Source: Candidatus Parvarchaeum sp. (GTDB taxonomy: Archaea > Nanobdellota > Nanobdellia > Parvarchaeales > Parvarchaeaceae). From it: a DNA stretch of 64,000 bases. Made by a program: the position numbers and the translations under genes. The stretch lies in assembly GCA_049965555.1 (NCBI GenBank), contig JBMFWF010000001.1, positions 83,791-147,790 of the forward strand. Reading direction: 5' to 3'. Of the stretch, positions 1 through 64,000 are shown in pieces. The first letter of the stretch is position 1, and the number at the start of each line of letters is the position of its first letter. Below the pieces are notes generated by a model. It saw nothing but the letters and a program-made list of their open reading frames with translations, made no database searches and was not told where the DNA came from.

Positions 1-1593
1 GATGAAAAACCGGAAGACAGCATAGACTTCGGTTTTACACAAATTGTAAAAAACGCTCTTAAAGGAAAAAGATTTTCAATAAAGATGCACAACTCTGACA
101 GGATACTGGAAATAGAAACTGATAGCAACAAACTGCTTATTGAAATGTTCTCCAAGGGCAATATCATACTATTAAAGGATGAAAAGATAGAAAGGGCGCT
201 TTTCCAGCGAAAATTTGAAAGCAGGGAGATATCAAGCGGCGGGGAATATGTTTATCCTCCGGGGAATAAAAGGTCATTTAACGACATGTACGGCGGCTTT
301 TATTCTATTTTGAAGTCATCTGACAGAGAAAGCATAGTAAAAAGCCTTGCAATGGATTTTTCAATGGGAGGATACTACGCTGAGGAAGCTTGTTTCCGTG
401 CAAAGATAGACAAATCTAAGAAACCACTTGATTTGACTCAGGATGAGGCTAAAGCATTAAGAGAAAAATTCCTAGAGATAGTTAAAGAGAAGAAACCAAA
501 TATAATTGATAAAAAAATATTTTCCGCGATTGAACTGAAGCATATAGAAGGCCAGAAGGAATACTTTAGTAGCATAAACTCCGCGGTTATAAGCTTCTTT
601 GAAAACCCTGTGGAGATAGAGAGAAAAAACCCTGTAAAAATAGAGCTTAACAAAGCAAAAGATAGACTTAAAGAATACGAAGAAGACATAGAATTCATAA
701 ATCAAAACTATGAAAGAATAGAAAATGCAATAATGATTTTAAAGTCATCTGATAAAAGCATGGATGAAAGAGAAAAAGAGCTAGGTAGATTGGGTTTTAT
801 AATAAGTGGGAAGAACATAATTCCTAAAGAAAGGCAGAAACTAAACATAGATATAACCCAAAGCCTGAATTATAACCTGTCTAGTTTATATCAAAAGGCG
901 AAGAGGCTTAAGAACATAGACGCCGAAGCAATAACTTCAAAGACAAAGATTATAAAAAGAATAAAAGTTAAGCAAGAAAACCAGTGGTATTCAAAGTTTA
1001 GACATTTTGTAACATCTAATGGTAGGTTGACTATAATAGGAAAGGATGTAAACCAAAATGAATCGCTAATAGAAAAACACGTGGAAAAAAATGATCTAAT
1101 AGGCCATGCAGATGTTTTTGGCAGCCCATTTGGAGTCATAAAAGACAACGAGAACAAAGGAATAAACAGGAAGGACATGGAAGAAGCTGCTATAATGATA
1201 GCTTCTTATTCATCTGCATGGAGGGCAGGCGCAGCGAACCTTGATGTTTATTTTGTAAAGCCTGAGCAGGTCACAAAAACACCTCCCTCCGGCGAATACT
1301 TAAAGAAAGGTGCATTTTACATAGACGGAAAAAGAGACTACATCAGAAACGCCCAGCTTGGCGTTTACCTTTCTGTGGAGATAAAAGAAGAGCTGGCAGA
1401 CCTAAAAGTTACTCCATATGAGCCAAACGCAAACTTTTTCCTCATAAAACCTGGAAACAAAAAAAGAGATGAGATTGTAAGAAAGATAAACAGGGCCCTG
1501 TCACAGAAGTATTCGGTCCAGATAAATGAAGATTACATAGACAGGCTTATACCTCAGGGGAAGTCTTCGATAGAGAAAATTAAACTTATCTGA
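1..1593 (+). CDS. NFACT-family RNA-binding protein (fibronectin-binding protein A / Rqc2-NEMF homologue), 5' end truncated by the window edge
   Basis: Frame 1 is open from nt 1 into the listed ORF at 85..1593 with no upstream stop; C-terminal region resembles NFACT-R/DUF814 proteins (GHADVFGSPFGVI, GAFYIDGKRDYIRNAQLG). Confidence 0.5.
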   Translation, partial: DEKPEDSIDFGFTQIVKNALKGKRFSIKMHNSDRILEIETDSNKLLIEMFSKGNIILLKDEKIERALFQRKFESREISSGGEYVYPPGNKRSFNDMYGGFYSILKSSDRESIVKSLAMDFSMGGYYAEEACFRAKIDKSKKPLDLTQDEAKALREKFLEIVKEKKPNIIDKKIFSAIELKHIEGQKEYFSSINSAVISFFENPVEIERKNPVKIELNKAKDRLKEYEEDIEFINQNYERIENAIMILKSSDKSMDEREKELGRLGFIISGKNIIPKERQKLNIDITQSLNYNLSSLYQKAKRLKNIDAEAITSKTKIIKRIKVKQENQWYSKFRHFVTSNGRLTIIGKDVNQNESLIEKHVEKNDLIGHADVFGSPFGVIKDNENKGINRKDMEEAAIMIASYSSAWRAGAANLDVYFVKPEQVTKTPPSGEYLKKGAFYIDGKRDYIRNAQLGVYLSVEIKEELADLKVTPYEPNANFFLIKPGNKKRDEIVRKINRALSQKYSVQINEDYIDRLIPQGKSSIEKIKLI

Positions 1594-1812
1594 TCACTTT
1601 GACGAATGCTCTATTATGAACTCTTCTATAGCCTTGTTTTTCGCAAGTTTTGTTATAAAGCCTGCTATCTTATTCCTATTTCTTTTCTGAGCAGTTATAA
1701 CCTTGTTCAATGCTTCCTTGTTGCTTTCGAAATTGTCATTGAAAAGGTTTTTGTACCTCTTAAGTACCTCTATAGTTGCATTCCTTATTTCCTTGCCTCT
1801 TATCCTTCCCAT
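1594..1812 (-). CDS. rps17e: ribosomal protein S17e (eS17)
   Basis: 72 aa; MGRIRGKEIRNATIEVLKRY..FNDNFESNKEALNKV matches the eS17 N-terminal consensus (MGxIR.K.IK..A..L...Y...F...F..NK). Confidence 0.65.
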   Translation of the reverse strand: MGRIRGKEIRNATIEVLKRYKNLFNDNFESNKEALNKVITAQKRNRNKIAGFITKLAKNKAIEEFIIEHSSK

Positions 1813-1923
1813 ATTTGATTAAAGATGCTGACACTACTATTTAATATTATCTTTTTGACAAATTGTTTAACTTAGTTACAAAATCACAAATCCTTTTATA
1901 GTAATTTAATTATTATATTTCAT

Positions 1924-1995
1924 GCCTAGGTGGCTCAGTGGTAAAGCGTCTCCTTGGTAAGGAGAAGATCGCGAGTCCGATTCTCGCCCTAGGCT
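1924..1995 (+). tRNA. tRNA-Thr (anticodon GGU)
   Basis: Cloverleaf folded by hand: acceptor gcctagg/cctaggc, anticodon stem tctcc/ggaga with loop ttGGTaa, T-arm gcgag-tccgatt-ctcgc, discriminator U; no encoded CCA. Confidence 0.85.
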
Positions 1996-2050
1996 TTCTT
2001 AGCTATTAAAAATCAAAAAAGAAGGCATGCAATCAAAAATTAAAAATATC

Positions 2051-2458
2051 TTAAAAATTAGCGAAATAATCATTTACAAGTTCATTCTCTGCTTCATAAA
2101 TGCTTATTTTGTATTCTTTTTCAGATACTTTTTTCTCAAGATCACGCAAGATAAAGCCCACTGTGGTTTTCATCACCAATCCTGGGCCAATTTCCTTTAG
2201 TCGTCTACCTACTATGCCGCTACTGTAAATAACAAGGCCGTAATCTTGTAATATCTTCTGGACCTTGTCTAGTTCATTAATGTCATTAATGTAGTTATTT
2301 AAGTATCTCGAGAATTTCAACGCTCTCGATTCTCCTAATTCATTATAGAAATCCTGTATTGTTTTACTTACTTCTTCCGAGGTAAAATAACCCTTAGATC
2401 TCCACTTATCTGCAGATAACAACTTCTCTAATGTTTTATCTTTATACTTAGTTTCCAT
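2051..2458 (-). CDS. hypothetical protein (135 aa)
   Basis: Clean ORF with compositionally typical codon usage; no motif recognised. Confidence 0.35.
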   Translation of the reverse strand: METKYKDKTLEKLLSADKWRSKGYFTSEEVSKTIQDFYNELGESRALKFSRYLNNYINDINELDKVQKILQDYGLVIYSSGIVGRRLKEIGPGLVMKTTVGFILRDLEKKVSEKEYKISIYEAENELVNDYFANF

Positions 2459-2492
2459 TACGTTTGTATTTATGTAAATTTTAAAATTTTAT

Positions 2493-2771
2493 TTATATTA
2501 TATCTTCTTCGGCTACTACTACAAAATCCCCTATTGATATAACAGCACTGTATGGTATCTCTTCAAAGCCGTTTTCATCTTTCTCGAATTGAAAGGTATT
2601 AGCATATGAAGTGGGATTTTTTACAGATAAATAGACTAGTTCACCGGTTCTTACTTCATATATAAGGTCCTGTACTGTTCCTATTTTCTTTCCGCTTTTT
2701 CCCACGATTGTTTTACCAACTATGGTCCTTGCATCTATCTTCTCTCCCTTAGTTACGCCTGCCATAATCAA
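2493..2771 (-). CDS. PRC-barrel domain protein
   Basis: 92 aa; Gly/Val-rich beta pattern (GKTIVGKSGKKIGTVQDLIYEVRTGELVYL) typical of small archaeal PRC-barrel proteins. Confidence 0.45.
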   Translation of the reverse strand: MIMAGVTKGEKIDARTIVGKTIVGKSGKKIGTVQDLIYEVRTGELVYLSVKNPTSYANTFQFEKDENGFEEIPYSAVISIGDFVVVAEEDII

Positions 2772-2821
2772 CCTCCAGATAATTTTACTAATATTTTTAT
2801 GTTAATATAATTAACTTATTC

Positions 2822-3361
2822 TTAACTTAAAAAGCTTTTACCGTCATTAAAGAATATAAAATATCTGTCATTTTCAACGTAGCCACTTTCTATTGGATTT
2901 AAGCTACTTAAATCTATATTAGAATGCTTTAAAACAGATATTAACAAATGGCCGTTTTGAGCTGTCAGATCGAACATCTTCTTGATTATGCTTTTACGGT
3001 CCTTTTCTTCTATGTCTTGCAGAACGGTTATACAGAACAAAACATCGAATTTTTCATTTGAAACGAAATCTTGTATTCTTTTCTTGACAACTGAAACGTT
3101 CCTGAATCCTTTTTTAACGATTTCATCGGCCATGTCTGACGGTTCTAATGCAGTTATGTCATTTTCTAGTAGAATTGATTCAAGTATTCCAGTGCCTGCA
3201 CCGACATCAAGTATTTTATCGCTGTCTTTTACTTTTATTCTTGATAAAAGAAAACGAATCTTACTTTCTTGCTCTCTTAAATAAAGCTTTTCATAGCTTT
3301 TGCCTATAGAGTTGTAGTAAGTTATTGAATCCATCTTAATAGGATTTTGCAAAGTATGCAT
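2822..3361 (-). CDS. class I SAM-dependent methyltransferase
   Basis: Motif I ILDVGAGTGILE and following acidic motif II; 179 aa. Confidence 0.65.
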   Translation of the reverse strand: MHTLQNPIKMDSITYYNSIGKSYEKLYLREQESKIRFLLSRIKVKDSDKILDVGAGTGILESILLENDITALEPSDMADEIVKKGFRNVSVVKKRIQDFVSNEKFDVLFCITVLQDIEEKDRKSIIKKMFDLTAQNGHLLISVLKHSNIDLSSLNPIESGYVENDRYFIFFNDGKSFLS

Positions 3362-4769
3362 TCACTTTTGCATCATTGCCGCAGAATATGCACTTTTGAT
3401 TTATTAACTTCTCATTTTCCAGAGGTATCAACCTTGAAGTAGCTCCTGTTTCATTCTTAATTTTCTCTTCGCATTCAGGAGTGCCGCACCAAGAAGCCTT
3501 TACAATATATAAGCTCTCCTTAACTGCTTTTACAAACCTTTCTTTTGAATCTTCTTCTCTTATCCTTTTTTTGCTATCTTCTCTGGCATTTTCAAGCATT
3601 TTTTTGTGTATTTCTTCAAGCTTTTCCTTTATCTTTTCTATTTCATTGAATGCGAGCAAAGACTGCTCGTTGCTTATCCTTGTTTTCAAGGACATATTTT
3701 TTGAGTCGAGTTCTCTTTTACCGACTTGTATTTTCAAAGGTACTCCTTTTAGATCATATTCATTAAGCTTCCAACCGGGGGAATATTCTTCCCTGCTGTC
3801 AAAAAGAACTCGTATTCCCATCTCCTTTAGCTTTGATTCTATTTGCTTGCAGTATTCTATAACATTATCTTTTTCATCCTTTAGTATTGGTATTATAACG
3901 CACTGGTAAGGTGCAATAAATGGAGAAAGGACAAGGCCTTTATTGTCTCCATGCACCAATATCATTACGCCTATTGAACGCATGGAAATGCCCCAGGAGG
4001 TTTGAAATGGGTACTGCAGCTCATTTTTCTCATCCAAAAACTTTATGTCGAAAGGCTTGGAAAAGTTCTGTCCTAGATTGTGTGAAGTGGCAGCCTGTGA
4101 CATGAAATTATTTGGCAAAACCGCTTCAACAGTATAAGTAGTAACTGCTCCTGCGAACTTTTCGCTCTCGCTCTTCCTGCCTGCTAAAACGGGAACTGCC
4201 AGCATATCTTCAAGGAACTGCTTATAAAAATCCAAGATATCCCTCGCGTTTTTATCAGCTTCTTCATCCGTTCTAAAAACGCAATGGCCCTCCTGCCATA
4301 AAACCTCTCTACCTCTTAAAAGCAACCTTGTTTCCTTAGTCTCCCACCTGACCATAGTATTCCACTGATTTATCAGCAATGGCAAGTCCCTGTAGCTTTT
4401 TATCCACTTTGAATAGCTGTCATACATTATGGTTTCGGATGTTGGCCTTATTGCAAGCCTTTCATCTAGTTTAGTATCTCCTCCCATTGTTACCCATGCT
4501 ACCTCTGGATTAAATCCTTCTATGTGTTTTTTCTCTTTCGAAAGTATGCTTTCTGGTATTAACAGTGGAAAATATGCATTTTTTACGCCTATAGATTTAA
4601 ATTTGCTATCTAAGTAGTCGACGCTCCTCTCCCACATATCATAGCCATAAGGCCGGTAGACTGCAAAACCCTTAACTGCCGAAAAATCCACCATCTCCGA
4701 CTTAACTACCACCTGATTATACCAGGAGATTAAATCGCTTTCTTTCTTTACTTCTATCGCTTCGGCCAT
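3336..4769 (-). CDS. proS: prolyl-tRNA synthetase (archaeal/eukaryotic type)
   Basis: 477 aa; class II aaRS motifs; N-terminal WYNQVVVKSEMVDFSAVKGFAVYRPYGYDMWE and C-terminal zinc-binding CGTPECEE...CIFCG typical of archaeal ProRS. Confidence 0.9.
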   Translation of the reverse strand: MAEAIEVKKESDLISWYNQVVVKSEMVDFSAVKGFAVYRPYGYDMWERSVDYLDSKFKSIGVKNAYFPLLIPESILSKEKKHIEGFNPEVAWVTMGGDTKLDERLAIRPTSETIMYDSYSKWIKSYRDLPLLINQWNTMVRWETKETRLLLRGREVLWQEGHCVFRTDEEADKNARDILDFYKQFLEDMLAVPVLAGRKSESEKFAGAVTTYTVEAVLPNNFMSQAATSHNLGQNFSKPFDIKFLDEKNELQYPFQTSWGISMRSIGVMILVHGDNKGLVLSPFIAPYQCVIIPILKDEKDNVIEYCKQIESKLKEMGIRVLFDSREEYSPGWKLNEYDLKGVPLKIQVGKRELDSKNMSLKTRISNEQSLLAFNEIEKIKEKLEEIHKKMLENAREDSKKRIREEDSKERFVKAVKESLYIVKASWCGTPECEEKIKNETGATSRLIPLENEKLINQKCIFCGNDAKVNAYFAKSY

Positions 4770-4872
4770 TAATTTTTAATGGCATGTTAATTAATAAAGC
4801 TTACCGATTTTACAAACAAAAACTACAGATACAAAGAAAGTATAAAAACAAGTAATTATTTCTTCTATCTAT

Positions 4873-7596
4873 ATGTCAAAATATGAATTTGAAGAAATAG
4901 AAGACAAGTGGAGAAAAATATACGAAGAGAAAAAGCTTTATGAAGCTGACGCTGACGAAAATAGGGAAAAATTCTTTGTAACCGTTCCTGTTATGTATCC
5001 TGACGGAAGGCTGCACACAGGGCATATGTATACCTGGACCAGAGCTGACATATTTGCAAGATTTCAAAGAATGAAAGGAAAGAATGTTCTTTTCCCGCAA
5101 GGCTTCCACATGACCGGCGGGCCGATGGCAGGGATGTCTCTGCGTTTGAAAAACAGGGACGAGAAAGCAATAAAGATAATGAAAGACCAAGGAGCAAATG
5201 AAGAAGACATAAAGAGATTTGCAGACAATCCTTTAGAGTTGGGTTTATTCTTTGGAAAGACATACAAAAGCGACTTTAATTTAGTAGGAACATCGATAGA
5301 CTGGAGAAGAAACTTTATACTGTCATACACTGAACAATATTCTAAATTCGTTGAATGGCAGTTCCGTAAACTAAGAGAACTTGGATATATAACACAAGGA
5401 AGCCACCCTGTTGTATGGTGCCCCAGGGAAAACACCTCTCTTGGTGACCATGACAGAGCTGAAGGAGAAGGAGAAAGCCCACAGGAATTCACCATAATCA
5501 AATTTAAAGCAGATAACTTAATACTTCCAGCAGCCACATTGAGGCCTGAAACGGTATATGGGGTAAGCAACCTTTGGGTAAACGACAAAGGCCAATACAA
5601 GAAGGTTAGATTTTCCAATGGTGAAGAATGGATCGTTTCAAAGGAATTCACTGAAAAATTGCCATTTCAAAAGAACGTGGCAGAAAAAATAGAAGATTTT
5701 AATATTTCAGAACTTATAGGAAAAACGACAGTGAATCCAGTAAACAATGAAGAGATACCGATAATAAACGCAGAATTTGTGAAAACGGACAGGAATACTG
5801 GAATAGTAATGAGTGTGCCGATGCATGCTCCTTTTGATTACATTTATTACAACAAGAAGAAGAAAGAAATCAAACTGAAAGAACCGCGCAAGATAATAGA
5901 GGTTAAAACAAACCCCAACTTGATGGAAGAAGCAATCAAACGCTTTGGAACAGCAGATGAAAAGGGACTTGAAAACGCGACTAAATATGTGTATAAAACT
6001 GAATTCAACTATGGAATACTAAATGACAGCAATGGCCCACTAAGCGGAAAACCAGTAAAAGAGGCAAAAGAATATGCAATAGCGCTTATCAAAGATAAGA
6101 ATGCTTACGATAAATTCTACGAAACGTCTGGTGAAGTGATATGCAGATGCGGCGCTAAAGGGCTTATAAAACTTGTAGAGAACCAATGGTTCATAAGGTA
6201 TTCCGACAAGCAACTTAAAGAAAAGACAATAGACTGGATAGAAAAAATGGATATAAGGCCTGAAGAAGCAAAGGCACAGATAATAAATGCCGTATATAAC
6301 ATGGAAGACAAAGCTGCAACTAGAAACGGGGGATTAGGTACCCCACTGCCTTGGGACAAAAACTGGCTTATAGAACCTCTCAGTGACTCTACAATCTACA
6401 TGGCTTACTATACTTTTGCACATATCATAAAAGACATGAAACCAGAGGAAATAACGGATGAAATGTTCGACTACATACTTTTGGACAAAAACCCTGACAA
6501 GAAATTCTCTGAAAGCATTGAAAAAATGAAGAAAGAATTTGAGTATTGGTATCCATTGGATTTAAGGGTTACAGCAAAAGAACTTATAACAAACCACATT
6601 GCTTTCTTCATAATGACGCATGTTGCAATCTTCAACAAAGACAAATGGCCAAGAGGTCTCGGGATAAATGGGTGGCTTACTGTAAACGGAAAGAAGATGA
6701 GCAAGTCAAAGGGAAACACGATGACGATAGATTATGTGGTAAACAATTATGGGGCAGATTCCGCCAGATTGATAGCATCGGCATCAAACGGAATGGACGA
6801 CGCTGCTTGGGATTTAAACAACATAAATGGCTTCAAGCAGAAGATAGAATTCATACTAGAGCTTACTGAAATAATCGATAGCTTCTCTGATGAAAGAAAA
6901 CTTGTAGATGAATTCTTATTATCAAAAATAAACTACCTGATAGAAAACAGCGAAAAGGAATACAATTCAATGAAATACAAAAACTCATTAAATTATTCAT
7001 TCTTTGAATTCATAGAAAACATAAAAAACTACATAGACTATGGGGGAAGTAACAAAGATACCTTGAAGTATGCAATAACTGTTTTTTCAAAACTCAACCA
7101 CCCTCTGTTTCCATTCGTAACTGAGGAGATAAATAATGCTTTGAATAAAGGAGAGCTTTTGGAAAGGTACCAGAGCTGGCCTGAGGTAAAGGAGGAGTAC
7201 AAAAATGAGCTTGTTGAAAATGAATTCGAGGTGCTGAAGCAGACTATAGCAGATATAAACAACCTTGTAAATCTGGTAAACAAAGATCCAAAGGAGATAA
7301 TAATAGGGATAGCTGAAAAAGAAAAATTTGATATATACAATAAAATAGAGGAAATAACCCATGAGAGCAGGGATTTAAAAGAAATAAGAAAGGAAGTTCC
7401 TGCAAACGAATTCGTGAACAAACTACTCAAAAACCCAAAGAGGCTGCCAAACAAAAAACTTGACTATGAGCTTGAAAAGAAGGTCTTTATCGAATCTAAA
7501 AGCAGATTAAAAGAGATGTACAATACAGAAATAAAAATAGAGGAAAGCAGCGAGAGCAAGGCATTTCCTGGGAAGCCACTTCTGATAATAAAATGA
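4873..7596 (+). CDS. leuS: leucyl-tRNA synthetase (archaeal type)
   Basis: 907 aa; class I HIGH-type motif (HTGHMYTW) and KMSKS; CP1 editing domain region; TATA-like gtataaaaa ~30 nt upstream (leaderless-type start). Confidence 0.92.
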   Translation: MSKYEFEEIEDKWRKIYEEKKLYEADADENREKFFVTVPVMYPDGRLHTGHMYTWTRADIFARFQRMKGKNVLFPQGFHMTGGPMAGMSLRLKNRDEKAIKIMKDQGANEEDIKRFADNPLELGLFFGKTYKSDFNLVGTSIDWRRNFILSYTEQYSKFVEWQFRKLRELGYITQGSHPVVWCPRENTSLGDHDRAEGEGESPQEFTIIKFKADNLILPAATLRPETVYGVSNLWVNDKGQYKKVRFSNGEEWIVSKEFTEKLPFQKNVAEKIEDFNISELIGKTTVNPVNNEEIPIINAEFVKTDRNTGIVMSVPMHAPFDYIYYNKKKKEIKLKEPRKIIEVKTNPNLMEEAIKRFGTADEKGLENATKYVYKTEFNYGILNDSNGPLSGKPVKEAKEYAIALIKDKNAYDKFYETSGEVICRCGAKGLIKLVENQWFIRYSDKQLKEKTIDWIEKMDIRPEEAKAQIINAVYNMEDKAATRNGGLGTPLPWDKNWLIEPLSDSTIYMAYYTFAHIIKDMKPEEITDEMFDYILLDKNPDKKFSESIEKMKKEFEYWYPLDLRVTAKELITNHIAFFIMTHVAIFNKDKWPRGLGINGWLTVNGKKMSKSKGNTMTIDYVVNNYGADSARLIASASNGMDDAAWDLNNINGFKQKIEFILELTEIIDSFSDERKLVDEFLLSKINYLIENSEKEYNSMKYKNSLNYSFFEFIENIKNYIDYGGSNKDTLKYAITVFSKLNHPLFPFVTEEINNALNKGELLERYQSWPEVKEEYKNELVENEFEVLKQTIADINNLVNLVNKDPKEIIIGIAEKEKFDIYNKIEEITHESRDLKEIRKEVPANEFVNKLLKNPKRLPNKKLDYELEKKVFIESKSRLKEMYNTEIKIEESSESKAFPGKPLLIIK

Positions 7597-7725
7597 AATG
7601 GACTTACTTAACAGCAATAAGCTTTTTGACATTGTTAATAAGCTTAATACTCATCTTTATATTCCATATATTTATATTCATACTGTTTTTATTCTTTCCA
7701 TTCTTTAGTTTATTCAGGAGAAAAA

Positions 7726-8535
7726 ATGGAAAAAGGAAGCTTAAACAAAGGTTTTGATATCATAGGGAATATAGCTATAGTCAAATTTGATGGAAAACCG
7801 ACAAAAAATGAAAAGCTTTTAGCAATAAATGAAATTCTAAAAAGAAATAAGAATATCGATACAATATTTGAAAAAATAGGAATGACACATGGGGAAGAAA
7901 GAATACCAAAATTAAGAAAGCTAATTGGTGATAAAAGCCTTGCTATATACAAGGAAAACGGCTGTTCATTTTATGTAGATGTGAAAAAAGTGTACTTTTC
8001 TCCCAGGATGGGAAGTGAAAGACTAAGAATCATAAAAAAAGTTAAAGAAGGTGAAAAAGTTTTGGACATGTTCTGTGGTGTCGGGCCATTCGCAATTCCA
8101 ATAGCAAAAAAAGCAAATAAAGTGACGGCAATAGACATAAACAAAAACGCTATAAATCTATTAAAGAAAAACATCAAGCTAAACAAGGTTTCAAACATCG
8201 AATATTACTGCGGAGATTCCAGTAAAATAGTCAAAAAATTAGACGATAAATTTGACAGAGTAATAATGAATTTCCCCTTATCTGCTTATAAATTTCTCGG
8301 CGAAGCAGTAAAAAAATGCAATGAAAATGCGGTTATACACCTTTATTCGTTCATAAAAGACAGAGACACTAATGCTATAAGGAATGAAATACTAAAAGCA
8401 TGCAGTAAAAGATTCAAAAAAATAAAAATAGAAGAACACAGGGCGGGGGAAGTAGCACCTTTCCTTGAAAGAATCTGTTTTGATATAACTTTAAGTGGAG
8501 CTAATCATTCGATCGCAAAAACTAATGAAAGGTAG
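7726..8535 (+). CDS. tRNA (m1G37) methyltransferase Trm5/Taw2-like (Met-10+ family)
   Basis: 269 aa; SAM motif VLDMFCGVGPFAIP and NFP motif (IMNFPLSA) characteristic of Trm5/TYW2. Confidence 0.7.
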   Translation: MEKGSLNKGFDIIGNIAIVKFDGKPTKNEKLLAINEILKRNKNIDTIFEKIGMTHGEERIPKLRKLIGDKSLAIYKENGCSFYVDVKKVYFSPRMGSERLRIIKKVKEGEKVLDMFCGVGPFAIPIAKKANKVTAIDINKNAINLLKKNIKLNKVSNIEYYCGDSSKIVKKLDDKFDRVIMNFPLSAYKFLGEAVKKCNENAVIHLYSFIKDRDTNAIRNEILKACSKRFKKIKIEEHRAGEVAPFLERICFDITLSGANHSIAKTNER

Positions 8536-8556
8536 TGAGCCACAATTAATTTAAGC

Positions 8557-9534
8557 TTACTTATTGTAGTAGGAATCCCATTTTGGAGCATAAAAATCAA
8601 TTTTTGGGAAACTTACCTTAAAACCGTAACAACTGTAAACCATTATATTTTTAACATACTTCAGAAGAGACCAATTCTGCTTTTTTATTTTATTAAGGAC
8701 TATGTCTGCAGCAGAAAGAGACTCGAAAAAATGGTAAAGTTCCTCTTTCTTGAGTACCTGTGGAGCCTTTTCCGCCAACCAGATCTCGAAGTTCTTTGCT
8801 TCCATATCTGATGCAAAGTATATCTCTGTATTTTCAATTTTACCAGAAAATACTGCTGTTATTTTTTCAAATATTGAATCATCGGAATTCCTAAATGTAT
8901 CTAAACTTTTAGAATTTGTTATATATATTGTGTTAAGATCGGTTATTATACTTGCGATATTCCCCTTCGCTCCTTTTACAATACTGTCGATTAAACCCTC
9001 CTGTATTTTAAGCTTGTTGTAAATAACAAGCTTTAAGGCAAAAGCCTTCAATACTCTATTATTGAGTTTGTAAAATCTTGTAATTTCATAAGCTGAAAGA
9101 TACTTTTTATATTTGCTGCGAAATATATCGCCTGTTTCTGATTCGAAGATTATTATAGAATCGCTCGCTATTGAATTTAGCTTCTGCAGTATAGAAGGAT
9201 CGACTGACAGCAGTTTTTCAATGTCCTCGATGTAGATAACCTTCTTATTCTGCTCGAAAAGCGATTTAGAAACTGCAACTTTTTTTATGCTTTCCAGAAT
9301 TAGAGAAGATACACTCTGTGTCTCATCAACCAATTCATATAGATTTATAACCTCAAATGTGGCGTTTATTTCATTCGCAATTGCCTCTGCCAAGAAATTT
9401 TTCCCCGTTCCGGCTGGGCCATTAAATACAAACCTTGACTTTCCGTTTTTTATAGATGTTAATACCTTTCCAGAGATGCTGTTTGAGTAGTTTTCTACAA
9501 ACATTTTTATCTCTGGCTTGAACAAGGAAAGCAT
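8557..9534 (-). CDS. rfcL: replication factor C large subunit-like AAA+ protein (divergent, degenerate Walker motifs)
   Basis: Immediately downstream of rfcS (3-nt gap); FVFNGPAGTGKNFLAEAIANEINATFEVINL aligns to RFC-large LLLYGPPGVGKTSLAHALANE..VIELNASD but with GKN instead of GKT and EDIE instead of DEAD/DEVD; only 325 aa. Confidence 0.5.
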   Translation of the reverse strand: MLSLFKPEIKMFVENYSNSISGKVLTSIKNGKSRFVFNGPAGTGKNFLAEAIANEINATFEVINLYELVDETQSVSSLILESIKKVAVSKSLFEQNKKVIYIEDIEKLLSVDPSILQKLNSIASDSIIIFESETGDIFRSKYKKYLSAYEITRFYKLNNRVLKAFALKLVIYNKLKIQEGLIDSIVKGAKGNIASIITDLNTIYITNSKSLDTFRNSDDSIFEKITAVFSGKIENTEIYFASDMEAKNFEIWLAEKAPQVLKKEELYHFFESLSAADIVLNKIKKQNWSLLKYVKNIMVYSCYGFKVSFPKIDFYAPKWDSYYNK

Positions 9535-9536
9535 AT

Positions 9537-10478
9537 TTATTTAAGACTGGCCAAAAACGCAAGAAAGGCCTGAAATTGTATAAAAGGTGTTGCTCCTTCT
9601 ACTATCCTATAATCTGTCTCTGCAAGTTTCTCGAAAACGTAATTTTTTACTTTATCATTTACTATATCAGTAGTTGAGATTATGTTAAATATAGAGATTA
9701 AAAGCTCTTTCATATTTATACCACTGTCTATTATTTCCGAGAATATCTCCTTTGATTTCTTGAAATCCCCAGACAATGCAACTTTTAAACCTTCCATCGT
9801 CTTAGACACATCCATTAAACCACTACTTTGTAGAACTGCTTTAGAGTCTATCTTTTTAGAAACATTTGAAAGTGACTGCATTAGATTAACAAGGGTTCTT
9901 AAATCACCTCTAGAAACATAATCCAACGCATCCATTGCTTCCTTGTCCACTTCCAATTTCTCGCTATCGGCAATCCTTTCTATAAACTTGTGCACGTCTT
10001 CTTTTGAAAGCGGCTGAAACCTTAGAATTGCACACCTTGACTGTAAAGGCTCTATTATGTTGCTTTGGTAATTAACGCTGAATATGAATCTACAAGTCGC
10101 ACTATATTCTTCCATCATCCTACGCAGAGCCTGCTGGGCTTCCTGCGTTAAAGAATCTGCCTCATCAAAAAGAATTATCTTAAACGGTGCATCTATAGGC
10201 TTCGTCCTTGCAAATTCCTTAACTTTTCCTTGTATAACGCTTAGCTTCCTGTCGTCAGATGCATTTAACTCAATGAAATTCTGATCCCATATCTGACCAA
10301 ACACTGCTTTTGCCAATACAACTGCAGAAGTTGTTTTGCCTACTCCTGGTGGGCCAGATAAAATCATATGTTGTATCTCTTTCTTTTCAGCCATTGCCTT
10401 TAATTTTTCTACTATTTCTTTCTGCCCTATTATCTCATCAAAAGACTGCGGCCTATACTTTTCTATCCAAAGGGCCAT
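9537..10478 (-). CDS. rfcS: replication factor C small subunit
   Basis: 313 aa; EKYRPQSFDEIIGQ, Walker A SGPPGVGKTT, Walker B ILFDEADSLT, SRC motif QSRCAILRF; no intein. Confidence 0.9.
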   Translation of the reverse strand: MALWIEKYRPQSFDEIIGQKEIVEKLKAMAEKKEIQHMILSGPPGVGKTTSAVVLAKAVFGQIWDQNFIELNASDDRKLSVIQGKVKEFARTKPIDAPFKIILFDEADSLTQEAQQALRRMMEEYSATCRFIFSVNYQSNIIEPLQSRCAILRFQPLSKEDVHKFIERIADSEKLEVDKEAMDALDYVSRGDLRTLVNLMQSLSNVSKKIDSKAVLQSSGLMDVSKTMEGLKVALSGDFKKSKEIFSEIIDSGINMKELLISIFNIISTTDIVNDKVKNYVFEKLAETDYRIVEGATPFIQFQAFLAFLASLK

Positions 10479-10480
10479 AG

Positions 10481-11191
10481 TTAGATGTCTGCAAACAGCT
10501 CTGCAGATGGATATATTGTTATACCTGTGGCCTTTATATCTAAAGGAATGTATTTGGTTAAATGATCAGTAGATCTCATTTTTATTATTCTAAGTGCTCT
10601 TATAAATGAGCTTTGTCTTTCAACCATATAAAGGGCTATGACTCCATCAGATGCAAATTCCTCCACTCCAAACGCAGAAAGCTTGTTTTCACCATAAGGC
10701 ATCTCTCCTATGAAAATTGCAGTGCAATTCCTTGCCTTTATTATGCTTGAAATCTCTATTATGGCCTTCCTTATTGACATTATATCCGAGAAGAACATCT
10801 GTAAGTAGGTTATAGAATCGATTATCAAGCGCTGAGCACCCATTGCATCAAGCTCCGAAGAAATAACCTCTTTCATGGAATCGTAATCAACCAAAGGTAT
10901 AGTGACTATCTTTATTATGCCATTATCAATGTATTCCTTTAATTTTGGATCAAAAAGAGTAAACTGTGAAATTAAATCTTCCTGACTTTCTTCAAGCGTG
11001 AAATAAAGCCCTTTCTCACCTTTCTTGGCACCATCGGCTAAAAACTGCATTGAAAATGTGGTCTTACCCGCACCCGGCGTTCCTGTAAGGAAGATTACGC
11101 TATTTTTTGGAAATCCTCCTTTCAACGCTTCATCTAATCCAGGTATCCCTGTGGATTCTCTCTCGATGTCATTTTCGTTTTTCTTTTCCAT
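10481..11191 (-). CDS. KaiC-like single-domain RecA-superfamily ATPase
   Basis: 236 aa; STGIPGLDEALKGGFPKNSVIFLTGTPGAGKTTFSMQFLADG...GLYFTLEES is the canonical KaiC/KaiC-like N-terminus; stop lies 2 nt from the rfcS start. Confidence 0.75.
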   Translation of the reverse strand: MEKKNENDIERESTGIPGLDEALKGGFPKNSVIFLTGTPGAGKTTFSMQFLADGAKKGEKGLYFTLEESQEDLISQFTLFDPKLKEYIDNGIIKIVTIPLVDYDSMKEVISSELDAMGAQRLIIDSITYLQMFFSDIMSIRKAIIEISSIIKARNCTAIFIGEMPYGENKLSAFGVEEFASDGVIALYMVERQSSFIRALRIIKMRSTDHLTKYIPLDIKATGITIYPSAELFADI

Positions 11192-12057
11192 TAACCCTCT
11201 AAAATCATATCTCCCATTAACTGATATTTCACCCTTATAAGAGAATTCTGGCTAAGTATCTTAGCCCACTTTTCAATTAAGTCCTTACTAACATTTAAAG
11301 ATTGCGCTGCCTGTGATGTCGTAATTGAATGCTTTTCTTTGATTAACATAAGAAGTTTATTAAGAGGATTATTCGAAATTTCATTGTAATCCTCCGCATT
11401 TTTACTAGCGTTTTTACCAAAGTTAGTAGTTTCGAATATTTTCTTCTGCAGCTCAGACTGGGAGCTTAATTCGCCTGCAGGAGAAACCGCTTCCAGTGGC
11501 TGGATGACATTCTCATTTTCCTTGCTAACAATATTCTTAGATGGCATAGCAGACTGTATCTTGTTCAGCTTAGCCTCTTTCTCCTCTATGGAAACTTTTG
11601 TATCGGTTTTAGTTCCAGGTTGTGCAACCGTTATCTTTTCTTCAGATAACTCTCCTGGCTTATAATTTGGACCGGAAGGCAATTCATGCGCGATTTTGTT
11701 GATTTTCTGCTCACGCGAAACTGCCGTATTTTTAGCTTCCTTTAAAACTGGTTGTGCAACTACTTCTTTTTCAGTGCTTTCTTGTTGCATCTTAAGCTTC
11801 TTGTCTATTCCAAACAAAGATATCTTCTTCCCAGGAGACAAATCTTCTGTTGGATTCACTTTATGAGTTAATGTGCTTGACTTTACCTTTTCCTTTGTTT
11901 CTGCAAGATCTATTTTTGGTACATCCGGTAATTCGACCCCCAATGTTGATGCAGCTCTAAATAAAGAGCTATTTATCAATGAAACATCCGAATAAATCTT
12001 ATAAGAAGCATCCAAGACATTCTGCGCTATCTGCTTTAAGTTATCCTTGCTCTCCAT
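11191..12057 (-). CDS. low-complexity (Lys/Glu/Ser-rich) protein with C-terminal winged-helix-like segment
   Basis: 288 aa; mostly disordered-looking; C-terminal ~55 aa (LNKLLMLIKEKHSITTSQAAQSLNVSKDLIEKWAKILSQNSLIRVKY) has an HTH/wH pattern; 1-nt overlap with the KaiC-like gene. Confidence 0.4.
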   Translation of the reverse strand: MESKDNLKQIAQNVLDASYKIYSDVSLINSSLFRAASTLGVELPDVPKIDLAETKEKVKSSTLTHKVNPTEDLSPGKKISLFGIDKKLKMQQESTEKEVVAQPVLKEAKNTAVSREQKINKIAHELPSGPNYKPGELSEEKITVAQPGTKTDTKVSIEEKEAKLNKIQSAMPSKNIVSKENENVIQPLEAVSPAGELSSQSELQKKIFETTNFGKNASKNAEDYNEISNNPLNKLLMLIKEKHSITTSQAAQSLNVSKDLIEKWAKILSQNSLIRVKYQLMGDMILEG

Positions 12058-12112
12058 ACATATTACTTTAAATTAAAGGCTTAAATATATTTATCAATTC
12101 ATGAATAAAGAT

Positions 12113-13648
12113 TTAAACCTTTATTGTGTTTAATTTGCTCTCTAAATTAGATATATATGATAAACTGCATACTGGCGCAGTATTATTTAAAGTCTCGCAG
12201 ATCTGTGCTGTAAGTATGTTTGCTGCTCCTAAAACAGTCTGGCCAAATGAACCGCTTGTCGGATTTTCAATCGAATTAAGCATGTCCTGATGCGTACTGT
12301 ATGCTGGATTCAAACCGTTTCTAGAAAGATATGTTCCCGCATTTATATTTGCACCATCAAATACGTACTGATTATTAATGTCAAAGAATGGAACTCCTCC
12401 TACTAAAAAGTTGTATATACCAAAACCATGATATGAATTAAATGCTTGACTTGCAAGCACCACATTATTGAAAACAAACGGTGAAACGGCAGCTATGCCT
12501 GTGACATTAACCAAAAATGATGATCCAATCTCATCCAAAGGTATGAAATTTATGTAACTAGAGTTGTAATACGCTCCGACAAAGAAAGGTGTCGGATTAT
12601 TGTCTCCGTAAGGGGCTGCACCATTTATAGAGGGGTTAGAAACCGCGTTATAAAATAAATTTGCATTATAATCAAATGTGAATGTTGGAACATTTCCGTC
12701 ATTTGTAGCAGATCTATCATAAAATAAATTAGAAAAGTTGCCAAATCTCGATAATGCTACTATTATGGCCCACCGCATGCCAGCACAGAATGGACAACCT
12801 TGCGCTCCCATATAAACGAAAGTAGGCTTGCCATTATAAGTCAGTAATGGTAATTTTAATTCTGAACTTCCGTTAACCTTAACAGTTGAATTGCCGCCGA
12901 CCTTTATAGGGACTATATCATAATTATTACTGCCTATAAATAAAACGCAATAGGAAGGATTGGGCCCGTTTGAACTATTTCCTGCAGGCACGCATTCTAT
13001 ACTTCCACTTAATTGCGATTTTCCTACTTCTTCTAATTGAGTACTCAGATTTGAAAGTGCCTTTACATAATTAGGTTCCGACTTACCAATAGGCCCTTTG
13101 AAAAACTGAAGCGAAGTGGCTGAATTGTTTATCGCAGAAAAATTAGGAGATACTAACGAATTTGGGATTGGAGAACTGCCAAGATTCGAATTGGAAACTC
13201 CTGATAAATTTGCTGATGTGAACACAACTTTACCCCCTAGTGCAGATATTGTTGTTTTAGTAGGAACATGAATAATGAATAGAACTAAAATTATAACTAC
13301 TATTACAACGACTAATAAGCCTATTATCAAAGGTAGAATTAATCTATTTCTGTTATTTTGGCTTTTAGAATCAGAAACGGAATTGCTCTTTAATCTTTCA
13401 TTTTCTTCTTTTAAGCGCTGGATCTCTTTAAGTCTTTCATTCTCTTTTCTTAGCTTTTCTAGCTCATCATCATTTGAATTAGGAGTAACTTCTTCCTTCT
13501 TCTCATTGTCCTTATTGGAAGTATCCTCCTGGATAGCGGTATTTCCGCTATTTTCATTAGCATCTGAAGGCTTTTCTGGCTGCAAGTCTTTATTTGTGTT
13601 TTCATTGACTTTATTATCAGCATTGTGCTCTTTGTCTTCTTCTGGCAT
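12113..13648 (-). CDS. membrane-anchored extracellular Ser/Asn-rich glycoprotein with thioredoxin-like CPFC motif (possibly DUF929-like)
   Basis: 511 aa; acidic coiled-coil N-terminus (EKLRKENERLKEIQRLKEENERLK), one TM helix (LILPLIIGLLVVVIVVIILVLFIIHV), large Ser/Asn-rich ectodomain with many N-x-S/T sequons and AQGCPFCAGMRW. Confidence 0.45.
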   Translation of the reverse strand: MPEEDKEHNADNKVNENTNKDLQPEKPSDANENSGNTAIQEDTSNKDNEKKEEVTPNSNDDELEKLRKENERLKEIQRLKEENERLKSNSVSDSKSQNNRNRLILPLIIGLLVVVIVVIILVLFIIHVPTKTTISALGGKVVFTSANLSGVSNSNLGSSPIPNSLVSPNFSAINNSATSLQFFKGPIGKSEPNYVKALSNLSTQLEEVGKSQLSGSIECVPAGNSSNGPNPSYCVLFIGSNNYDIVPIKVGGNSTVKVNGSSELKLPLLTYNGKPTFVYMGAQGCPFCAGMRWAIIVALSRFGNFSNLFYDRSATNDGNVPTFTFDYNANLFYNAVSNPSINGAAPYGDNNPTPFFVGAYYNSSYINFIPLDEIGSSFLVNVTGIAAVSPFVFNNVVLASQAFNSYHGFGIYNFLVGGVPFFDINNQYVFDGANINAGTYLSRNGLNPAYSTHQDMLNSIENPTSGSFGQTVLGAANILTAQICETLNNTAPVCSLSYISNLESKLNTIKV

Positions 13649-13677
13649 TTTTATGTTAATACCTGTCTGCTTAAATA

Positions 13678-13982
13678 AATTGCGGTATTGAATAGCCCGT
13701 TTTTTGTCATCCCTCTGCTTTCGTTCGAAAGCTTCTCAGTTGGATGCAACAACATTCGACTAAGCGCCGGAATACCGGTTTGCACCCTGAAGGTCTGCCG
13801 TTTCATCCTCTTTTCAGCAATCAGCTTTCGCATCATCTATTTGCACTGAAAACAGGTATCGTTTCTGCTCAGTTGCCTGCCTTTTACAGCAATGCATTAC
13901 TGCACTTCAGTTTTGAAGGTGAACGGACTTCCTCCCCCAACTCATTAAAAGCCAAGGGTCTGTTGTATACAATACCGCTATT
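13678..13982 (-). ncRNA. rnpB: RNase P RNA (rnpB)
   Basis: ORF-poor, GC-enriched block. On the minus strand there is a P4 5' strand GGAGGAAGUCCGUUC (plus 13924-13935). A P4 3' strand ACAAAAAACGGGCUAUU (CR-V-like) forms 8 bp with it. A CR-II-like GAUGAAACGGCA is present. A perfect 9-bp terminal P1 helix GCGGUAUUG/CAAUACCGC closes the ends (plus 13970-13978 with 13682-13690). Length ~300 nt. Confidence 0.65.
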
Positions 13983-14013
13983 ATATATAGCAATCTGCAT
14001 TTAATAAATTATC

Positions 14014-14304
14014 ATGGAAGTCAAAACTCTTGATGATAAAGACTTGAAGAAAGATGAAAGGCTTTACATAAAAGGCATTAGATTAATCGATTCAGTAAAA
14101 GTGGACTATAAAACGCAGAAGCACGTTTCTTTTTTAGTTCAAGGAGATAATGAACTACACAATGTGATGTATTTTGATGAAAAACCGCTGGATAAAAAAT
14201 GGCAGTGCGATTGCAAATGGTATACCCTTCAGGATAAACTGTGCTCGCATATAATTGCTGTAAATTTGGCAATAAAAAACGGAAAACTGAAAATGGATCA
14301 GTAA
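14014..14304 (+). CDS. SWIM zinc-finger domain protein
   Basis: 96 aa; WQCDCKWYTLQDKLCSHIIAV = CxCxnCxH SWIM signature. Confidence 0.55.
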   Translation: MEVKTLDDKDLKKDERLYIKGIRLIDSVKVDYKTQKHVSFLVQGDNELHNVMYFDEKPLDKKWQCDCKWYTLQDKLCSHIIAVNLAIKNGKLKMDQ

Positions 14305-15035
14305 TACAGGGACATATAAGAGGGAATATTCAAGCCAGTACCTAATTTATCCAATTTTACATTTTCTTCAGATAATTCATTGTCATGCCAGTAATCAACC
14401 GCAATCATGAATGAAATCAATTTCTCATTTTTTGTCTTATCAAGGTTCTTTAATTCGCCATTTTCAAAAAGATATATCCTAGAGCCTATTACTTTATTCT
14501 TGTTTATAGTTTGCCTGTAAACTAACGTTATACCATTCACTTCCTTTTCACTGTAAAACCTTGCCTTTACTGTTTTGTTCAAATTCTCTTTCCCTGCTTT
14601 TACATCCGGGTATTCAAAGTACCTTTCGGATTTTATAATTGAATAATTGCTTAGGCTTTTGCTAGATGAACCGTCGTAAACTGAAAGATTAAGCAATGCC
14701 AAATTTGGTATGGAGTCTTTTTCAGAGAAATTTTCAGTGTAAAGTTTAGATGAAACTACATATGAATTATTTGTCTCTTTCAGTTTTTCCATGTTTACAA
14801 GGAATAAATCGAGGTTTTTATCTAGATACATGAGATTTCTGCTCCCTTTCTTTGCTATTATGTGCTTGCTGTCTCCTTTGTTTTTATACCAGTTAAAAGT
14901 ATCCGATGACTGAATAACTGTTAAATCCTCATTTTCGGAGATAAGATTCAATATTTCCTTATCTGAAATGGTTATGTAATCCTGCTTTAGAAGGTCATCT
15001 AAAATACCTCTTTCATTTTTCGGTATCATAATCAA
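14298..15035 (-). CDS. hypothetical protein (245 aa)
   Basis: Long clean ORF; no recognisable motif. Confidence 0.35.
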   Translation of the reverse strand: MIMIPKNERGILDDLLKQDYITISDKEILNLISENEDLTVIQSSDTFNWYKNKGDSKHIIAKKGSRNLMYLDKNLDLFLVNMEKLKETNNSYVVSSKLYTENFSEKDSIPNLALLNLSVYDGSSSKSLSNYSIIKSERYFEYPDVKAGKENLNKTVKARFYSEKEVNGITLVYRQTINKNKVIGSRIYLFENGELKNLDKTKNEKLISFMIAVDYWHDNELSEENVKLDKLGTGLNIPSYMSLYY

Positions 15036-15062
15036 ATTTAAGAAGAAACCCTCTATAAATAC

Positions 15063-15527
15063 TTATTTTAACGAACCGGTACGCAATACCTTGCATACCC
15101 AGTCTTTTGGAGCTGATGCATTCTCCACTTCTTTAAGAAGAAGATCTGCCTGTTTTTGACTTTCTAACCTGTCTAGCTCCAAGTAAATGTAACCTTCTTC
15201 TGCCTCATTGTGCCCTTTTAATACACGAATGACCGCCTCCGTTTTCTTTTTTGCATCCTCAAGCTCATTTATTGAAATTAACCTTTTAACTTCCTCTAAT
15301 AGTTTAAGTATTGCACCATGCTCTGCCTCTAAGCCCTGTATCCTAAGTTTATTCTCTTCAAATATTTCAGGAAAAAGGTATTCCTCCTCCCAAAACATAT
15401 GATTCCTAAGCGAAGAGACTATCAAAGCAAATTTATCTAAGTCAGGATTTAAACTCAACGAAAGCAGGAAATCGTTTAGATATAAATCAATCCGTTCATG
15501 ATCTTTGGTCAAAACGCTATCCAACAT
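15063..15527 (-). CDS. hemerythrin-like (HHE cation-binding) domain protein
   Basis: 154 aa; spaced H / HxxxE / H / HxxxE-like residues (DHERID, NHMFWEEE, EAEHG, GHNEAEEG). Confidence 0.4.
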   Translation of the reverse strand: MLDSVLTKDHERIDLYLNDFLLSLSLNPDLDKFALIVSSLRNHMFWEEEYLFPEIFEENKLRIQGLEAEHGAILKLLEEVKRLISINELEDAKKKTEAVIRVLKGHNEAEEGYIYLELDRLESQKQADLLLKEVENASAPKDWVCKVLRTGSLK

Positions 15528-15592
15528 ACCAAATTAATAAGCAGTTATTATTTTAAAGCTATAAATTTTTATAAAAATTTAAAAAATAAATA

Positions 15593-16339
15593 GTGAAAAT
15601 ATTGTATAATTATATGGTTAATTATAACATAATTGGAAATGAAGTGCAGTACCTCCAGGCAGAGATAAATAACGGAGAGTCTATTCTATGCGAGGCCGGT
15701 CATCTTATATTCAAATCAACTGATGCAAAGGTGGAGACAAACGCAGGGGGTTTAAAAGGTGCTTTCTCTCATCTTCTAGCAGGCTCCGATGTATTTTTGC
15801 TTAAATTAGACGGGCCGGGAACGATGGGCTTTTCAGGCTTCCTTCCTGGCAAAATTTTGGAAATCTCTTTGAATGAAAATGGGATACTTGCAGAATTCAA
15901 CTCTTTCCTGTGTATGGATTCTTCTATTACTTATTCTACAAAATTCGCTGGAATTTGGAAAGGTTTATTAGGCGGAGAAGGTCTTTTCCTTGAAAAATTC
16001 TCTGGAAACGGAAAAATTTTCCTGCATGGTCACGGTCAAGTAATAGAATTTGACTTAAAAGAAGGAGAAAGCATAGATGCTGAGGCCGGCCACATACTTG
16101 CCTTCGAAGCTAATATGCAGTACTCAATAAACAGAATCGGTGGGATAAAAACAATGATTCTTGGTGGTTTAGAAGGAGAAGGCCTGTTCTTTGCAAGGAT
16201 AACTGGTCCCGGAAGAGTTTGGCTTCATTCCATATCGCTTGCACAGCTTGCAGCGAAAATGGGAGGGGGCAATGCAGGAAATAGAAATGCCGCTGCGGTG
16301 GGAGGATTAGCTGGCCTCGCACTTGGTATGATGAGATGA
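15593..16339 (+). CDS. AIM24/TIGR00266-family protein
   Basis: 248 aa; repeated GEGLF..(F/A)..G.G motifs and Gly-rich C-terminus typical of the AIM24/DUF124 beta-helix family. Confidence 0.4.
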   Translation: MKILYNYMVNYNIIGNEVQYLQAEINNGESILCEAGHLIFKSTDAKVETNAGGLKGAFSHLLAGSDVFLLKLDGPGTMGFSGFLPGKILEISLNENGILAEFNSFLCMDSSITYSTKFAGIWKGLLGGEGLFLEKFSGNGKIFLHGHGQVIEFDLKEGESIDAEAGHILAFEANMQYSINRIGGIKTMILGGLEGEGLFFARITGPGRVWLHSISLAQLAAKMGGGNAGNRNAAAVGGLAGLALGMMR

Positions 16340-16464
16340 ATAGACGATATAATCTTTTAAAAATGACGTCATAAGCGTGTAATTTATTTTATTATATTAC
16401 TTTAAACAAAACAGGGTTTATAGAATATTTAACGCTATAAGACCTTAAAGAAGCTATAGAGTGT

Positions 16465-17625
16465 ATGGAGAAAAATAATTGCTATAGTAATTTTAATGAA
16501 ATTTTTGAAATTTCAAAAAAGGTATTCAGAATCGCAGAAATAGGTAGCAAAGAATTTAGGACATCTGCTTTGCTATCTAAATTTTTAAAAGATAATGGGT
16601 TCCGAGTGCAGCAGCCTTATAAAAACATGAAAACTTCCTTTAGAGCGGAATACGGTAAAGGGAAACCTGCTGTCTGCTTCTTGTGCGAAGAAGATGCTTT
16701 GCCAAACGGACATTCTTGCGGGCATAATCTTATAGCCGCTTGGGCCGTTGGAAGCGCTTTAAAACTAAAAGAATGCGGGTATAAAGGAAAGATAGTAGTT
16801 ATCGGTACGCCATCTGAGGAAGGGATAGGAGAGTATTCTGGAAGTAAGGACCTGCTTGTCAAAGCTGGAGCATTCAAAGACATAGACTTTGTAATAGGGG
16901 CGCACCCAGATTCTCAGTGGAACGTCGGTTGCCAGTCACCTGCAGATTTAACAGCTGAAATTATTTTTGAAGGCAAAGCCAGCCATTTAGAAGAAGCAGA
17001 AAAAGGCGCAAACGCTCTTGATGCGCTTATTACAACTTATTTAAGCATAAGGAATGCCACTGCATCTTTCAATAAATACATGCATATTTTGGTTGGAATG
17101 TATATAAAACAAGGCGGAATTGCTTCTAATGTTGTACCTGAAAAAACTATACTTGAAATAGATATAAGAAGCACTAAAAGCAGTTACTTAATGCATGCTT
17201 ACAAACGGATAAAAAAGATAGCGGAAGGGATTGGAAAAACCTATAAAACAAAAGTGATCATAAAGCAGATAGGGCCTGTGTATGAGGAGTATAAAAATGC
17301 TCCTGCAATAGATAAAATTTTATACGAAAAATTAAAAAACCAAGGCGTAAAAGCAGCAAAGCTTTATGAACAAAAAGACAAACAGATAGGGGCAACAGAC
17401 GAAGCAAACGTCAGCAGAGTAGTTCCAACAGGCCACATTGATTTCAAAATAGCGCCTAAAGGCGTAGCTGGCCACTCTGATAAATTTAGATATTTTGCTG
17501 GAAGCAGAAAATCATTTGACCCCTTAAAAAAATCGATAATAGCAACCGTTGACGCCTGCCTAGAGATAGAGAAGAATGAAAAAGTTAAAAAAGAAATTGA
17601 AGAATCGAAAACCAAGAAAGGATAA
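16465..17625 (+). CDS. M20D-family amidohydrolase/peptidase
   Basis: 386 aa; metal-binding motif NGHSCGHNL (HACGHD-type) and GTPSEEG, typical of M20D aminoacylases/carboxypeptidases. Confidence 0.65.
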   Translation: MEKNNCYSNFNEIFEISKKVFRIAEIGSKEFRTSALLSKFLKDNGFRVQQPYKNMKTSFRAEYGKGKPAVCFLCEEDALPNGHSCGHNLIAAWAVGSALKLKECGYKGKIVVIGTPSEEGIGEYSGSKDLLVKAGAFKDIDFVIGAHPDSQWNVGCQSPADLTAEIIFEGKASHLEEAEKGANALDALITTYLSIRNATASFNKYMHILVGMYIKQGGIASNVVPEKTILEIDIRSTKSSYLMHAYKRIKKIAEGIGKTYKTKVIIKQIGPVYEEYKNAPAIDKILYEKLKNQGVKAAKLYEQKDKQIGATDEANVSRVVPTGHIDFKIAPKGVAGHSDKFRYFAGSRKSFDPLKKSIIATVDACLEIEKNEKVKKEIEESKTKKG

Positions 17626-17778
17626 TATTAGGTAAAACTTTGGCTATCAAAAAATTCTTTGTATAATCTTTTAAAGCAGATAGGTAATAGTATTGCTTCT
17701 AGTTATATGCTTATTTGGCTTAGCTATAATTATAGGATTATTAAATTAAGAAGGATATCATTATATGCTCGATAAATA

Positions 17779-17852
17779 TGCCCTCGCCAGGATTTGAACC
17801 TGGGTGCCCGGTTTAGGAAACCGGTATTCTGTCCAAGCTAAACTACGAGGGC
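17779..17852 (-). tRNA. tRNA-Arg (anticodon CCU)
   Basis: Reverse-complement folds: acceptor gccctcg/cgagggc, anticodon stem ccggt/accgg with loop ttCCTaa, T-arm ccagg-ttcaaat-cctgg; weak AT-rich D-stem. Confidence 0.8.
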
Positions 17853-17931
17853 TATTTGGAATCTAACGCTTTTTTAGCTTAAATCATTTGTTTTTAAAAC
17901 TATTAATATTATCCATTGTCATATCTTTTTA

Positions 17932-18600
17932 TTGTTTATGGCAGGTAATAATCCGTTTATAAGCATAACATACTCAGAAAATGACACTATCGTTGATAGA
18001 GTCAATGAAAGAGTAGAATTATTGATGCTTGTAAATGAAGCAATGGAAAGAGGAGGAGTAGTAGTACTTAAAGGTGCCCCGGGCATGGGCAAAAGTACTT
18101 TACTAAATGCTGTTGAAAAAGAACTGAAGAGATCAAAAAATGTAGACATAATGAAGGAGGAATTCACCCCTGCAGTTTACAATAAAATAAGAAATCTAAA
18201 TATAAATCCTACGAAAAAAATGTTGGTTGAACTTGATGATTTCAATAACATAGAAATGCTGGATAAGTTGAGCCAGCAAAGAGTAATTGATCTCTTGTAC
18301 AACCTTAGCCAAAAAATTGCAATTTTAATAGTGGAAAACAGGGAAGAAGGAATCGAGAAAGAGCTTAAAGCACAGAGCAAACAATTTAAAAAGTACCAGC
18401 TTAACGGACTTTCAAAAGAGGACATAAAGCAGATAATAATAAACAGGCTGAATTTAGTCAGGGCTACAAAATCCGATTCGTTGGAGCCTTTTACTGAAGC
18501 AGAGTATGAAAAGATATACAAGAAAGCAAGGGGAAATCCGAGGATTGCCCTGCTGATATGTTCTGCATTATACGATCAGAAAACAAACACTATAATATAA
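17932..18600 (+). CDS. Orc1/Cdc6-like AAA+ ATPase domain protein lacking the winged-helix domain
   Basis: 222 aa; NPF...R..E...L...L......GGVVVLKGAPGMGKSTLLNAV, Walker B LVELDDF, sensor region and terminal RGNPRIALLICSAL (Cdc6 GDAR..L.LL-like); ORF ends where the Cdc6 WH domain would begin. Confidence 0.5.
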   Translation: MFMAGNNPFISITYSENDTIVDRVNERVELLMLVNEAMERGGVVVLKGAPGMGKSTLLNAVEKELKRSKNVDIMKEEFTPAVYNKIRNLNINPTKKMLVELDDFNNIEMLDKLSQQRVIDLLYNLSQKIAILIVENREEGIEKELKAQSKQFKKYQLNGLSKEDIKQIIINRLNLVRATKSDSLEPFTEAEYEKIYKKARGNPRIALLICSALYDQKTNTII

Positions 18601-18618
18601 AGAGAACTTGAGAAAGGT

Positions 18619-19494
18619 ATGAAAACAAACATCAAGACAGCCTTGGTGCTCTTAAGCATATTTACAATAGTTCTTGTAGCAAGCAGCTTTTTTGCAAGCG
18701 TAAATTTAAAGTTATTTTCTGTTATTTCATTGCAGACAGGAATAAACTACAATGTAACTTCTCCTTTCTACTATCTAATCTACCTGATAATTGCGGGTTT
18801 GCTAATACCGACCGCTGTTATACTGCTTCTTGTAAAATATAAAAAATTAAGGATAATAAACATTGTAATAATACTTTTGTTTTTGTTTGTAATGTATGCA
18901 TTTTCAGATCTTTTCCTTCTTGATATATTCGTTTTCCCCTTGAATGGAAACTTAAGTTCAAGTAGCAGCTTGCTTGCCGTCTTTTCGCTTTTAGTCTATG
19001 TATTGCCAGTGGTACTTACAGTATACTATTTCAAGTATGCCGGAAAGTACGCAAAGGATGTTTTGAACGTGATTTTGTTCGTGTCCATCTCTGCCATCAT
19101 ATCTCTTTATTTAAACATAATAACTGCATTGATACTAATCGCCGTAATAAGCATTTACGATTATATTTCTGTATTCATAACAAAGCACATGCTTACGCTT
19201 GCGAAGGCCTTCTCCGGCAATTCCTTTGGGGGCATATCCCTTATGGCAAGGAAAGCAAAAAAGCAGGAAATATTCCTTGGAGGCGGAGACCTGGCTTTCC
19301 CAGCCATTCTTGCAAATGAATTTTTCCTTCATTATAATCTTTTTTCTGGGATATTTGCAGTAATAGGCGCGGTAGCAGGGCTTTCAATAATACTTTTCTT
19401 TGGCAAGAAAGGAAAAGCTTATCCTGCGATGGCAGCCATAGGGCCAATGCAGTTCGCTTTCCTCGGTCTGTATTTCCTTATAAGATTTATCTGA
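18619..19494 (+). CDS. presenilin/signal-peptide-peptidase-like intramembrane aspartyl protease (A22 family homologue)
   Basis: 291 aa, ~8-9 predicted TM helices; YD motif (SIYDYISVF) in one TM and GxGD motif (FLGGGDLAFP) in the next, followed by a PAL-like AYPAM segment. Confidence 0.55.
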   Translation: MKTNIKTALVLLSIFTIVLVASSFFASVNLKLFSVISLQTGINYNVTSPFYYLIYLIIAGLLIPTAVILLLVKYKKLRIINIVIILLFLFVMYAFSDLFLLDIFVFPLNGNLSSSSSLLAVFSLLVYVLPVVLTVYYFKYAGKYAKDVLNVILFVSISAIISLYLNIITALILIAVISIYDYISVFITKHMLTLAKAFSGNSFGGISLMARKAKKQEIFLGGGDLAFPAILANEFFLHYNLFSGIFAVIGAVAGLSIILFFGKKGKAYPAMAAIGPMQFAFLGLYFLIRFI

Positions 19495-19539
19495 TATAAC
19501 ACCGTTATATATTTAAATTGGCATTGATTTAAAGAAAAA

Positions 19540-19845
19540 ATGGAAGTCAAGGTGAAGGAAGAAGACGTCATAAAAGGCTTGAAACAGTGCTTTGACCCTG
19601 AAATACCTGCAAACATATATGATTTAGGATTGATATACAAGATAGAGATAGTTGGAACAGAAGTAAAAATAACAATGACGTTGACTTCGCCCTTCTGTCC
19701 TGTCACAGATTATTTAGTCGAGGATATAAAAGGAAAGGTAATGGATTTTTCAGGTGCTACAAAGGTAGACTTGGATATAACTTTTGATCCTCCCTGGACT
19801 AAGGATAAAATGACGGATGAGGCTAGAGCGGAATTAGGCATATGA
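19540..19845 (+). CDS. Fe-S cluster assembly MIP18/DUF59-family protein
   Basis: 101 aa; CFDPEIPANIYDLGLIY...TSPFCPV matches DUF59 (SufT/MIP18) signature. Confidence 0.75.
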   Translation: MEVKVKEEDVIKGLKQCFDPEIPANIYDLGLIYKIEIVGTEVKITMTLTSPFCPVTDYLVEDIKGKVMDFSGATKVDLDITFDPPWTKDKMTDEARAELGI

Positions 19846-19878
19846 GACTGCCTTTTTTATTTAAACAATATTTCTAAT

Positions 19879-20982
19879 TTAATCTAGGAAATTTTTATCC
19901 TTTAATTTTTCAGGCAGATAAGTCTCTGTCATAAATGATAGACCTTTTGCAGTAAATGCATCCAACTCAACTTTAGCGCCTAGCTTCTCCATCTTATCAA
20001 GTTCTTCCATCCATTTTTTGTTGTTTTTGAACCAATCATAATTTTTGATCTGCTTTATCCTGGCCATGTCAACATCTTTAAATTTGATAAGATGCCTTCT
20101 CAATCCATACTTGTCTATGTCTTCCATTGTCAATCCCATGAACTTTGCTTCAGGCAAGGAAAGCTTGTCTGAGACATGCGCTAAGGCAATTGAACCGAAT
20201 TTAATGGCAGAATAAATGTAAACTCCCCATATATCTCCATCTGTTAAAACATAAACCGGTAAATTGTGCTCCCTGCTAAGCCTTTGAAGCAGCCTTCTTA
20301 TCCCTCTTGTTGCCTGCCCCTGGCTTGCTATTATGATACAATGCAGCTTTTTCCAAGCTTTATCTTCATTAAGCCTGTCCCATATAGTCGCTTTCTCCAT
20401 GTAAATTACAAATTTAGCATCAACCTTCTTGAATATGAGGTCTTCTACATTGCTTGGGACGGCCCATCCGCCGCTTCCCATTTTGGACCAGTCTATTACA
20501 TCTCCTCTGTCCTCTATTATCACTTCTCCTGCGACTGCCCCATTTTTGTTTGCATTTATGTTCAACTGCTCTCTCGTTAAATCCGTTATCAGTTCCAAGT
20601 CTTCTATTGCCTTGTTTGTCTCTGTCTGGTCATCAACTACATCTATCTTAGTTCCAGGTATAGTTCTTCTTACTTGGTAAAAGGCTGACCTTAAGCTTGT
20701 GTGCTTGTCGCTTTTTATGAGTTCTCTGCTTACAGCCGCCATTGCCATAGTCTGTATGAATTTCCTGACATGCCCGACATTCAAAAAGTACCTTCTTGAT
20801 AAACCGCTGCCAAGTGTTATCATCCTGTTCTCTTCATCGTATTTTACATTGGAAAGGCCTCTTACTGGCAAAGTCAAGTAAGGATTCTCTCCCTTCTCTA
20901 TCTGTTGATAAACGTCTTTTCCGAGCTTCTCAAGTATGCTTAACCGCTTTTTCCGTGATTCCTCAATTTCCTTATTGTCCAT
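19879..20982 (-). CDS. top6A: DNA topoisomerase VI subunit A (Spo11 homologue)
   Basis: 367 aa; 5Y-CAP and Toprim regions; adjacent downstream of top6B. Confidence 0.9.
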   Translation of the reverse strand: MDNKEIEESRKKRLSILEKLGKDVYQQIEKGENPYLTLPVRGLSNVKYDEENRMITLGSGLSRRYFLNVGHVRKFIQTMAMAAVSRELIKSDKHTSLRSAFYQVRRTIPGTKIDVVDDQTETNKAIEDLELITDLTREQLNINANKNGAVAGEVIIEDRGDVIDWSKMGSGGWAVPSNVEDLIFKKVDAKFVIYMEKATIWDRLNEDKAWKKLHCIIIASQGQATRGIRRLLQRLSREHNLPVYVLTDGDIWGVYIYSAIKFGSIALAHVSDKLSLPEAKFMGLTMEDIDKYGLRRHLIKFKDVDMARIKQIKNYDWFKNNKKWMEELDKMEKLGAKVELDAFTAKGLSFMTETYLPEKLKDKNFLD

Positions 20983-20986
20983 AGCT

Positions 20987-22852
20987 TTATTCCTCCTCTC
21001 CTGAAGACGTATCAGATTCTATCTTGCTTGATATGACGTCTCCCTTGCTAAGGCTTTCCTCCACGTTTGCCTTGACCTCTTCCTTCTTCTTTTCAAGAAG
21101 GCCTTCTATCTTTGCCTTTATTTTTTTCTCCTCTATGTCTGTCAACTTTGAAAGTGAGTATGCGAGCTCTACACCATACTTGTCGAACAGACTTATCCTC
21201 TCCTGGAACAAACTACTTTTGTGCTTTCTATTTAGAAATACCGAAAGATTCCTGACAAGCTCCTGCAGTGCCAGTTTTATTTCTTTTATTATAATCGGAT
21301 AGCTGGCGACCGAATTCTTGCTTTCATTTGTGTATGGAACCCAGACAGACGCTATGTGAATTATGAAGACCAGAGGACCGATCGGCACCTTGCTTTCTAC
21401 CTTCAAGCCATAACGAGCATAGTCTACTCCCAAAAAGCTTTGAGTCAATGCGCATGAAGAAGAATCAAACAACAAAGGTATCTTGTTGGCGAACCTCATC
21501 AGAATTGCTTTATCATTTTGTATTTTCCCGCCATATGCTGCAGCAACCTCTATCTGGAAAGGCATTCCCCTATAAACCTCCGGTTTTCTTGTGACTGATT
21601 TGACAAACTCCGGTGAATATTCTTTTTTCAGGCTTTTTTCGAGTTCTTCTCCGCCTATTGGAGACAAGCAGTCTGTCTGCGGCCTCATCAAGTCTAGAGA
21701 CTGAAGGGCTTTCAGTATTGAGTTTGCCTGGGTCCTATCAATATCCTGCGGTTTTGCTTTAGGATCTATCCCTGCGCTTTTTAATGTCTGTTCTGCAACT
21801 GCCCTGCTTACCCTGGAAAGTTCGTTCTCCAAAACCGATGCAACGGTTCTTTCTGTTGAATTCTTAAGGATCCTCATGAATATGCCTATTTCCAGTCCTT
21901 CTGGATGCGGCTTTATCGACAAAGGCTCTTTTGGAAGAGTATCTATTACCCTCTTATAGGTTATCTTTTCGCCATTTGGGTTTGTGTATATCAATGTCGC
22001 ATGTGGATTGACTAAAGCAGTCCTTCTAACATATTCATCCAACCCCTTATTTCCACTTATATAAAGGCCTTCTATCTCTAATTCTATGCTTGTGCCTGAC
22101 TCATAAGGATAATCTTCATCGCTCTCTTCCAAAACCTCTGGTTCATTTTTGAGAATGTTAATCTGAACTTTCATCATCTTTGCCTTCTTTGAGCTTTTTA
22201 TCTTTGATATTATCTTTGCCGGCTTGCCGGTAGTAAGCTGAGAATAAAGAACAGCGGAGTGTATGCCTATACCCTGCTGGCCTCTGCTTTGCCTCATGGA
22301 CTGGAACTTGCTTCCATAAAGCATCCTGCCGAATATATCAGGTATCTTTGAAGAAAGGATTCCTGGCCCGTTGTCCATTATCTTTATGAGGAAGATAGGG
22401 GCATTCTTCTTTAGTCTTAGTTGCTTTCCATTCATGAGCACCAAAAGCTTACCATTGTTTTCTGATATGTCGAAAGTTATGTCATCAAATGAAATGCTTA
22501 GCTTGCCGGCCCTTATCTGCTTTGATTCGCTTTTCCCCTTGTAAAGAACTGTAAATTCATTTTTCCTAACTATTAATTGCCCTACGTTCTGCTTTTCATC
22601 GAGCATCTGGTAATTGTCGCTCAATGCCTTAACGTCTATCGTTATCTCTGGCAGGGTCACCTTTTCCTTGTTCTTTTCCTGCATGTGACCAAGTTCTTCG
22701 CAGGCGTCTAATGAGTTGTCAACTGCTTCCTTTACACAAGTAAGCAATGCTTTTTGCTTATTGTCAAAACCAAGAAGATGCCTGTTTTTCTCGAAGAATT
22801 CTGTAACGCTAATTGCCCTTTGTCCCTTTGCAAGTTCTTCAGCGATTTCCAT
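20987..22852 (-). CDS. top6B: DNA topoisomerase VI subunit B (GHKL ATPase)
   Basis: 621 aa; Bergerat-fold motifs (EAVDNSLDA, GxxGxG region DNGPGI), transducer domain. Confidence 0.9.
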   Translation of the reverse strand: MEIAEELAKGQRAISVTEFFEKNRHLLGFDNKQKALLTCVKEAVDNSLDACEELGHMQEKNKEKVTLPEITIDVKALSDNYQMLDEKQNVGQLIVRKNEFTVLYKGKSESKQIRAGKLSISFDDITFDISENNGKLLVLMNGKQLRLKKNAPIFLIKIMDNGPGILSSKIPDIFGRMLYGSKFQSMRQSRGQQGIGIHSAVLYSQLTTGKPAKIISKIKSSKKAKMMKVQINILKNEPEVLEESDEDYPYESGTSIELEIEGLYISGNKGLDEYVRRTALVNPHATLIYTNPNGEKITYKRVIDTLPKEPLSIKPHPEGLEIGIFMRILKNSTERTVASVLENELSRVSRAVAEQTLKSAGIDPKAKPQDIDRTQANSILKALQSLDLMRPQTDCLSPIGGEELEKSLKKEYSPEFVKSVTRKPEVYRGMPFQIEVAAAYGGKIQNDKAILMRFANKIPLLFDSSSCALTQSFLGVDYARYGLKVESKVPIGPLVFIIHIASVWVPYTNESKNSVASYPIIIKEIKLALQELVRNLSVFLNRKHKSSLFQERISLFDKYGVELAYSLSKLTDIEEKKIKAKIEGLLEKKKEEVKANVEESLSKGDVISSKIESDTSSGEEE

Positions 22853-23354
22853 TAAGATACACCTCTACTTTCTTTTTGTTTATCATCGAAAACACATTAT
22901 CATGTTTTGCGCCATTTAAAATCATTTCTATTGCAGACTGTGCAATAGATATATTCTGTATCTGTCCGATAATACTTATAGTTTTCCCATAAACATTTAT
23001 ATAACAAGAGGTTTCCTTCATTAGCCTTTGTTTTATAATTCCCCTTGTGCCTATTACCCTTCCTTTTAGCTGCATCGCCCTCTTATCGGAATTGCTGTAA
23101 TCCCTTAGGCTTATCACTACAAGATCATAGTCGTCATCCAATAACAAAGCTGCAATTGCAGCATCAAATCCCCTATTAAAAGCGTTTACTACGTTCTTTG
23201 CAGACAAAACTTCCAAAGCACTCTTTCCGCTTACATAAGCAGTATTGCCATCTACTTCAAAAGTAACTCCGTGCTGCTTAATCTTTTCAAGCAGTTTTTT
23301 CTGCCTTACTATCTCTTTCGCCTTCCTCCCATTCATCAATATCTCGTCTTCCAT
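22839..23354 (-). CDS. KH-domain RNA-binding protein (aDim2/Pno1-like)
   Basis: 171 aa; two KH-like segments with GxxG loops (VIGTRGIIKQRL); sits in the operon between elp3 and top6B. Confidence 0.45.
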   Translation of the reverse strand: MEDEILMNGRKAKEIVRQKKLLEKIKQHGVTFEVDGNTAYVSGKSALEVLSAKNVVNAFNRGFDAAIAALLLDDDYDLVVISLRDYSNSDKRAMQLKGRVIGTRGIIKQRLMKETSCYINVYGKTISIIGQIQNISIAQSAIEMILNGAKHDNVFSMINKKKVEVYLNGNR

Positions 23355-24932
23355 CTAAAGCTCCTTTGACATATACCACTTATATCTTTTATACCCCAAA
23401 CTTCTGTAATACTCTCGCACTCCCACACCTGATATAACATTTATCTTATTTATTGAATACTCTTCTTTAGTTATTCTTTCTGCTTCGTACAACAGCTCTT
23501 TGCCGAAGCCCCTGTGCTGGAACGCCTTATCATTGCTTTCATTTATATTTAAATGTTCGCCGTAAACATGTAATTCCCTAACAAAAGATTGATTTGAATT
23601 ATCAGGTATTCTTAACCTTAGGAATGCAATTATGGCATCGTTATTTATGTCGTCTATGCTTAGAAAAACCTCATCTCCGTTTGCAGATCTGTAGTTTTCT
23701 CTGTTTAATTCTATCTTCATTGGCTTAGAAAGCTTTACGTGTCCAATCTCCCTGCTCCTTATATCGTTCGCCTTTTTCCCCATCTCTGCTATTTTCATAT
23801 CAATAAGCTGCCTAAGATTTGTTACTTTTATGCCGTTTTCTATGAATGTCGAGGGGATATCCCTCTCAATCCTCATTATCCTGAGCCATTTAGGAGCATT
23901 TATCTCAGCTTCTGCTATTAGATCAACAACATGCTCAATTGGATAAGGTTTGTAATTACCCCTCTTCCACATCTCATACAAGCCGGTTCCACGTATGACT
24001 AATGTAGGGTATATCTTTATTGCGTCAGGTTTGAAGTCTTCATTGTCGTATATCTGCTTTATTGTTTCTTTGTCTTTTTCTTCGTCTGAAAATGGGAGAT
24101 TAAGCATTATGTGATAATCTACTTTGTATCCATAATTTTTTAACCTTTTGCTTGCATCAATTACATCTGCTATAGTATGTCCACGATTGTTCTTAAGCAA
24201 TACACCGTCAAAAACACTTTGAACTCCCATCTCAACCCTTGTTATGCCGAAATCCAGCATCCTTTCTATATCCTCATTTGAGCACCTTTCAGGCTTTGTC
24301 TCTGCAGCAAATGCAACACACCTTATCTTTGCGGTTTCATTAAACTTTTTCTGCTCCTCAAGCTGACCATCAACCTTTTCACCATAGAACTCGTTCATTG
24401 CCTTATAAACATTTTTAACATAATCATTTACATACTCCTTTGGCAAAGTTGTAAATGTTCCGCCTATTACTATGACTTCTATTTTCTGCGGGTTGTAACC
24501 CATAAAAAGGTAATGCTTCAGCCTTGCAGTTACCTGTTTGTATGGATCATAATTGTTCATCAATGCTCTCCTAGCCGCAGGCTCAAATCCTGTATAGCTC
24601 TGTGGCGTGTTGAATTTTGTGCCGCCTGGACAGAATATGCAGGTACCGTGCGGGCAATCGTATGGCTTTGTCATTATTGCAACAACATTCACTCCAGAAA
24701 GTACCCTTACAGGCTTTGAAACCATAATGTTTGCGTATCTTTCCCGTTCTTGTTGTGAAAAATAATTCAGTATCTCACCGTTCTTTGGTATATTGCTTAT
24801 ACCAATCTCTCTGCAGACCTCTCTCTTTAAAATAAGAAGCTCTTTTTTGTTCTTTATACTGCCTTTTTCTAGCTCTTTTTTGAATAGAGGCATAAAATTC
24901 ATTAGATTTTCTTTTTTATTGTAATAATCCAT
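23355..24932 (-). CDS. elp3: tRNA uridine(34) acetyltransferase Elp3 homologue (radical SAM + GNAT)
   Basis: 525 aa; radical-SAM Cys cluster (CPHGTCIFCPGG) and C-terminal GNAT motif (FQHRGFGKELLYEAE). Confidence 0.85.
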   Translation of the reverse strand: MDYYNKKENLMNFMPLFKKELEKGSIKNKKELLILKREVCREIGISNIPKNGEILNYFSQQERERYANIMVSKPVRVLSGVNVVAIMTKPYDCPHGTCIFCPGGTKFNTPQSYTGFEPAARRALMNNYDPYKQVTARLKHYLFMGYNPQKIEVIVIGGTFTTLPKEYVNDYVKNVYKAMNEFYGEKVDGQLEEQKKFNETAKIRCVAFAAETKPERCSNEDIERMLDFGITRVEMGVQSVFDGVLLKNNRGHTIADVIDASKRLKNYGYKVDYHIMLNLPFSDEEKDKETIKQIYDNEDFKPDAIKIYPTLVIRGTGLYEMWKRGNYKPYPIEHVVDLIAEAEINAPKWLRIMRIERDIPSTFIENGIKVTNLRQLIDMKIAEMGKKANDIRSREIGHVKLSKPMKIELNRENYRSANGDEVFLSIDDINNDAIIAFLRLRIPDNSNQSFVRELHVYGEHLNINESNDKAFQHRGFGKELLYEAERITKEEYSINKINVISGVGVREYYRSLGYKRYKWYMSKEL

Positions 24933-24972
24933 ATGATTTATAATTTATAAAAGCTGGATATATAAATTATAT

Positions 24973-27900
24973 ATGAACAATAAAGCGCAGATGATAACTA
25001 TATTCTTTTCCCTGTTTCTCATACTTGCAATTATAACAATCTTAGGGATAGAATCTGCAAACCTTAATACTAATGAAAATATAAATTCACTTATACAAGC
25101 TTATAATTTACCTAAACTTGAGTACTATAATTTTCTGAATGTAATATCAAAGATATCAACCATAAACCCTTCAAATGCTACAAATGCAATTTTCAATTCA
25201 ACAATAGAGGGGATATACAGCAAACTTTTTCAGAATCTTAATATAACAAACCAAGGAGTAAATACAAGCAGTGTAGTTATAAGCAACTTCGGGCAAAGCA
25301 TACCTCTATTGATAACAAACTATCAAAATATAGCTACACCCAATCCTTTCCAACAGATGATAAACATCTCAGTTTCTTCAATTGACAATTACATTAACAC
25401 TACCTCTTTCGGTCAAAATGTGGAGTTTGTATACAATAATAATAGCATCATACCTTCTTGGCTAGAATCTTACAATTCAAAGTATGCAATTTGGTGGGTG
25501 AAGATACCCTCTATACCTGCAAAGGGAACGCTTACAATATACATGAAATTTGCAAGTAAGAAAACAAATCTGTTAAACAATAAAACTACAGGTGAAGCTC
25601 CTCAGCTCTCTCCAATATATGGTGAGTATGATGACGGTGCTAATGTATTTTTATCATACGGGGACTTTTTAGGTACAGCTGGGTTCGATGGCTGGACTCC
25701 TTATGTAACTTCTGGCAAATTTACTCCAGTTGCTACTTCAAATGGAATAGAAATGACAAATGACACAGTGTCAGAAGGAACACATATCCTGCCCCCTAAC
25801 TCTTTGCCGGAAGAGCCAGTAATAGTCGAGTATTCATGGAACTTTTATGGAGGGACTAGTCCTACAGACGGAGAGATACTATCTTTGTTTGGAAATTTAA
25901 ATTCTTTAGTAGGGCCGCCGGTTGTTACGTGCGGTGGTGGAAATATTGCATCATCAGATTCAGTTATGTTAATGGTTGAACCAATTGGAATGAATTGTAG
26001 CGGCAAGTATATCCCAGCTATACTTGATAGCAAGAATAATGCGATAATATCTACGATAAATAATTTGCCTTCAACAACTCCGCAAGTTTATACAGAAGAA
26101 TTGATAATAAGCAGCAGTACAACTGCAGAAGCAGGGGTAATAAATCAATCTTCCTCTTTAAGTAATTTCTCTCAAGTGAATGTTCCCATTACAATGAGCG
26201 GTTCTATTCCATATGCATTTAATTTTCCTACTTTAATGGTTGCAGCCGGCACCGGTGGCGGTTATGATTATAATTATGTTAAATGGGTAATGGCAAGAGC
26301 TTACCCACCAAACGGAGTTATGCCAACCGTGCAGATACTAAATGTTCCTCCAAACATAGGGTATATAGCACCATTGACTATAACTAATCATCAGAATACT
26401 GCAACTCCAAACCCCTTCCAGCAAGAGGTTGTAATAAATGCTAGTAGGTACTCTGCTATAGAGGCACCAAACCTAGATAATATAGAATTTTTCTATCCTA
26501 ACGGAACAATAATACCCTCTTGGTTAGAAAATGGTAGTAGATCATCAGAAAATGCGGTTTATTGGCTTAAGATTGGAAGTATACCTGCAAATTCATCGAT
26601 AAATGCATTTATCGGTTTTGCCTCGACTAACTTAAATCTTTTCAATGGAAAAACTGTGGGAGAAGCCCCTCAGCTCTCTCCAACATACGGAGAGTATGAC
26701 GACGGAGCAAACGTGTTTATTCATTATGGTGGAGGGGGTAATACAGGGTGGAGTCAATTTACCTATGTGGGCGGAACTTGGACAACAGCGAATGGTTACT
26801 TGCAACAAACCGCAACAGGCGGTAGTTATAGTGGAGGGCCAACGGCATTAATCGAAAGTGCTTCTTATTCAAATACCGGGCAATATATTTTAGGGATGGC
26901 TTTCAATTATACAACTGAAGCAGACGCAAGAGTCGGAATTATTGCAGTAGCAACACCAACAACAACCCCAGATACTTTTGGTTATAGATTTATAGGACAA
27001 CAAGGTAGTAATGGGGCCGGATTTTTGTCATTTTTAAATGACGAGGTTGCGTGGGTTGTAGATAATACCTATCAAGGCGCGGTTTCAACCCCTTACACTA
27101 TGGTTATAACTGATAATGCAGGAACTTGGAGTGGAAATCTTTATTCAGGGTATGAAGAAAGCAGTTCTCCATTAACTTCTTTATCGCCAACTTCATATAC
27201 TACAGCAAATGCCGAAGGCGCAACAAGTGGATATGTTGGCATATCTGCAGCATATTGTGGAAGCACATGCACGACGGCAAACCCTATAAATGTTATGTGG
27301 TTTTATATGCGTGCCTACCCGCCAAACGGAGTTATGCCATCTACAAGCATAGGAGATATACAAAACATATATCCATTTGAATACCAGTATTCTGTGGCCA
27401 ACTTCACAAACTCCACAAGTATATCAGTTCCAGGTACTGCCAGCACAGGAAAAATATGGAACGGAGGTCACGCATATACATTGACAATGTGGGTCAAAAT
27501 GCAGCATGCATACGGAAGATGTGGTTATCCTTGTAGTGATCTATTTCAAACTAATCAGGGCTGTACTTCTGGATTAGAGCAGGATCCATACAATGCAACC
27601 GGGTATCAAGTAAATCTTTTGGAGTGGAATTCAAGCTGCGGAACCGGAGCAACAGCAGAAGGTTCTCCTTATCAGTATGTTCCTTATGGAAAATGGGAAC
27701 TTATAACAGGGATATTCAAGTATAACTCCCAAGGAAATGCATGGATAGCGTCATGTGTTGATACCCACTGTACAAACAGTACTTGGACATTAACCGAGCC
27801 AGCGGTTTATTCTACCCCTGCAACAATTCTTGGATCACAACAAATTAATGGAAAGGTAGCTGATGTACAGATGTACGATAGTACACTGACTTTAAATCAA

Positions 27901-28050
27901 GTTAATCAACTGTATAAAGAGTTCATAGGTGCTGAACCTGTATCTAATTCAACCCTTGTGGCGTGGATACCTTTGGATGGAAACGCATATGATGACAGCG
28001 GGAATGGAAATACAGCTTCTCTGTCTTCTGTAAACTTTTTGTATCCCTAA
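24973..28050 (+). CDS. large secreted/surface glycoprotein with two DUF2341-like repeats and a C-terminal LamG/concanavalin-like domain
   Basis: 1025 aa; N-terminal signal/anchor helix. The ~110-aa unit SIPLLITNYQNIATPNPFQQ...SWLE...YAIWWVKIPSIPA...GEAPQLSP(I/T)YGEYDDGANVF is present twice. The motif YPPNGVMP(T/S) is also present twice. The C-terminal GKVADVQMYDSTLTLNQVNQLY is LamG-like. There are dozens of N-x-S/T sequons. Confidence 0.5.
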   Translation: MNNKAQMITIFFSLFLILAIITILGIESANLNTNENINSLIQAYNLPKLEYYNFLNVISKISTINPSNATNAIFNSTIEGIYSKLFQNLNITNQGVNTSSVVISNFGQSIPLLITNYQNIATPNPFQQMINISVSSIDNYINTTSFGQNVEFVYNNNSIIPSWLESYNSKYAIWWVKIPSIPAKGTLTIYMKFASKKTNLLNNKTTGEAPQLSPIYGEYDDGANVFLSYGDFLGTAGFDGWTPYVTSGKFTPVATSNGIEMTNDTVSEGTHILPPNSLPEEPVIVEYSWNFYGGTSPTDGEILSLFGNLNSLVGPPVVTCGGGNIASSDSVMLMVEPIGMNCSGKYIPAILDSKNNAIISTINNLPSTTPQVYTEELIISSSTTAEAGVINQSSSLSNFSQVNVPITMSGSIPYAFNFPTLMVAAGTGGGYDYNYVKWVMARAYPPNGVMPTVQILNVPPNIGYIAPLTITNHQNTATPNPFQQEVVINASRYSAIEAPNLDNIEFFYPNGTIIPSWLENGSRSSENAVYWLKIGSIPANSSINAFIGFASTNLNLFNGKTVGEAPQLSPTYGEYDDGANVFIHYGGGGNTGWSQFTYVGGTWTTANGYLQQTATGGSYSGGPTALIESASYSNTGQYILGMAFNYTTEADARVGIIAVATPTTTPDTFGYRFIGQQGSNGAGFLSFLNDEVAWVVDNTYQGAVSTPYTMVITDNAGTWSGNLYSGYEESSSPLTSLSPTSYTTANAEGATSGYVGISAAYCGSTCTTANPINVMWFYMRAYPPNGVMPSTSIGDIQNIYPFEYQYSVANFTNSTSISVPGTASTGKIWNGGHAYTLTMWVKMQHAYGRCGYPCSDLFQTNQGCTSGLEQDPYNATGYQVNLLEWNSSCGTGATAEGSPYQYVPYGKWELITGIFKYNSQGNAWIASCVDTHCTNSTWTLTEPAVYSTPATILGSQQINGKVADVQMYDSTLTLNQVNQLYKEFIGAEPVSNSTLVAWIPLDGNAYDDSGNGNTASLSSVNFLYP

Positions 28051-29171
28051 TCGTTTAAGATAAAACTTGCAGTCTTTTCTCTGTTAAAAGGGATTAAGTC
28101 ATCGTAACCCTGGCCGGTTCCTAAAAACAATATCGGTTTTTTGGTAACATAAGATATTGAAAGGACAGCTCCTCCTTTTTTGTCCACGTCTGCCTTTGAA
28201 AGAATGTTTGCATCTATCCCTATTTCTTTGTTAAATACTTCAGCCTGCTTGACTACATCATTCCCTGTCAAGGCATCACCGACAAAGATTGTAAGATCTG
28301 GTTTGCTAACTCTTTTTACCTTCTTTAATTCTTCGATTAGATTTTTGTTTATATCGCTCCTTCCTGCAGTGTCAATCAATACAACGTCTTCTTTCGCTGA
28401 ATTTGCGTGTTTTATTGCATCAAATGCAACCGCTGCCGGATCAGCACCGTATGTATGCTTTATTATTGGAACGTTTAACCTATTTGCATGTATCTCCAAT
28501 TGCTCTATTGAAGCGGCACGGAATGTGTCCCCTGCGGCTATTACCGGCTTCAACCTATTTGAAAGAAAGAATTTGCATAGCTTTGCTATTGTAGTGGTCT
28601 TTCCTGCCCCATTTACCCCTATTACTAGAATTATAAAAGGTTTCTTGTTTCTTATGTCCGATAAGAACTTTTCCTTATCATATGCAATTAAAACGCCTTC
28701 TATGCTTTCCTTTATTGCATCTGAGATGTATTTTTTGTTTCCAAAAACAGAAATATTCTCACCGACCAGCTTGGCCTTTAACTCTTTTTCTATGCCTTCA
28801 AGAACTGACAATGCAACGTTGTTTTCCAGGAGAGCTGATTTTATCTCAGAGTAAATCATTTCAACGTCTTCATCTGTTATATAATGCGATAGAATAGATC
28901 TCTTTTTTACAGGCTTTTTTTGATCGATTTCTGTTTCTTTCTTTTCTTCGTGCTTAAGCTCTAAAACTTCTTTTTTTATCTCCTGGATTTCTTCCTTTAT
29001 TTCTTTTTTATCCTCAGGTAATATCTCTTTCTTAAGTTCGGATTTATCCTGTTGCAATATCTTTTCTTCCTTTTTCTCCTCCTCTAAGATATCCTTTTCC
29101 TCTTCTTTTGAAAGTTTTTTCTGTATTGAACTTATAGAATCTTTTATTTTTTTCTTTATTAAGTCAAACAT
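28047..29171 (-). CDS. ftsY: signal recognition particle receptor FtsY
   Basis: 374 aa; NG domain motifs GVNGAGKTTT, DTAGR, and charged N-terminal region. Confidence 0.9.
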   Translation of the reverse strand: MFDLIKKKIKDSISSIQKKLSKEEEKDILEEEKKEEKILQQDKSELKKEILPEDKKEIKEEIQEIKKEVLELKHEEKKETEIDQKKPVKKRSILSHYITDEDVEMIYSEIKSALLENNVALSVLEGIEKELKAKLVGENISVFGNKKYISDAIKESIEGVLIAYDKEKFLSDIRNKKPFIILVIGVNGAGKTTTIAKLCKFFLSNRLKPVIAAGDTFRAASIEQLEIHANRLNVPIIKHTYGADPAAVAFDAIKHANSAKEDVVLIDTAGRSDINKNLIEELKKVKRVSKPDLTIFVGDALTGNDVVKQAEVFNKEIGIDANILSKADVDKKGGAVLSISYVTKKPILFLGTGQGYDDLIPFNREKTASFILND

Positions 29172-29178
29172 ATTTCTA

Positions 29179-29601
29179 TTATCTTAATGAATTTTGGTAG
29201 CTTTCATAAAGCTTATTTGCTTCTTCTTCTAGCTTTGTCCCTCTCTCCTGTAAAACCTGTATTGTCTGGGCTATCGAAGAGATATTTCCACTTACTTCTT
29301 TAAAATCGCTTTCTAGCTTTGACTTTAATTCTTTGAATGAAAAAGACTTAAAGATGTTGCTTCCTATGCTGATTATTGCACTATCAAGCTTATTGATGCT
29401 GCCTTTTATAAAAATGTCCTGTGCATAAGGTATCAAAACATCGCTGTTTTCTTTTAAGGAATTCAAACCATCCAAGGCCCTTGCAATATTGTCTTGCGTC
29501 GCCTGGAGATTATTGAGAACATTTATGTAATTTTCAAGCTCTCTTCTTATATACTCTATTTCCATCAGCTGATTGCTCAGCTTTTCCTCATCAATTTCCA
29601 T
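29179..29601 (-). CDS. pfdA: prefoldin alpha subunit
   Basis: 140 aa coiled-coil-hairpin-coiled-coil; conserved position upstream of ftsY in archaea. Confidence 0.75.
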   Translation of the reverse strand: MEIDEEKLSNQLMEIEYIRRELENYINVLNNLQATQDNIARALDGLNSLKENSDVLIPYAQDIFIKGSINKLDSAIISIGSNIFKSFSFKELKSKLESDFKEVSGNISSIAQTIQVLQERGTKLEEEANKLYESYQNSLR

Positions 29602-29865
29602 TTACTGGCCCTGCTTTACAAGATTCACTGTGACTATCTTTTTATCGTCTTTTGAGCAGATTACTCTTATCTTTGTTCTAGGGTCTTTCATCCCTCTGCT
29701 AAATATTTCATTGTTTACGTCTTGACTTATTTTAACATCATCTGCCTTCATGTGCCTTTTTATGAAGGCCCTCAAGTACTTTGCAGCAGCCGCGGCCCTT
29801 TTGTAAGGAGGTACCTTCTCTATGCCTCTGCGCATATTTACCATCAATATTTTTTGCTCTGCCAT
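29602..29865 (-). CDS. rpl31e: ribosomal protein L31e (eL31)
   Basis: Matches eL31 (MVNMRRGIEKVPPYKRAAAAAKYLRAFIKRHM...IRV). The ATG at 29865 is taken as the start: the track's 29877 start is a TTG, and this ATG lies 2 nt after the L39e stop. Confidence 0.8.
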   Translation of the reverse strand: MAEQKILMVNMRRGIEKVPPYKRAAAAAKYLRAFIKRHMKADDVKISQDVNNEIFSRGMKDPRTKIRVICSKDDKKIVTVNLVKQGQ

Positions 29866-29866
29866 T

Positions 29867-30013
29867 TTATCTACCAACGTTCTTATTCATTCTTGACCTG
29901 TCCATTTTTCTTGTCCCGTATTTCCTTATCTGCGCAAATACAGGTGGGCGACTCGTCTTCCTAGCATGTCTTATCAATGCTCTTTTTTTGTTTGCCGATT
30001 TATTCCTTGACAT
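29867..30013 (-). CDS. rpl39e: ribosomal protein L39e (eL39)
   Basis: 48-aa basic ORF not in the track (<60 aa): MSRNKSANKKRALIRHARKTSRPPVFAQIRKYGTRKMDRSRMNKNVGR; sits exactly in the conserved slot between the PDCD5-like gene and rpl31e. Confidence 0.55.
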   Translation of the reverse strand: MSRNKSANKKRALIRHARKTSRPPVFAQIRKYGTRKMDRSRMNKNVGR

Positions 30014-30015
30014 AT

Positions 30016-30303
30016 TTATTTGTTCTCAAACTTTATTTTTTGTTCTTTTTTTGGTTGTGCTATAGTCTGCAGCAGTTCTTTCAACCTTTCATCATCTATG
30101 ACAGATTTAAGCCTTCCTGTTAAAGCAGACTGGATAAGCATGTTTTCTACTTCTTCTGCCAACTCAGGATGGGCATACCTTAAGTTTCCAAGCCTCTCTC
30201 TCGCTTCCTTTGTGAGGAACTTCACAAGAATCTCTTGCTTCAACTGCTCCATCTTCTTTCTCTGCTCCAATTCTGAAAGATCGTTTTTATTCTGATATTC
30301 CAT
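30016..30303 (-). CDS. PDCD5/TFAR19-like dsDNA-binding protein
   Basis: 95 aa; conserved archaeal gene between rps19e and rpl39e; helical K/E-rich pattern with GRLKSVIDDERLKELL. Confidence 0.65.
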   Translation of the reverse strand: MEYQNKNDLSELEQRKKMEQLKQEILVKFLTKEARERLGNLRYAHPELAEEVENMLIQSALTGRLKSVIDDERLKELLQTIAQPKKEQKIKFENK

Positions 30304-30733
30304 ATTTTTTCGCGGTTTCCATCGCTGCTTTGTCTGTAAATGCTATTCCTTTCGGAGTAAGCGTCCTGCCGAAATGATTCTGTACCTTTACTTTCTTAAT
30401 CAGCTCTGCCTTCTCTAATTCCTGCAGTATGTGCCTTATTATTGCACCGCTTGCAGGCTTAAAATGCTTGCCACTGTATCTATTCTTTTCCTTGTCCCCA
30501 TAGATATTTCTTAAACGATTTACTCCTATAGGTTTTTTATTAATGTACATCCTCCTCATTATGCTTGCCGCTCTAAGGTACCACCAGTTATCCTGGGAAG
30601 GCACCCTGTCTTTTGCTGAACCTGTTTTCACAAACATCGCCCATTCCGGTGGTGGCGTTAATTTTTCTTCCTCTAGCTTCTTTGCAAGTTCATTCACCAA
30701 TTCTATCTGATTTACGTCATATCCTCTTATCAT
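30287..30733 (-). CDS. rps19e: ribosomal protein S19e (eS19)
   Basis: 148 aa; PPEWAMFVKTGSAKDRVPSQDNWWYLRAASIMRRMYI and GRTLTPKG match eS19. Confidence 0.85.
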   Translation of the reverse strand: MIRGYDVNQIELVNELAKKLEEEKLTPPPEWAMFVKTGSAKDRVPSQDNWWYLRAASIMRRMYINKKPIGVNRLRNIYGDKEKNRYSGKHFKPASGAIIRHILQELEKAELIKKVKVQNHFGRTLTPKGIAFTDKAAMETAKKYGISE

Positions 30734-31010
30734 ATTTTACCTTTCTAACATTTCCACAATTTAAGCATTTATAGGTTAAAAAACCTTGCTTCAACCTAAC
30801 CCTGCAGTTAACTCCAGGTATAAGTAATCTATTACAGCTTCTACATATTAAAAACTTTTCCTCTTTTGGCAGTTTTATCTTTTTAGAGGTCAGCATTCTC
30901 TTAGCTATGTAAGCATACCTGTCTGAGAGGGCTTTATTCTTCCTTGCTTCCCTCATCAAGTAATCAAAATCCCTTTTGAATCTCTTTTCATCTTTAATAT
31001 GCACTGCCAT
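30717..31010 (-). CDS. rnp4: RNase P protein subunit Rpp21 (Rpr2)
   Basis: 97 aa; zinc ribbon CRSCNRLL...CLNCG and N-terminal basic helices typical of Rpp21. Confidence 0.8.
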   Translation of the reverse strand: MAVHIKDEKRFKRDFDYLMREARKNKALSDRYAYIAKRMLTSKKIKLPKEEKFLICRSCNRLLIPGVNCRVRLKQGFLTYKCLNCGNVRKVKYDKRI

Positions 31011-31102
31011 GCTTGAATATTATCATTAATCTTTTATTAATAGTGTAATTTTGGTAAAAATTCAAACTTAAAATAATTACAAACTTTACAATCATAGAAA
31101 AA

Positions 31103-31110
31103 TTTATAAA
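31103..31110 (+). promoter_or_regulatory. archaeal TATA box (tttataaa) with A-rich BRE, upstream of the small acidic ORF; GGAGG Shine-Dalgarno at 31166-31170
   Basis: aaatttataaagg ~65 nt upstream of the ATG at 31176; aaccaaGGAGGttaatATG gives a textbook SD spacing. Confidence 0.45.
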
Positions 31111-31175
31111 GGATATATATCTCTAAAAAGTAAAGCGCTGGGGCAGAGGCGCGGAACAAAACCAAGGAGGTTAAT

Positions 31176-31301
31176 ATGGCCAAAAAGAACAAGGTAGAAG
31201 ACGACGATGAAATCATCGAAGAAGACGAACTAGATGGATTGGACGACGAAGATTTAGAGGATGACGATTTAGATGATTCAGACGAAATAGATGAAGAATG
31301 A
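31176..31301 (+). CDS. 41-aa hyper-acidic small protein (MAKKNKVEDDDEIIEEDELDGLDDEDLEDDDLDDSDEIDEE)
   Basis: Not in the ORF track (<60 aa). Strong SD and TATA. After a basic MAKKNK head the sequence is almost entirely D/E. Confidence 0.4.
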   Translation: MAKKNKVEDDDEIIEEDELDGLDDEDLEDDDLDDSDEIDEE

Positions 31302-31337
31302 ATAAAACAAAATAAAAGACGTTTTTATATTTTTTAT

Positions 31338-31835
31338 TTAATTTAATTTTCTAAGCACAAGAACAAGATTTTCATTTGCAAACTCTTCCGATATTATGCT
31401 CTGCTTTTTATCCCTTCTTACGATTTTCAAGTAAAGCTTGTCGCCGTTTTTTGCCCTTATTTCTATTGAGTTTTCCATCTTTTTTATGTCAATGTCATTT
31501 CTGTTTCTTACGCCAGGAAGAGAAATAGCATGTATGACCGTATCCCCGTGCTTTGATATTAGATCTTGAGGTTCTATTATTTCCTTAGCGGAAAATGGCT
31601 GTCTTGTACTGCTTTCGTGCCTTTCCTGGCTTTCATGCTGCTTTTCAGTGAATATGGAACCATTGAAAACCCCGTTTAAAACCTGAGGTATCAGCTCATT
31701 TACCATTTTTGTAACATCTATGTTCAAACCGCTTATGTTTATTCCCTGTGTCCTAAGAGGTCTGCCACACTGCGGACAGAAGCTCCATTCCTTTTCGATA
31801 GGCATTCCGCAAAATAGACATTTTTTCTTCTGCAT
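31338..31835 (-). CDS. zinc-ribbon protein with C-terminal Hsp20/alpha-crystallin-like segment
   Basis: 165 aa; CLFCGMPIEKEWSFCPQCG zinc ribbon; C-terminal beta-rich region (DTVIHAISLPGVRNRNDIDIK...LVLVL) loosely ACD-like. Confidence 0.3.
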   Translation of the reverse strand: MQKKKCLFCGMPIEKEWSFCPQCGRPLRTQGINISGLNIDVTKMVNELIPQVLNGVFNGSIFTEKQHESQERHESSTRQPFSAKEIIEPQDLISKHGDTVIHAISLPGVRNRNDIDIKKMENSIEIRAKNGDKLYLKIVRRDKKQSIISEEFANENLVLVLRKLN

Positions 31836-31852
31836 AATTTATTCTTCTGTAT

Positions 31853-32143
31853 ATGATTGAATATATAATTTGCTGTACATTGCAGGAAAAGGTTAAATTA
31901 AGGAAGAATCTAATAAAATATATGATAAAATCGCTGTTTTTGATAGGATTGATAATCTTCCTTATAGGAGGAATATCTTTTTTAGGTTTAAATATCCATG
32001 TGATAAGCAAGTACATCAATGAGATACTGTCGTTTATACCATTGCAGCAGGAGTATACCTCCATAATCTTTGTAGTAGTAGGATTGATAATTATGGGATT
32101 GAGCTTTTACTCCAAGATGGGTAAATACTACAAATATTATTGA
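31853..32143 (+). CDS. small membrane protein (2 TM)
   Basis: 96 aa, two hydrophobic helices. Confidence 0.3.
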   Translation: MIEYIICCTLQEKVKLRKNLIKYMIKSLFLIGLIIFLIGGISFLGLNIHVISKYINEILSFIPLQQEYTSIIFVVVGLIIMGLSFYSKMGKYYKYY

Positions 32144-32144
32144 C

Positions 32145-32360
32145 ATGGGATTTGCCGGGACAAGCATAACTAATGAAGATGCAGAGGAGATATTGACTTC
32201 GCTCGTTAAGGCTTACTCTGCGATACCGCCTGTACTTAAAGCTTACATACCTCCATTAGACAGAATATTGAAGGTTCTGCCGGATACTGTTAGGAAGTAC
32301 TCTGTAGAAGATATAATACAGCTTTTAGATTGGGCTGCGAAGAACGAGATAGTTATTTAA
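32145..32360 (+). CDS. hypothetical protein (71 aa)
   Basis: 1-nt gap from the upstream ORF; no motif. Confidence 0.3.
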   Translation: MGFAGTSITNEDAEEILTSLVKAYSAIPPVLKAYIPPLDRILKVLPDTVRKYSVEDIIQLLDWAAKNEIVI

Positions 32361-32509
32361 ACGTGAATTCTAAAATAGCTATTTTAAGGTAAAAAAGAAA
32401 TTATGAGTATAGAAGTGTTATCCGAATACATAAGAGATAGTTTTGCCTTCTTTAATGGCTTTTGGCTATTTAGCAATTTGTACACCCTTTACCCTTTATA
32501 AAAGGAAAA

Positions 32510-33685
32510 ATGAATGAAAAAGAGGAAGAAGGCATGCTTACGGATGGGCCCAGCATATCCGTCCTTATTCCTGCCTACAAGGAAGAGAATGTCATAATAA
32601 AGAATGTTAACAGAATCGAAAAGACAGATTACAGTAAACTTGAGATTATACTTATAACAGAAAAGAGTGATTTTAAAACTGACAGGATGTCTGAATACTT
32701 ATCAAAAAAATACGGAAACGTAAAACATGTTTCATTGGAAGAAAATGAAAAAAGAGGAAAACCACGTGCATTAAATGAAGGATTAAAGCATGCAAGCAGT
32801 GATTTAATAGGAGTATTGGACTCTGAAGATTACATAGATAAAGACCTATTCAAAAAAATTGCTTACAAATTTTCAAAATACAATTATGATGCCATACAAG
32901 GGAAACTTAGCCTTAAAGAATCACATGATAAGTGGCTTGATCACCAATTCGCAGCGGAATATAGATATTGGTATGAACATTACATGAAAAAAGTAAGCCA
33001 ATCAAGTTACATATTGCCTTTTGGTGGAACAACCAATTTCTTCAAAAAAACAGTACTTGAAGAATTGAATGGTTGGGAGAATGGAAACCTTACAGAAGAC
33101 TATGAACTGGCGATAAGAATGTACAGCAAGCAAAAGACTGGAAGGAAGTATAAGGTAGGATACATAGATGTTGTTACCACGGAAGAAACTCCAAAGGATA
33201 TCAAGAGCTGGATTAAGCAAAGAACCAGATGGTCCCAGGGAAAGCTAGACACTTCGTTGGAATACATGAAAAAAAAGGATTTGAGTATAAAAAACAAGGC
33301 CAAGATTCTAGCTACGGGGTTAAGTTCCTTTATAGGTACAGTAAACCTTGCAGGGTTAGGTATAAGCGCATACATGTATGCAAGCGGAACAAGCATGGGT
33401 TATTTTGCTGACATTGCTTACTTGAACCTTTCTTTTATAGGTGCTTACTGCTATTTGCAAGGCAAATCTTACTATGAGATACTTAATGAGAAAAATGAGA
33501 AGCATAAATACCTAAAATCTGCGTTTATAGGGATAACTACACCTTTTTATTGGGCACTCCAATGGGCAGCTAACACCTTAGCCTTGGGAAGAGAAATAAA
33601 AAGAAAAAAGAACTGGGAGAAGACTCTGCATTTAGGAACTGCGTTCAAAACTGAGAATGAAGAAGGAAGGCAAATACAACGATAG
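32510..33685 (+). CDS. family 2 glycosyltransferase with C-terminal membrane domain
   Basis: 391 aa; GT-A motifs SVLIPAYKEE, DSED (DxD), QRTRWSQG (QxxRW-like); 3-4 C-terminal TM helices. Confidence 0.7.
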   Translation: MNEKEEEGMLTDGPSISVLIPAYKEENVIIKNVNRIEKTDYSKLEIILITEKSDFKTDRMSEYLSKKYGNVKHVSLEENEKRGKPRALNEGLKHASSDLIGVLDSEDYIDKDLFKKIAYKFSKYNYDAIQGKLSLKESHDKWLDHQFAAEYRYWYEHYMKKVSQSSYILPFGGTTNFFKKTVLEELNGWENGNLTEDYELAIRMYSKQKTGRKYKVGYIDVVTTEETPKDIKSWIKQRTRWSQGKLDTSLEYMKKKDLSIKNKAKILATGLSSFIGTVNLAGLGISAYMYASGTSMGYFADIAYLNLSFIGAYCYLQGKSYYEILNEKNEKHKYLKSAFIGITTPFYWALQWAANTLALGREIKRKKNWEKTLHLGTAFKTENEEGRQIQR

Positions 33686-33718
33686 GTTTAAATTCAGATA
33701 TGTATTCTATTTAAAGAT

Positions 33719-34129
33719 ATGATAATTGACGGAAAAGATTCTGTATTGGGAAGGTTGGCGACCTTTGCTGCAAAATCGGCATTGGAGGGAGAGACAGTTG
33801 ATATTGTAAATGCTAAAGACATCGTCATAGTCGGAAACAAAAATAATATACTAAAAAAATACCTTGAAAGAAGGAGGATAGGCACGATGTCAAAAGGGCC
33901 ATTCTTTCCAAGAGACACTAAAGGGATAGTTAGACGGGCTCTTAGAGGCATGATAAGAAACAAGAGATACCATGGAAGAGAAGCATTCAAAAGGATAAAG
34001 GTTTATGAATCCGTTCCGGAAGAATTAAAAGACAAGGAAATGATTAATATAGCAAAAGTAAGAATGGACAAGCCAATACACAAGGTTAAAATAGGAGAGC
34101 TTGCAAATATACTTAAACAGGTAAAGTAA
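33719..34129 (+). CDS. rpl13: ribosomal protein L13 (uL13)
   Basis: 136 aa; IIDGKDSVLGRLA...VRRALRGM consensus. Confidence 0.9.
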   Translation: MIIDGKDSVLGRLATFAAKSALEGETVDIVNAKDIVIVGNKNNILKKYLERRRIGTMSKGPFFPRDTKGIVRRALRGMIRNKRYHGREAFKRIKVYESVPEELKDKEMINIAKVRMDKPIHKVKIGELANILKQVK

Positions 34130-34130
34130 A

Positions 34131-34526
34131 ATGAAAAAGAACGCAATAATAGTAGCAAAGAGAAAAACGGCCGTTGCAAACGCCGTAATAAAAGAAGGCA
34201 GTGGAAACGTATTCATAAACGGAAAATCATTGCATTCATTTAACGACAAGCTTTTCAGAAGGATAGCATCAGAGCCGATTGAATTATCCGATGGCCTTTA
34301 CAAAAAATATGATATAGCAATAACAATAAGCGGCGGCGGCCACGTTGCAAGAGCCCAGACAGTAAGATCTGCAATTGCAAAAAGCCTCGTTAAAAAGGAG
34401 AAAGGGCTAAGGAAAAAATTCATAGAATATGACAGAACGCTTTTAGTAGACGATAAAAGGCAGACTGAGGCGCAGAAACCGTACAGAAGTGCAGCAAGGG
34501 CGCTCAAACAGACAAGCTACAGATGA
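34131..34526 (+). CDS. rps9: ribosomal protein S9 (uS9)
   Basis: 131 aa; C-terminal RSAARALKQTSYR. Confidence 0.9.
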   Translation: MKKNAIIVAKRKTAVANAVIKEGSGNVFINGKSLHSFNDKLFRRIASEPIELSDGLYKKYDIAITISGGGHVARAQTVRSAIAKSLVKKEKGLRKKFIEYDRTLLVDDKRQTEAQKPYRSAARALKQTSYR

Positions 34527-34566
34527 GCTTAAAGCCTTAAATATACCTTATTTTCTAGATATCTCA

Positions 34567-35130
34567 ATGGAAAGCTTGTATAATTTTATAAAAAAGCAGA
34601 GCAAGCTTGAATTGCTTTCCGAGCAGATTGAAGAAGGCAATTATAAAAAAGCTCAGAAAACCTTAAATGAAATAATCTTAGAGCGTACAGTTTATATGGG
34701 CGCACAGAAGAGGGATAATGTTAAAAATGAGATAGACCATGCCATGAAGGTATATATCGCTGGCCCTTATACTCAGAATGATACGGACTTACATGATGCC
34801 GCAAGGATCGCACATGAGAACACCGTAAATGCAATAGACTTCGGGATAGATGTGATAAACAAAGGACACCTTCCTTATATACCACACTTGTCTCACTTCA
34901 TACACTTGTACGGCAAGGAAAGACTTTCATATGAGTATTACACAAAGGTAGATATTGAATGGCTAAAAGACTGTGATGCAATACTTTATTATCACCCTAA
35001 AATAGGGGATTCAAAGGGTGCTGACAATGAGCTTAAAGTTGCAATAAATAGCGAAAAAACCGTATTTTTCAGCCCATACGAAATTCCGCAGTATACTCCG
35101 AAAGAAAGGCAAAGCACTAGCGAAAAATGA
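34567..35130 (+). CDS. Rossmann-like protein, possibly nucleoside 2-deoxyribosyltransferase-like (DUF4406/DUF1937-type)
   Basis: The track start at 34489 overlaps rps9. The ATG at 34567 is preferred, ~27 nt after a TATA-like ttaaatata. The motif VYIAGPYTQND resembles the YxAGP motif of NDT-like proteins. Confidence 0.3.
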   Translation: MESLYNFIKKQSKLELLSEQIEEGNYKKAQKTLNEIILERTVYMGAQKRDNVKNEIDHAMKVYIAGPYTQNDTDLHDAARIAHENTVNAIDFGIDVINKGHLPYIPHLSHFIHLYGKERLSYEYYTKVDIEWLKDCDAILYYHPKIGDSKGADNELKVAINSEKTVFFSPYEIPQYTPKERQSTSEK

Positions 35131-35582
35131 AAACCCAACAACTAGTAGAATTCTTTAAGACGAAAGGACTGTTTCTAGACTATATACAAACTGAGAAAAG
35201 CACAGCAAGCTCCCAGGAGGCAGCTTCAGTTGTGGGCTGTTCCATATCAAAGATAGCAAAATCAGTAGTGTTCGAAGGCAATAACAATGCGATACTTGTT
35301 CTGCTGGAAGGAGATAAAAAGGTTGACATTGAAAAACTGGAAAAAGTGGTGAATTTTAATGTTAAAAAAGCTTCTCCCTTTTTTATACTACAAAAAACTG
35401 GTTTTGAAGCAGGAGGCGTAGCTCCAATGCCAAATGAGAACACGGAAATATATATAGATAAAGGCGTAATGGATCATGAATTCGTATGGGTATCGGCAGG
35501 CTCAAAAAAAGAGGTAATCAAACTGCAGACAAAAGGGCTAGAAAACGCATTGAACGCCGAAATCATTTCCGTTTCCTTGTGA
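35127..35582 (+). CDS. YbaK/ProX-type aminoacyl-tRNA deacylase
   Basis: 151 aa; pattern KS.VF......ILVL..GD.KVD..KL..........A.......TGF..GGV.P matches YbaK editing domain. Confidence 0.55.
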   Translation: MKTQQLVEFFKTKGLFLDYIQTEKSTASSQEAASVVGCSISKIAKSVVFEGNNNAILVLLEGDKKVDIEKLEKVVNFNVKKASPFFILQKTGFEAGGVAPMPNENTEIYIDKGVMDHEFVWVSAGSKKEVIKLQTKGLENALNAEIISVSL

Positions 35583-35988
35583 AAATTGAAAAGACAAACA
35601 GAAGAAAGGCAAAAACGATAAAGACTAAATCGACATAAAGATTTATCGGTTGATAGTAATTGCTGAGATTATAGTACTGCCCTATACTTATCAAAAAGTT
35701 AGCTTCATCGGATATAAGGCCCACACCAAAACCGAAGGCAAATGCTGTAATGCACATTGCTGTATTATTTCTTCTGAGTTGTTCATCAAGCGCAAAAAAA
35801 ACTATGCCGCTGACTATTACAAGTATTATGCCCAAAAAGATATGGTGAAACTTTATTCCATCATATCCCAATCCTAAATTTCCTCCGAGATAAACATACA
35901 GCCTAGCAATTATTATTGCAGATGCTACTCCCAAAAGAAGGTAGAGCGACGGCTGTTCTATCATTTTTTCCCGTGAGATTTTCGCCAT
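35563..35988 (-). CDS. membrane protein (4 TM), function unknown
   Basis: 141 aa hydrophobic. Confidence 0.35.
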   Translation of the reverse strand: MAKISREKMIEQPSLYLLLGVASAIIIARLYVYLGGNLGLGYDGIKFHHIFLGIILVIVSGIVFFALDEQLRRNNTAMCITAFAFGFGVGLISDEANFLISIGQYYNLSNYYQPINLYVDLVFIVFAFLLFVFSIFTRKRK

Positions 35989-36034
35989 AAATTTAATATT
36001 ATTAATATTAACAAGTGCTATTTATAAAGAGTAC

Positions 36035-36106
36035 GGGCCGGTGGTCTAATGGCATGACGTCACGTTCGCATCGTGAAGGCTCCGAGTTCAAATCTCGGCC
36101 GGTCCA
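36035..36106 (+). tRNA. tRNA-Ala (anticodon CGC)
   Basis: Acceptor gggccgg/ccggtcc containing the G3:U70 Ala identity pair; anticodon stem tcacg/cgtga, loop ttCGCat; T-arm ccgag-ttcaaat-ctcgg; discriminator A. Confidence 0.85.
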
Positions 36107-36121
36107 TATCACAAGAATTAT

Positions 36122-37159
36122 CTAAAGAAAAACCTTTTGATGGTTTCCTTTTCCCCAAATCAGCTTGTTGGTGAAGAAAAGGGAGACCGCTGAAACAACA
36201 ACTATTGAAAACGTCGATATTATTGAAAAATCCGTCCTCCCCAACGAAATCAGGTACCTAGAGATGACACTTATCATAAGTATATCGAATGCGACTACTG
36301 CTAATATAAAGGCATTAAACTTTCCAAAACGATATGCAGAGCTTAGAAAACCCTTGTTCCTGAAGTTTATCTTCTCATTAACAATAAAATTCGAAAGCCC
36401 GCTTATTTCTCCGCCTATTAAAACCGCTAAGGGGTAGAAAAACCCCAGGCTTAGGCTTGTATAAACCATAAACAGGTTTACTAAGTAAGAAAGAGAAGAG
36501 ATTAAACTGTAATTTATTGAAGTTTTGTTGAAGCTCCTTATTATTGATTCCCCCATCTCTGCCAAATTGATCCTTTTATTGTCCTTTCCATACTCTTCTC
36601 TTATTATTTCAGTAGTTGGTATACCATGGGCATTAAGAACATTTATAGACTCGACAAGGAATGACTTGCCGTTGAGCTTTGTGTCTCTTAGAAGCAAAGC
36701 GGCCTCTCTTGTAAGTATCCTATTGAAAGAGAAATTATTGTAAGAATTACCAAATGACAATAGATTTGAAACCTCAGTTACAAGCATCTCCCTAAAGTTC
36801 CTTTTCCCGCTTTCAATCAAGTTTCCACCGTTTAGATAATCTATAAACCATGCCGCATTTTCTTTTGAGTAGTCTTCAAATGTGACTATCTTTTCAGCGC
36901 CGAGGTTCAAAGCTGCTGACAAACCCATGCGAAAGCTTTCTCCAAAAAGGTGGGTATGGGCAAACTTAACAATTATGAGATTTTCCCACCTGCTCTCGTC
37001 CTCCTCTACTGAATCGAGCAGAACCATGGATTGCTTGTTTACCGCTGCGTTCAACCTATCCAAAAACTGCTTTCTCTGTGCGCTTTTTTGGCCTACGAAT
37101 GCAGGCAAAAGAAATGCTATGCTCGGACTGTTCATTAATAAATAAACACAGCACCTCAT
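36122..37159 (-). CDS. membrane protein with soluble N-terminal domain (possible glycosyltransferase-like), function unknown
   Basis: 345 aa; ~180-aa soluble region followed by 4-5 TM helices; true start probably the second Met (MNSPSIAF). Confidence 0.3.
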   Translation of the reverse strand: MRCCVYLLMNSPSIAFLLPAFVGQKSAQRKQFLDRLNAAVNKQSMVLLDSVEEDESRWENLIIVKFAHTHLFGESFRMGLSAALNLGAEKIVTFEDYSKENAAWFIDYLNGGNLIESGKRNFREMLVTEVSNLLSFGNSYNNFSFNRILTREAALLLRDTKLNGKSFLVESINVLNAHGIPTTEIIREEYGKDNKRINLAEMGESIIRSFNKTSINYSLISSLSYLVNLFMVYTSLSLGFFYPLAVLIGGEISGLSNFIVNEKINFRNKGFLSSAYRFGKFNAFILAVVAFDILMISVISRYLISLGRTDFSIISTFSIVVVSAVSLFFTNKLIWGKGNHQKVFL

Positions 37160-37209
37160 ATTTAAGCTTAATTTTCTACCTTTGAAAGGTAACTTGTTCT
37201 GGCTTATCG

Positions 37210-38202
37210 TTAAATATCTGTAAATTTTACAAGAATTCCCCCAAATGAATTTAATTGACTCAGTGACTCATCAGTTTCATCGAATAAAACGATCTCACAG
37301 CCCCTGCTATCAAGCTTTTCAACAATTTCTTTATTATTAAGTATATATTCCTTCGATATTATGGCCTGCTGCGGATTCCTTTCATTCAATGCCCTTGCTA
37401 TCTCTTCTGATCCATAAACATAATGCTTATCATTTTTTGATATGCCTGAAAGGTACTCGTTGATCAACTGCCTTTGTATTGAAAGCCTGGCCTTATTCAA
37501 TGCTTCATTTATACTGTTTCTTGACAAAAGCTCTTTCAAACCGGTATCAGCATATGAAACCGTTTCGTATGTTATGTTCTTATCCTTAAGATAGTTCTTC
37601 CTCAAGTCCTCGTTATCCATTGCCTTCCCTGCTACTATAAAGGCATTATATCCTTTTTCATATTCTTCAGAAAGAAGCACTGAAAGCTTTGTGAAAAACT
37701 CTTTCCTGCTCTCATTTTTGAACATCTTGCCGCTTACTGCCTTTGAAAAATCCATCTTCCTCTTTATTCTGTAATTTGACATTACATAAAAGAAGGCCAT
37801 GCCCTCCTCATAAACGCAGATGAATACCTTTGGCGAGGTTTCCGCAGCTTGCTTGAGAAGCTTGACCTGAAAATGCAAAAGCCTGTTTTTTTTAAGTATA
37901 AAGCCTGTTCCTCTCTTTATCTGAATTGTGTGGTATCTGTGCAGTGGAACATTTTCATCCGAGGAGTAGGTAATGCGGCCGCCTATGTCTAACGAAGTTT
38001 CTGTCAGCTTTATCTTTTCTATTATCACAGTTATCTTTATAGTCTTTATTTCCTGCGACTTACCGACTACTACCTTTCTTCTAGAATAAGCAGTTATTTC
38101 ATCTCCATTTTCACATATATATTGTAGGAAGACAAGGTCGCTGTATGACTTGACTATTGCCTTTACTGTATTATTTTTACTGTCGAGCTTAGTGATTTTC
38201 AT
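37210..38202 (-). CDS. pelA: mRNA surveillance protein Pelota (Dom34 homologue)
   Basis: 330 aa; N-terminal MKI..D......V.L..E..DL..L..II..GD...A.T.RK pattern and C-terminal eRF1-domain-3-like YVYGSEEIARALN. Confidence 0.7.
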   Translation of the reverse strand: MKITKLDSKNNTVKAIVKSYSDLVFLQYICENGDEITAYSRRKVVVGKSQEIKTIKITVIIEKIKLTETSLDIGGRITYSSDENVPLHRYHTIQIKRGTGFILKKNRLLHFQVKLLKQAAETSPKVFICVYEEGMAFFYVMSNYRIKRKMDFSKAVSGKMFKNESRKEFFTKLSVLLSEEYEKGYNAFIVAGKAMDNEDLRKNYLKDKNITYETVSYADTGLKELLSRNSINEALNKARLSIQRQLINEYLSGISKNDKHYVYGSEEIARALNERNPQQAIISKEYILNNKEIVEKLDSRGCEIVLFDETDESLSQLNSFGGILVKFTDI

Positions 38203-39308
38203 ATTATTGAATAGATGGTGTATACCAAGCCTAAAAGCATGACTATAAATGTAAATACTATTAGGTATATCCCGCCAGGCACAAGGTATTTGATGCTCTT
38301 TTTCGACTTTCTTTTCCTTTCAATGAAAACTGCAAATAAGATCATCATAGCAAGCAAGGAAATGAATATCCCTCCGGTAATGTCAAGTATGCTTTCAAAA
38401 TTGAAGCCGAAGAATGCTATCGCGAAAGGGGCCGCCAATGAAAGGAACATGCTCGGCTTTCTTGCAATTCCAAAATCATATGTGAATGAATCTGCAAGTA
38501 CAAGACTAAGTGCTATATAAGGAGTCAATAAAAGAAACAAAGTAGTTAAAGAAAACAGTAATTCATAGTAGATTGAATGTATCCCGTCAGTTGCTACTGT
38601 CGATACTGAATTGCCAAATGCTCCTACAAAGGCGAAAGAGAAAAAAACGTAAAGCAGTATGGAGATGATATAAGAGAGGACTATCACACTTGTCAGTTTC
38701 TTTATGCCACCAAGCTCTTCCTTTACTTCAGGTATTACAGTATAACCTGTAAAGGAGAAAAGGATTATGCCAAATGGCCCGAAAAGATTCGTTATGTTGT
38801 ATGAATAGAAGTTTGCGTCCTTGACTATTGTAAGAACGGAAACTGCAGCTGCAACTATAAGAGCAATCTTTATGAAAAGCAGCGGTGTTTCCGCATCCTC
38901 CACCAATTTGTAACCTTTATATATCAATGGCAATGTAAGCAAAAACACTAATAAGACGGAGACTGCATATGAAAGATGAAAAAGGAATACCATCACAAAG
39001 GCTATGCCTGTAAGATACGCTATCTGCGCTCCATAAATCGTTAAAACCTGAAAGATTAGGATTAAAATTCTCAAATTTTTTCCGGTGTATTTACTTATTA
39101 TTATAGGCAATTGGTGCAGCTTTTTAAAATGACTTGAAAGCTCACCAGTATACATTGTTATCAATATAGAAGCAAAGCCTACCAGTATAAGAAGTGCTAT
39201 GCCCTCAAAAAACCCGCTTTTCTCTATTGCATAAGGCAAAGCAAGTATTCCTCCTCCCACTATCGTTCCAACTGTAGTGCTTAATGCAGCAAGATACTTC
39301 ATGTCCAT
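38199..39308 (-). CDS. amino-acid permease (Trp/Tyr-permease or AAAP-like transporter)
   Basis: 369 aa, ~11 TM; N-terminal STTVGTIVGGGILALPYA signature of the Mtr/TnaB/TyrP-like family. Confidence 0.55.
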   Translation of the reverse strand: MDMKYLAALSTTVGTIVGGGILALPYAIEKSGFFEGIALLILVGFASILITMYTGELSSHFKKLHQLPIIISKYTGKNLRILILIFQVLTIYGAQIAYLTGIAFVMVFLFHLSYAVSVLLVFLLTLPLIYKGYKLVEDAETPLLFIKIALIVAAAVSVLTIVKDANFYSYNITNLFGPFGIILFSFTGYTVIPEVKEELGGIKKLTSVIVLSYIISILLYVFFSFAFVGAFGNSVSTVATDGIHSIYYELLFSLTTLFLLLTPYIALSLVLADSFTYDFGIARKPSMFLSLAAPFAIAFFGFNFESILDITGGIFISLLAMMILFAVFIERKRKSKKSIKYLVPGGIYLIVFTFIVMLLGLVYTIYSII

Positions 39309-39399
39309 AGGATAGTTAGCAGCTTAAGGCTAATATATTTGGTGTTTGCTGGTTAAAGCTGTAATTTATTAATACAAGCGCTTTAATACTATTTATGCT

Positions 39400-39472
39400 G
39401 CTCTCGTAGTCTAGCGGCCAAGGACAGTGGCCTCTCGAGTCACTGACCCGGGTTCAAATCCCGGCGGGAGCA
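39400..39472 (+). tRNA. tRNA-Glu (anticodon CUC)
   Basis: Acceptor gctctcg/cgggagc, D-arm gtct..ggac, anticodon stem gtggc/gtcac loop ctCTCga, T-arm ccggg-ttcaaat-cccgg, discriminator A. Confidence 0.85.
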
Positions 39473-39543
39473 ATTTTAATAAACAACGCCTATTTTAGTA
39501 GCGAAATAAAAACATTTTTATCTTCTGTTATTATTATGTTGCT

Positions 39544-40500
39544 ATGTCTGAAATTCCATTTAAAGGGGAGATAAGAAAAGATTACATAACAGGGTCAGAC
39601 GTTATATTCACATTCTCAAGAGACAAAAGACCAAAAGATTTTAAAAGCGAAGAAATAATGTATGGGAACAAAGAAAACTGCCCTTTTGAATACGGAAAAG
39701 AGAGTCTTAATACTACAATAAAACTTATTGAGGATCCTTGGAAATTGAGGCTTATGTACAACAAGTATCCGATTGTAAACGAGGATATAGCGCCTTATAA
39801 TGAAAACCCTGGTTTTTTCACAAGATATGCAAACTACGGCCATTCCTATGTGATAGTTGATACTCCTGATCATTTACAGAAATTCTATGAAATTGAAGAC
39901 AGCCTTCTGCAAAAATGGTTTAAGCTTGTAGCTGAAGCAGAAAAAAGAGCTTATTCTGACAGCAATATAAAACAAGTTTATACTTTCAGGAACAACGGGA
40001 GCATAAGCGGCGGCAGTTTATACCATCCGCATACGCAGATAATAGGGTTCACTTTTGTTCTCCCGATAATAAAACAGGAGCTAGACATAATAAAAAAGAA
40101 CAGAGGAAATTGCATACTAGAGGAAGCTATGAAAAAAGAAAAAGAAAGGATATTAATAGAAGACGAAAAGGCAATCGCATTTGCACCGTACGGCTCAAGA
40201 TTTAAAGGCCAATCAATAATAATGCCCAAGAGGCATATTGACTATGTTGGAAGGCTCGAAGAAGAAGAGACAATAAGCCTGGCAAGATTCATAAAAGAGA
40301 TACTTAGGAAAAACAATATACTATTCGGCAGCCATTCTTACAATATAATTTTCCACGAACTAAAAGACAACAAAAAACTGCATTTCTATATAGAGATAGC
40401 TCCAAGATTTTCGAATTTTGGAGCGATGGAGCTTTCTGGACTTTACTTGAATTCGCTAAGGCCAGAAGAATATGTTCAAAGATTCAATGAAACTGTTTAG
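39544..40500 (+). CDS. galactose-1-phosphate uridylyltransferase-like (HIT-superfamily GalT class) nucleotidyltransferase
   Basis: 318 aa; HxHxQ motif (YHPHTQIIG) and a second half-domain repeat. Confidence 0.55.
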   Translation: MSEIPFKGEIRKDYITGSDVIFTFSRDKRPKDFKSEEIMYGNKENCPFEYGKESLNTTIKLIEDPWKLRLMYNKYPIVNEDIAPYNENPGFFTRYANYGHSYVIVDTPDHLQKFYEIEDSLLQKWFKLVAEAEKRAYSDSNIKQVYTFRNNGSISGGSLYHPHTQIIGFTFVLPIIKQELDIIKKNRGNCILEEAMKKEKERILIEDEKAIAFAPYGSRFKGQSIIMPKRHIDYVGRLEEEETISLARFIKEILRKNNILFGSHSYNIIFHELKDNKKLHFYIEIAPRFSNFGAMELSGLYLNSLRPEEYVQRFNETV

Positions 40501-41481
40501 TCATTTTGACAGCAAGGAAAGCAGCTCTGCCAGATCTTTATCTTTTCCGTACATTGCCACCCCTCCAACGAAAATCGCCTTCACTGCCGGATTCAAGTTT
40601 TTAACGTAGTTAAAGAAGTCTTTTCTATATTTTTCTTCAAGGTTTTCTCTTATAAGGACATCAAAATCCCCAACGTCATAGGATTTAAATTTAACCTTAT
40701 CTATTAAATAGCCGTAAACAACGCCATCCCTTGCCTGCATATCTATTAAGTCGGTGATGTGATATTCATTGCCGGCTCCCCTTTTTACCTTGCCTATTTT
40801 ATTCCCCCCTTCTTCATTTATGAGATATATTCCGCCTGCAACCGACAATTCAGTTGGGTTCTTTTTGACGTATTCCAAAACGGGTTTTTCTACTATCTTT
40901 TCTAGTCTATAAAGATTTTCACCTAGATAACTGCCATACGCTGCGGATTTTTCAGTGATCTTTTCTATGTTATTTCTCTTCATAGAAACCAAGGTATTCC
41001 CATCATATTTTGAAAGCATCTCTTCTAACAAGGAGCTATTTCCAACCGTATTCTGCTGCATAACATCCGAAAACATAACAGCGCAGGGCTCTTCATTTAT
41101 GAACCCGTCTTCGTATGCGACCTTAAGGCCTGCAGCCGTTCCTAACGGTTTGCCTGTCTTTCTGTTGACTGGCTGGAAATCCAATTGTATCCTTATTTTT
41201 CCATTTTCTATCTCTTTTTTATATTCGCTTAAGTTTCTAGCAACATTTTCCTTGCTGAAATAGTCTAAAAGCACTTTAAAAGTGGGCAGGCCTTCCCTAT
41301 CATTCCTTGAAACCACAAGTATGTCTCTTATCCCTGCGTTTATCATCTGGTATGCGATTATTTTTGACATCGGCGTCTGGCCCAATGGCAGCATCGGTTT
41401 TGGTATGTAATAAGTAGCTGGCCTGGCCCTTGTTCCACTGCCAGAAGCAAGAATAACCCCTTTAGTTATATTATTTACCAT
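40501..41481 (-). CDS. sugar-1-phosphate nucleotidyltransferase (NTP_transferase family)
   Basis: 326 aa; GVILASGSGTRARP...IPKPMLPL N-terminal pyrophosphorylase signature. Confidence 0.7.
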   Translation of the reverse strand: MVNNITKGVILASGSGTRARPATYYIPKPMLPLGQTPMSKIIAYQMINAGIRDILVVSRNDREGLPTFKVLLDYFSKENVARNLSEYKKEIENGKIRIQLDFQPVNRKTGKPLGTAAGLKVAYEDGFINEEPCAVMFSDVMQQNTVGNSSLLEEMLSKYDGNTLVSMKRNNIEKITEKSAAYGSYLGENLYRLEKIVEKPVLEYVKKNPTELSVAGGIYLINEEGGNKIGKVKRGAGNEYHITDLIDMQARDGVVYGYLIDKVKFKSYDVGDFDVLIRENLEEKYRKDFFNYVKNLNPAVKAIFVGGVAMYGKDKDLAELLSLLSK

Positions 41482-41526
41482 AGCTTAATAGTGATATCAT
41501 CGTATTTAAATACCTAACTGGGGATT

Positions 41527-42180
41527 TTAATGGTGTGATTTTTTTCTGTTAGATTTGGACTTGCCGGTGAGAGCCATGAAAACTAAAGGGTAACTTATAA
41601 TCGATACAAAGTAGAAGAAGGACGAGATATAAGGCAGAAGTCCTATTATAGAAAGAACAATGAAGAAAATTACAAACAATGCGAACAAATACCACCAATT
41701 CCCAAATGTAATGTTCCAGCTCCTTTTTATAGCATCTGTAGGGCTTTTATCTTCTACTACTGATGAAACGGGGGAAAGAATCAATTTGAACATCAGATAG
41801 ATTCCTGGAATGATGAAGGCAATGAAACCTAAAGCTATTATGATCGAAGTCAAAAAAGTTGTTGCAAGCAAGGCAGGATACCTTTTCATAGTCTTGTTTA
41901 TTATTTTACTGATGCTCTTCTTTTTTCCTGCTATCCTTACAAATGCCATTCCGCTTATGAACGTGATAGCGAGAAAAATTAAAACTGCGTAAATAGACAG
42001 GTAAACTATGTTTATAGGAGTTATACTTACAGAGCTTACATTTGTAATTTTGATAGAATATAAAGACACTGAAAATGCAATGTAAATTGCCGCATATACA
42101 AGCGCGAACGCAAAAAGCAAAGGATCAGTAAAAAGCAGCACAAAGCTCTTCTTGAAAACGGATAATACATCAAATGCCAT
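41527..42180 (-). CDS. polytopic membrane protein, function unknown
   Basis: 217 aa, 5-6 TM helices. Confidence 0.35.
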   Translation of the reverse strand: MAFDVLSVFKKSFVLLFTDPLLFAFALVYAAIYIAFSVSLYSIKITNVSSVSITPINIVYLSIYAVLIFLAITFISGMAFVRIAGKKKSISKIINKTMKRYPALLATTFLTSIIIALGFIAFIIPGIYLMFKLILSPVSSVVEDKSPTDAIKRSWNITFGNWWYLFALFVIFFIVLSIIGLLPYISSFFYFVSIISYPLVFMALTGKSKSNRKKSHH

Positions 42181-42250
42181 TTTAATTTGACAAAATCATA
42201 ATATAAATAAGAATATACAGCAATAAATAAATCAAATTACTAGTAATTTT

Positions 42251-42601
42251 ATGGAAGAACTGCTTATAATGATATACGGTACGCATCCAAAAAGCAGAAA
42301 ACTTTACGCCGAAGCTGAAAAGATAATAAATCTTATAAGAGAAAAAGGAAGCATAAACAGAGAAGAGCTGGCAAATGCACTAAATATAGACATAAATTCC
42401 CAAAACGGGAAAAAACATTTTTACAATTTAGTGTCCCCCATGTTTAATACGATATTGGTGTCGGAGCACAGGGGAAAAACAGTTTACTACAGGCTCTCTT
42501 ACGACTTGTTCAGGGTTTATATAGATGGAATAAGGAGAAAGGCAAAATATTACCTTGTAAAGAACGCAGACAGTTTAAAGGAGGACTCGGACCAACAATG
42601 A
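42251..42601 (+). CDS. hypothetical protein (116 aa)
   Basis: 4-nt overlap with the downstream PduO-type gene; no motif. Confidence 0.3.
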   Translation: MEELLIMIYGTHPKSRKLYAEAEKIINLIREKGSINREELANALNIDINSQNGKKHFYNLVSPMFNTILVSEHRGKTVYYRLSYDLFRVYIDGIRRKAKYYLVKNADSLKEDSDQQ

Positions 42602-43122
42602 AATATTATTCCGGAAGAGGAGATGACGGAAGAACTGATATAGCAGGCGGCAGGATAGAGAAAGATGACAATGTTGTAGAACTGATTGGAAACTTGGATG
42701 AGCTAAACGCCTTCATTGGCTATGCACTCTCCAAAATAAAATACGAAGACATAAAAGCAGAGATGAGAAAAGTGGAAAGGAAGATATATTTTATAAGCGC
42801 GTATGCCTCGGGTTATTCAAAGCTTGTAAAAAGAGAAAAGATAGAGATAAATAGAGAGGATGTTAATGAACTTGAAAAAGCTATAGATTCATTTGCAAAG
42901 GAAACAAATGACATAACGAGGTTTTTGTATCCGAACGGAAGCGAAGCCGCTTGTGCAATAAATGTATGCAGAACCATAACTAGAAAGGCGGAAAGATCCG
43001 CAATAAAATGCAGCATCGAGAACAAAGAAGTGCTTGCCTATCTTAACAGGCTATCCTCTCTTTTGTTTGTTTTATCAAGGGTGGTAAACAAAAGAGACGG
43101 CTTTAGTGAGGAATTTTTTTAA
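42598..43122 (+). CDS. ATP:cob(I)alamin adenosyltransferase, PduO type
   Basis: 174 aa; N-terminal YSGRGDDGRTDI (TGDxGxT-like) and helical bundle length typical of PduO/MMAB. Confidence 0.65.
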   Translation: MKYYSGRGDDGRTDIAGGRIEKDDNVVELIGNLDELNAFIGYALSKIKYEDIKAEMRKVERKIYFISAYASGYSKLVKREKIEINREDVNELEKAIDSFAKETNDITRFLYPNGSEAACAINVCRTITRKAERSAIKCSIENKEVLAYLNRLSSLLFVLSRVVNKRDGFSEEFF

Positions 43123-43640
43123 GCTTGAGCAACTACGACCCTTGTTTGTATCCCTAATTTCTTACCCATTTTGAACGCTGCATCTTTTGCAGCTGCGATA
43201 TTTGCCTTATCAACGTGTATTTCAAATATACGCTTTCCCGCAGAAAGCCTAGCTGCCAATCCTATTGGCTTGCCGAAAGATTTCTGCATACCTGATGAGA
43301 AACGGTCAGCTCCTGCCCCGGTAGCTAGCTTATGCTCCCTTAGAACTTGGTGTGGGTAAGCCACGACCACTATGTGAAAGTTCTGATCTGTTATTCTGTC
43401 TGTAAGGTACTTATTAGCAACTATCCTTGCAGATTCTATTGCATTGTCTCTTAACTGCAATGATTTCTCAGAAAGCAGAAAGACTCTGCTGTCAAATTCT
43501 CTTTTTGGATTTCCTGAATGATACTGCGTTATTTTAGGCCTCTGTGCAATTTTTATGTAACTCTTTGTCTTGTATTTTGACTTCCTGGTATAAGGCAGTT
43601 TCAACTCCTTGTACGCTCGTCCCGGTCTTAACTTTGCCAT
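43119..43640 (-). CDS. rpl10e: ribosomal protein L10e (uL16)
   Basis: 173 aa; MAKLRPGRAYKELKLPYTRKSKYK... consensus. Confidence 0.9.
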   Translation of the reverse strand: MAKLRPGRAYKELKLPYTRKSKYKTKSYIKIAQRPKITQYHSGNPKREFDSRVFLLSEKSLQLRDNAIESARIVANKYLTDRITDQNFHIVVVAYPHQVLREHKLATGAGADRFSSGMQKSFGKPIGLAARLSAGKRIFEIHVDKANIAAAKDAAFKMGKKLGIQTRVVVAQA

Positions 43641-43641
43641 A

Positions 43642-43842
43642 TTATCTCTTATCCTCCTTGTGCTTTGAAAGGTCTATAGTTATTTTTCCTGATAATTTTA
43701 TGGGCTCCTTTATGTTTGGAAGCTTTATTTCCAGGTTATCTAGATCAAATGAAAACTTCTTGTTCCTGCCCCCAAGCATGCCTAACAGCATCTGCGGAAG
43801 CATGCCAAAAAGCTTATTGTTACTGTTATCATTCTTTTCCAT
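43642..43842 (-). CDS. small conserved-motif protein (66 aa), paralogue of 43929..44153
   Basis: Shares [FI][DN]LD[NK]LEI......K.P.KLS.KI..D.S....EDK with the upstream ORF; 2-nt gap to rpl10e. Confidence 0.35.
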   Translation of the reverse strand: MEKNDNSNNKLFGMLPQMLLGMLGGRNKKFSFDLDNLEIKLPNIKEPIKLSGKITIDLSKHKEDKR

Positions 43843-43928
43843 AGGATTATTATATACTCACAGATATTTATAAACGTTTATACGTCAAAGTAAGGGTTTT
43901 TTGCAGTCAGATTAAAAAATAAAAGGCT

Positions 43929-44153
43929 TCACTGTTTCAGCTGCTTGTCTTCCTTGTTTTTACCGGAAAAATCCAGGTCTATCTTCGCAGAAAGTTTTAC
44001 CGGGTACTTTAAACCCGACATGTTTATCTCAAGCTTGTCTAAGTTTATCGAAACCTTTCTTGGCCTTGTTTTCTGTTCATTCATGTTATCTTTTATGACC
44101 TTTGCTATTCCAGTTATTGCGTTATAAATCGCATTGTCTTCTTTATTTTCCAT
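43929..44153 (-). CDS. small conserved-motif protein (74 aa), paralogue of 43642..43842
   Basis: See paralogue; same strand, 86-nt spacer. Confidence 0.35.
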   Translation of the reverse strand: MENKEDNAIYNAITGIAKVIKDNMNEQKTRPRKVSINLDKLEINMSGLKYPVKLSAKIDLDFSGKNKEDKQLKQ

Positions 44154-44234
44154 AATAATAAAGTAAATTGGTAGAATATATACTTAACTTTAGCAATTAC
44201 TTTTAGATTGTCGAAATAAAATCGATTTAAAAAA

Positions 44235-44329
44235 CGTCGGGGATGGGGGTTGAACCCATTAAGGCTTGCGCCAACATGCTTTCCGTTTCTGAATAGCAGG
44301 CATGCACCTTACCGTTCGGTCACCCCGAC
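44235..44329 (-). tRNA. tRNA-Ser (anticodon GCU), class II with long variable arm and a ~13-nt intron in the anticodon loop
   Basis: Reverse complement: acceptor gtcgggg/ccccgac, discriminator G, 3-bp D-stem, anticodon stem catgc/gcatg enclosing 20 nt (ctGCTa + 13-nt insert), 15-nt variable arm, T-arm atggg-ttcaacc-cccat. Confidence 0.7.
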
Positions 44330-44423
44330 TTATTACAGATTAGAGTAACTAATCTATTTTAAGTTATTGCTATTGATTATGAATTTATTTTTTACGCTTT
44401 GACGCTTGAAGGCAAAAGCAAAT

Positions 44424-44686
44424 GACAGGCCATGGCTTCGAAATAGCTATCCATATAGAGGGTAACAACATTTTCTCCTTACAGTTTACCTACAAGCACG
44501 CTTCAGCTTAATTACGGTTGCTCCCTTCCGGGCCTGGCCGGGTTCTTAAACCAAAGCATCCTATAGGGCTGTAAATCTACGATAGCTTTGCTACCATGTA
44601 TAGAGTCACTATCCCTCGGCCACGCTTCGCCGCGCCTAAAGTCCATTTGCGCTGCAGGGAGGGACTAACTCCCCAGCTAGCCTGTC
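44424..44686 (-). ncRNA. ffs: signal recognition particle RNA (7S/SRP RNA)
   Basis: GC-enriched ORF-poor block; minus strand contains the invariant helix-8 motif CCAGGCCCGGAAGGGAGCAACCG (plus 44521-44543 region) and the ends pair as a 9-bp terminal helix GACAGGCUA/UGGCCUGUC; lies next to tRNA-Ser as in many archaea. Confidence 0.75.
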
Positions 44687-44987
44687 AAATATTAGCTGAT
44701 GTTTATAGAATAAATAGGTATTACTACTACAAACGAAAAACGGCAGGAGAATTGTCAATCGACAGTATACGCAAAAGATTTTTTTAACAGTATTAAAATA
44801 GAACGTAACCTTGCAGGTAGTACTTATGTATATACCTTAAAAATGTATAATTGTTGGTCACAGTGAAATGCATGCATAAAAGTTATATGCCGCAGACCCA
44901 GTAAATCCCCCCATAAAGGTAGGGTCCAAAAAAAACGGAAATAACGTATATTCATTGTGACCCTTGTAATTAAAACAAAATGGCCTT

Positions 44988-45494
44988 ATGTTAAAGAGCA
45001 GGATTAATTCAAGAAATTTTATTGTACTGATTGTAATGTCTTTAATAGGGTTAGCTTCATCTATAGTCGTAATAATAGAATTGTACATAGTGCACAGCCT
45101 TCCTCCTTACTGCAAGATCTCTGCAACAGTTGGCGGTAGCGTACTTAACTGCGCAAAGGTGCTTTTAAGCCCCTATGCAAACATAGGCCCTGTGTCATTG
45201 GATTTTCTTGCAGCGCTTTGGTTCATAATAAACATAATCTTTGTTGTATCGATTGCGTTGTCATCTAAAAAAACCGCCAAAAAGGTGCTTGATGTCATGT
45301 TCATATGGCGTTTCTTCGGCATATTGGTAGTCGGCTACCTGCTTTTCCTCGAATTCATAGTTTTGCATGCAATATGCATATACTGCACTGCAATGCACAT
45401 CTGCATAATAATTGACTTTGCAATAGTGAGCTACATCCTGTTTTCGAGAAAATCTAGAATACGCAGAGACATCCTTTCAAGCTCAACAGCTTAA
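44988..45494 (+). CDS. vitamin K epoxide reductase (VKOR) family protein
   Basis: 168 aa, 4-5 TM; loop Cys pair (CKISATVGGSVLNC) and TM CxxC active site (CIYC), the VKOR signature. Confidence 0.55.
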   Translation: MLKSRINSRNFIVLIVMSLIGLASSIVVIIELYIVHSLPPYCKISATVGGSVLNCAKVLLSPYANIGPVSLDFLAALWFIINIIFVVSIALSSKKTAKKVLDVMFIWRFFGILVVGYLLFLEFIVLHAICIYCTAMHICIIIDFAIVSYILFSRKSRIRRDILSSSTA

Positions 45495-45505
45495 AATCTT
45501 GCTTA

Positions 45506-46141
45506 TTATCTGTACTTAGAATATAGCTTTGCAGGTACGGGCCTGTCAAAATATAAAGTATTGTCTTCCTCTGAAAGCAGATTCCCTGATTTAATTTCTT
45601 TGCTTTTGAATAAACTTTTTTTGCTTATATCGTTTAAAGAATAATTGCCGTTCGTATCGAATTTTAATTTAACATCATTATCATAATTAAGCGTAATCTC
45701 TAGCAGATCTTTTCTTGTCTTGTATTTTAAACTTATCTCTGCTTTATGCAGATTCATTTCACTATCCAAAGAATAAAACTCAATAGGCAAACTTATTCCG
45801 GGATAAATGACTCTTGCAGTTCTTCCTGCTTTGTTTTTTAACCTGCCTGCCACTATCTTATTATTTGAATCCGCGAATTTATACTGAGCCGTTACGTAAT
45901 CCTCTATTTCGTCGTTATTTACAATAGGCTTAAAATAAGCAAAGTTACAGTTCATAATAAATAGGGTATTTTCCTTTGTATAATCTCGAAGAACATCTAC
46001 CTCCAAACTTCTCCTATGGCCTTTTTTTGTAAACATAAACTGGCCCGGAAATTCTGACAGCTCAACAATGTCTAATTTGTCTTTATCCTTTACAGGGAGC
46101 TCCCCCATATCAAGTATTATCTTCATTAAATTATGCTCCAT
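45506..46141 (-). CDS. hypothetical protein (211 aa)
   Basis: Clean ORF; no recognisable motif. Confidence 0.35.
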   Translation of the reverse strand: MEHNLMKIILDMGELPVKDKDKLDIVELSEFPGQFMFTKKGHRRSLEVDVLRDYTKENTLFIMNCNFAYFKPIVNNDEIEDYVTAQYKFADSNNKIVAGRLKNKAGRTARVIYPGISLPIEFYSLDSEMNLHKAEISLKYKTRKDLLEITLNYDNDVKLKFDTNGNYSLNDISKKSLFKSKEIKSGNLLSEEDNTLYFDRPVPAKLYSKYR

Positions 46142-46180
46142 TTGCTTTTAAGGAATGATTCTATTATTAATAGGTTACCC

Positions 46181-48547
46181 TCAAATAACAGGGAATTCCC
46201 AGTCCTTAACATGCTCGTTTTTCTGCCCAAGATCATTTTCTAGTTCAACCCTCTTTTCTATCGATGCAACCAATTCCCTTACATGCTCCACGGTATCTGG
46301 ATTCACAGAGATATCGTCTATGTCCGACCTTACTAAAAAGTCAACTATTTCATCATATTCCGAAGGTGCCTGCCCGCATATAGAGACCGTTTTGCCGTCT
46401 CTGTGAGCTACTTTTATCAAGTACCTTATCATCCTCAAAACAGCAAGGTTCCTTTCATCGTAGATGCTGCTTAATGTATCATTATTCCTGTCTGCTCCTA
46501 ATACAAGCATTGTAAGGTCATTTGAGCCTATTGAATAGCCGTCAATGTACTTATTGAACTTGTCCGCCAATATTATATTGCTCGGTATCTCTGCCATAAG
46601 GAATATCTTAAAGTCTTCATTCCTTTCCAAACCGTTCTCTTTAAGTATCTGCAAAACCTTTTCAAGCTCTTCAACTGTTCTTGTGAAAGGGATCATTACA
46701 TGCAAGTTCTTCAATCTGAACTCTTCCCTTACCTTTTTAACCGCCTTTAATTCCAGTACGAATGCATCCTTGTACTTTGGATCGTAATATCTTGAGGATC
46801 CCCTCCACCCCAGCAAAGGACTGCTTTCCTTTGGCTCAAATTCTTCACCGCCTTCCAAGTGCGCATATTCATCTGTTTTGAAATCACTAAATCTAAGGAT
46901 CACCGGCCTTGGATTAAAAGCCGAACAAACCTTTCTCATGCCATCTGCCAATGTATCTACTAAAAGATCCGACTTGCCTTCTTTTATAAGATAAAGAGGG
47001 TGCTTACCTATGTTTGCCCAAATAAATTCTTCCCTCATTAATCCTACGCCATCAGCATGCAGTTTTGCTGTCTTTTCCGCTAAATCAGGTTCCCCAAGAT
47101 TGACAAGTATCTTTGTTCCTGTTATTATCATACCTTCGTTTACAGACGTTTGGCTGCCTTTTTCTTCCTTGTCTTCTTCCGCTTTTATCTCTCCACTGTA
47201 AACCAATCCATTCTTTGAATCCACTGTTATTATATCTCCTGTCTTTATGGTTTCGGTTGCCTTCTTTCCTCTTCCGCCGGTTCCTACTATGCATGGAACA
47301 CCAAGCTCTCTTGAAACTATAGCTGCATGGGATGTTATCCCCCCTTCATCTGTGACAATTGCCTTTGCTTTTTTCATTGCAGGAACCCAGTCGGGGCTCG
47401 TCATGACGGTTATTAGAATCTCACCAGATTTGAACTTGTCGATGTCCTTTACATCCAGTATTACATGTGCCGGGCCTGAAATAAATCCGGGGGAAGCAGG
47501 CAAACCTGAAAGTATAACCCCCTGTTTGTTCTCCACGGTTTTTATTTTGTCCTTGTTTGACCATACAGTTTCGGGCCTTGCTTGTACGATATACAGCTTT
47601 CCATCTTCGTCTCTTGCCCATTCAATATCCATGGGCCTCTTGTAATGCTGCTCTATCTTCATGCCGTATCCAGCAAGCTCTATTACTTTATCGTCTTCCA
47701 AGCATTGTTTCTTTGCTTCATCATCACTTAATTTAACATCCTTTGTTCCCCCTTCCTTTAACCTTATGAGCTTTCTGTCCTTGTTTTCTATTACTTTCTT
47801 TTTGATCTGCATTGTCTTCTTGTCTACGTAGAAAAGATCAGGTGTAACTATGCCCCCGACTATGTATTCGCCTAAACCATAGCTTGCTTCTATAACTATA
47901 ACAGATGTATCGCCATTTGAAACGTCCAATGTGAACATTACTCCTGACTCTATTGAGAAAATCTGTTTTTGTATAACTACTGCAAGAGCAACTGTCTTTG
48001 TGTCTATGTTATTCTTTGCTCTGTAATAAATCGCCCTTTCATTAAATAAGCTGGAATAGCATTCCTTCACCTTCTCAATCAATTCATCATCGCCATGAAC
48101 ATTAAGGTATGTGTCCTGCTGGCCCGCAAAACTTGCATCCGGAAGATCCTCGGCGGTCGCAGAAGATCTAACTGCCACGAACTCTGCATTGCTTTCCTTT
48201 ACAAGCTTATGGTAACTGTCCAATAGCTGTGAGACCAAATCCTTCGGTAGATTAGCATCCATAATTGCGGACTTTATTTCCTGGCTTGCCTTTTTAAGAT
48301 CGCTTTCGCTCTCCACATTTATGTTCTTCAATGTGGCTTCTATCTTTTCTCTTATACTGTTCTCATCAAGAAATTTATTGAAGGCATAAGATGTCGTTGA
48401 AAATCCGGGAGGAACTGGAACTTCAACGTAATTCGTCATTTCACCAAGGTTTGCTGACTTGCCGCCTACTTTGGGAACGTCCTCTTTTTTTATGTCTTTA
48501 AACCATAGAATTAATTTTTCTTCGTTTTCCATTAATTTATGAGGCAT
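46181..48547 (-). CDS. ppsA: phosphoenolpyruvate synthase (pyruvate, water dikinase)
   Basis: 788 aa; phosphohistidine motif GGITSHAAIVSRELGVPCIVGT, ATP-grasp N-terminus, PEP-utilising C-terminal TIM barrel. Confidence 0.9.
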   Translation of the reverse strand: MPHKLMENEEKLILWFKDIKKEDVPKVGGKSANLGEMTNYVEVPVPPGFSTTSYAFNKFLDENSIREKIEATLKNINVESESDLKKASQEIKSAIMDANLPKDLVSQLLDSYHKLVKESNAEFVAVRSSATAEDLPDASFAGQQDTYLNVHGDDELIEKVKECYSSLFNERAIYYRAKNNIDTKTVALAVVIQKQIFSIESGVMFTLDVSNGDTSVIVIEASYGLGEYIVGGIVTPDLFYVDKKTMQIKKKVIENKDRKLIRLKEGGTKDVKLSDDEAKKQCLEDDKVIELAGYGMKIEQHYKRPMDIEWARDEDGKLYIVQARPETVWSNKDKIKTVENKQGVILSGLPASPGFISGPAHVILDVKDIDKFKSGEILITVMTSPDWVPAMKKAKAIVTDEGGITSHAAIVSRELGVPCIVGTGGRGKKATETIKTGDIITVDSKNGLVYSGEIKAEEDKEEKGSQTSVNEGMIITGTKILVNLGEPDLAEKTAKLHADGVGLMREEFIWANIGKHPLYLIKEGKSDLLVDTLADGMRKVCSAFNPRPVILRFSDFKTDEYAHLEGGEEFEPKESSPLLGWRGSSRYYDPKYKDAFVLELKAVKKVREEFRLKNLHVMIPFTRTVEELEKVLQILKENGLERNEDFKIFLMAEIPSNIILADKFNKYIDGYSIGSNDLTMLVLGADRNNDTLSSIYDERNLAVLRMIRYLIKVAHRDGKTVSICGQAPSEYDEIVDFLVRSDIDDISVNPDTVEHVRELVASIEKRVELENDLGQKNEHVKDWEFPVI

Positions 48548-48596
48548 TCATAGAATTAATAAGCTTTTTCGCTTTGATTAAAATGTAAAAAATTAT

Positions 48597-48962
48597 CTAA
48601 AATCTTTTTAGAGAGTGGATAAAATGATTCATGTTTTCGGCTATGTCTCCGCTCATTTTATTGTATTCCTTTATAGCGTTTCTTCCCTTTTCTGTTATTT
48701 TGTACTGCTTTCTTGCCTTTTCACTTTGATTCTCTTTGCTTACTGCTTCTATGTAACCCAAGCGTTCTAGCTGTGCAAGAGAAGGGTAAACTGCTGCAGG
48801 CCCAGGCCTCCACATGCCATCTGTCTTTTCAAATATCTGCTCCATTATCTCAAAACCATGCATAGGTTTCTCTATCAACAATCTAAGTATGAATGGTTGG
48901 AGCAGGCCTTTAGGGACAACGTCAACATTAAAAGGCCCACATCTACAACGTCTTCCGTTCAT
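48597..48962 (-). CDS. PadR-family transcriptional regulator
   Basis: wHTH PadR core (FILRLLIEKPMHGFEIMEQIFEKTDGMWRPGPAAVYPSLAQLERLGYIE). The real start is probably an internal Met. Confidence 0.7.
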   Translation of the reverse strand: MNGRRCRCGPFNVDVVPKGLLQPFILRLLIEKPMHGFEIMEQIFEKTDGMWRPGPAAVYPSLAQLERLGYIEAVSKENQSEKARKQYKITEKGRNAIKEYNKMSGDIAENMNHFIHSLKRF

Positions 48963-48964
48963 AT

Positions 48965-49207
48965 TCAGCTGTTTTCCTCATCGCTGTCTTCATTAGAACT
49001 GTTTTTGGAAAGTTCTTCTATCCTTCTATTGATAAATTTTATTTCCTCTTCCAGCTCTTCTTTATAGTCTTGAAGGTTTTCCTTCAGGTCCTTCTTTTCA
49101 GGAGGCATTTCATTCTGCATTCTCATCATGCCATGCCTACCCATTCTGTTCATTCCTCTGTTTCCACAGCCGCAACCGCAGCCGCACCCACCATTGTTCA
49201 TTCCCAT
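48965..49207 (-). CDS. small Gly/Cys/Met-rich protein with (GC)n repeat and acidic coiled-coil tail
   Basis: 80 aa; MGMNNGGCGCGCGCGNRGMNRMGRHGMMRMQNEM... then K/E-rich helix; stop 2 nt before the PadR gene (co-transcribed); GGTGAT SD. Confidence 0.4.
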   Translation of the reverse strand: MGMNNGGCGCGCGCGNRGMNRMGRHGMMRMQNEMPPEKKDLKENLQDYKEELEEEIKFINRRIEELSKNSSNEDSDEENS

Positions 49208-49396
49208 ATTATATCACCTCTGATATAATTACTTATATCTCTACTAGTATAAATACTTTATAATAAACAAGTTAGAAGCCAACTAATAGTAATAAAGGGG
49301 ACCTTTTTTAGCGGTCTTTTCTTTAATTGAAGTTATATGGATTTAATACAGTTGATCTCATAAACACTAAAAAATAACTATATACAGAATAGACAT

Positions 49397-49855
49397 TCAG
49401 CTTGTATAATTGTATGTTGAATTTGATGCCAGCACATTAAAACCGAATAAATTAGAATAAGCTTTCAAATGTATCTCTCCGGTATGCAATCCCTTGACAG
49501 TTATCACGCCGAATTTTGCCGGAGCTATCGCTGTACCGTTGTTAAGAATAGTAAGGGACTGGTTGTTTATCGATGCTGTAAAACTGTCTATGCTTACTAA
49601 GTCGGCGTTGAATATTATTATATTGCTTGTATTGTCTATCCCCTGTGAGACTCCAACTATATTGGGGCCGAAATTTACTGGAAGGCTATATCCCGGTAGA
49701 CCTATTATGGGAGTAGAGTGGAATATAAGCGCACTGCCTGCGAAGATTAGAATTATGACTATTATGCCTTCCAATGCGGGTTTAAGAATGCGTATAAAGG
49801 TTATTATTGCAACGGCAATTATGGCTATTCCCAGTATAAGCTCTATGTCCACCAT
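49397..49855 (-). CDS. membrane-anchored secreted protein, function unknown
   Basis: 152 aa; two N-terminal hydrophobic helices then Ser/Asn-rich segment with N-x-S/T sequons. Confidence 0.35.
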   Translation of the reverse strand: MVDIELILGIAIIAVAIITFIRILKPALEGIIVIILIFAGSALIFHSTPIIGLPGYSLPVNFGPNIVGVSQGIDNTSNIIIFNADLVSIDSFTASINNQSLTILNNGTAIAPAKFGVITVKGLHTGEIHLKAYSNLFGFNVLASNSTYNYTS

Positions 49856-49915
49856 GAGTTATTATAAACGCTAAAAGAATAAAAACTTTAAAAAAATAAA
49901 AAAATAAAAAATTAC

Positions 49916-50095
49916 TTAGAAGTCGTGTGCCCTAAGTGTCTTTCTGCCGTCAGCTTTAGCTCTTGCTACTGCTTTGGCGATTGACTCTTTGACAAACTTG
50001 TCAAGACCTTCTATTGTGTCATCAGGGCAACGCATGTCCTTACCGACTTTCTTGACTTCTTCTTTTACTGAACTTTTTCTTACGAAATCTGCCAT
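49916..50095 (-). CDS. archaeal histone (HMf-family histone fold)
   Basis: Start taken at the internal Met (MADFVRK...), giving 59 aa. The C-terminus AVARAKADGRKTLRAHDF matches the HMfB ...AKHAGRKTIKAEDI. The preceding DD..IE.L...V.E is histone-fold-like. Confidence 0.55.
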   Translation of the reverse strand: MADFVRKSSVKEEVKKVGKDMRCPDDTIEGLDKFVKESIAKAVARAKADGRKTLRAHDF

Positions 50096-50190
50096 ATTAC
50101 CTCCTATTATACTGTATTTAAGCAAATATGCATTTAAAAAGCTGTTTATTGACACAAATAGCTTTATTTAGATAAATTCAATAAATTCAT

Positions 50191-51879
50191 ATGATATCTG
50201 AAGAAGAAATAAAAAAGGCGGCAATAAAGAATGCTGCAATGCATCAAGGAGCAGCAAGGATAAGCTCCGTAATCTCCGAGATTTTAGGAAAGGACAAACA
50301 GCTTGTAAAGGAGATGGATAAATTAAAAATTCTGGCTGAGAAAGCAGTTAATGAAGTAAATTCCCTGTCAAAAGAAGAGATAATGAAGCTTGCTGATGAG
50401 ATGAAACTTGTAAGCAGCAATCAAAACGAGAAGGAAAAGAAGGGGCTTAAACCGCTGCCAGGAGCAGAGAAGGGAGTTGTTCTTAGGTTGCCCCCGGAGC
50501 CTTCGGGATACATGCACTGGGGCCATGCTTTGTCATTTACAATAAACTACCTTTACAAGGAGATGTACAACGGAAAATTATGGCTAAGGTTTGAAGACAC
50601 AAATCCCAATTTAGTCAGAGAAGAATTCGTTAGAAACTTCGAAGAAAGCATAAAATGGCTTGGAATAAAATACGACGAGAAGAAATTCATAAGCGACGAC
50701 ATGGAAAAAATCTACGAATTCGCAGAAAAACTGATAAAGGAAGGGAAAGCTTACGGGTGCACATGCTCTTCCGAAGAGATAAAGAAAAATAGAAACTCTG
50801 GAAAAGAATGCCAACACAGAAACAATTCGATAGATGAAAACCTTTCATTATGGGAAAAAGCAAAGGAAGGAAAATTTGAAACAGGCGAGCTCACTTTTAG
50901 ATTTAAAGGAAATATGAACGACAAGGATGCTTCATTGAGAGATCCGAATATAATGAGAGTTATAAAAACAGACTACAAACCTTACAACTTGTGGCCATTA
51001 TATGACTTTGCTAGCGTCGTAGAGGATGAACTTTGCGGGATAACACATATATTGAGAAGCAACGAATTCAAAGCAAACCTCCAGACAAGGCTAAGAAAGG
51101 AACTTGGATTTCATGAACCCTATGTAATACAGTACAGCAGATTTAATTTTGAAGGTACACTGACATCAAAACGCAAGGTTAGAGAGCTAATAAAACAGGG
51201 ATACATAAAGGATTGGCATGACATAAGACTTGCCACGATTTACTCGATGAAGAGAAGAGGAATAGAACCTGAAGCCATAAGGGAATTCGTTAAGGAGGTA
51301 GGTTATTCTTCTTCTGAGCATGAATACAGCCTTGATATGCTTTTCACATTCAACAGAAGGATAATAGACGGAAAAGCGAAAAGACTTTTCTTTGTACCTA
51401 ATCCTATTAAATTGCTAGTTGAAGATGCGATAGAGGAAAAGGCAAAGCTACCTTTCCATCCATCGAATGACCTTGGCTACAGGGAGATACAGACGAACGG
51501 TAAATTCTTTGTAGACAAAGAAGACTTAGCCTCATTAGATATTGGGGATGCATTCAGGCTTAAGGAGCTTTATAGCGTAGAGATAGTGGACAAGGAAAAC
51601 GATCTGTTAACCTGCAGAATGCACAGCAGAGATCATGAGCAGGGAGAGAAGATAATACAATGGGTATCGGAGCAGAATGTGCCTATAAAGGTTACAAAAG
51701 TAGGAAATCTGCTAAACCCTGATGGCACATTCAATGAAAACAGCCTTACTGAAATAGAGGGTTTTGCAGAGAAGGCAGTTGAGGAAATAGAAGAAGGGCA
51801 GATAATTCAGTTTGAGAGGTTTGGCTTCTGCAGGCTTGACAGTAAAAAAACTAGGGAATTCATATTCGTAAGCAAATAA
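50191..51879 (+). CDS. gltX: glutamyl-tRNA synthetase (archaeal type)
   Basis: 562 aa; class I HIGH-type motif (PSGYMHWGHA), KMSKS-region and archaeal anticodon-binding domain. Confidence 0.9.
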   Translation: MISEEEIKKAAIKNAAMHQGAARISSVISEILGKDKQLVKEMDKLKILAEKAVNEVNSLSKEEIMKLADEMKLVSSNQNEKEKKGLKPLPGAEKGVVLRLPPEPSGYMHWGHALSFTINYLYKEMYNGKLWLRFEDTNPNLVREEFVRNFEESIKWLGIKYDEKKFISDDMEKIYEFAEKLIKEGKAYGCTCSSEEIKKNRNSGKECQHRNNSIDENLSLWEKAKEGKFETGELTFRFKGNMNDKDASLRDPNIMRVIKTDYKPYNLWPLYDFASVVEDELCGITHILRSNEFKANLQTRLRKELGFHEPYVIQYSRFNFEGTLTSKRKVRELIKQGYIKDWHDIRLATIYSMKRRGIEPEAIREFVKEVGYSSSEHEYSLDMLFTFNRRIIDGKAKRLFFVPNPIKLLVEDAIEEKAKLPFHPSNDLGYREIQTNGKFFVDKEDLASLDIGDAFRLKELYSVEIVDKENDLLTCRMHSRDHEQGEKIIQWVSEQNVPIKVTKVGNLLNPDGTFNENSLTEIEGFAEKAVEEIEEGQIIQFERFGFCRLDSKKTREFIFVSK

Positions 51880-51916
51880 ATAAACTATTTAAAAAAGTTT
51901 TAATCATATAAAAATA

Positions 51917-52696
51917 ATGAAAAGCGGAAACATAGTTGTTTGGGATTTAGATTCCACACTTATAGATACAAATGCGGTATTTGAAAACGCACAGAAGAAT
52001 ATAATAAGCAGACTTTCAAATGAACTCAATAAATTCTCGATAAACATAGACCCAAATTCTGAAAAAGAGATGGATGAATTGAGAGCAATCGATTATGAGG
52101 GAATAAAAATTAGAGGGCACACTGCCTATGATTCTCCTCAGCAGCTGCCTTTGTCGCTTATCTATACGTACCTTAAAAGAAGCAATCTAAAGGAAGAGTA
52201 TGCCGCTGCTTGGATTGCCAACAAAGGCATGGAATTGGCATATGAAACTGGAAAGGAATACCTGGAAAAATTGAATGAAACACCTAAAAAATTCTCAGGT
52301 ATAGAAGAGGTCCTTGAAGAATCAGCAAAAAGAAATTACAACATACTGCTGACAGAATACTTTGGAAACGAGGAAAAACAGTACAAGAAAATAAATGAAA
52401 ACCATCTGGGGATCTACTTTGACAAGATAATAGCTTCGGAGAAAAAGGACAGCGTTGTAATAATGTCAGCCGTCGAATATGGAAAGCTAGAAAATGGAAT
52501 AAAAGACAAAGAATTCAAGTTGGTATTTATAGATGATAGAAGCAAATACCTGGAGATAGCGAAGGCAGCATATCCTTCCTGCATAACCATAAACGTATTG
52601 TTCGGTAAGAAGGAGATATTCGGGGAAAAGTCAAATAATGTGAATTACACTGTAAAAAATGTTTCTGAGTTAAGTGAGATACTTAAAAAGGTTTAA
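51917..52696 (+). CDS. HAD-superfamily hydrolase
   Basis: 259 aa; motif I VVWDLDSTLIDT (DxDxT). Confidence 0.5.
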   Translation: MKSGNIVVWDLDSTLIDTNAVFENAQKNIISRLSNELNKFSINIDPNSEKEMDELRAIDYEGIKIRGHTAYDSPQQLPLSLIYTYLKRSNLKEEYAAAWIANKGMELAYETGKEYLEKLNETPKKFSGIEEVLEESAKRNYNILLTEYFGNEEKQYKKINENHLGIYFDKIIASEKKDSVVIMSAVEYGKLENGIKDKEFKLVFIDDRSKYLEIAKAAYPSCITINVLFGKKEIFGEKSNNVNYTVKNVSELSEILKKV

Positions 52697-52714
52697 ATAA
52701 AAATAAATAAAAAA

Positions 52715-52835
52715 TCCCTGCGGCCGGACTCGAACCCGCAACCTACCGGTTTCCGCAGCTGAAACTCTTCATTGCACTGAAAAACAGCACTTAGTAATTC
52801 TACAGCCGGTCGCTCTACCATTGGGCTACGCAGGG
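52715..52835 (-). tRNA. tRNA-Tyr (anticodon GUA) with ~49-nt intron
   Basis: Reverse complement folds with acceptor ccctgcg/cgcaggg. It has the archaeal/eukaryal Tyr identity pair C1:G72 and A73. The anticodon stem accgg/ccggt encloses ctGTAg plus a 49-nt insert. The T-arm is gcggg-ttcgagt-ccggc. Confidence 0.7.
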
Positions 52836-52884
52836 TTATTTATTCTTATGACGCAAGAAATTAATAAATCTTGCTATTCATTAT

Positions 52885-53163
52885 TCAAGCACCCACACTT
52901 TCCTTTATTATGTTATCTATCTGTGATTTTATTGACTCGCTTATTTTTGCAAGCGTCCCGCCAAGATTCCCTTCCAGTTTTCTGTAGTCATCTTCGCACA
53001 TGTAGCCGTTGTATATCTGCATTCTCTGTCCAAAACGCAGGCCGACGTCGACTGCGAACGACTTTGTATCTGCTTCACAAAGATCCTTTCCGCAAACTGG
53101 ACATGTTCTAGTAGCAATCTTCTGCTTGCATACATCACATATCGTAACAGTAACTTTTGCCAT
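52885..53163 (-). CDS. zinc-ribbon protein (C4), function unknown
   Basis: 92 aa; CDVC...CPVC. Confidence 0.4.
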   Translation of the reverse strand: MAKVTVTICDVCKQKIATRTCPVCGKDLCEADTKSFAVDVGLRFGQRMQIYNGYMCEDDYRKLEGNLGGTLAKISESIKSQIDNIIKESVGA

Positions 53164-53253
53164 AATTCACCAGCGGCATTATACGTCTTTTCAGACAACG
53201 AAATGCCATCGTTATTTTAATTATTATAAGGTTTTTACCAATTTAAATATTAA

Positions 53254-54552
53254 TTAAGTACTTTTAAAGTCCACGCCAACATAAGAACCCTGCTTTGCAG
53301 TACCACTAGAAGGAGAAGGATTATAGGTACGCACAATATGATTTTCTGTTACACTTGATGATTGTATACTAAAACCGTAACTGCCTGGCGGTTCTGAAAA
53401 GGCTATTACATCCCCGCTTCCTGTTAAACTTATAGTTGAGCTTTTTGTATCCCCATCGTAAGTAACACTCCAACTTGCACCAAATGGCAACCCTCCTTCT
53501 ACAAAGACAGTTTCATCCATCAGAGAGCCATTTACAAGCTGTTCACTGTAAGAGTTAACAAGCTGCAGATCATTAACACCTGACTGGACTCCCAAGAAAG
53601 TAAATGATTTGCTGTATAAGCCAAGAAAAGGCCTGTTGCTTTGGTCAGCAAGGTAAAATGAGTTTCCGCCGCATAAGATGGGTTGACAGACTATGCTGCC
53701 ATTATTTATAGTGCCTTCCTTTACAAGTGTAACTAGGTTTGTGCACTGCTGTGACAAGTACGAAAAAGTTGGGTTGTAATTTGATTTTGCAGTTACATTT
53801 ACTTGAAAATTCGTTTCTAAATTGCCGGGTATACTCACAACCAATGTTATGTTGTGCACTTCCTGCTGGCACGGAGAGACTAGTGAAAGCGAATGTATGC
53901 CCGTTAAATCAGAGTAAGAACGGGAGCATGTGCTCTGGCCGTTGAAGTATGCATTTAAATTTATACTGTTGTTTGAATATTCCTGCAAATAAAATGTATA
54001 ATTCTGCGAAGCAATAACTGAAGAGGAATTAAGGATAAGAGAAAATGTAGAAGAAGAATTTACAACTATCCCCGAGGTGCTTATCTGGTTGTATAATGCT
54101 AAATCGCTCATGTTTGCTGAACCTGAAAAGGCATATTCTTTCGGAAGATAGAAATTTACATCCCCTTTGGCAGTGCTTTCTAGAAAGTACTGGTTTCCGC
54201 TGGATACGCCTAATGCAACAGGGTCACTTATATTTGCATAACAAAGATTGTAATTGCCGTCTAAGGAAGATAGAACTGCCGAATTCGGCGAGAAGATGTA
54301 TGTATTTGAGCTTAATATTGAATTGCATCCCGGCGTGTCATACATCTGAAACACAAATATTGAAGGAGAGGAGAACTGCACATTCGAAGCAGTTTGTATG
54401 GAAGTGCATGCTGAATCGGCCATGCTTACCAATGAATTGTAATAGCTTATAGATGATTTAGGAGCGAAGAATGCGGAATATTCGTACACGACAAAGAACA
54501 GTATTATCGCCATCATTATCGCTATCAATATTCCTTCTAAAAGCAAGTCCAT
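53254..54552 (-). CDS. N-terminally anchored extracellular Ser/Asn-rich glycoprotein
   Basis: 432 aa; hydrophobic N-terminus then Ser/Thr/Asn-rich beta-rich sequence with numerous N-x-S/T sequons; tandem with the following pilin-like gene. Confidence 0.4.
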   Translation of the reverse strand: MDLLLEGILIAIMMAIILFFVVYEYSAFFAPKSSISYYNSLVSMADSACTSIQTASNVQFSSPSIFVFQMYDTPGCNSILSSNTYIFSPNSAVLSSLDGNYNLCYANISDPVALGVSSGNQYFLESTAKGDVNFYLPKEYAFSGSANMSDLALYNQISTSGIVVNSSSTFSLILNSSSVIASQNYTFYLQEYSNNSINLNAYFNGQSTCSRSYSDLTGIHSLSLVSPCQQEVHNITLVVSIPGNLETNFQVNVTAKSNYNPTFSYLSQQCTNLVTLVKEGTINNGSIVCQPILCGGNSFYLADQSNRPFLGLYSKSFTFLGVQSGVNDLQLVNSYSEQLVNGSLMDETVFVEGGLPFGASWSVTYDGDTKSSTISLTGSGDVIAFSEPPGSYGFSIQSSSVTENHIVRTYNPSPSSGTAKQGSYVGVDFKST

Positions 54553-54553
54553 A

Positions 54554-55381
54554 TCAATTTATGCTGAATTTGCACTGCAAATCATTACCTCCATTATAAC
54601 TGCATTCTTGAAACTTTATATAACCTGGGTTACCGTAAAGAAAAGCCATTGGATCATTGCCGCACGAACTTGAGCAGGAAGGCGGAACGACGTTTATGAA
54701 TGCTGAACGGTTGTTGTATGTCAGTGGAGCGCAGGTCAAGGTGGTGATGTATGCTCCCGGCTGGCCATAACCGTATCTTATGGTATCTGCATTGAAGAAT
54801 GAGACACAGGAATTTGAAAGGGATACCTCTGGATTAGATGACTGCAAAAAATAAGATAAAGTACCTGTAGAGCCATTTATTCCCGATGCTATTGTACTTG
54901 TCGGAGAATTGTATGCCGACAGGTCGGGGAACCATCCCGGGAATGACGCATTGTCTGGGCCCTCGTTGTTTGAAGAGGAAGGAAGATAATTCCAAAAGGC
55001 TTGATTCCTGCTTATCGGTGAAAGAGAGAACGTTCCTATGCAAACAAAATAAGTGTTAGAAAGCGAGGACGGGTTTGATGGGGAGATAAGTATTGCCTCC
55101 CGTGACAGTTCATTAAGATCGTTTATGCAGGAGCTACTCCCATAGAACTGGCTTAAGAAAGTGTATTTCGGTAAGTCCGGGGAAACTGGCGGCAAAACAA
55201 CCGAATTGCCGGTTTGCATTGCAGTAAGGGTTGATGAAACATACTGAGTAATGGATTCAGATGATGATATAACCTTGTTAGCGCCGGCGGTTATTATGAA
55301 GTATGCGATTATAGCTATGGGAATAAGGATTATTATCGAGAGTATAAACGATAGAAACTCTGAAATGCCCTTGTTTTTCAT
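54554..55381 (-). CDS. pilin-like extracellular protein with class III (type IV prepilin-like) signal peptide
   Basis: 275 aa; MKNKG|ISEFLSFILSIIILIPIAIIAYFII fits the archaeal prepilin peptidase site (K-G then hydrophobic helix with early Glu); Ser/Asn-rich ectodomain. Confidence 0.45.
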   Translation of the reverse strand: MKNKGISEFLSFILSIIILIPIAIIAYFIITAGANKVISSSESITQYVSSTLTAMQTGNSVVLPPVSPDLPKYTFLSQFYGSSSCINDLNELSREAILISPSNPSSLSNTYFVCIGTFSLSPISRNQAFWNYLPSSSNNEGPDNASFPGWFPDLSAYNSPTSTIASGINGSTGTLSYFLQSSNPEVSLSNSCVSFFNADTIRYGYGQPGAYITTLTCAPLTYNNRSAFINVVPPSCSSSCGNDPMAFLYGNPGYIKFQECSYNGGNDLQCKFSIN

Positions 55382-55410
55382 TCAAATAATAGCAAATGAT
55401 AAAATAAATC

Positions 55411-55578
55411 CTATTTGTTTGAGCTTCTCATCGCCCATTTGAACTTCCTTGGGTCTTTTTTCATCAATGTGTATTCCCTGCACCGTCTGCTACAGAAATT
55501 GTAGACTGTTCCGTCCACTTTAGCGTACACGATCCCGGTCCCTTTTTTTATTTCCTGCCCACAAAAACTGCATTTCAT
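55411..55578 (-). CDS. rpl24e: ribosomal protein L24e (eL24)
   Basis: 55-aa ORF missing from the track: MKCSFCGQEIKKGTGIVYAKVDGTVYNFCSRRCREYTLMKKDPRKFKWAMRSSNK (C4 zinc ribbon, KRNPRK motif); directly downstream of rps28e. Confidence 0.75.
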   Translation of the reverse strand: MKCSFCGQEIKKGTGIVYAKVDGTVYNFCSRRCREYTLMKKDPRKFKWAMRSSNK

Positions 55579-55581
55579 AGC

Positions 55582-55839
55582 TTACCTTATTGGCATTGCC
55601 TCCATCTCAGTCTCCTTAAGCATCAATATATCTCCAACGACTACTGGCCCACGCACATTCCTGCGTATTATTTTGTCTTTATCCATGCCAGCCAGAACCT
55701 TGCATCTTACTTGGGTGACTTCTCCCGCTACCCCGTGTCTTCCAACTATCTCTATGACTTCAGCAGGGTATGCATCTAAAAAACGCTGTTCTGTGTTGTC
55801 CCCTTTGTTTTCCGGGCTTTTGTTCTGCTGCTTTTTCAT
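55582..55839 (-). CDS. rps28e: ribosomal protein S28e (eS28)
   Basis: [56 protein letters not shown] consensus; N-terminal extension. Confidence 0.8.
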
Positions 55840-56183
55840 AAATTCTTAATTTTCCCAATTAGGTCTTCCATTGCATGTGCTTCCTCTCCGGGATTCACTA
55901 CTGCAACTGCAGACGTGCCTATGCTCATGCCGCATGCCTTTCCAAGTTCTACTTTGCTGCTCACTGCAATGCATGGAACATTCTTATCTTTTGAAAGAAG
56001 AGGAATATGCATTATTATCTCCTTTGGAGAAACATCCGAGGCATATATTACAAGCCTTGCCTGACCTCTCTCCAATACTTTAGTCACTTCATTTATTCCT
56101 TTTTTAGTAACTCCGCCTTTTGCTCTTATCTTTTCCAAGACGGAAAAAACTTGACTGTCCAAACCTTTAGCTTCATCTACCAT
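55836..56183 (-). CDS. rpl7ae: ribosomal protein L7Ae (eL8)
   Basis: 115 aa; KG.NE.TK..ERG.A.LV..A.DV.P.EI..H.P.L...KN.P consensus. Confidence 0.9.
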
Positions 56184-56352
56184 ATATCAGCTTACCTCCA
56201 ATTATTATAGCTTTATATGTAGGTTAGTATTTATAAAGTTAATCGTTTATGCTTCTATTTGTAAACTGCAATCTAACAACTTTTTGAAAAACTTCTATTG
56301 TGTAATAAAGTTAAAAAAAGCTTAAATACTCGTGAAAGTTCTTAATAGAGAT

Positions 56353-56661
56353 ATGCAAAAGGCGAGAATAAAATTGACTTCAACGGATTCGGAAAAGCTT
56401 GAAGCAGTATGCAATGACATAATAGATATATCAAAGAAACTAGGAACCGCAATCACTGGCCCAATACCTTTTCCCACTAAAAAGCTAAAGGTCACGACTA
56501 GGAGAGCGCCTAACGGAGCGGGAAGAGAAAGCTATGAAACCTGGGAATTACGATTGCATAAAAGAGTAATAGACATGCAGGCTGATCCAAAAGCGCTGCA
56601 CCTTATAATGAAAACCACCGTTCCAAAAGAAGTAAACATAGAAATGGAAATAAAGGAGTGA
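56353..56661 (+). CDS. rps10: ribosomal protein S10 (uS10)
   Basis: Start taken at the internal Met (MQKARIKLTSTD...). GPIPFPTKKLKVTTRRAP...WELRLHKRVIDM matches uS10. Confidence 0.8.
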   Translation: MQKARIKLTSTDSEKLEAVCNDIIDISKKLGTAITGPIPFPTKKLKVTTRRAPNGAGRESYETWELRLHKRVIDMQADPKALHLIMKTTVPKEVNIEMEIKE

Positions 56662-56789
56662 TTCTTTCCTTTATTTAAAATTAATACTGTAAATCCAATT
56701 CTTTGAATAAATTAAGAACTTAGATTAAAAACATGAATAAAGTACGTAGATGAAATTAAACTTATAACCTACAATACTTTACTATTATA

Positions 56790-57497
56790 ATGGATCAGAC
56801 CAGGGAAAACGGACAGAAACTGCTTATAGCAGCTTTGGTTCTTATCGTTATATTTACAGTTATAACGATACTTATATCTGAAGACGAAAGGATAGGGTTC
56901 ACAGCAGCAGTTTCAACGGTTGCAATCGCTCTTGAGACTTTCCACTTCGATTCGGACTTTGGCATACTGCTGCTTTTCTTTTCTCTTTTCCTGGGAGTCT
57001 TTGCGGTTTACCTTTTGGAATTTTTGATATCGTTTATAAGAAGTGAATTTGGAGGTGTGATTTATATGGCAGAAGGTCTTAGATTCAGAAACCACTACAT
57101 AATATGCGGTGGCGGAAGGATAGGCGAAAGAGTGGGCAGCCTTTTAAGGGAGAAGGGTAAAAAGGTGCTCATTATAGAGAATAATGATGTTAGGGCGATG
57201 GAGCTTAAAAAGCTCGGGTTCAACGTCATAAAGGAAAATGCATTGGATGAGAAGGCATTTAAGATGGCCAATGCAAGCAAAGCGGTTGGAATCTTCGCAG
57301 CCCTTGGCCAGGATGTAGACAATTTTATTGTAGTCCTAAACGCCAAGGAAGCAAACAAGAACATAAAAGTAATAACAAGGTGCAACCTTCTCAAGAATGT
57401 CAACAAATTCAAGGAATTGGGAGCAGATGAGGTAGTGCTGCCCGAGATAGTTGGTGCTGACAGGATGGTTTACCTTTCCGAGAAGCATGAAAAATGA
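56790..57497 (+). CDS. membrane protein with TrkA-N/RCK domain (putative ligand-gated K+ channel-like)
   Basis: 235 aa; two N-terminal TM helices (no GYG filter seen) then Rossmann GxGxxG (ICGGGRIGERVG) of TrkA-N. Confidence 0.5.
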   Translation: MDQTRENGQKLLIAALVLIVIFTVITILISEDERIGFTAAVSTVAIALETFHFDSDFGILLLFFSLFLGVFAVYLLEFLISFIRSEFGGVIYMAEGLRFRNHYIICGGGRIGERVGSLLREKGKKVLIIENNDVRAMELKKLGFNVIKENALDEKAFKMANASKAVGIFAALGQDVDNFIVVLNAKEANKNIKVITRCNLLKNVNKFKELGADEVVLPEIVGADRMVYLSEKHEK

Positions 57498-57951
57498 TGA
57501 TTATTTTGCCAAGTTCTCAATATTTGTTGAAAGGTATCCGATAGAGATATTCACGTTTGAATTGCTTATAGCCATAATATTGAACCCATCTGTAAGAGTA
57601 GCGGCTCTGCTTTTTTCGGGAGTCACAGTAACGGCGGTATTTTCCGAAGGACTAAAGATTTTCTTCAAGGAAAAAAGACCTGAAGAGGCGCTTAAAAGAA
57701 CCTTTTACAAGAGGACTTTTGGATTGAACAGGAGGAGCTTTCCATCTAGCCATTCTGCTATCGCTGCCTTTTTCTTCACGGCCTTCTACAACACGATTCT
57801 TTTCTTGCCATTCCTTGTATTTGGGATCACAGTAATGTACAGCAGGCTATACATAAAGTCGCACTACAAAAAGGATGTAGTGGCGGGCGCTTTGATAGGT
57901 ATATTTATGGGAATTGCATTCCTCTGGATTACAGCACATTTAAGAATATAA
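57487..57951 (+). CDS. PAP2-family phosphatase
   Basis: Motifs KxxxxxxRP (KEKRPEEA), PSSHS, SRxxxxxHxxxD (SRLYIKSHYKKD). Start taken at the internal Met to limit overlap with the upstream gene. Confidence 0.7.
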   Translation: MKNDDYFAKFSIFVERYPIEIFTFELLIAIILNPSVRVAALLFSGVTVTAVFSEGLKIFFKEKRPEEALKRTFYKRTFGLNRRSFPSSHSAIAAFFFTAFYNTILFLPFLVFGITVMYSRLYIKSHYKKDVVAGALIGIFMGIAFLWITAHLRI

Positions 57952-58047
57952 GGAGGAAAAGTTTAATAAAAGAAAAGAATAACATAGATATGCTATGATA
58001 TTCCTTTTTATACACATTATATATTATCAGGGAAGAGGAAGGGGAAA

Positions 58048-60078
58048 ATGAAAAACGAGATTGATGAAGTTATAGGTTCTTTCGTAAATAAGCGATTAAG
58101 CGATAAAATAAAAGAGGTTCTCACAACGAATAAGAATGCAATAATACTTGACTTCAATGATGTTGACCAGTTCTCCCCTGAATTGGGTGATTATCTGCTG
58201 AAAAACCCAGAAGAAGCGTTGGATACAATAAAATACTTCATAAACGAGACTTCAATTCCACATAAAGATCTAGACATAGAAGTCAGGATAAAAAACCTAC
58301 CTAAGAACGCACAGCTGCTTATAAGGGAGATAAGAAGCAAACACATAGGGCTTTTCATACAGGTACAAGGTTTAATAAAAACCGCAGCTAGTGTGAAACC
58401 AGTTGCCAGCGCAATTGATTTCGAATGCCAGAGCTGCGGACATATAACAAAAGTAGAGCAGAAAGAGATGACCCAAAGGGCGCCATCAGTGTGCACGAAC
58501 TGCGGCAAAAAAGGAAGGTTCAAGGTAGTAAAGAAATACCTCGTCGACACGCAGAGGATAATGCTGGAAGAAGCGCCCGAAGATTTAGAAGGCGGAGAGC
58601 AGCCTGAGCACATAAATGTCGTATTGAAAAAAGACTTGGTGGATCCAAAGTTTGAAAGAAACATAATACCTGGAAACAAGGTTGTCGTCTCCGGCATAAT
58701 AAATGAAAGCGCAATTTATTATCCAAGCGGAAAAAGATCAAACACTTCCGATACATTCATACTCGCATCGTATGTTGAAGCCGTAGAACAAGGATATGAG
58801 GATATAGTAGTCACAAAGGAAGAGGAAATGGCTATCAAAGAACTGGCTAATGACAAGATGATATACACGAAATTCAAAAACTCAATTGCTCCAAACATAT
58901 TCGGGCATGATGACATAAAGGAAGCGATAGTAATGCAGCTTTTCGGAGGGGTTAGGAAAGCTGCTCTTTCCGGAAACAGCGTTATAAGAGGGGATATCCA
59001 CATTTTGCTAGTCGGGGATCCAGGGACTTCAAAGAGTTCTCTTTTGAAATATGTAACAGGGATAGCACCTAAGGCCAGGTATGTCGTAGGTATGGGATCA
59101 AGTGCAGCGGGCTTGACTGCAACCATAATAAAAGATGAGGCCACAAGAAGTTACATACTTGAGGCGGGGGCCCTTCCGCTTACTAATAAGGGATTGCTAA
59201 TGATTGACGAGCTTGATAAGATGAATAAGGACGACAGAGTTGCAATGCATGAGGCGCTTGAACAGCAAAGCATTAGCATATCAAAAGCTAACATACATGC
59301 AACGCTTACAGCACAGACTAGTGTGCTTGCAGCTGCAAATCCAAAGCTTGGGAGATTCAATCCATTCGATGTAATATCTTCACAGATCGAACTTCCGCCG
59401 ACATTGATAAACCGTTTCGACTTGATATTCATATTGAAAGACAGGCCTGACAAAGAAACTGATACATTGATTGCACAAAGAATACTTGAAGCCAACAGGG
59501 ACATAAACAAAAATAAACCTGAAATACCTCCAAACATAATGAAAAAATACATTGCATATGCAAAGCAGAATATAAAACCGAAAATATCTGTGGATGCAAT
59601 GAAGGTAATACAGGACTTCTACTTAAAACTAAGGTCGCAGTATTCAACAGAAGGGGAGGAAGTAAAACCTATACCGATATCTGCAAGGCAGCTTGAAGCC
59701 GTAGTAAGACTAACAGAAGCGAGTGCAAAGGTCAGACTATCGGAGTATGCGACAGTAGAGGATGCAAAGCGTGCAATAGACCTTATGATGGCGTATCTTG
59801 GAGATGTGGGAATAGACAGCAGCACCGGACAGCTTGACATAGACAGGATAACGACCGGCATATCATCATCGCAAAGGAACACGGTCTTAACTGTAAAATC
59901 AATGATAAAAAGCGAGATAGACTCAATGCCGATGGGCAGTTCGGTTCCGATTTCAAAGATCTACGAGGACGCAGAAAAGGCGGGAATAGACCAAGATAAA
60001 GTTGATTCTGCAATATCAGTTCTTAAAAGAGAGGGGGAGATATTTGAACCGAAACCGTCGTTCATAAAACTGCTTTGA
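58048..60078 (+). CDS. mcm: MCM replicative helicase
   Basis: 676 aa; C4 zinc finger (CQSCGH...CTNCG), Walker A GDPGTSKS, Walker B LMIDELDKM, arginine finger SARQLEA; no intein. Confidence 0.92.
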   Translation: MKNEIDEVIGSFVNKRLSDKIKEVLTTNKNAIILDFNDVDQFSPELGDYLLKNPEEALDTIKYFINETSIPHKDLDIEVRIKNLPKNAQLLIREIRSKHIGLFIQVQGLIKTAASVKPVASAIDFECQSCGHITKVEQKEMTQRAPSVCTNCGKKGRFKVVKKYLVDTQRIMLEEAPEDLEGGEQPEHINVVLKKDLVDPKFERNIIPGNKVVVSGIINESAIYYPSGKRSNTSDTFILASYVEAVEQGYEDIVVTKEEEMAIKELANDKMIYTKFKNSIAPNIFGHDDIKEAIVMQLFGGVRKAALSGNSVIRGDIHILLVGDPGTSKSSLLKYVTGIAPKARYVVGMGSSAAGLTATIIKDEATRSYILEAGALPLTNKGLLMIDELDKMNKDDRVAMHEALEQQSISISKANIHATLTAQTSVLAAANPKLGRFNPFDVISSQIELPPTLINRFDLIFILKDRPDKETDTLIAQRILEANRDINKNKPEIPPNIMKKYIAYAKQNIKPKISVDAMKVIQDFYLKLRSQYSTEGEEVKPIPISARQLEAVVRLTEASAKVRLSEYATVEDAKRAIDLMMAYLGDVGIDSSTGQLDIDRITTGISSSQRNTVLTVKSMIKSEIDSMPMGSSVPISKIYEDAEKAGIDQDKVDSAISVLKREGEIFEPKPSFIKLL

Positions 60079-60079
60079 T

Positions 60080-60472
60080 ATGGACTACACTTATTTCATG
60101 CTGCCATTGACCGTTGTAAAGGAGGGGGAAAAGGGGAACGACAGCGGCGGAAGCTTCATAGCCTTTAAATCGGTAAAAATATACAGAATGCATTTAGTTG
60201 GATCAATAGCTGCGATTGAAATAAACCAGGAAACGAAAGGAGGCTACCTAATACTTGACGACACATTTTCCAGCATACTTGTCCATTTCCAAAGCAGCAT
60301 GTTCAGGGACATAGACAAATTCAAGAAAGGCGACCTTGTTGAAGTTCTTGGAGATATAGACACATACAATGACACAGTAACACTTTCGCTCAGCAACATA
60401 AAGCTCATAGACTTAAGCAGGTATTCCTTTAACAAAATAGAAAGCATAAAAAACATGCAGCTCATTAAGTAG
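60080..60472 (+). CDS. hypothetical protein, possibly OB-fold, co-transcribed with mcm
   Basis: 130 aa; starts 2 nt after mcm stop; beta-rich. Confidence 0.3.
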   Translation: MDYTYFMLPLTVVKEGEKGNDSGGSFIAFKSVKIYRMHLVGSIAAIEINQETKGGYLILDDTFSSILVHFQSSMFRDIDKFKKGDLVEVLGDIDTYNDTVTLSLSNIKLIDLSRYSFNKIESIKNMQLIK

Positions 60473-60474
60473 AC

Positions 60475-60876
60475 ATGGAATACGATGAACTTGTAAACAA
60501 CATACTGAAAGAGAAAAAGGAAAACAAGGCCGACAGGTTTAACCCTCCCGAAGTGGAAGTGCAGCAAGTAGGCCAAAAGACTGTGGTCTTTCTTGACAAG
60601 CTTTCAAAGTACATAAACAGGCCGGTAGGCCACATCTCCAAGTTTTTAATGCATGAGCTCACTGCCCCCGGGCAGATAGATGAAAGCGGCAAGGTAACGC
60701 TGGGAGGCAGATTCTCAAGAAAGCTTGTAAATGAAAAGATAACGCAGTACATAAAGGAGTTTGTCATATGCAAGCAGTGCGGTTCACCTGATACACAGAT
60801 GGAGAAAGTCGAAAAGAACTACTTTGTAAAATGTCTCGGCTGCGGAGCTGAATATCCTGTAGGGAGGATCAAGTGA
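60475..60876 (+). CDS. eif2b: translation initiation factor aIF2 beta subunit
   Basis: 133 aa; eIF2B/eIF5 domain with C-terminal C4 zinc ribbon (CKQCGSPDT...CLGCG). Confidence 0.85.
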   Translation: MEYDELVNNILKEKKENKADRFNPPEVEVQQVGQKTVVFLDKLSKYINRPVGHISKFLMHELTAPGQIDESGKVTLGGRFSRKLVNEKITQYIKEFVICKQCGSPDTQMEKVEKNYFVKCLGCGAEYPVGRIK

Positions 60877-61181
60877 TGAGATTTACAGCAAAGATACACG
60901 GAAAGGACACTTCCAGGGAGATAATAGCAGTATGCGATACAGACATACTTGGAAAAACGCTTGTCGATAAGGAGAGAGAGATTGAATTTACTGTGTCGAA
61001 AGATTTCTACGGCAGCGAGGACTTCGAATGGGATGAGATTGCCGACTCAATAAGCAACGGCAGAAACGTAAATCTCGTGGGAAATGAAGTGGTCGAACTT
61101 GCGATAAAAAACAAATTAGTTGATCCAAAAAGTGTGATAGAGATAGAAGGAGTAAAGCATGCGCAGATTTATTCCATATAA
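60873..61181 (+). CDS. conserved archaeal hypothetical protein (DUF424-like), commonly linked to aIF2 beta
   Basis: 102 aa; 4-nt overlap with the aIF2-beta gene. Confidence 0.3.
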   Translation: MMRFTAKIHGKDTSREIIAVCDTDILGKTLVDKEREIEFTVSKDFYGSEDFEWDEIADSISNGRNVNLVGNEVVELAIKNKLVDPKSVIEIEGVKHAQIYSI

Positions 61182-61219
61182 GCAAGCTTTATAACCTACC
61201 TTTACATAATCATATAAAT

Positions 61220-61519
61220 ATGACAGAAGTTCCACGGTTTAGATTCCCTAAGAATGATGAGATGCTTGGTTATGTGACGCAGATGCTTGGATTCGGCAGG
61301 ATGTACGTAAAATGCGCAGATGACAAGATAAGGCTCTGCCAGGTCAAAGGCAGCATAAGCAGGTATCTTTGGATAAACGAGGGAGACATAGTTCTTATCA
61401 AACCTTGGCAGATAGAGCATGACAAAAAGGCAGACATCCTTTACAAATACAATAAAAACGACTGGGATTCGCTGAAAGCAAAAGGCTTTCTTAAGGACAA
61501 CCTTCTAAACGGAAATTAA
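61220..61519 (+). CDS. eif1a: translation initiation factor aIF1A
   Basis: 99 aa; S1-like OB fold: GYVTQMLGFGRMYVKCADDKIRLCQVKGSISRYLWINEGDIVLIKPW. Confidence 0.85.
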   Translation: MTEVPRFRFPKNDEMLGYVTQMLGFGRMYVKCADDKIRLCQVKGSISRYLWINEGDIVLIKPWQIEHDKKADILYKYNKNDWDSLKAKGFLKDNLLNGN

Positions 61520-61950
61520 GCCCTTGTATTTGAAATTAAAGAGGAAAAGAAATCGTTTCCAGTGTTTAAGGATTGAAAGGCAGAAGAATAACTTTCATAG
61601 TAAACACTTGCCTGCAATTCTTCATTGACAGAAAAGCACCTGTAAGGAAAATCAAATGAGTAGTAACCCTCTCCTCCTCTTATCTCTAAGTTACTGTTCA
61701 AAAGGCTGTGCTGAACATTGCCTACAGTCAAAATTACATTTGTGATGTTGGCCGGCTGCTCAATATCTTTATATACATTTATAACAGTTCCAGAAGAAGT
61801 GCATGAAAAGCCTGAAACCGTTATGCTTTGGGTATGAAATGATATTATGCCGCTTTCAACCAGCACTAAGAAAAGGACAAAGCCGATGAATATCATGAAC
61901 AGAAGGAAGAATGAAAATATGTATACATTTTTCCTTGCTGCTGCTTTCAT
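61516..61950 (-). CDS. membrane-anchored protein, function unknown
   Basis: 144 aa; one N-terminal TM helix, Ser-rich ectodomain. Confidence 0.35.
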   Translation of the reverse strand: MKAAARKNVYIFSFFLLFMIFIGFVLFLVLVESGIISFHTQSITVSGFSCTSSGTVINVYKDIEQPANITNVILTVGNVQHSLLNSNLEIRGGEGYYSFDFPYRCFSVNEELQASVYYESYSSAFQSLNTGNDFFSSLISNTRA

Positions 61951-61997
61951 TAAAAGACTATTCCTTTAATAAATAAAAACATGACCTTAATAGATAA

Positions 61998-62744
61998 TTA
62001 TACTTTCTGGGCTATTTCCTTTACTTCATCTTCTAGAATTGAAACTGCTTCATCTAGTATTTCTTTTATGCTCAGCTGGCCCCAGCTTTCGATTTCAAAT
62101 ATTATCTTGCTTTTTTCCGATGCTACACTTATCACATCAGATCCTGCGTAGTCTTCGCATGCTTTACATAGAATGCATTCACTGAGCTTCCCCTTCTTAA
62201 CAGACAAGGAGTCCTTCTCTCCGTCAAGAATATTGACTGGACACAATGAAGCTATCTTTGCTGCACCCTTTACTTTGCTGTTAGGTATCGTTATCTTTGG
62301 ATAAAAATGGTAGAAAACGTGGGCAGGCGTGAACTTTGAATGCTCTGCTCCGTTGCCCCAGGCTGTTTCGGCCTCTAGATCTATTGCCTCTCCTTCTTTT
62401 AAGTTTATTATCAGCATTTCAGGTATCGCGGGCACAACGTCCTTGTCAGAAGGCACTAAATCGGAAGCATGTACTGCCTTCGGCCCAATTTCCTTCAGCT
62501 TAAAACTGAACTTTCCCTTGCCCTTCAATTCAATCGGCGTTTTAAGAGGTATTAAACCAAGCCTTGAAGCCAGTATCTCATCATACATGAAGCTTGTATT
62601 CTTGTATATAGTTACGTCTTCTATCGCAAGCGTGTTCACGCCGTTTATTATTGAACGACGTATTGCATTCGCAAGCGAGACCTTTGCATCCTCAAGCAAT
62701 ATCCTTGCAGTATTTTCCTTGTTTTCTAACAGCTCTGCTTTCAT
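61998..62744 (-). CDS. rpoD: DNA-directed RNA polymerase subunit D (Rpo3)
   Basis: 248 aa; Rpb3/RpoA-like dimerisation domain with 4Fe-4S Cys cluster (CPVNILDG...CILCKACEDY); follows rps11. Confidence 0.9.
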   Translation of the reverse strand: MKAELLENKENTARILLEDAKVSLANAIRRSIINGVNTLAIEDVTIYKNTSFMYDEILASRLGLIPLKTPIELKGKGKFSFKLKEIGPKAVHASDLVPSDKDVVPAIPEMLIINLKEGEAIDLEAETAWGNGAEHSKFTPAHVFYHFYPKITIPNSKVKGAAKIASLCPVNILDGEKDSLSVKKGKLSECILCKACEDYAGSDVISVASEKSKIIFEIESWGQLSIKEILDEAVSILEDEVKEIAQKV

Positions 62745-62746
62745 AT

Positions 62747-63136
62747 TTACATCCTTCTTCCTTTCCTTCCGCCCTTTCTTTTGCAGCCGTCATGCGGCAC
62801 CGGCGTTACATTCTCTATGTTTAAAATGTTTATACCGCTCCTTTCCAATGCTTTTATGGCTGGCCTTGCACCCGGCCCGGTGGTCTTCGAGCCTATTCCG
62901 CCTACAGCTCTTACCTTAACGTAAACGTCCCTTATTCCCTTTGCCGTTATCTCTTCAGCGACCTTTTTCGCCGCATCCATTGCAGCTCTTGGAGAAGAGC
63001 CTAGCCTGTCTGCTTTGACCTGCGATCCGCCGCTTTTTATTGAAAATGTGTACGCATTGCTTAAATCTGTGACATGTATTATCGTGTTGTTCATCGTAGC
63101 ATAAATATGCGCTATCCCCACTTTTTCTCTTTCCAT
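62747..63136 (-). CDS. rps11: ribosomal protein S11 (uS11)
   Basis: 129 aa; GIAHIYATMNNTIIHVTD...GGRKGRR. Confidence 0.9.
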   Translation of the reverse strand: MEREKVGIAHIYATMNNTIIHVTDLSNAYTFSIKSGGSQVKADRLGSSPRAAMDAAKKVAEEITAKGIRDVYVKVRAVGGIGSKTTGPGARPAIKALERSGINILNIENVTPVPHDGCKRKGGRKGRRM

Positions 63137-63142
63137 AAATTA

Positions 63143-63673
63143 TTAATGTTTTTCCTCCTTTTTAGCCCTTACTGGATGCGTCGGCGATGACAGAGGAGAG
63201 GTCTCTGCAAAGTCTATCTTGTCCTCCTCGTCTTTCTTTACCATGTAAGAAGGGCTGTCTATTATCTTTCCGTCTACAATTATATGCCGGTGTGTTATTA
63301 TCTGCCTGGCCTCCTTTATGCTCCTTGCCATTTCCTTTTTAAGGACAAAGGTTTGAAGCCTGCGGTCCATCAAATCCTCTAGGTTTAATTCTAAAACATC
63401 ATCTACTGTAGCATTACTGCTTACCAACCCTCTTTTACTTAAGGTAGCTATAAATTCTTTTTCCTCCTCTTGACCTAAATTCAAAGCCTTCAAACCTACA
63501 AGCTCCCTTGCTCTAAGCCTTATATTTCTAAGCTGCGATTCTACTTTCCAGAGCTCTTTCTTGTTCTTAAAGCCGTACTTGTTTCTTAACACTTTGTCTC
63601 TCTCTATCCTGGGCTTGTCCCATATTCTCAGTGGAGATCTGTACTTCTTTGACGGCCTTTTTGCTGTTCCCAT
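63143..63673 (-). CDS. rps4: ribosomal protein S4 (uS4)
   Basis: 176 aa; S4 domain HRHIIVDGKIIDSPSYMV. Confidence 0.9.
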   Translation of the reverse strand: MGTAKRPSKKYRSPLRIWDKPRIERDKVLRNKYGFKNKKELWKVESQLRNIRLRARELVGLKALNLGQEEEKEFIATLSKRGLVSSNATVDDVLELNLEDLMDRRLQTFVLKKEMARSIKEARQIITHRHIIVDGKIIDSPSYMVKKDEEDKIDFAETSPLSSPTHPVRAKKEEKH

Positions 63674-63675
63674 AA

Positions 63676-64000
63676 TTACTTCTTGTTAGCTCCAGCCTGC
63701 GGCTGCTCTTTCTTCTTTATAACACCCAATGAGCTGCCAACCCTTCCGTGGAAGTTTGCACCTCTTGACCTTACCTTCTGGCCCCTCATTTTATAGTTAA
63801 AGGAATGCCTGTAACCGCGGTATGACCTGCTCGTCTTTATCTTCTGTATCTGTAAAGTTGTCTTTGATCTCAATTCATTGCTTAAAACGTGATAATCCAA
63901 ACCTGTTTCCTCGTCCCTTCTCCAGTTGAAAAGCCAGTGCGGTATTTTGTATTTAAAGGGATTTGATAATGCTTCCTTCAATTCATTCAATTGCTTCTCG
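63676..64000 (-). CDS. rps13: ribosomal protein S13 (uS13), 5' end beyond window
   Basis: Reading frame stays open to nt 64000 (track start at 63990 is a TTG); C-terminal RGYRHSF...RGQKVRSRG...GVIKKK matches uS13. Confidence 0.85.
   Translation of the reverse strand, partial: EKQLNELKEALSNPFKYKIPHWLFNWRRDEETGLDYHVLSNELRSKTTLQIQKIKTSRSYRGYRHSFNYKMRGQKVRSRGANFHGRVGSSLGVIKKKEQPQAGANKK

Follow-up and report, generated by a model that had tools for sequence, protein, structure and literature searches.

A conserved gene pair encoding a PadR-family repressor and a small cysteine-bearing protein in Candidatus Parvarchaeum and other archaea, probably a self-regulating sensor of thiol-binding metals or related stress

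The window analysed here, a 64,000-nucleotide (64-kb) stretch of a Candidatus Parvarchaeum genome, carries on its minus strand a small ORF that runs directly into a gene for a PadR-family repressor. The coding features of the locus are the following.

48965..49207, minus strand: small ORF of 80 aa from the ORF list, DUF5320-like, with its ATG starting at 49207
49163..49189, minus strand: (Gly-Cys)4 tract of the small protein, residues G7-G15, with Cys8, 10, 12 and 14
49106..49153, minus strand: Met/Arg/Gly-rich stretch, residues M19-M34 (7 Met, 1 His), from translations and alignment
48980..49096, minus strand: C-terminal amphipathic (coiled-coil) helix, residues 38-76
48597..48962, minus strand: PadR-family repressor of 121 aa (PF03551), with its ATG at 48962
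48930..48947, minus strand: N-terminal C-x-C-G-P-F motif of the PadR (C6, C8, G9, P10, F11)

The first-pass annotation had the 80-residue ORF ending 2 nt before the PadR start, and we verified these coordinates: the ORF closes with a TGA at 48965-48967, the gap to the PadR start is 2 nt and both genes lie on the minus strand. The small protein opens with MGMNNGGCGCGCGCGNRGMNRMGRHGMMRMQNEM, followed by an acidic helical tail. Purifying selection on the ORF is strong, with a mean dN/dS of 0.084 over 44 pairs from 10 Parvarchaeota orthologues and values of 0.06-0.12 between the window copy and its orthologues. Against Pfam PF17253 (DUF5320) the protein scores 31.5 bits (E = 4.2e-7; curated gathering cut-off 27 bits), with residues 4-66 falling on profile positions 33-99 of 99 and the N-terminal third left unmatched; an NCBI entry of 100% identity is labelled 'DUF5320 domain-containing protein [Candidatus Parvarchaeum sp.]'. 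A homologue search, which the first-pass annotation had proposed as a check, found orthologues in many Parvarchaeota and across archaeal phyla, as well as relatives in bacteria. The dN/dS values and the conservation across phyla rule out a non-gene. The small ORF is a real gene and, as supposed at the outset, it is tightly coupled to PadR. We found no second copy of either gene in the 64-kb window.

The regulator matches Pfam PF03551 at 73.9 bits (cut-off 27), its residues 25-99 spanning the whole profile. In the AlphaFold2 model (pLDDT 77.7), helices at residues 21-31, 36-46 and 55-68 are followed by wing strands at 71-73 and 86-89 and a helix at 91-120. Proteins of PadR subfamily 2 have about 110 aa, a winged helix-turn-helix and a single C-terminal helix (PMC3506622), and the window PadR has this size and layout. 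Its closest solved relatives, 1xma and 3elk, are both short PadRs, and its score of 58.5 bits against NCBIfam TIGR03433 (padR_acidobact) lies below the curated cut-off of 101.8. The only cysteine cluster of the protein is the N-terminal CxC. The CxCGPF motif is invariant in 22 of 22 aligned orthologues (49-93% identity) and was found in 53 of 63 genome loci. AlphaFold2 places it, at low confidence (pLDDT 51-59), in a β-hairpin formed by strands 5-8 and 11-14 ahead of helix 1, so that both cysteines would belong to a single strand, in a part of the protein beyond the canonical fold. Solved PadR structures do not extend to this motif, since the structure matches begin at position 16 or later.

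The small protein combines a disordered, Cys/Met/Gly-rich N terminus with a single coiled-coil helix at the C terminus. The Gly-Cys tract is encoded by a hexanucleotide tandem repeat (49167-49186, period 6, 3.3 copies), and the number of repeat units differs among orthologues, giving 2-4 Cys. Residues C10 and C12 align with the C-x-C core of the family; in the small-protein alignments A3 and A4, C12 never varies and C10 almost never. The Met-rich stretch occurs in Parvarchaeota, Micrarchaeota and Marsarchaeota and is missing from the Bathyarchaeia and Nitrososphaerota versions, and this lineage-specific distribution takes it out of the family core. The most conserved part of the protein is the helix, with the motif L..YK..LE.EI..I.KRI..L, in which Y48 and L52 are invariant in A3 and A4 and I63 is invariant in A3 and nearly so in A4. 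In the AlphaFold2 model the helix spans residues 38-76, and pLDDT averages 92 and 96 in the blocks that make up residues 41-60. Judged from the alignments, the conserved core of the family is the C-x-C cluster plus the single coiled-coil helix. Comparison with solved structures returned nothing similar to the small protein beyond coiled-coil noise.

The composition of the family is strongly divided between its two halves. Across 223 members, the N-terminal regions contain 10.3% Cys, 8.7% His, 6.6% Met and 21% Gly, and the helix 0.1% Cys. Cysteine spacing differs greatly among members, as does cysteine number, which ranges from 1 to over 8; the window protein has 4 in 80 aa, all at residues 8-14, and some members have a single one. 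His and Cys are very abundant in the bacterial small proteins, which contain strings such as CECDCDCH and HHGHH, and a PadR-like 'CxCGP' motif is present in some of the partner proteins themselves. This composition and its comparative context fit a putative role in soft-metal binding.

The pairing of the two genes extends well beyond Parvarchaeum. The PadR alignment located 63 archaeal loci, and 52 of these have the small ORF immediately 5' of PadR in the same orientation; in the pairs that were read directly, the two genes are 0-29 nt apart or overlap slightly. Paired loci occur in Parvarchaeota, Micrarchaeota, Marsarchaeota, Thermoprotei, Nitrososphaerota, Bathyarchaeia and Thermoplasmata, that is, in at least seven archaeal lineages. 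Bacterial relatives of the small protein lie 6 nt 3' of a PadR with a Cys/His-rich N terminus at 37 of 66 loci, and at a further 19 the upstream gene encodes an ArsR/SmtB regulator instead. Pairing with a cysteine-bearing regulator thus holds in Archaea and Bacteria and in both gene orders. The two-gene unit is real and conserved, and a cassette first taken to be unusual turns out to be a module shared by these archaeal lineages and bacteria. The small protein forms at least 1,243 clusters at 50% identity; in annotation its members are labelled 'hypothetical', 'prefoldin subunit' or DUF5320. Archaea with these small proteins live in acid mine drainage, hot springs or soil, and one pair occurs in a cultivated Micrarchaeum co-culture (A_DKE, NZ_CP060530.1, locus L056). 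We found no natural fusion of PadR with the small protein; P0066, which looked like one, is an assembly chimera.

The surroundings of the pair are variable. Across the archaeal lineages no neighbour other than the pair itself recurs, and in one relative (L005) the gene downstream of the intact pair is thyA rather than ppsA, which places the ppsA of the window outside the unit. No efflux or detoxification gene was found in the archaeal operon. Downstream of the bacterial pairs, ABC exporters and a ChrA or ArsP-like permease are frequent, and a Fer4_5 membrane ferredoxin is present at some loci. As a counterpoint to a reading in terms of metals, certain neighbourhoods suggest thiol redox or sulfur chemistry.

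The DNA that flanks the two genes holds a further set of features.

49210..49227: palindrome TATATC-N6-GATATA, 18 bp (TATATCAGAGGTGATATA), candidate PadR operator
49233..49239: extra half-site GATATAA (coding strand), read from the sequence and kept in Parvarchaeota loci
49248..49255, minus strand: candidate archaeal TATA box, TTTATA on the coding strand
48580..48592, minus strand: two oligo-T runs, coding-strand T6 and T4, a few nt past the PadR stop

The 18-bp palindrome ends 2 nt before the ATG of the small ORF. It contains a 6-4-6 inverted repeat (49211-49226) that reads ATATCACCTCTGATAT on the plus strand and ATATCA-GAGG-TGATAT on the coding strand, ends 3 nt before the ATG and encloses the Shine-Dalgarno sequence GAGGTG. 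The first-pass annotation had set this repeat aside as ordinary for an AT-rich genome, a judgement that the comparison overturns. The 64-kb window contains a single match to the pattern ATATC-N6-GATAT, where 0.08 would be expected; within 130 nt of the upstream end of the small-ORF reading frame, the pattern is present exactly at 40 of 52 loci and with one mismatch at 11 more, and the remaining 234,066 nt of these 52 loci contain no exact copy. The repeat is not ordinary because its arms are conserved across phyla, GC-richer genomes included, while its centre varies. By sequence comparison, the palindrome is the most conserved non-coding element of the module and is likely the PadR operator. 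Written as ATAT-N8-ATAT, it has a spacing equal to that of the ATGT/ACAT inverted repeat of PadR proteins, which has a spacer of 8-10 nt (PMC3506622), with a different core sequence. About 10-45 nt separate the palindrome from the ATG in Nitrososphaerota, Bathyarchaeia and Thermoplasmata, where it stands clear of the Shine-Dalgarno sequence.

Together with the left arm of the candidate operator, the extra half-site forms a second, 7-4-7 palindrome, GATATAA-GTAA-TTATATC, and the DNA at 49223-49264 shows a 12-nt periodicity. The region of the candidate TATA box is kept as 'aaagtaTTTATA' in all Parvarchaeota loci. This box stands about 40 nt before the ATG, and the transcription start would therefore fall near the operator half-sites. 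At the other end, the oligo-T runs are likely an archaeal terminator, in which case the unit would be bicistronic. The window has no second exact copy of the operator. It does hold 14 further sites with two mismatches each, and since these show no obvious tie to gene starts, the window defines no regulon.

Taken together, these features suggest that the pair is probably an uncharacterised self-regulating sensor of thiol-binding metals or related stress. For the fuller proposal, a self-contained, autoregulated two-gene module that senses through thiols and responds most likely to soft metals or metalloids, we see about an even chance. The PadR would be of the short type, a winged helix-turn-helix with one dimerisation helix and an N-terminal cysteine pair, and the 80-residue partner would be translated in fixed proportion with it. 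The partner would present a flexible N terminus with a C-x-C(-x-C) cluster, here (Gly-Cys)4 plus the Met-rich stretch, attached to a coiled-coil helix. A PadR dimer would bind TATATC-N6-GATATA and the neighbouring half-site, sites that would cover the transcription start and the ribosome-binding region of the small gene, and would on this proposal thereby repress its own operon. A thiol-binding metal or metalloid, for example Cu(I), Zn/Cd or As(III), would be captured by cysteines of both PadR and partner, with the helix holding the partner on PadR or assembling it as an oligomer; capture would alter DNA binding and release repression. We infer the binding of PadR to the palindrome, its contact with the partner, the signal and the direction of the response.

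The first-pass annotation had pictured a sensor/effector pair. The coupling of the two genes stands, and PadR carries a CxCGPF motif of its own. Because this motif is invariant and the cysteines are lost in parallel in one Nitrososphaera clade, where PadR reads CRFGPF (one Cys) and three of the four partners likewise keep a single Cys, PadR is probably a co-sensor rather than a mere regulator beside an effector peptide. More tentatively, the CxC hairpin of PadR and the CxC(xC) cluster of the partner may jointly form one metal-thiolate site, which would define a two-polypeptide class of metalloregulator. Such a strictly shared site is not universal, since at one locus (L068) PadR lacks Cys while its partner has CxC. 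A naturally Cys-less copy also occurs at locus L017.

The cysteines might instead serve a thiol-redox or reactive-sulfur switch, with oxidants, disulfide stress or persulfides modifying or cross-linking the CxC of both proteins and so freeing the repressor, a reading that we consider unlikely. The Micrarchaeum pair comes after MsrB and hemerythrin genes, the Bathyarchaeia pair is bordered at one end by an SQR-like flavoprotein and GcvH-TusA and at the other end by DUF2703, thioredoxin_3 and AhpC, those PadRs of the clade that lack the small partner precede a PDO-like gene with a double thioredoxin fold, and another relative adjoins an HxlR-type regulator. Even the parallel reduction to one cysteine per partner would still permit an intermolecular disulfide. 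However, these redox-type neighbours are not kept across lineages, and N-terminal regions so strongly enriched in His and Met are what one expects of metal ligands rather than of redox switches. In bacteria, the ArsR/SmtB regulators paired with the small proteins and the ChrA, ArsP-like and ABC efflux neighbours likewise point to metals, metalloids or toxic compounds, and a full-text literature search for PadR with redox, disulfide and cysteine residues together gave no match.

A division of labour, in which PadR senses alone through its CxC and the small protein is a regulated metal-buffering or chaperone peptide, a coiled-coil oligomer in the manner of metallothionein/SmtB systems, seems quite unlikely. 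It would account for the fusion of a disordered Cys/His/Met/Gly-rich N terminus to an oligomerising helix and for the very His/Cys-rich bacterial versions, and an operator upstream of the small gene means that the small protein would be made first on derepression. Yet many members have 1-3 Cys and, as in Nitrososphaerota and Bathyarchaeia, no Met/His tract, too few ligands for buffering. The helix is better conserved than the ligand region, which suggests a specific protein contact, and both the pairing with a cysteine-bearing regulator in either domain and either gene order and the parallel cysteine loss in both partners of one clade speak against separate roles.

An Fe-S cluster held jointly by the cysteines of the two proteins, sensing iron, oxygen or nitric oxide as Rrf2- or SoxR-type regulators do, is highly improbable. 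The clustered strings of the C-G-C-G-C kind may be likened to a portion of the SoxR cluster-binding motif, and the Fer4_5 ferredoxin of some bacterial loci would suit such a role, but a cysteine count and spacing this variable is unlike the conserved ligand sets of Fe-S proteins, in several pairs even a 2:2 complex would supply too few Cys for a cluster, and the His/Met enrichment would be left unexplained. We likewise give very little weight to the inverted repeat acting as an RNA hairpin that masks the ribosome-binding site in place of a protein operator: in Parvarchaeota the extended palindrome may form such a stem, in the window one of 9 bp across the Shine-Dalgarno sequence (-7.3 kcal/mol, z = -2.7), but the hairpin misfits the phyla in which the palindrome stands apart from that sequence, the arms are invariant around a variable centre and so show no covariation, one-mismatch variants disrupt the innermost pair, a TTTAAATA box about 17 nt before the palindrome in Micrarchaeota makes it probable that the left arm is not transcribed, and Rfam has no match at E <= 1 over 48300-49900.

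The proposed two-gene thiol-based sensor would have several consequences. PadR regulators are known chiefly for sensing drugs and phenolic compounds, and a cysteine-based clade with an obligatory small partner would represent a new sensing mode for the family. The literature yielded no paper describing the module, and among the matches listed there was neither a title on a PadR with a small Cys-rich partner nor a metal-sensing PadR; a search combining PadR, Nitrososphaera and copper gave unrelated matches only. Outside the evidence used here, Rv3488 is said to be a cadmium-binding PadR. The name DUF5320 occurs in two papers, in one of them in passing, and no functional study of the family was found. 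If correct, the proposal would also assign a function to many small proteins of archaea and bacteria that now carry no annotation or a wrong one. A two-polypeptide class would be a previously unrecognised group in Archaea and Bacteria, with either PadR or ArsR as its winged-helix subunit and with an archaeal PadR branch that has its own operator, TATATC-N6-GATATA. That DPANN archaea with tiny genomes keep a dedicated stress sensor would inform what such cells must still sense themselves. The hypothesis is directly testable because the module is compact (two genes and one 18-bp site) and present in the cultivated Micrarchaeum co-culture.

Among known families, the small protein comes closest to DUF5320, a family of unknown function with which it shares a region rich in Gly, Met and Arg ahead of a coiled coil at the C terminus. 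The orthologues in other archaeal phyla and the Cys/His-rich bacterial relatives are mostly below the cut-off: none of 10 diverse relatives reaches the 27 bits (best 22.6, 19.3 and 17.7), and several have no Pfam match or a prefoldin-type coiled-coil match. The clade thus straddles the DUF5320 boundary, since the window protein passes the cut-off and none of these 10 relatives does. The family description of DUF5320 includes neither a C-x-C cluster nor a link to PadR or ArsR, whereas the module has both.

A comparable layout is found in the ArsR/ArsD and SmtB/metallothionein systems, where a winged-helix repressor that responds to metals or metalloids is encoded together with a small protein rich in Cys, and the regulators at the 19 bacterial loci mentioned above are true HTH_5 partners with Cys in the α-3 region. 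The window regulator, in contrast, is a PadR with no HTH_5 match, which sets aside an ArsR/SmtB identity, and the small protein resembles neither ArsD nor metallothioneins. With its few cysteines confined to residues 8-14 and half of its length a Cys-free helix, it does not show the very high content of clustered Cys (CxC/CxxC/CC) over most of a short chain that marks a metallothionein, and its conserved coiled coil has no counterpart in either system.

In the CopY/CopZ system, too, the autoregulated operon that encodes the repressor also encodes a small Cys-containing partner, and its operator is a palindrome. The CopY of Enterococcus hirae is a winged-helix repressor whose CxC binds Zn(II)/Cu(I) and thereby controls DNA binding (PMC12648655). 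Its fold is of the BlaI/MecI type and its motif a C-terminal CxCx4CxC, whereas the repressor of the module is a PadR with a single N-terminal CxC. CopZ is a ferredoxin-fold MxCxxC chaperone; the partner in the module is a disordered Cys cluster with a coiled coil. Unlike the CopY/CopZ system, the archaeal operon has no copper ATPase. We rejected a CopY-type repressor because Pfam assigns PadR, with no penicillinase-repressor family among the matches, and the only Cys cluster is the N-terminal CxC; a CopZ/Atx1-type metallochaperone was rejected because the small protein has no HMA match and no CxxC and is predicted to consist of a disordered N terminus and one helix.

The regulator itself belongs beside PadR subfamily 2 (LmrR, bcPadR1/2), with which it shares a length of about 110-120 aa, a winged helix-turn-helix and a single C-terminal dimerisation helix, as well as operon autoregulation, here proposed for the module. 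The candidate operator of the module, ATAT-N8-ATAT, is a palindrome with two 4-nt cores 8 nt apart, to be compared with ATGT-N8-10-ACAT, and differs in sequence. LmrR precedes LmrCD, and bacterial versions of the module likewise precede ABC exporters. Known members of the subfamily detect drugs or phenolic acids by means of a pocket rather than cysteines; to this plan the module adds a predicted N-terminal CxCGPF hairpin and an obligatory small partner gene.

On the minus strand of the window, an 80-aa Cys-rich ORF directly precedes a 121-aa ORF whose assignment to PadR is clear. As the first-pass annotation had claimed, the window sequence leaves only 2 nt between the end of the small ORF and the PadR ATG.

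49211-49226: 6-4-6 inverted repeat that includes the ribosome-binding site GAGGTG, seen in the sequence
49207..48965, minus strand: small ORF of 80 aa, starting MGMNNGGCGCGCGCGNRGMNRMGRHGMMRMQNEM, stop codon TGA
48962..48597, minus strand: PadR ORF of 121 aa, PF03551, 73.9 bits

Both genes of the pair are real. For the small ORF, this follows from nine relatives at 53–94% identity and from a dN/dS of 0.084 (dS ~1.06, dN ~0.09) across 10 Parvarchaeota orthologues. The encoded protein is a marginal member of DUF5320, with a Pfam score of 31.5 bits against a cut-off of 27 over profile positions 33–99 only, and an identical NCBI entry is named 'DUF5320 domain-containing protein [Candidatus Parvarchaeum sp.]', which makes the host an ARMAN-type DPANN archaeon. 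A hexanucleotide tandem repeat codes for the protein's Gly-Cys tract, and the number of units differs between orthologues to give two to four cysteines. In alignments of the partner, one cysteine is invariant and one nearly so, together forming C-x-C. AlphaFold2 predicts residues 1–36 to be disordered and residues 38–76 to form a single confident helix, and the best-conserved segment is the helix motif L..YK..LE.EI..I.KRI..L. Only the versions from acidophilic DPANN archaea and Marsarchaeota have the Met-rich stretch.

Oligo-T runs lie a few nucleotides past the PadR stop in the window, with ppsA beyond. In the relative L005, the intact pair is followed by thyA in place of ppsA, and the unit therefore consists of two genes only. 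Just upstream of the pair lie a 152-aa ORF (49397-49855, minus strand) and a small basic ORF (49916-50155, minus strand; called as 59 aa in relatives, starting MADFVRKSSVKEEVKK), both without a Pfam or NCBIfam match, and their place beside the pair is kept in several Parvarchaeota loci. The ppsA ORF is listed as starting at 48547 (minus strand; MPHKLMENEEK...). A TTATTAA box precedes this ATG by only ~10 nt and the next Met (MENEEK..., 48532) by ~24 nt, so the second Met may be the true start, on a leaderless transcript. Farther away, a membrane ORF of 168 aa that contains paired cysteines (44988-45494, plus strand) appears to be the counterpart of a VKOR-family (PF07884) gene at the matching position in loci L001–L004; a disulfide-forming enzyme would be notable for a small-genome DPANN archaeon.

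The two genes are tightly coupled, and their pairing is conserved across archaea. PadR orthologues with 50–65% identity are present in several other lineages, and direct checks of three of these placed a small ORF immediately upstream in every case, with PadR overlapped or 5–12 nt away. The small protein reads DCGCGCGHG, then a Met/His-rich stretch and the helix, in Micrarchaeota; DCGCNCRG followed by MHHRMHRHGGMSMHGMGM in Marsarchaeota; and QCGCYCGG, with no Met-rich part, in Bathyarchaeia. A scan with the PadR alignment, using one genome per species, yielded 63 loci, and the homologue search proposed for the small protein bore out the pairing: at 52 of the 63, its profile placed the partner directly upstream of PadR, on PadR's own strand. 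The other 11 comprise three loci lacking upstream DNA, one with a 43-aa short version, two weak PadR matches and five from a partner-less Micrarchaeota subclade. When all flanking ORFs were clustered, no further gene family recurred across lineages.

The partner-less PadRs (L061, L064, L065, L067 and L069) carry the motif YCKCGPFxVNMMP. Downstream of each lies the gene of a conserved protein of 218 aa (for example, L069:2879-3535); it has two halves, both thioredoxin/glutaredoxin-like, and resembles a protein disulfide oxidoreductase, which hints at a link to thiol redox. In Bathyarchaeia, locus L009 (85-3930) has an SQR-like flavoprotein, DUF3335 and a GcvH-TusA fusion upstream of the pair, DUF2703 and thioredoxin_3 downstream, and AhpC nearby on the opposite strand; these surroundings look like a sulfur or thiol-stress neighbourhood. 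The MAG TL2-4.bin18 holds an intact pair (L021) and a second copy, L017 (small protein P0010, 2313-2498; PadR, 2501-2863), in which unrelated sequence (MVDLDSTKNAIKKLVEKYNTLEKEG...) replaces the Cys-rich N-terminus. This copy keeps an intact helix and PadR and lacks the palindrome upstream. The L017 pair is a natural Cys-less, operator-less variant. We rejected P0066, a 152-aa 'PadR' on a 754-nt ENA contig, as a natural PadR–partner fusion; it is an assembly chimera, and beyond residue ~93 its sequence is the Gly-Cys/Met-rich gene translated in antisense (HVHPHSSAHTSAHATVH...).

Cysteine motifs are conserved in the regulator as well as in the partner. The window regulator belongs to PadR subfamily 2, and its N-terminal C-x-C-G-P-F (C6, C8, G9, P10 and F11) is invariant across 22 orthologues and found at 53 of the 63 PadR loci. 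No solved PadR structure extends over this segment, which AlphaFold2 models with low confidence as a short beta-hairpin before helix 1. In one Nitrososphaera clade, PadR has CRFGPF, with one cysteine, and three of the four partners likewise have a single cysteine; at L068, both cysteines are gone from PadR and CxC is still present in the partner.

The inverted repeat, which had been set aside as ordinary, is the key non-coding element of the unit. At 40 of the 52 loci, an exact ATATC-N6-GATAT occurs no more than 130 nt from the upstream end of the small-ORF reading frame, and a further 11 have a one-mismatch version; the other 234,066 nt of those loci hold no exact copy, and the 64-kb window holds one against 0.08 expected. 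The palindrome is conserved at the promoter and specific to that position. Its arms (usually TATATC...GATATA) are kept from AT-rich Parvarchaeota to GC-richer Thermoplasmata and Nitrososphaerota, and the six central bases vary (GAGGTG, ACTAGT, AGCTCT, GATACC and others), so the conserved element is the arms rather than the ribosome-binding site. In this genome the mRNA could form a hairpin here, but that does not suit the other lineages, and there is no match in Rfam. Read as ATAT-N8-ATAT, the palindrome shares its spacing with the PadR ATGT/ACAT repeat (PMC3506622) and differs from it in core sequence. In the window, a TTTATA box stands ~40 nt ahead of the small-ORF ATG, and an additional half-site extends the palindrome to GATATAA-GTAA-TTATATC-AGAGGT-GATATAA. 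The promoter region also shows a weak 12-nt periodicity (49223-49264; 3.6 units, 64% matches), every unit bearing a TATA-like or GATATA core: the TATA box comes first, followed by three half-sites spaced at about one helical turn. In Micrarchaeota, a TTTAAATA box precedes the palindrome by ~17 nt and the ATG comes 1–2 nt after the palindrome, a layout in which the palindrome would overlap the transcription start. Archaeal repressor sites are usually positioned over the transcription start.

A small-protein profile search of 1.84 billion representative proteins (E ≤ 0.001) returned 1,243 clusters. All 130 new matches inspected share the helix motif ...RRFxTxEExIxxLExY...VEERIxEL, 123 have CxC or CC, and many are His-rich. 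Most score below the Pfam DUF5320 cut-off, which none of 10 diverse relatives scored against the family reached. Among 223 members, the N-terminal regions contain 10.3% Cys, 8.7% His, 6.6% Met and 21% Gly, and the helix 0.1% Cys. For bacterial-type members we gathered 80 metagenomic loci, 66 with an upstream neighbour: in 37 the neighbour is a PadR whose N-terminus is rich in Cys/His (for example, ...SCCPPGGRVRGFIQPWLLLLL) and which typically stops 6 nt ahead of the small gene, and in 19 it is an ArsR/SmtB regulator. Downstream genes include ABC exporters, a chromate transporter, an ArsP-like permease and a membrane ferredoxin. Single look-ups are consistent with these neighbourhoods: the relative P0198 has an ArsR on its upstream side, and P0177 is adjoined by a divergent PadR whose N-terminal motif is GCGTCD. 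A distant relative from a bacterial MAG, P0185 (GGCGCGCGGGGG plus helix; L076:1385-3824), shares an operon with an ECF sigma factor, a zf-HC2 anti-sigma factor and a periplasmic heavy-metal-resistance/LTXXQ protein, the small protein here being wired to another kind of regulator.

The most economical reading of these sequences is that the pair is an autoregulated sensor, in which PadR would bind the palindrome upstream of the small ORF and the cysteines of both proteins would capture a thiol-binding signal. We favour soft metals or metalloids as the probable signal because of the His/Met/Cys ligand composition and because relatives adjoin ArsR/SmtB and efflux genes. The main rival is a thiol-redox or reactive-sulfur signal, to which MsrB, hemerythrin, SQR/TusA, thioredoxin, AhpC and PDO-like neighbours point at some archaeal loci. 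That the small protein is merely a regulated metal-buffering product fits poorly with members that have only one to three cysteines and with a conservation pattern dominated by the helix.

Our literature search found no function for the DUF5320 family and no description of the PadR–partner pairing, the CxCGPF motif or the operator. The module is widespread and open to direct testing. Functionally it resembles CopY/CopZ, ArsR/ArsD and SmtB/metallothionein, but it lacks the family-defining features of each, and we rate it as a putative stress sensor, cysteine-based and of the winged-helix type, that is accompanied by a small accessory protein.
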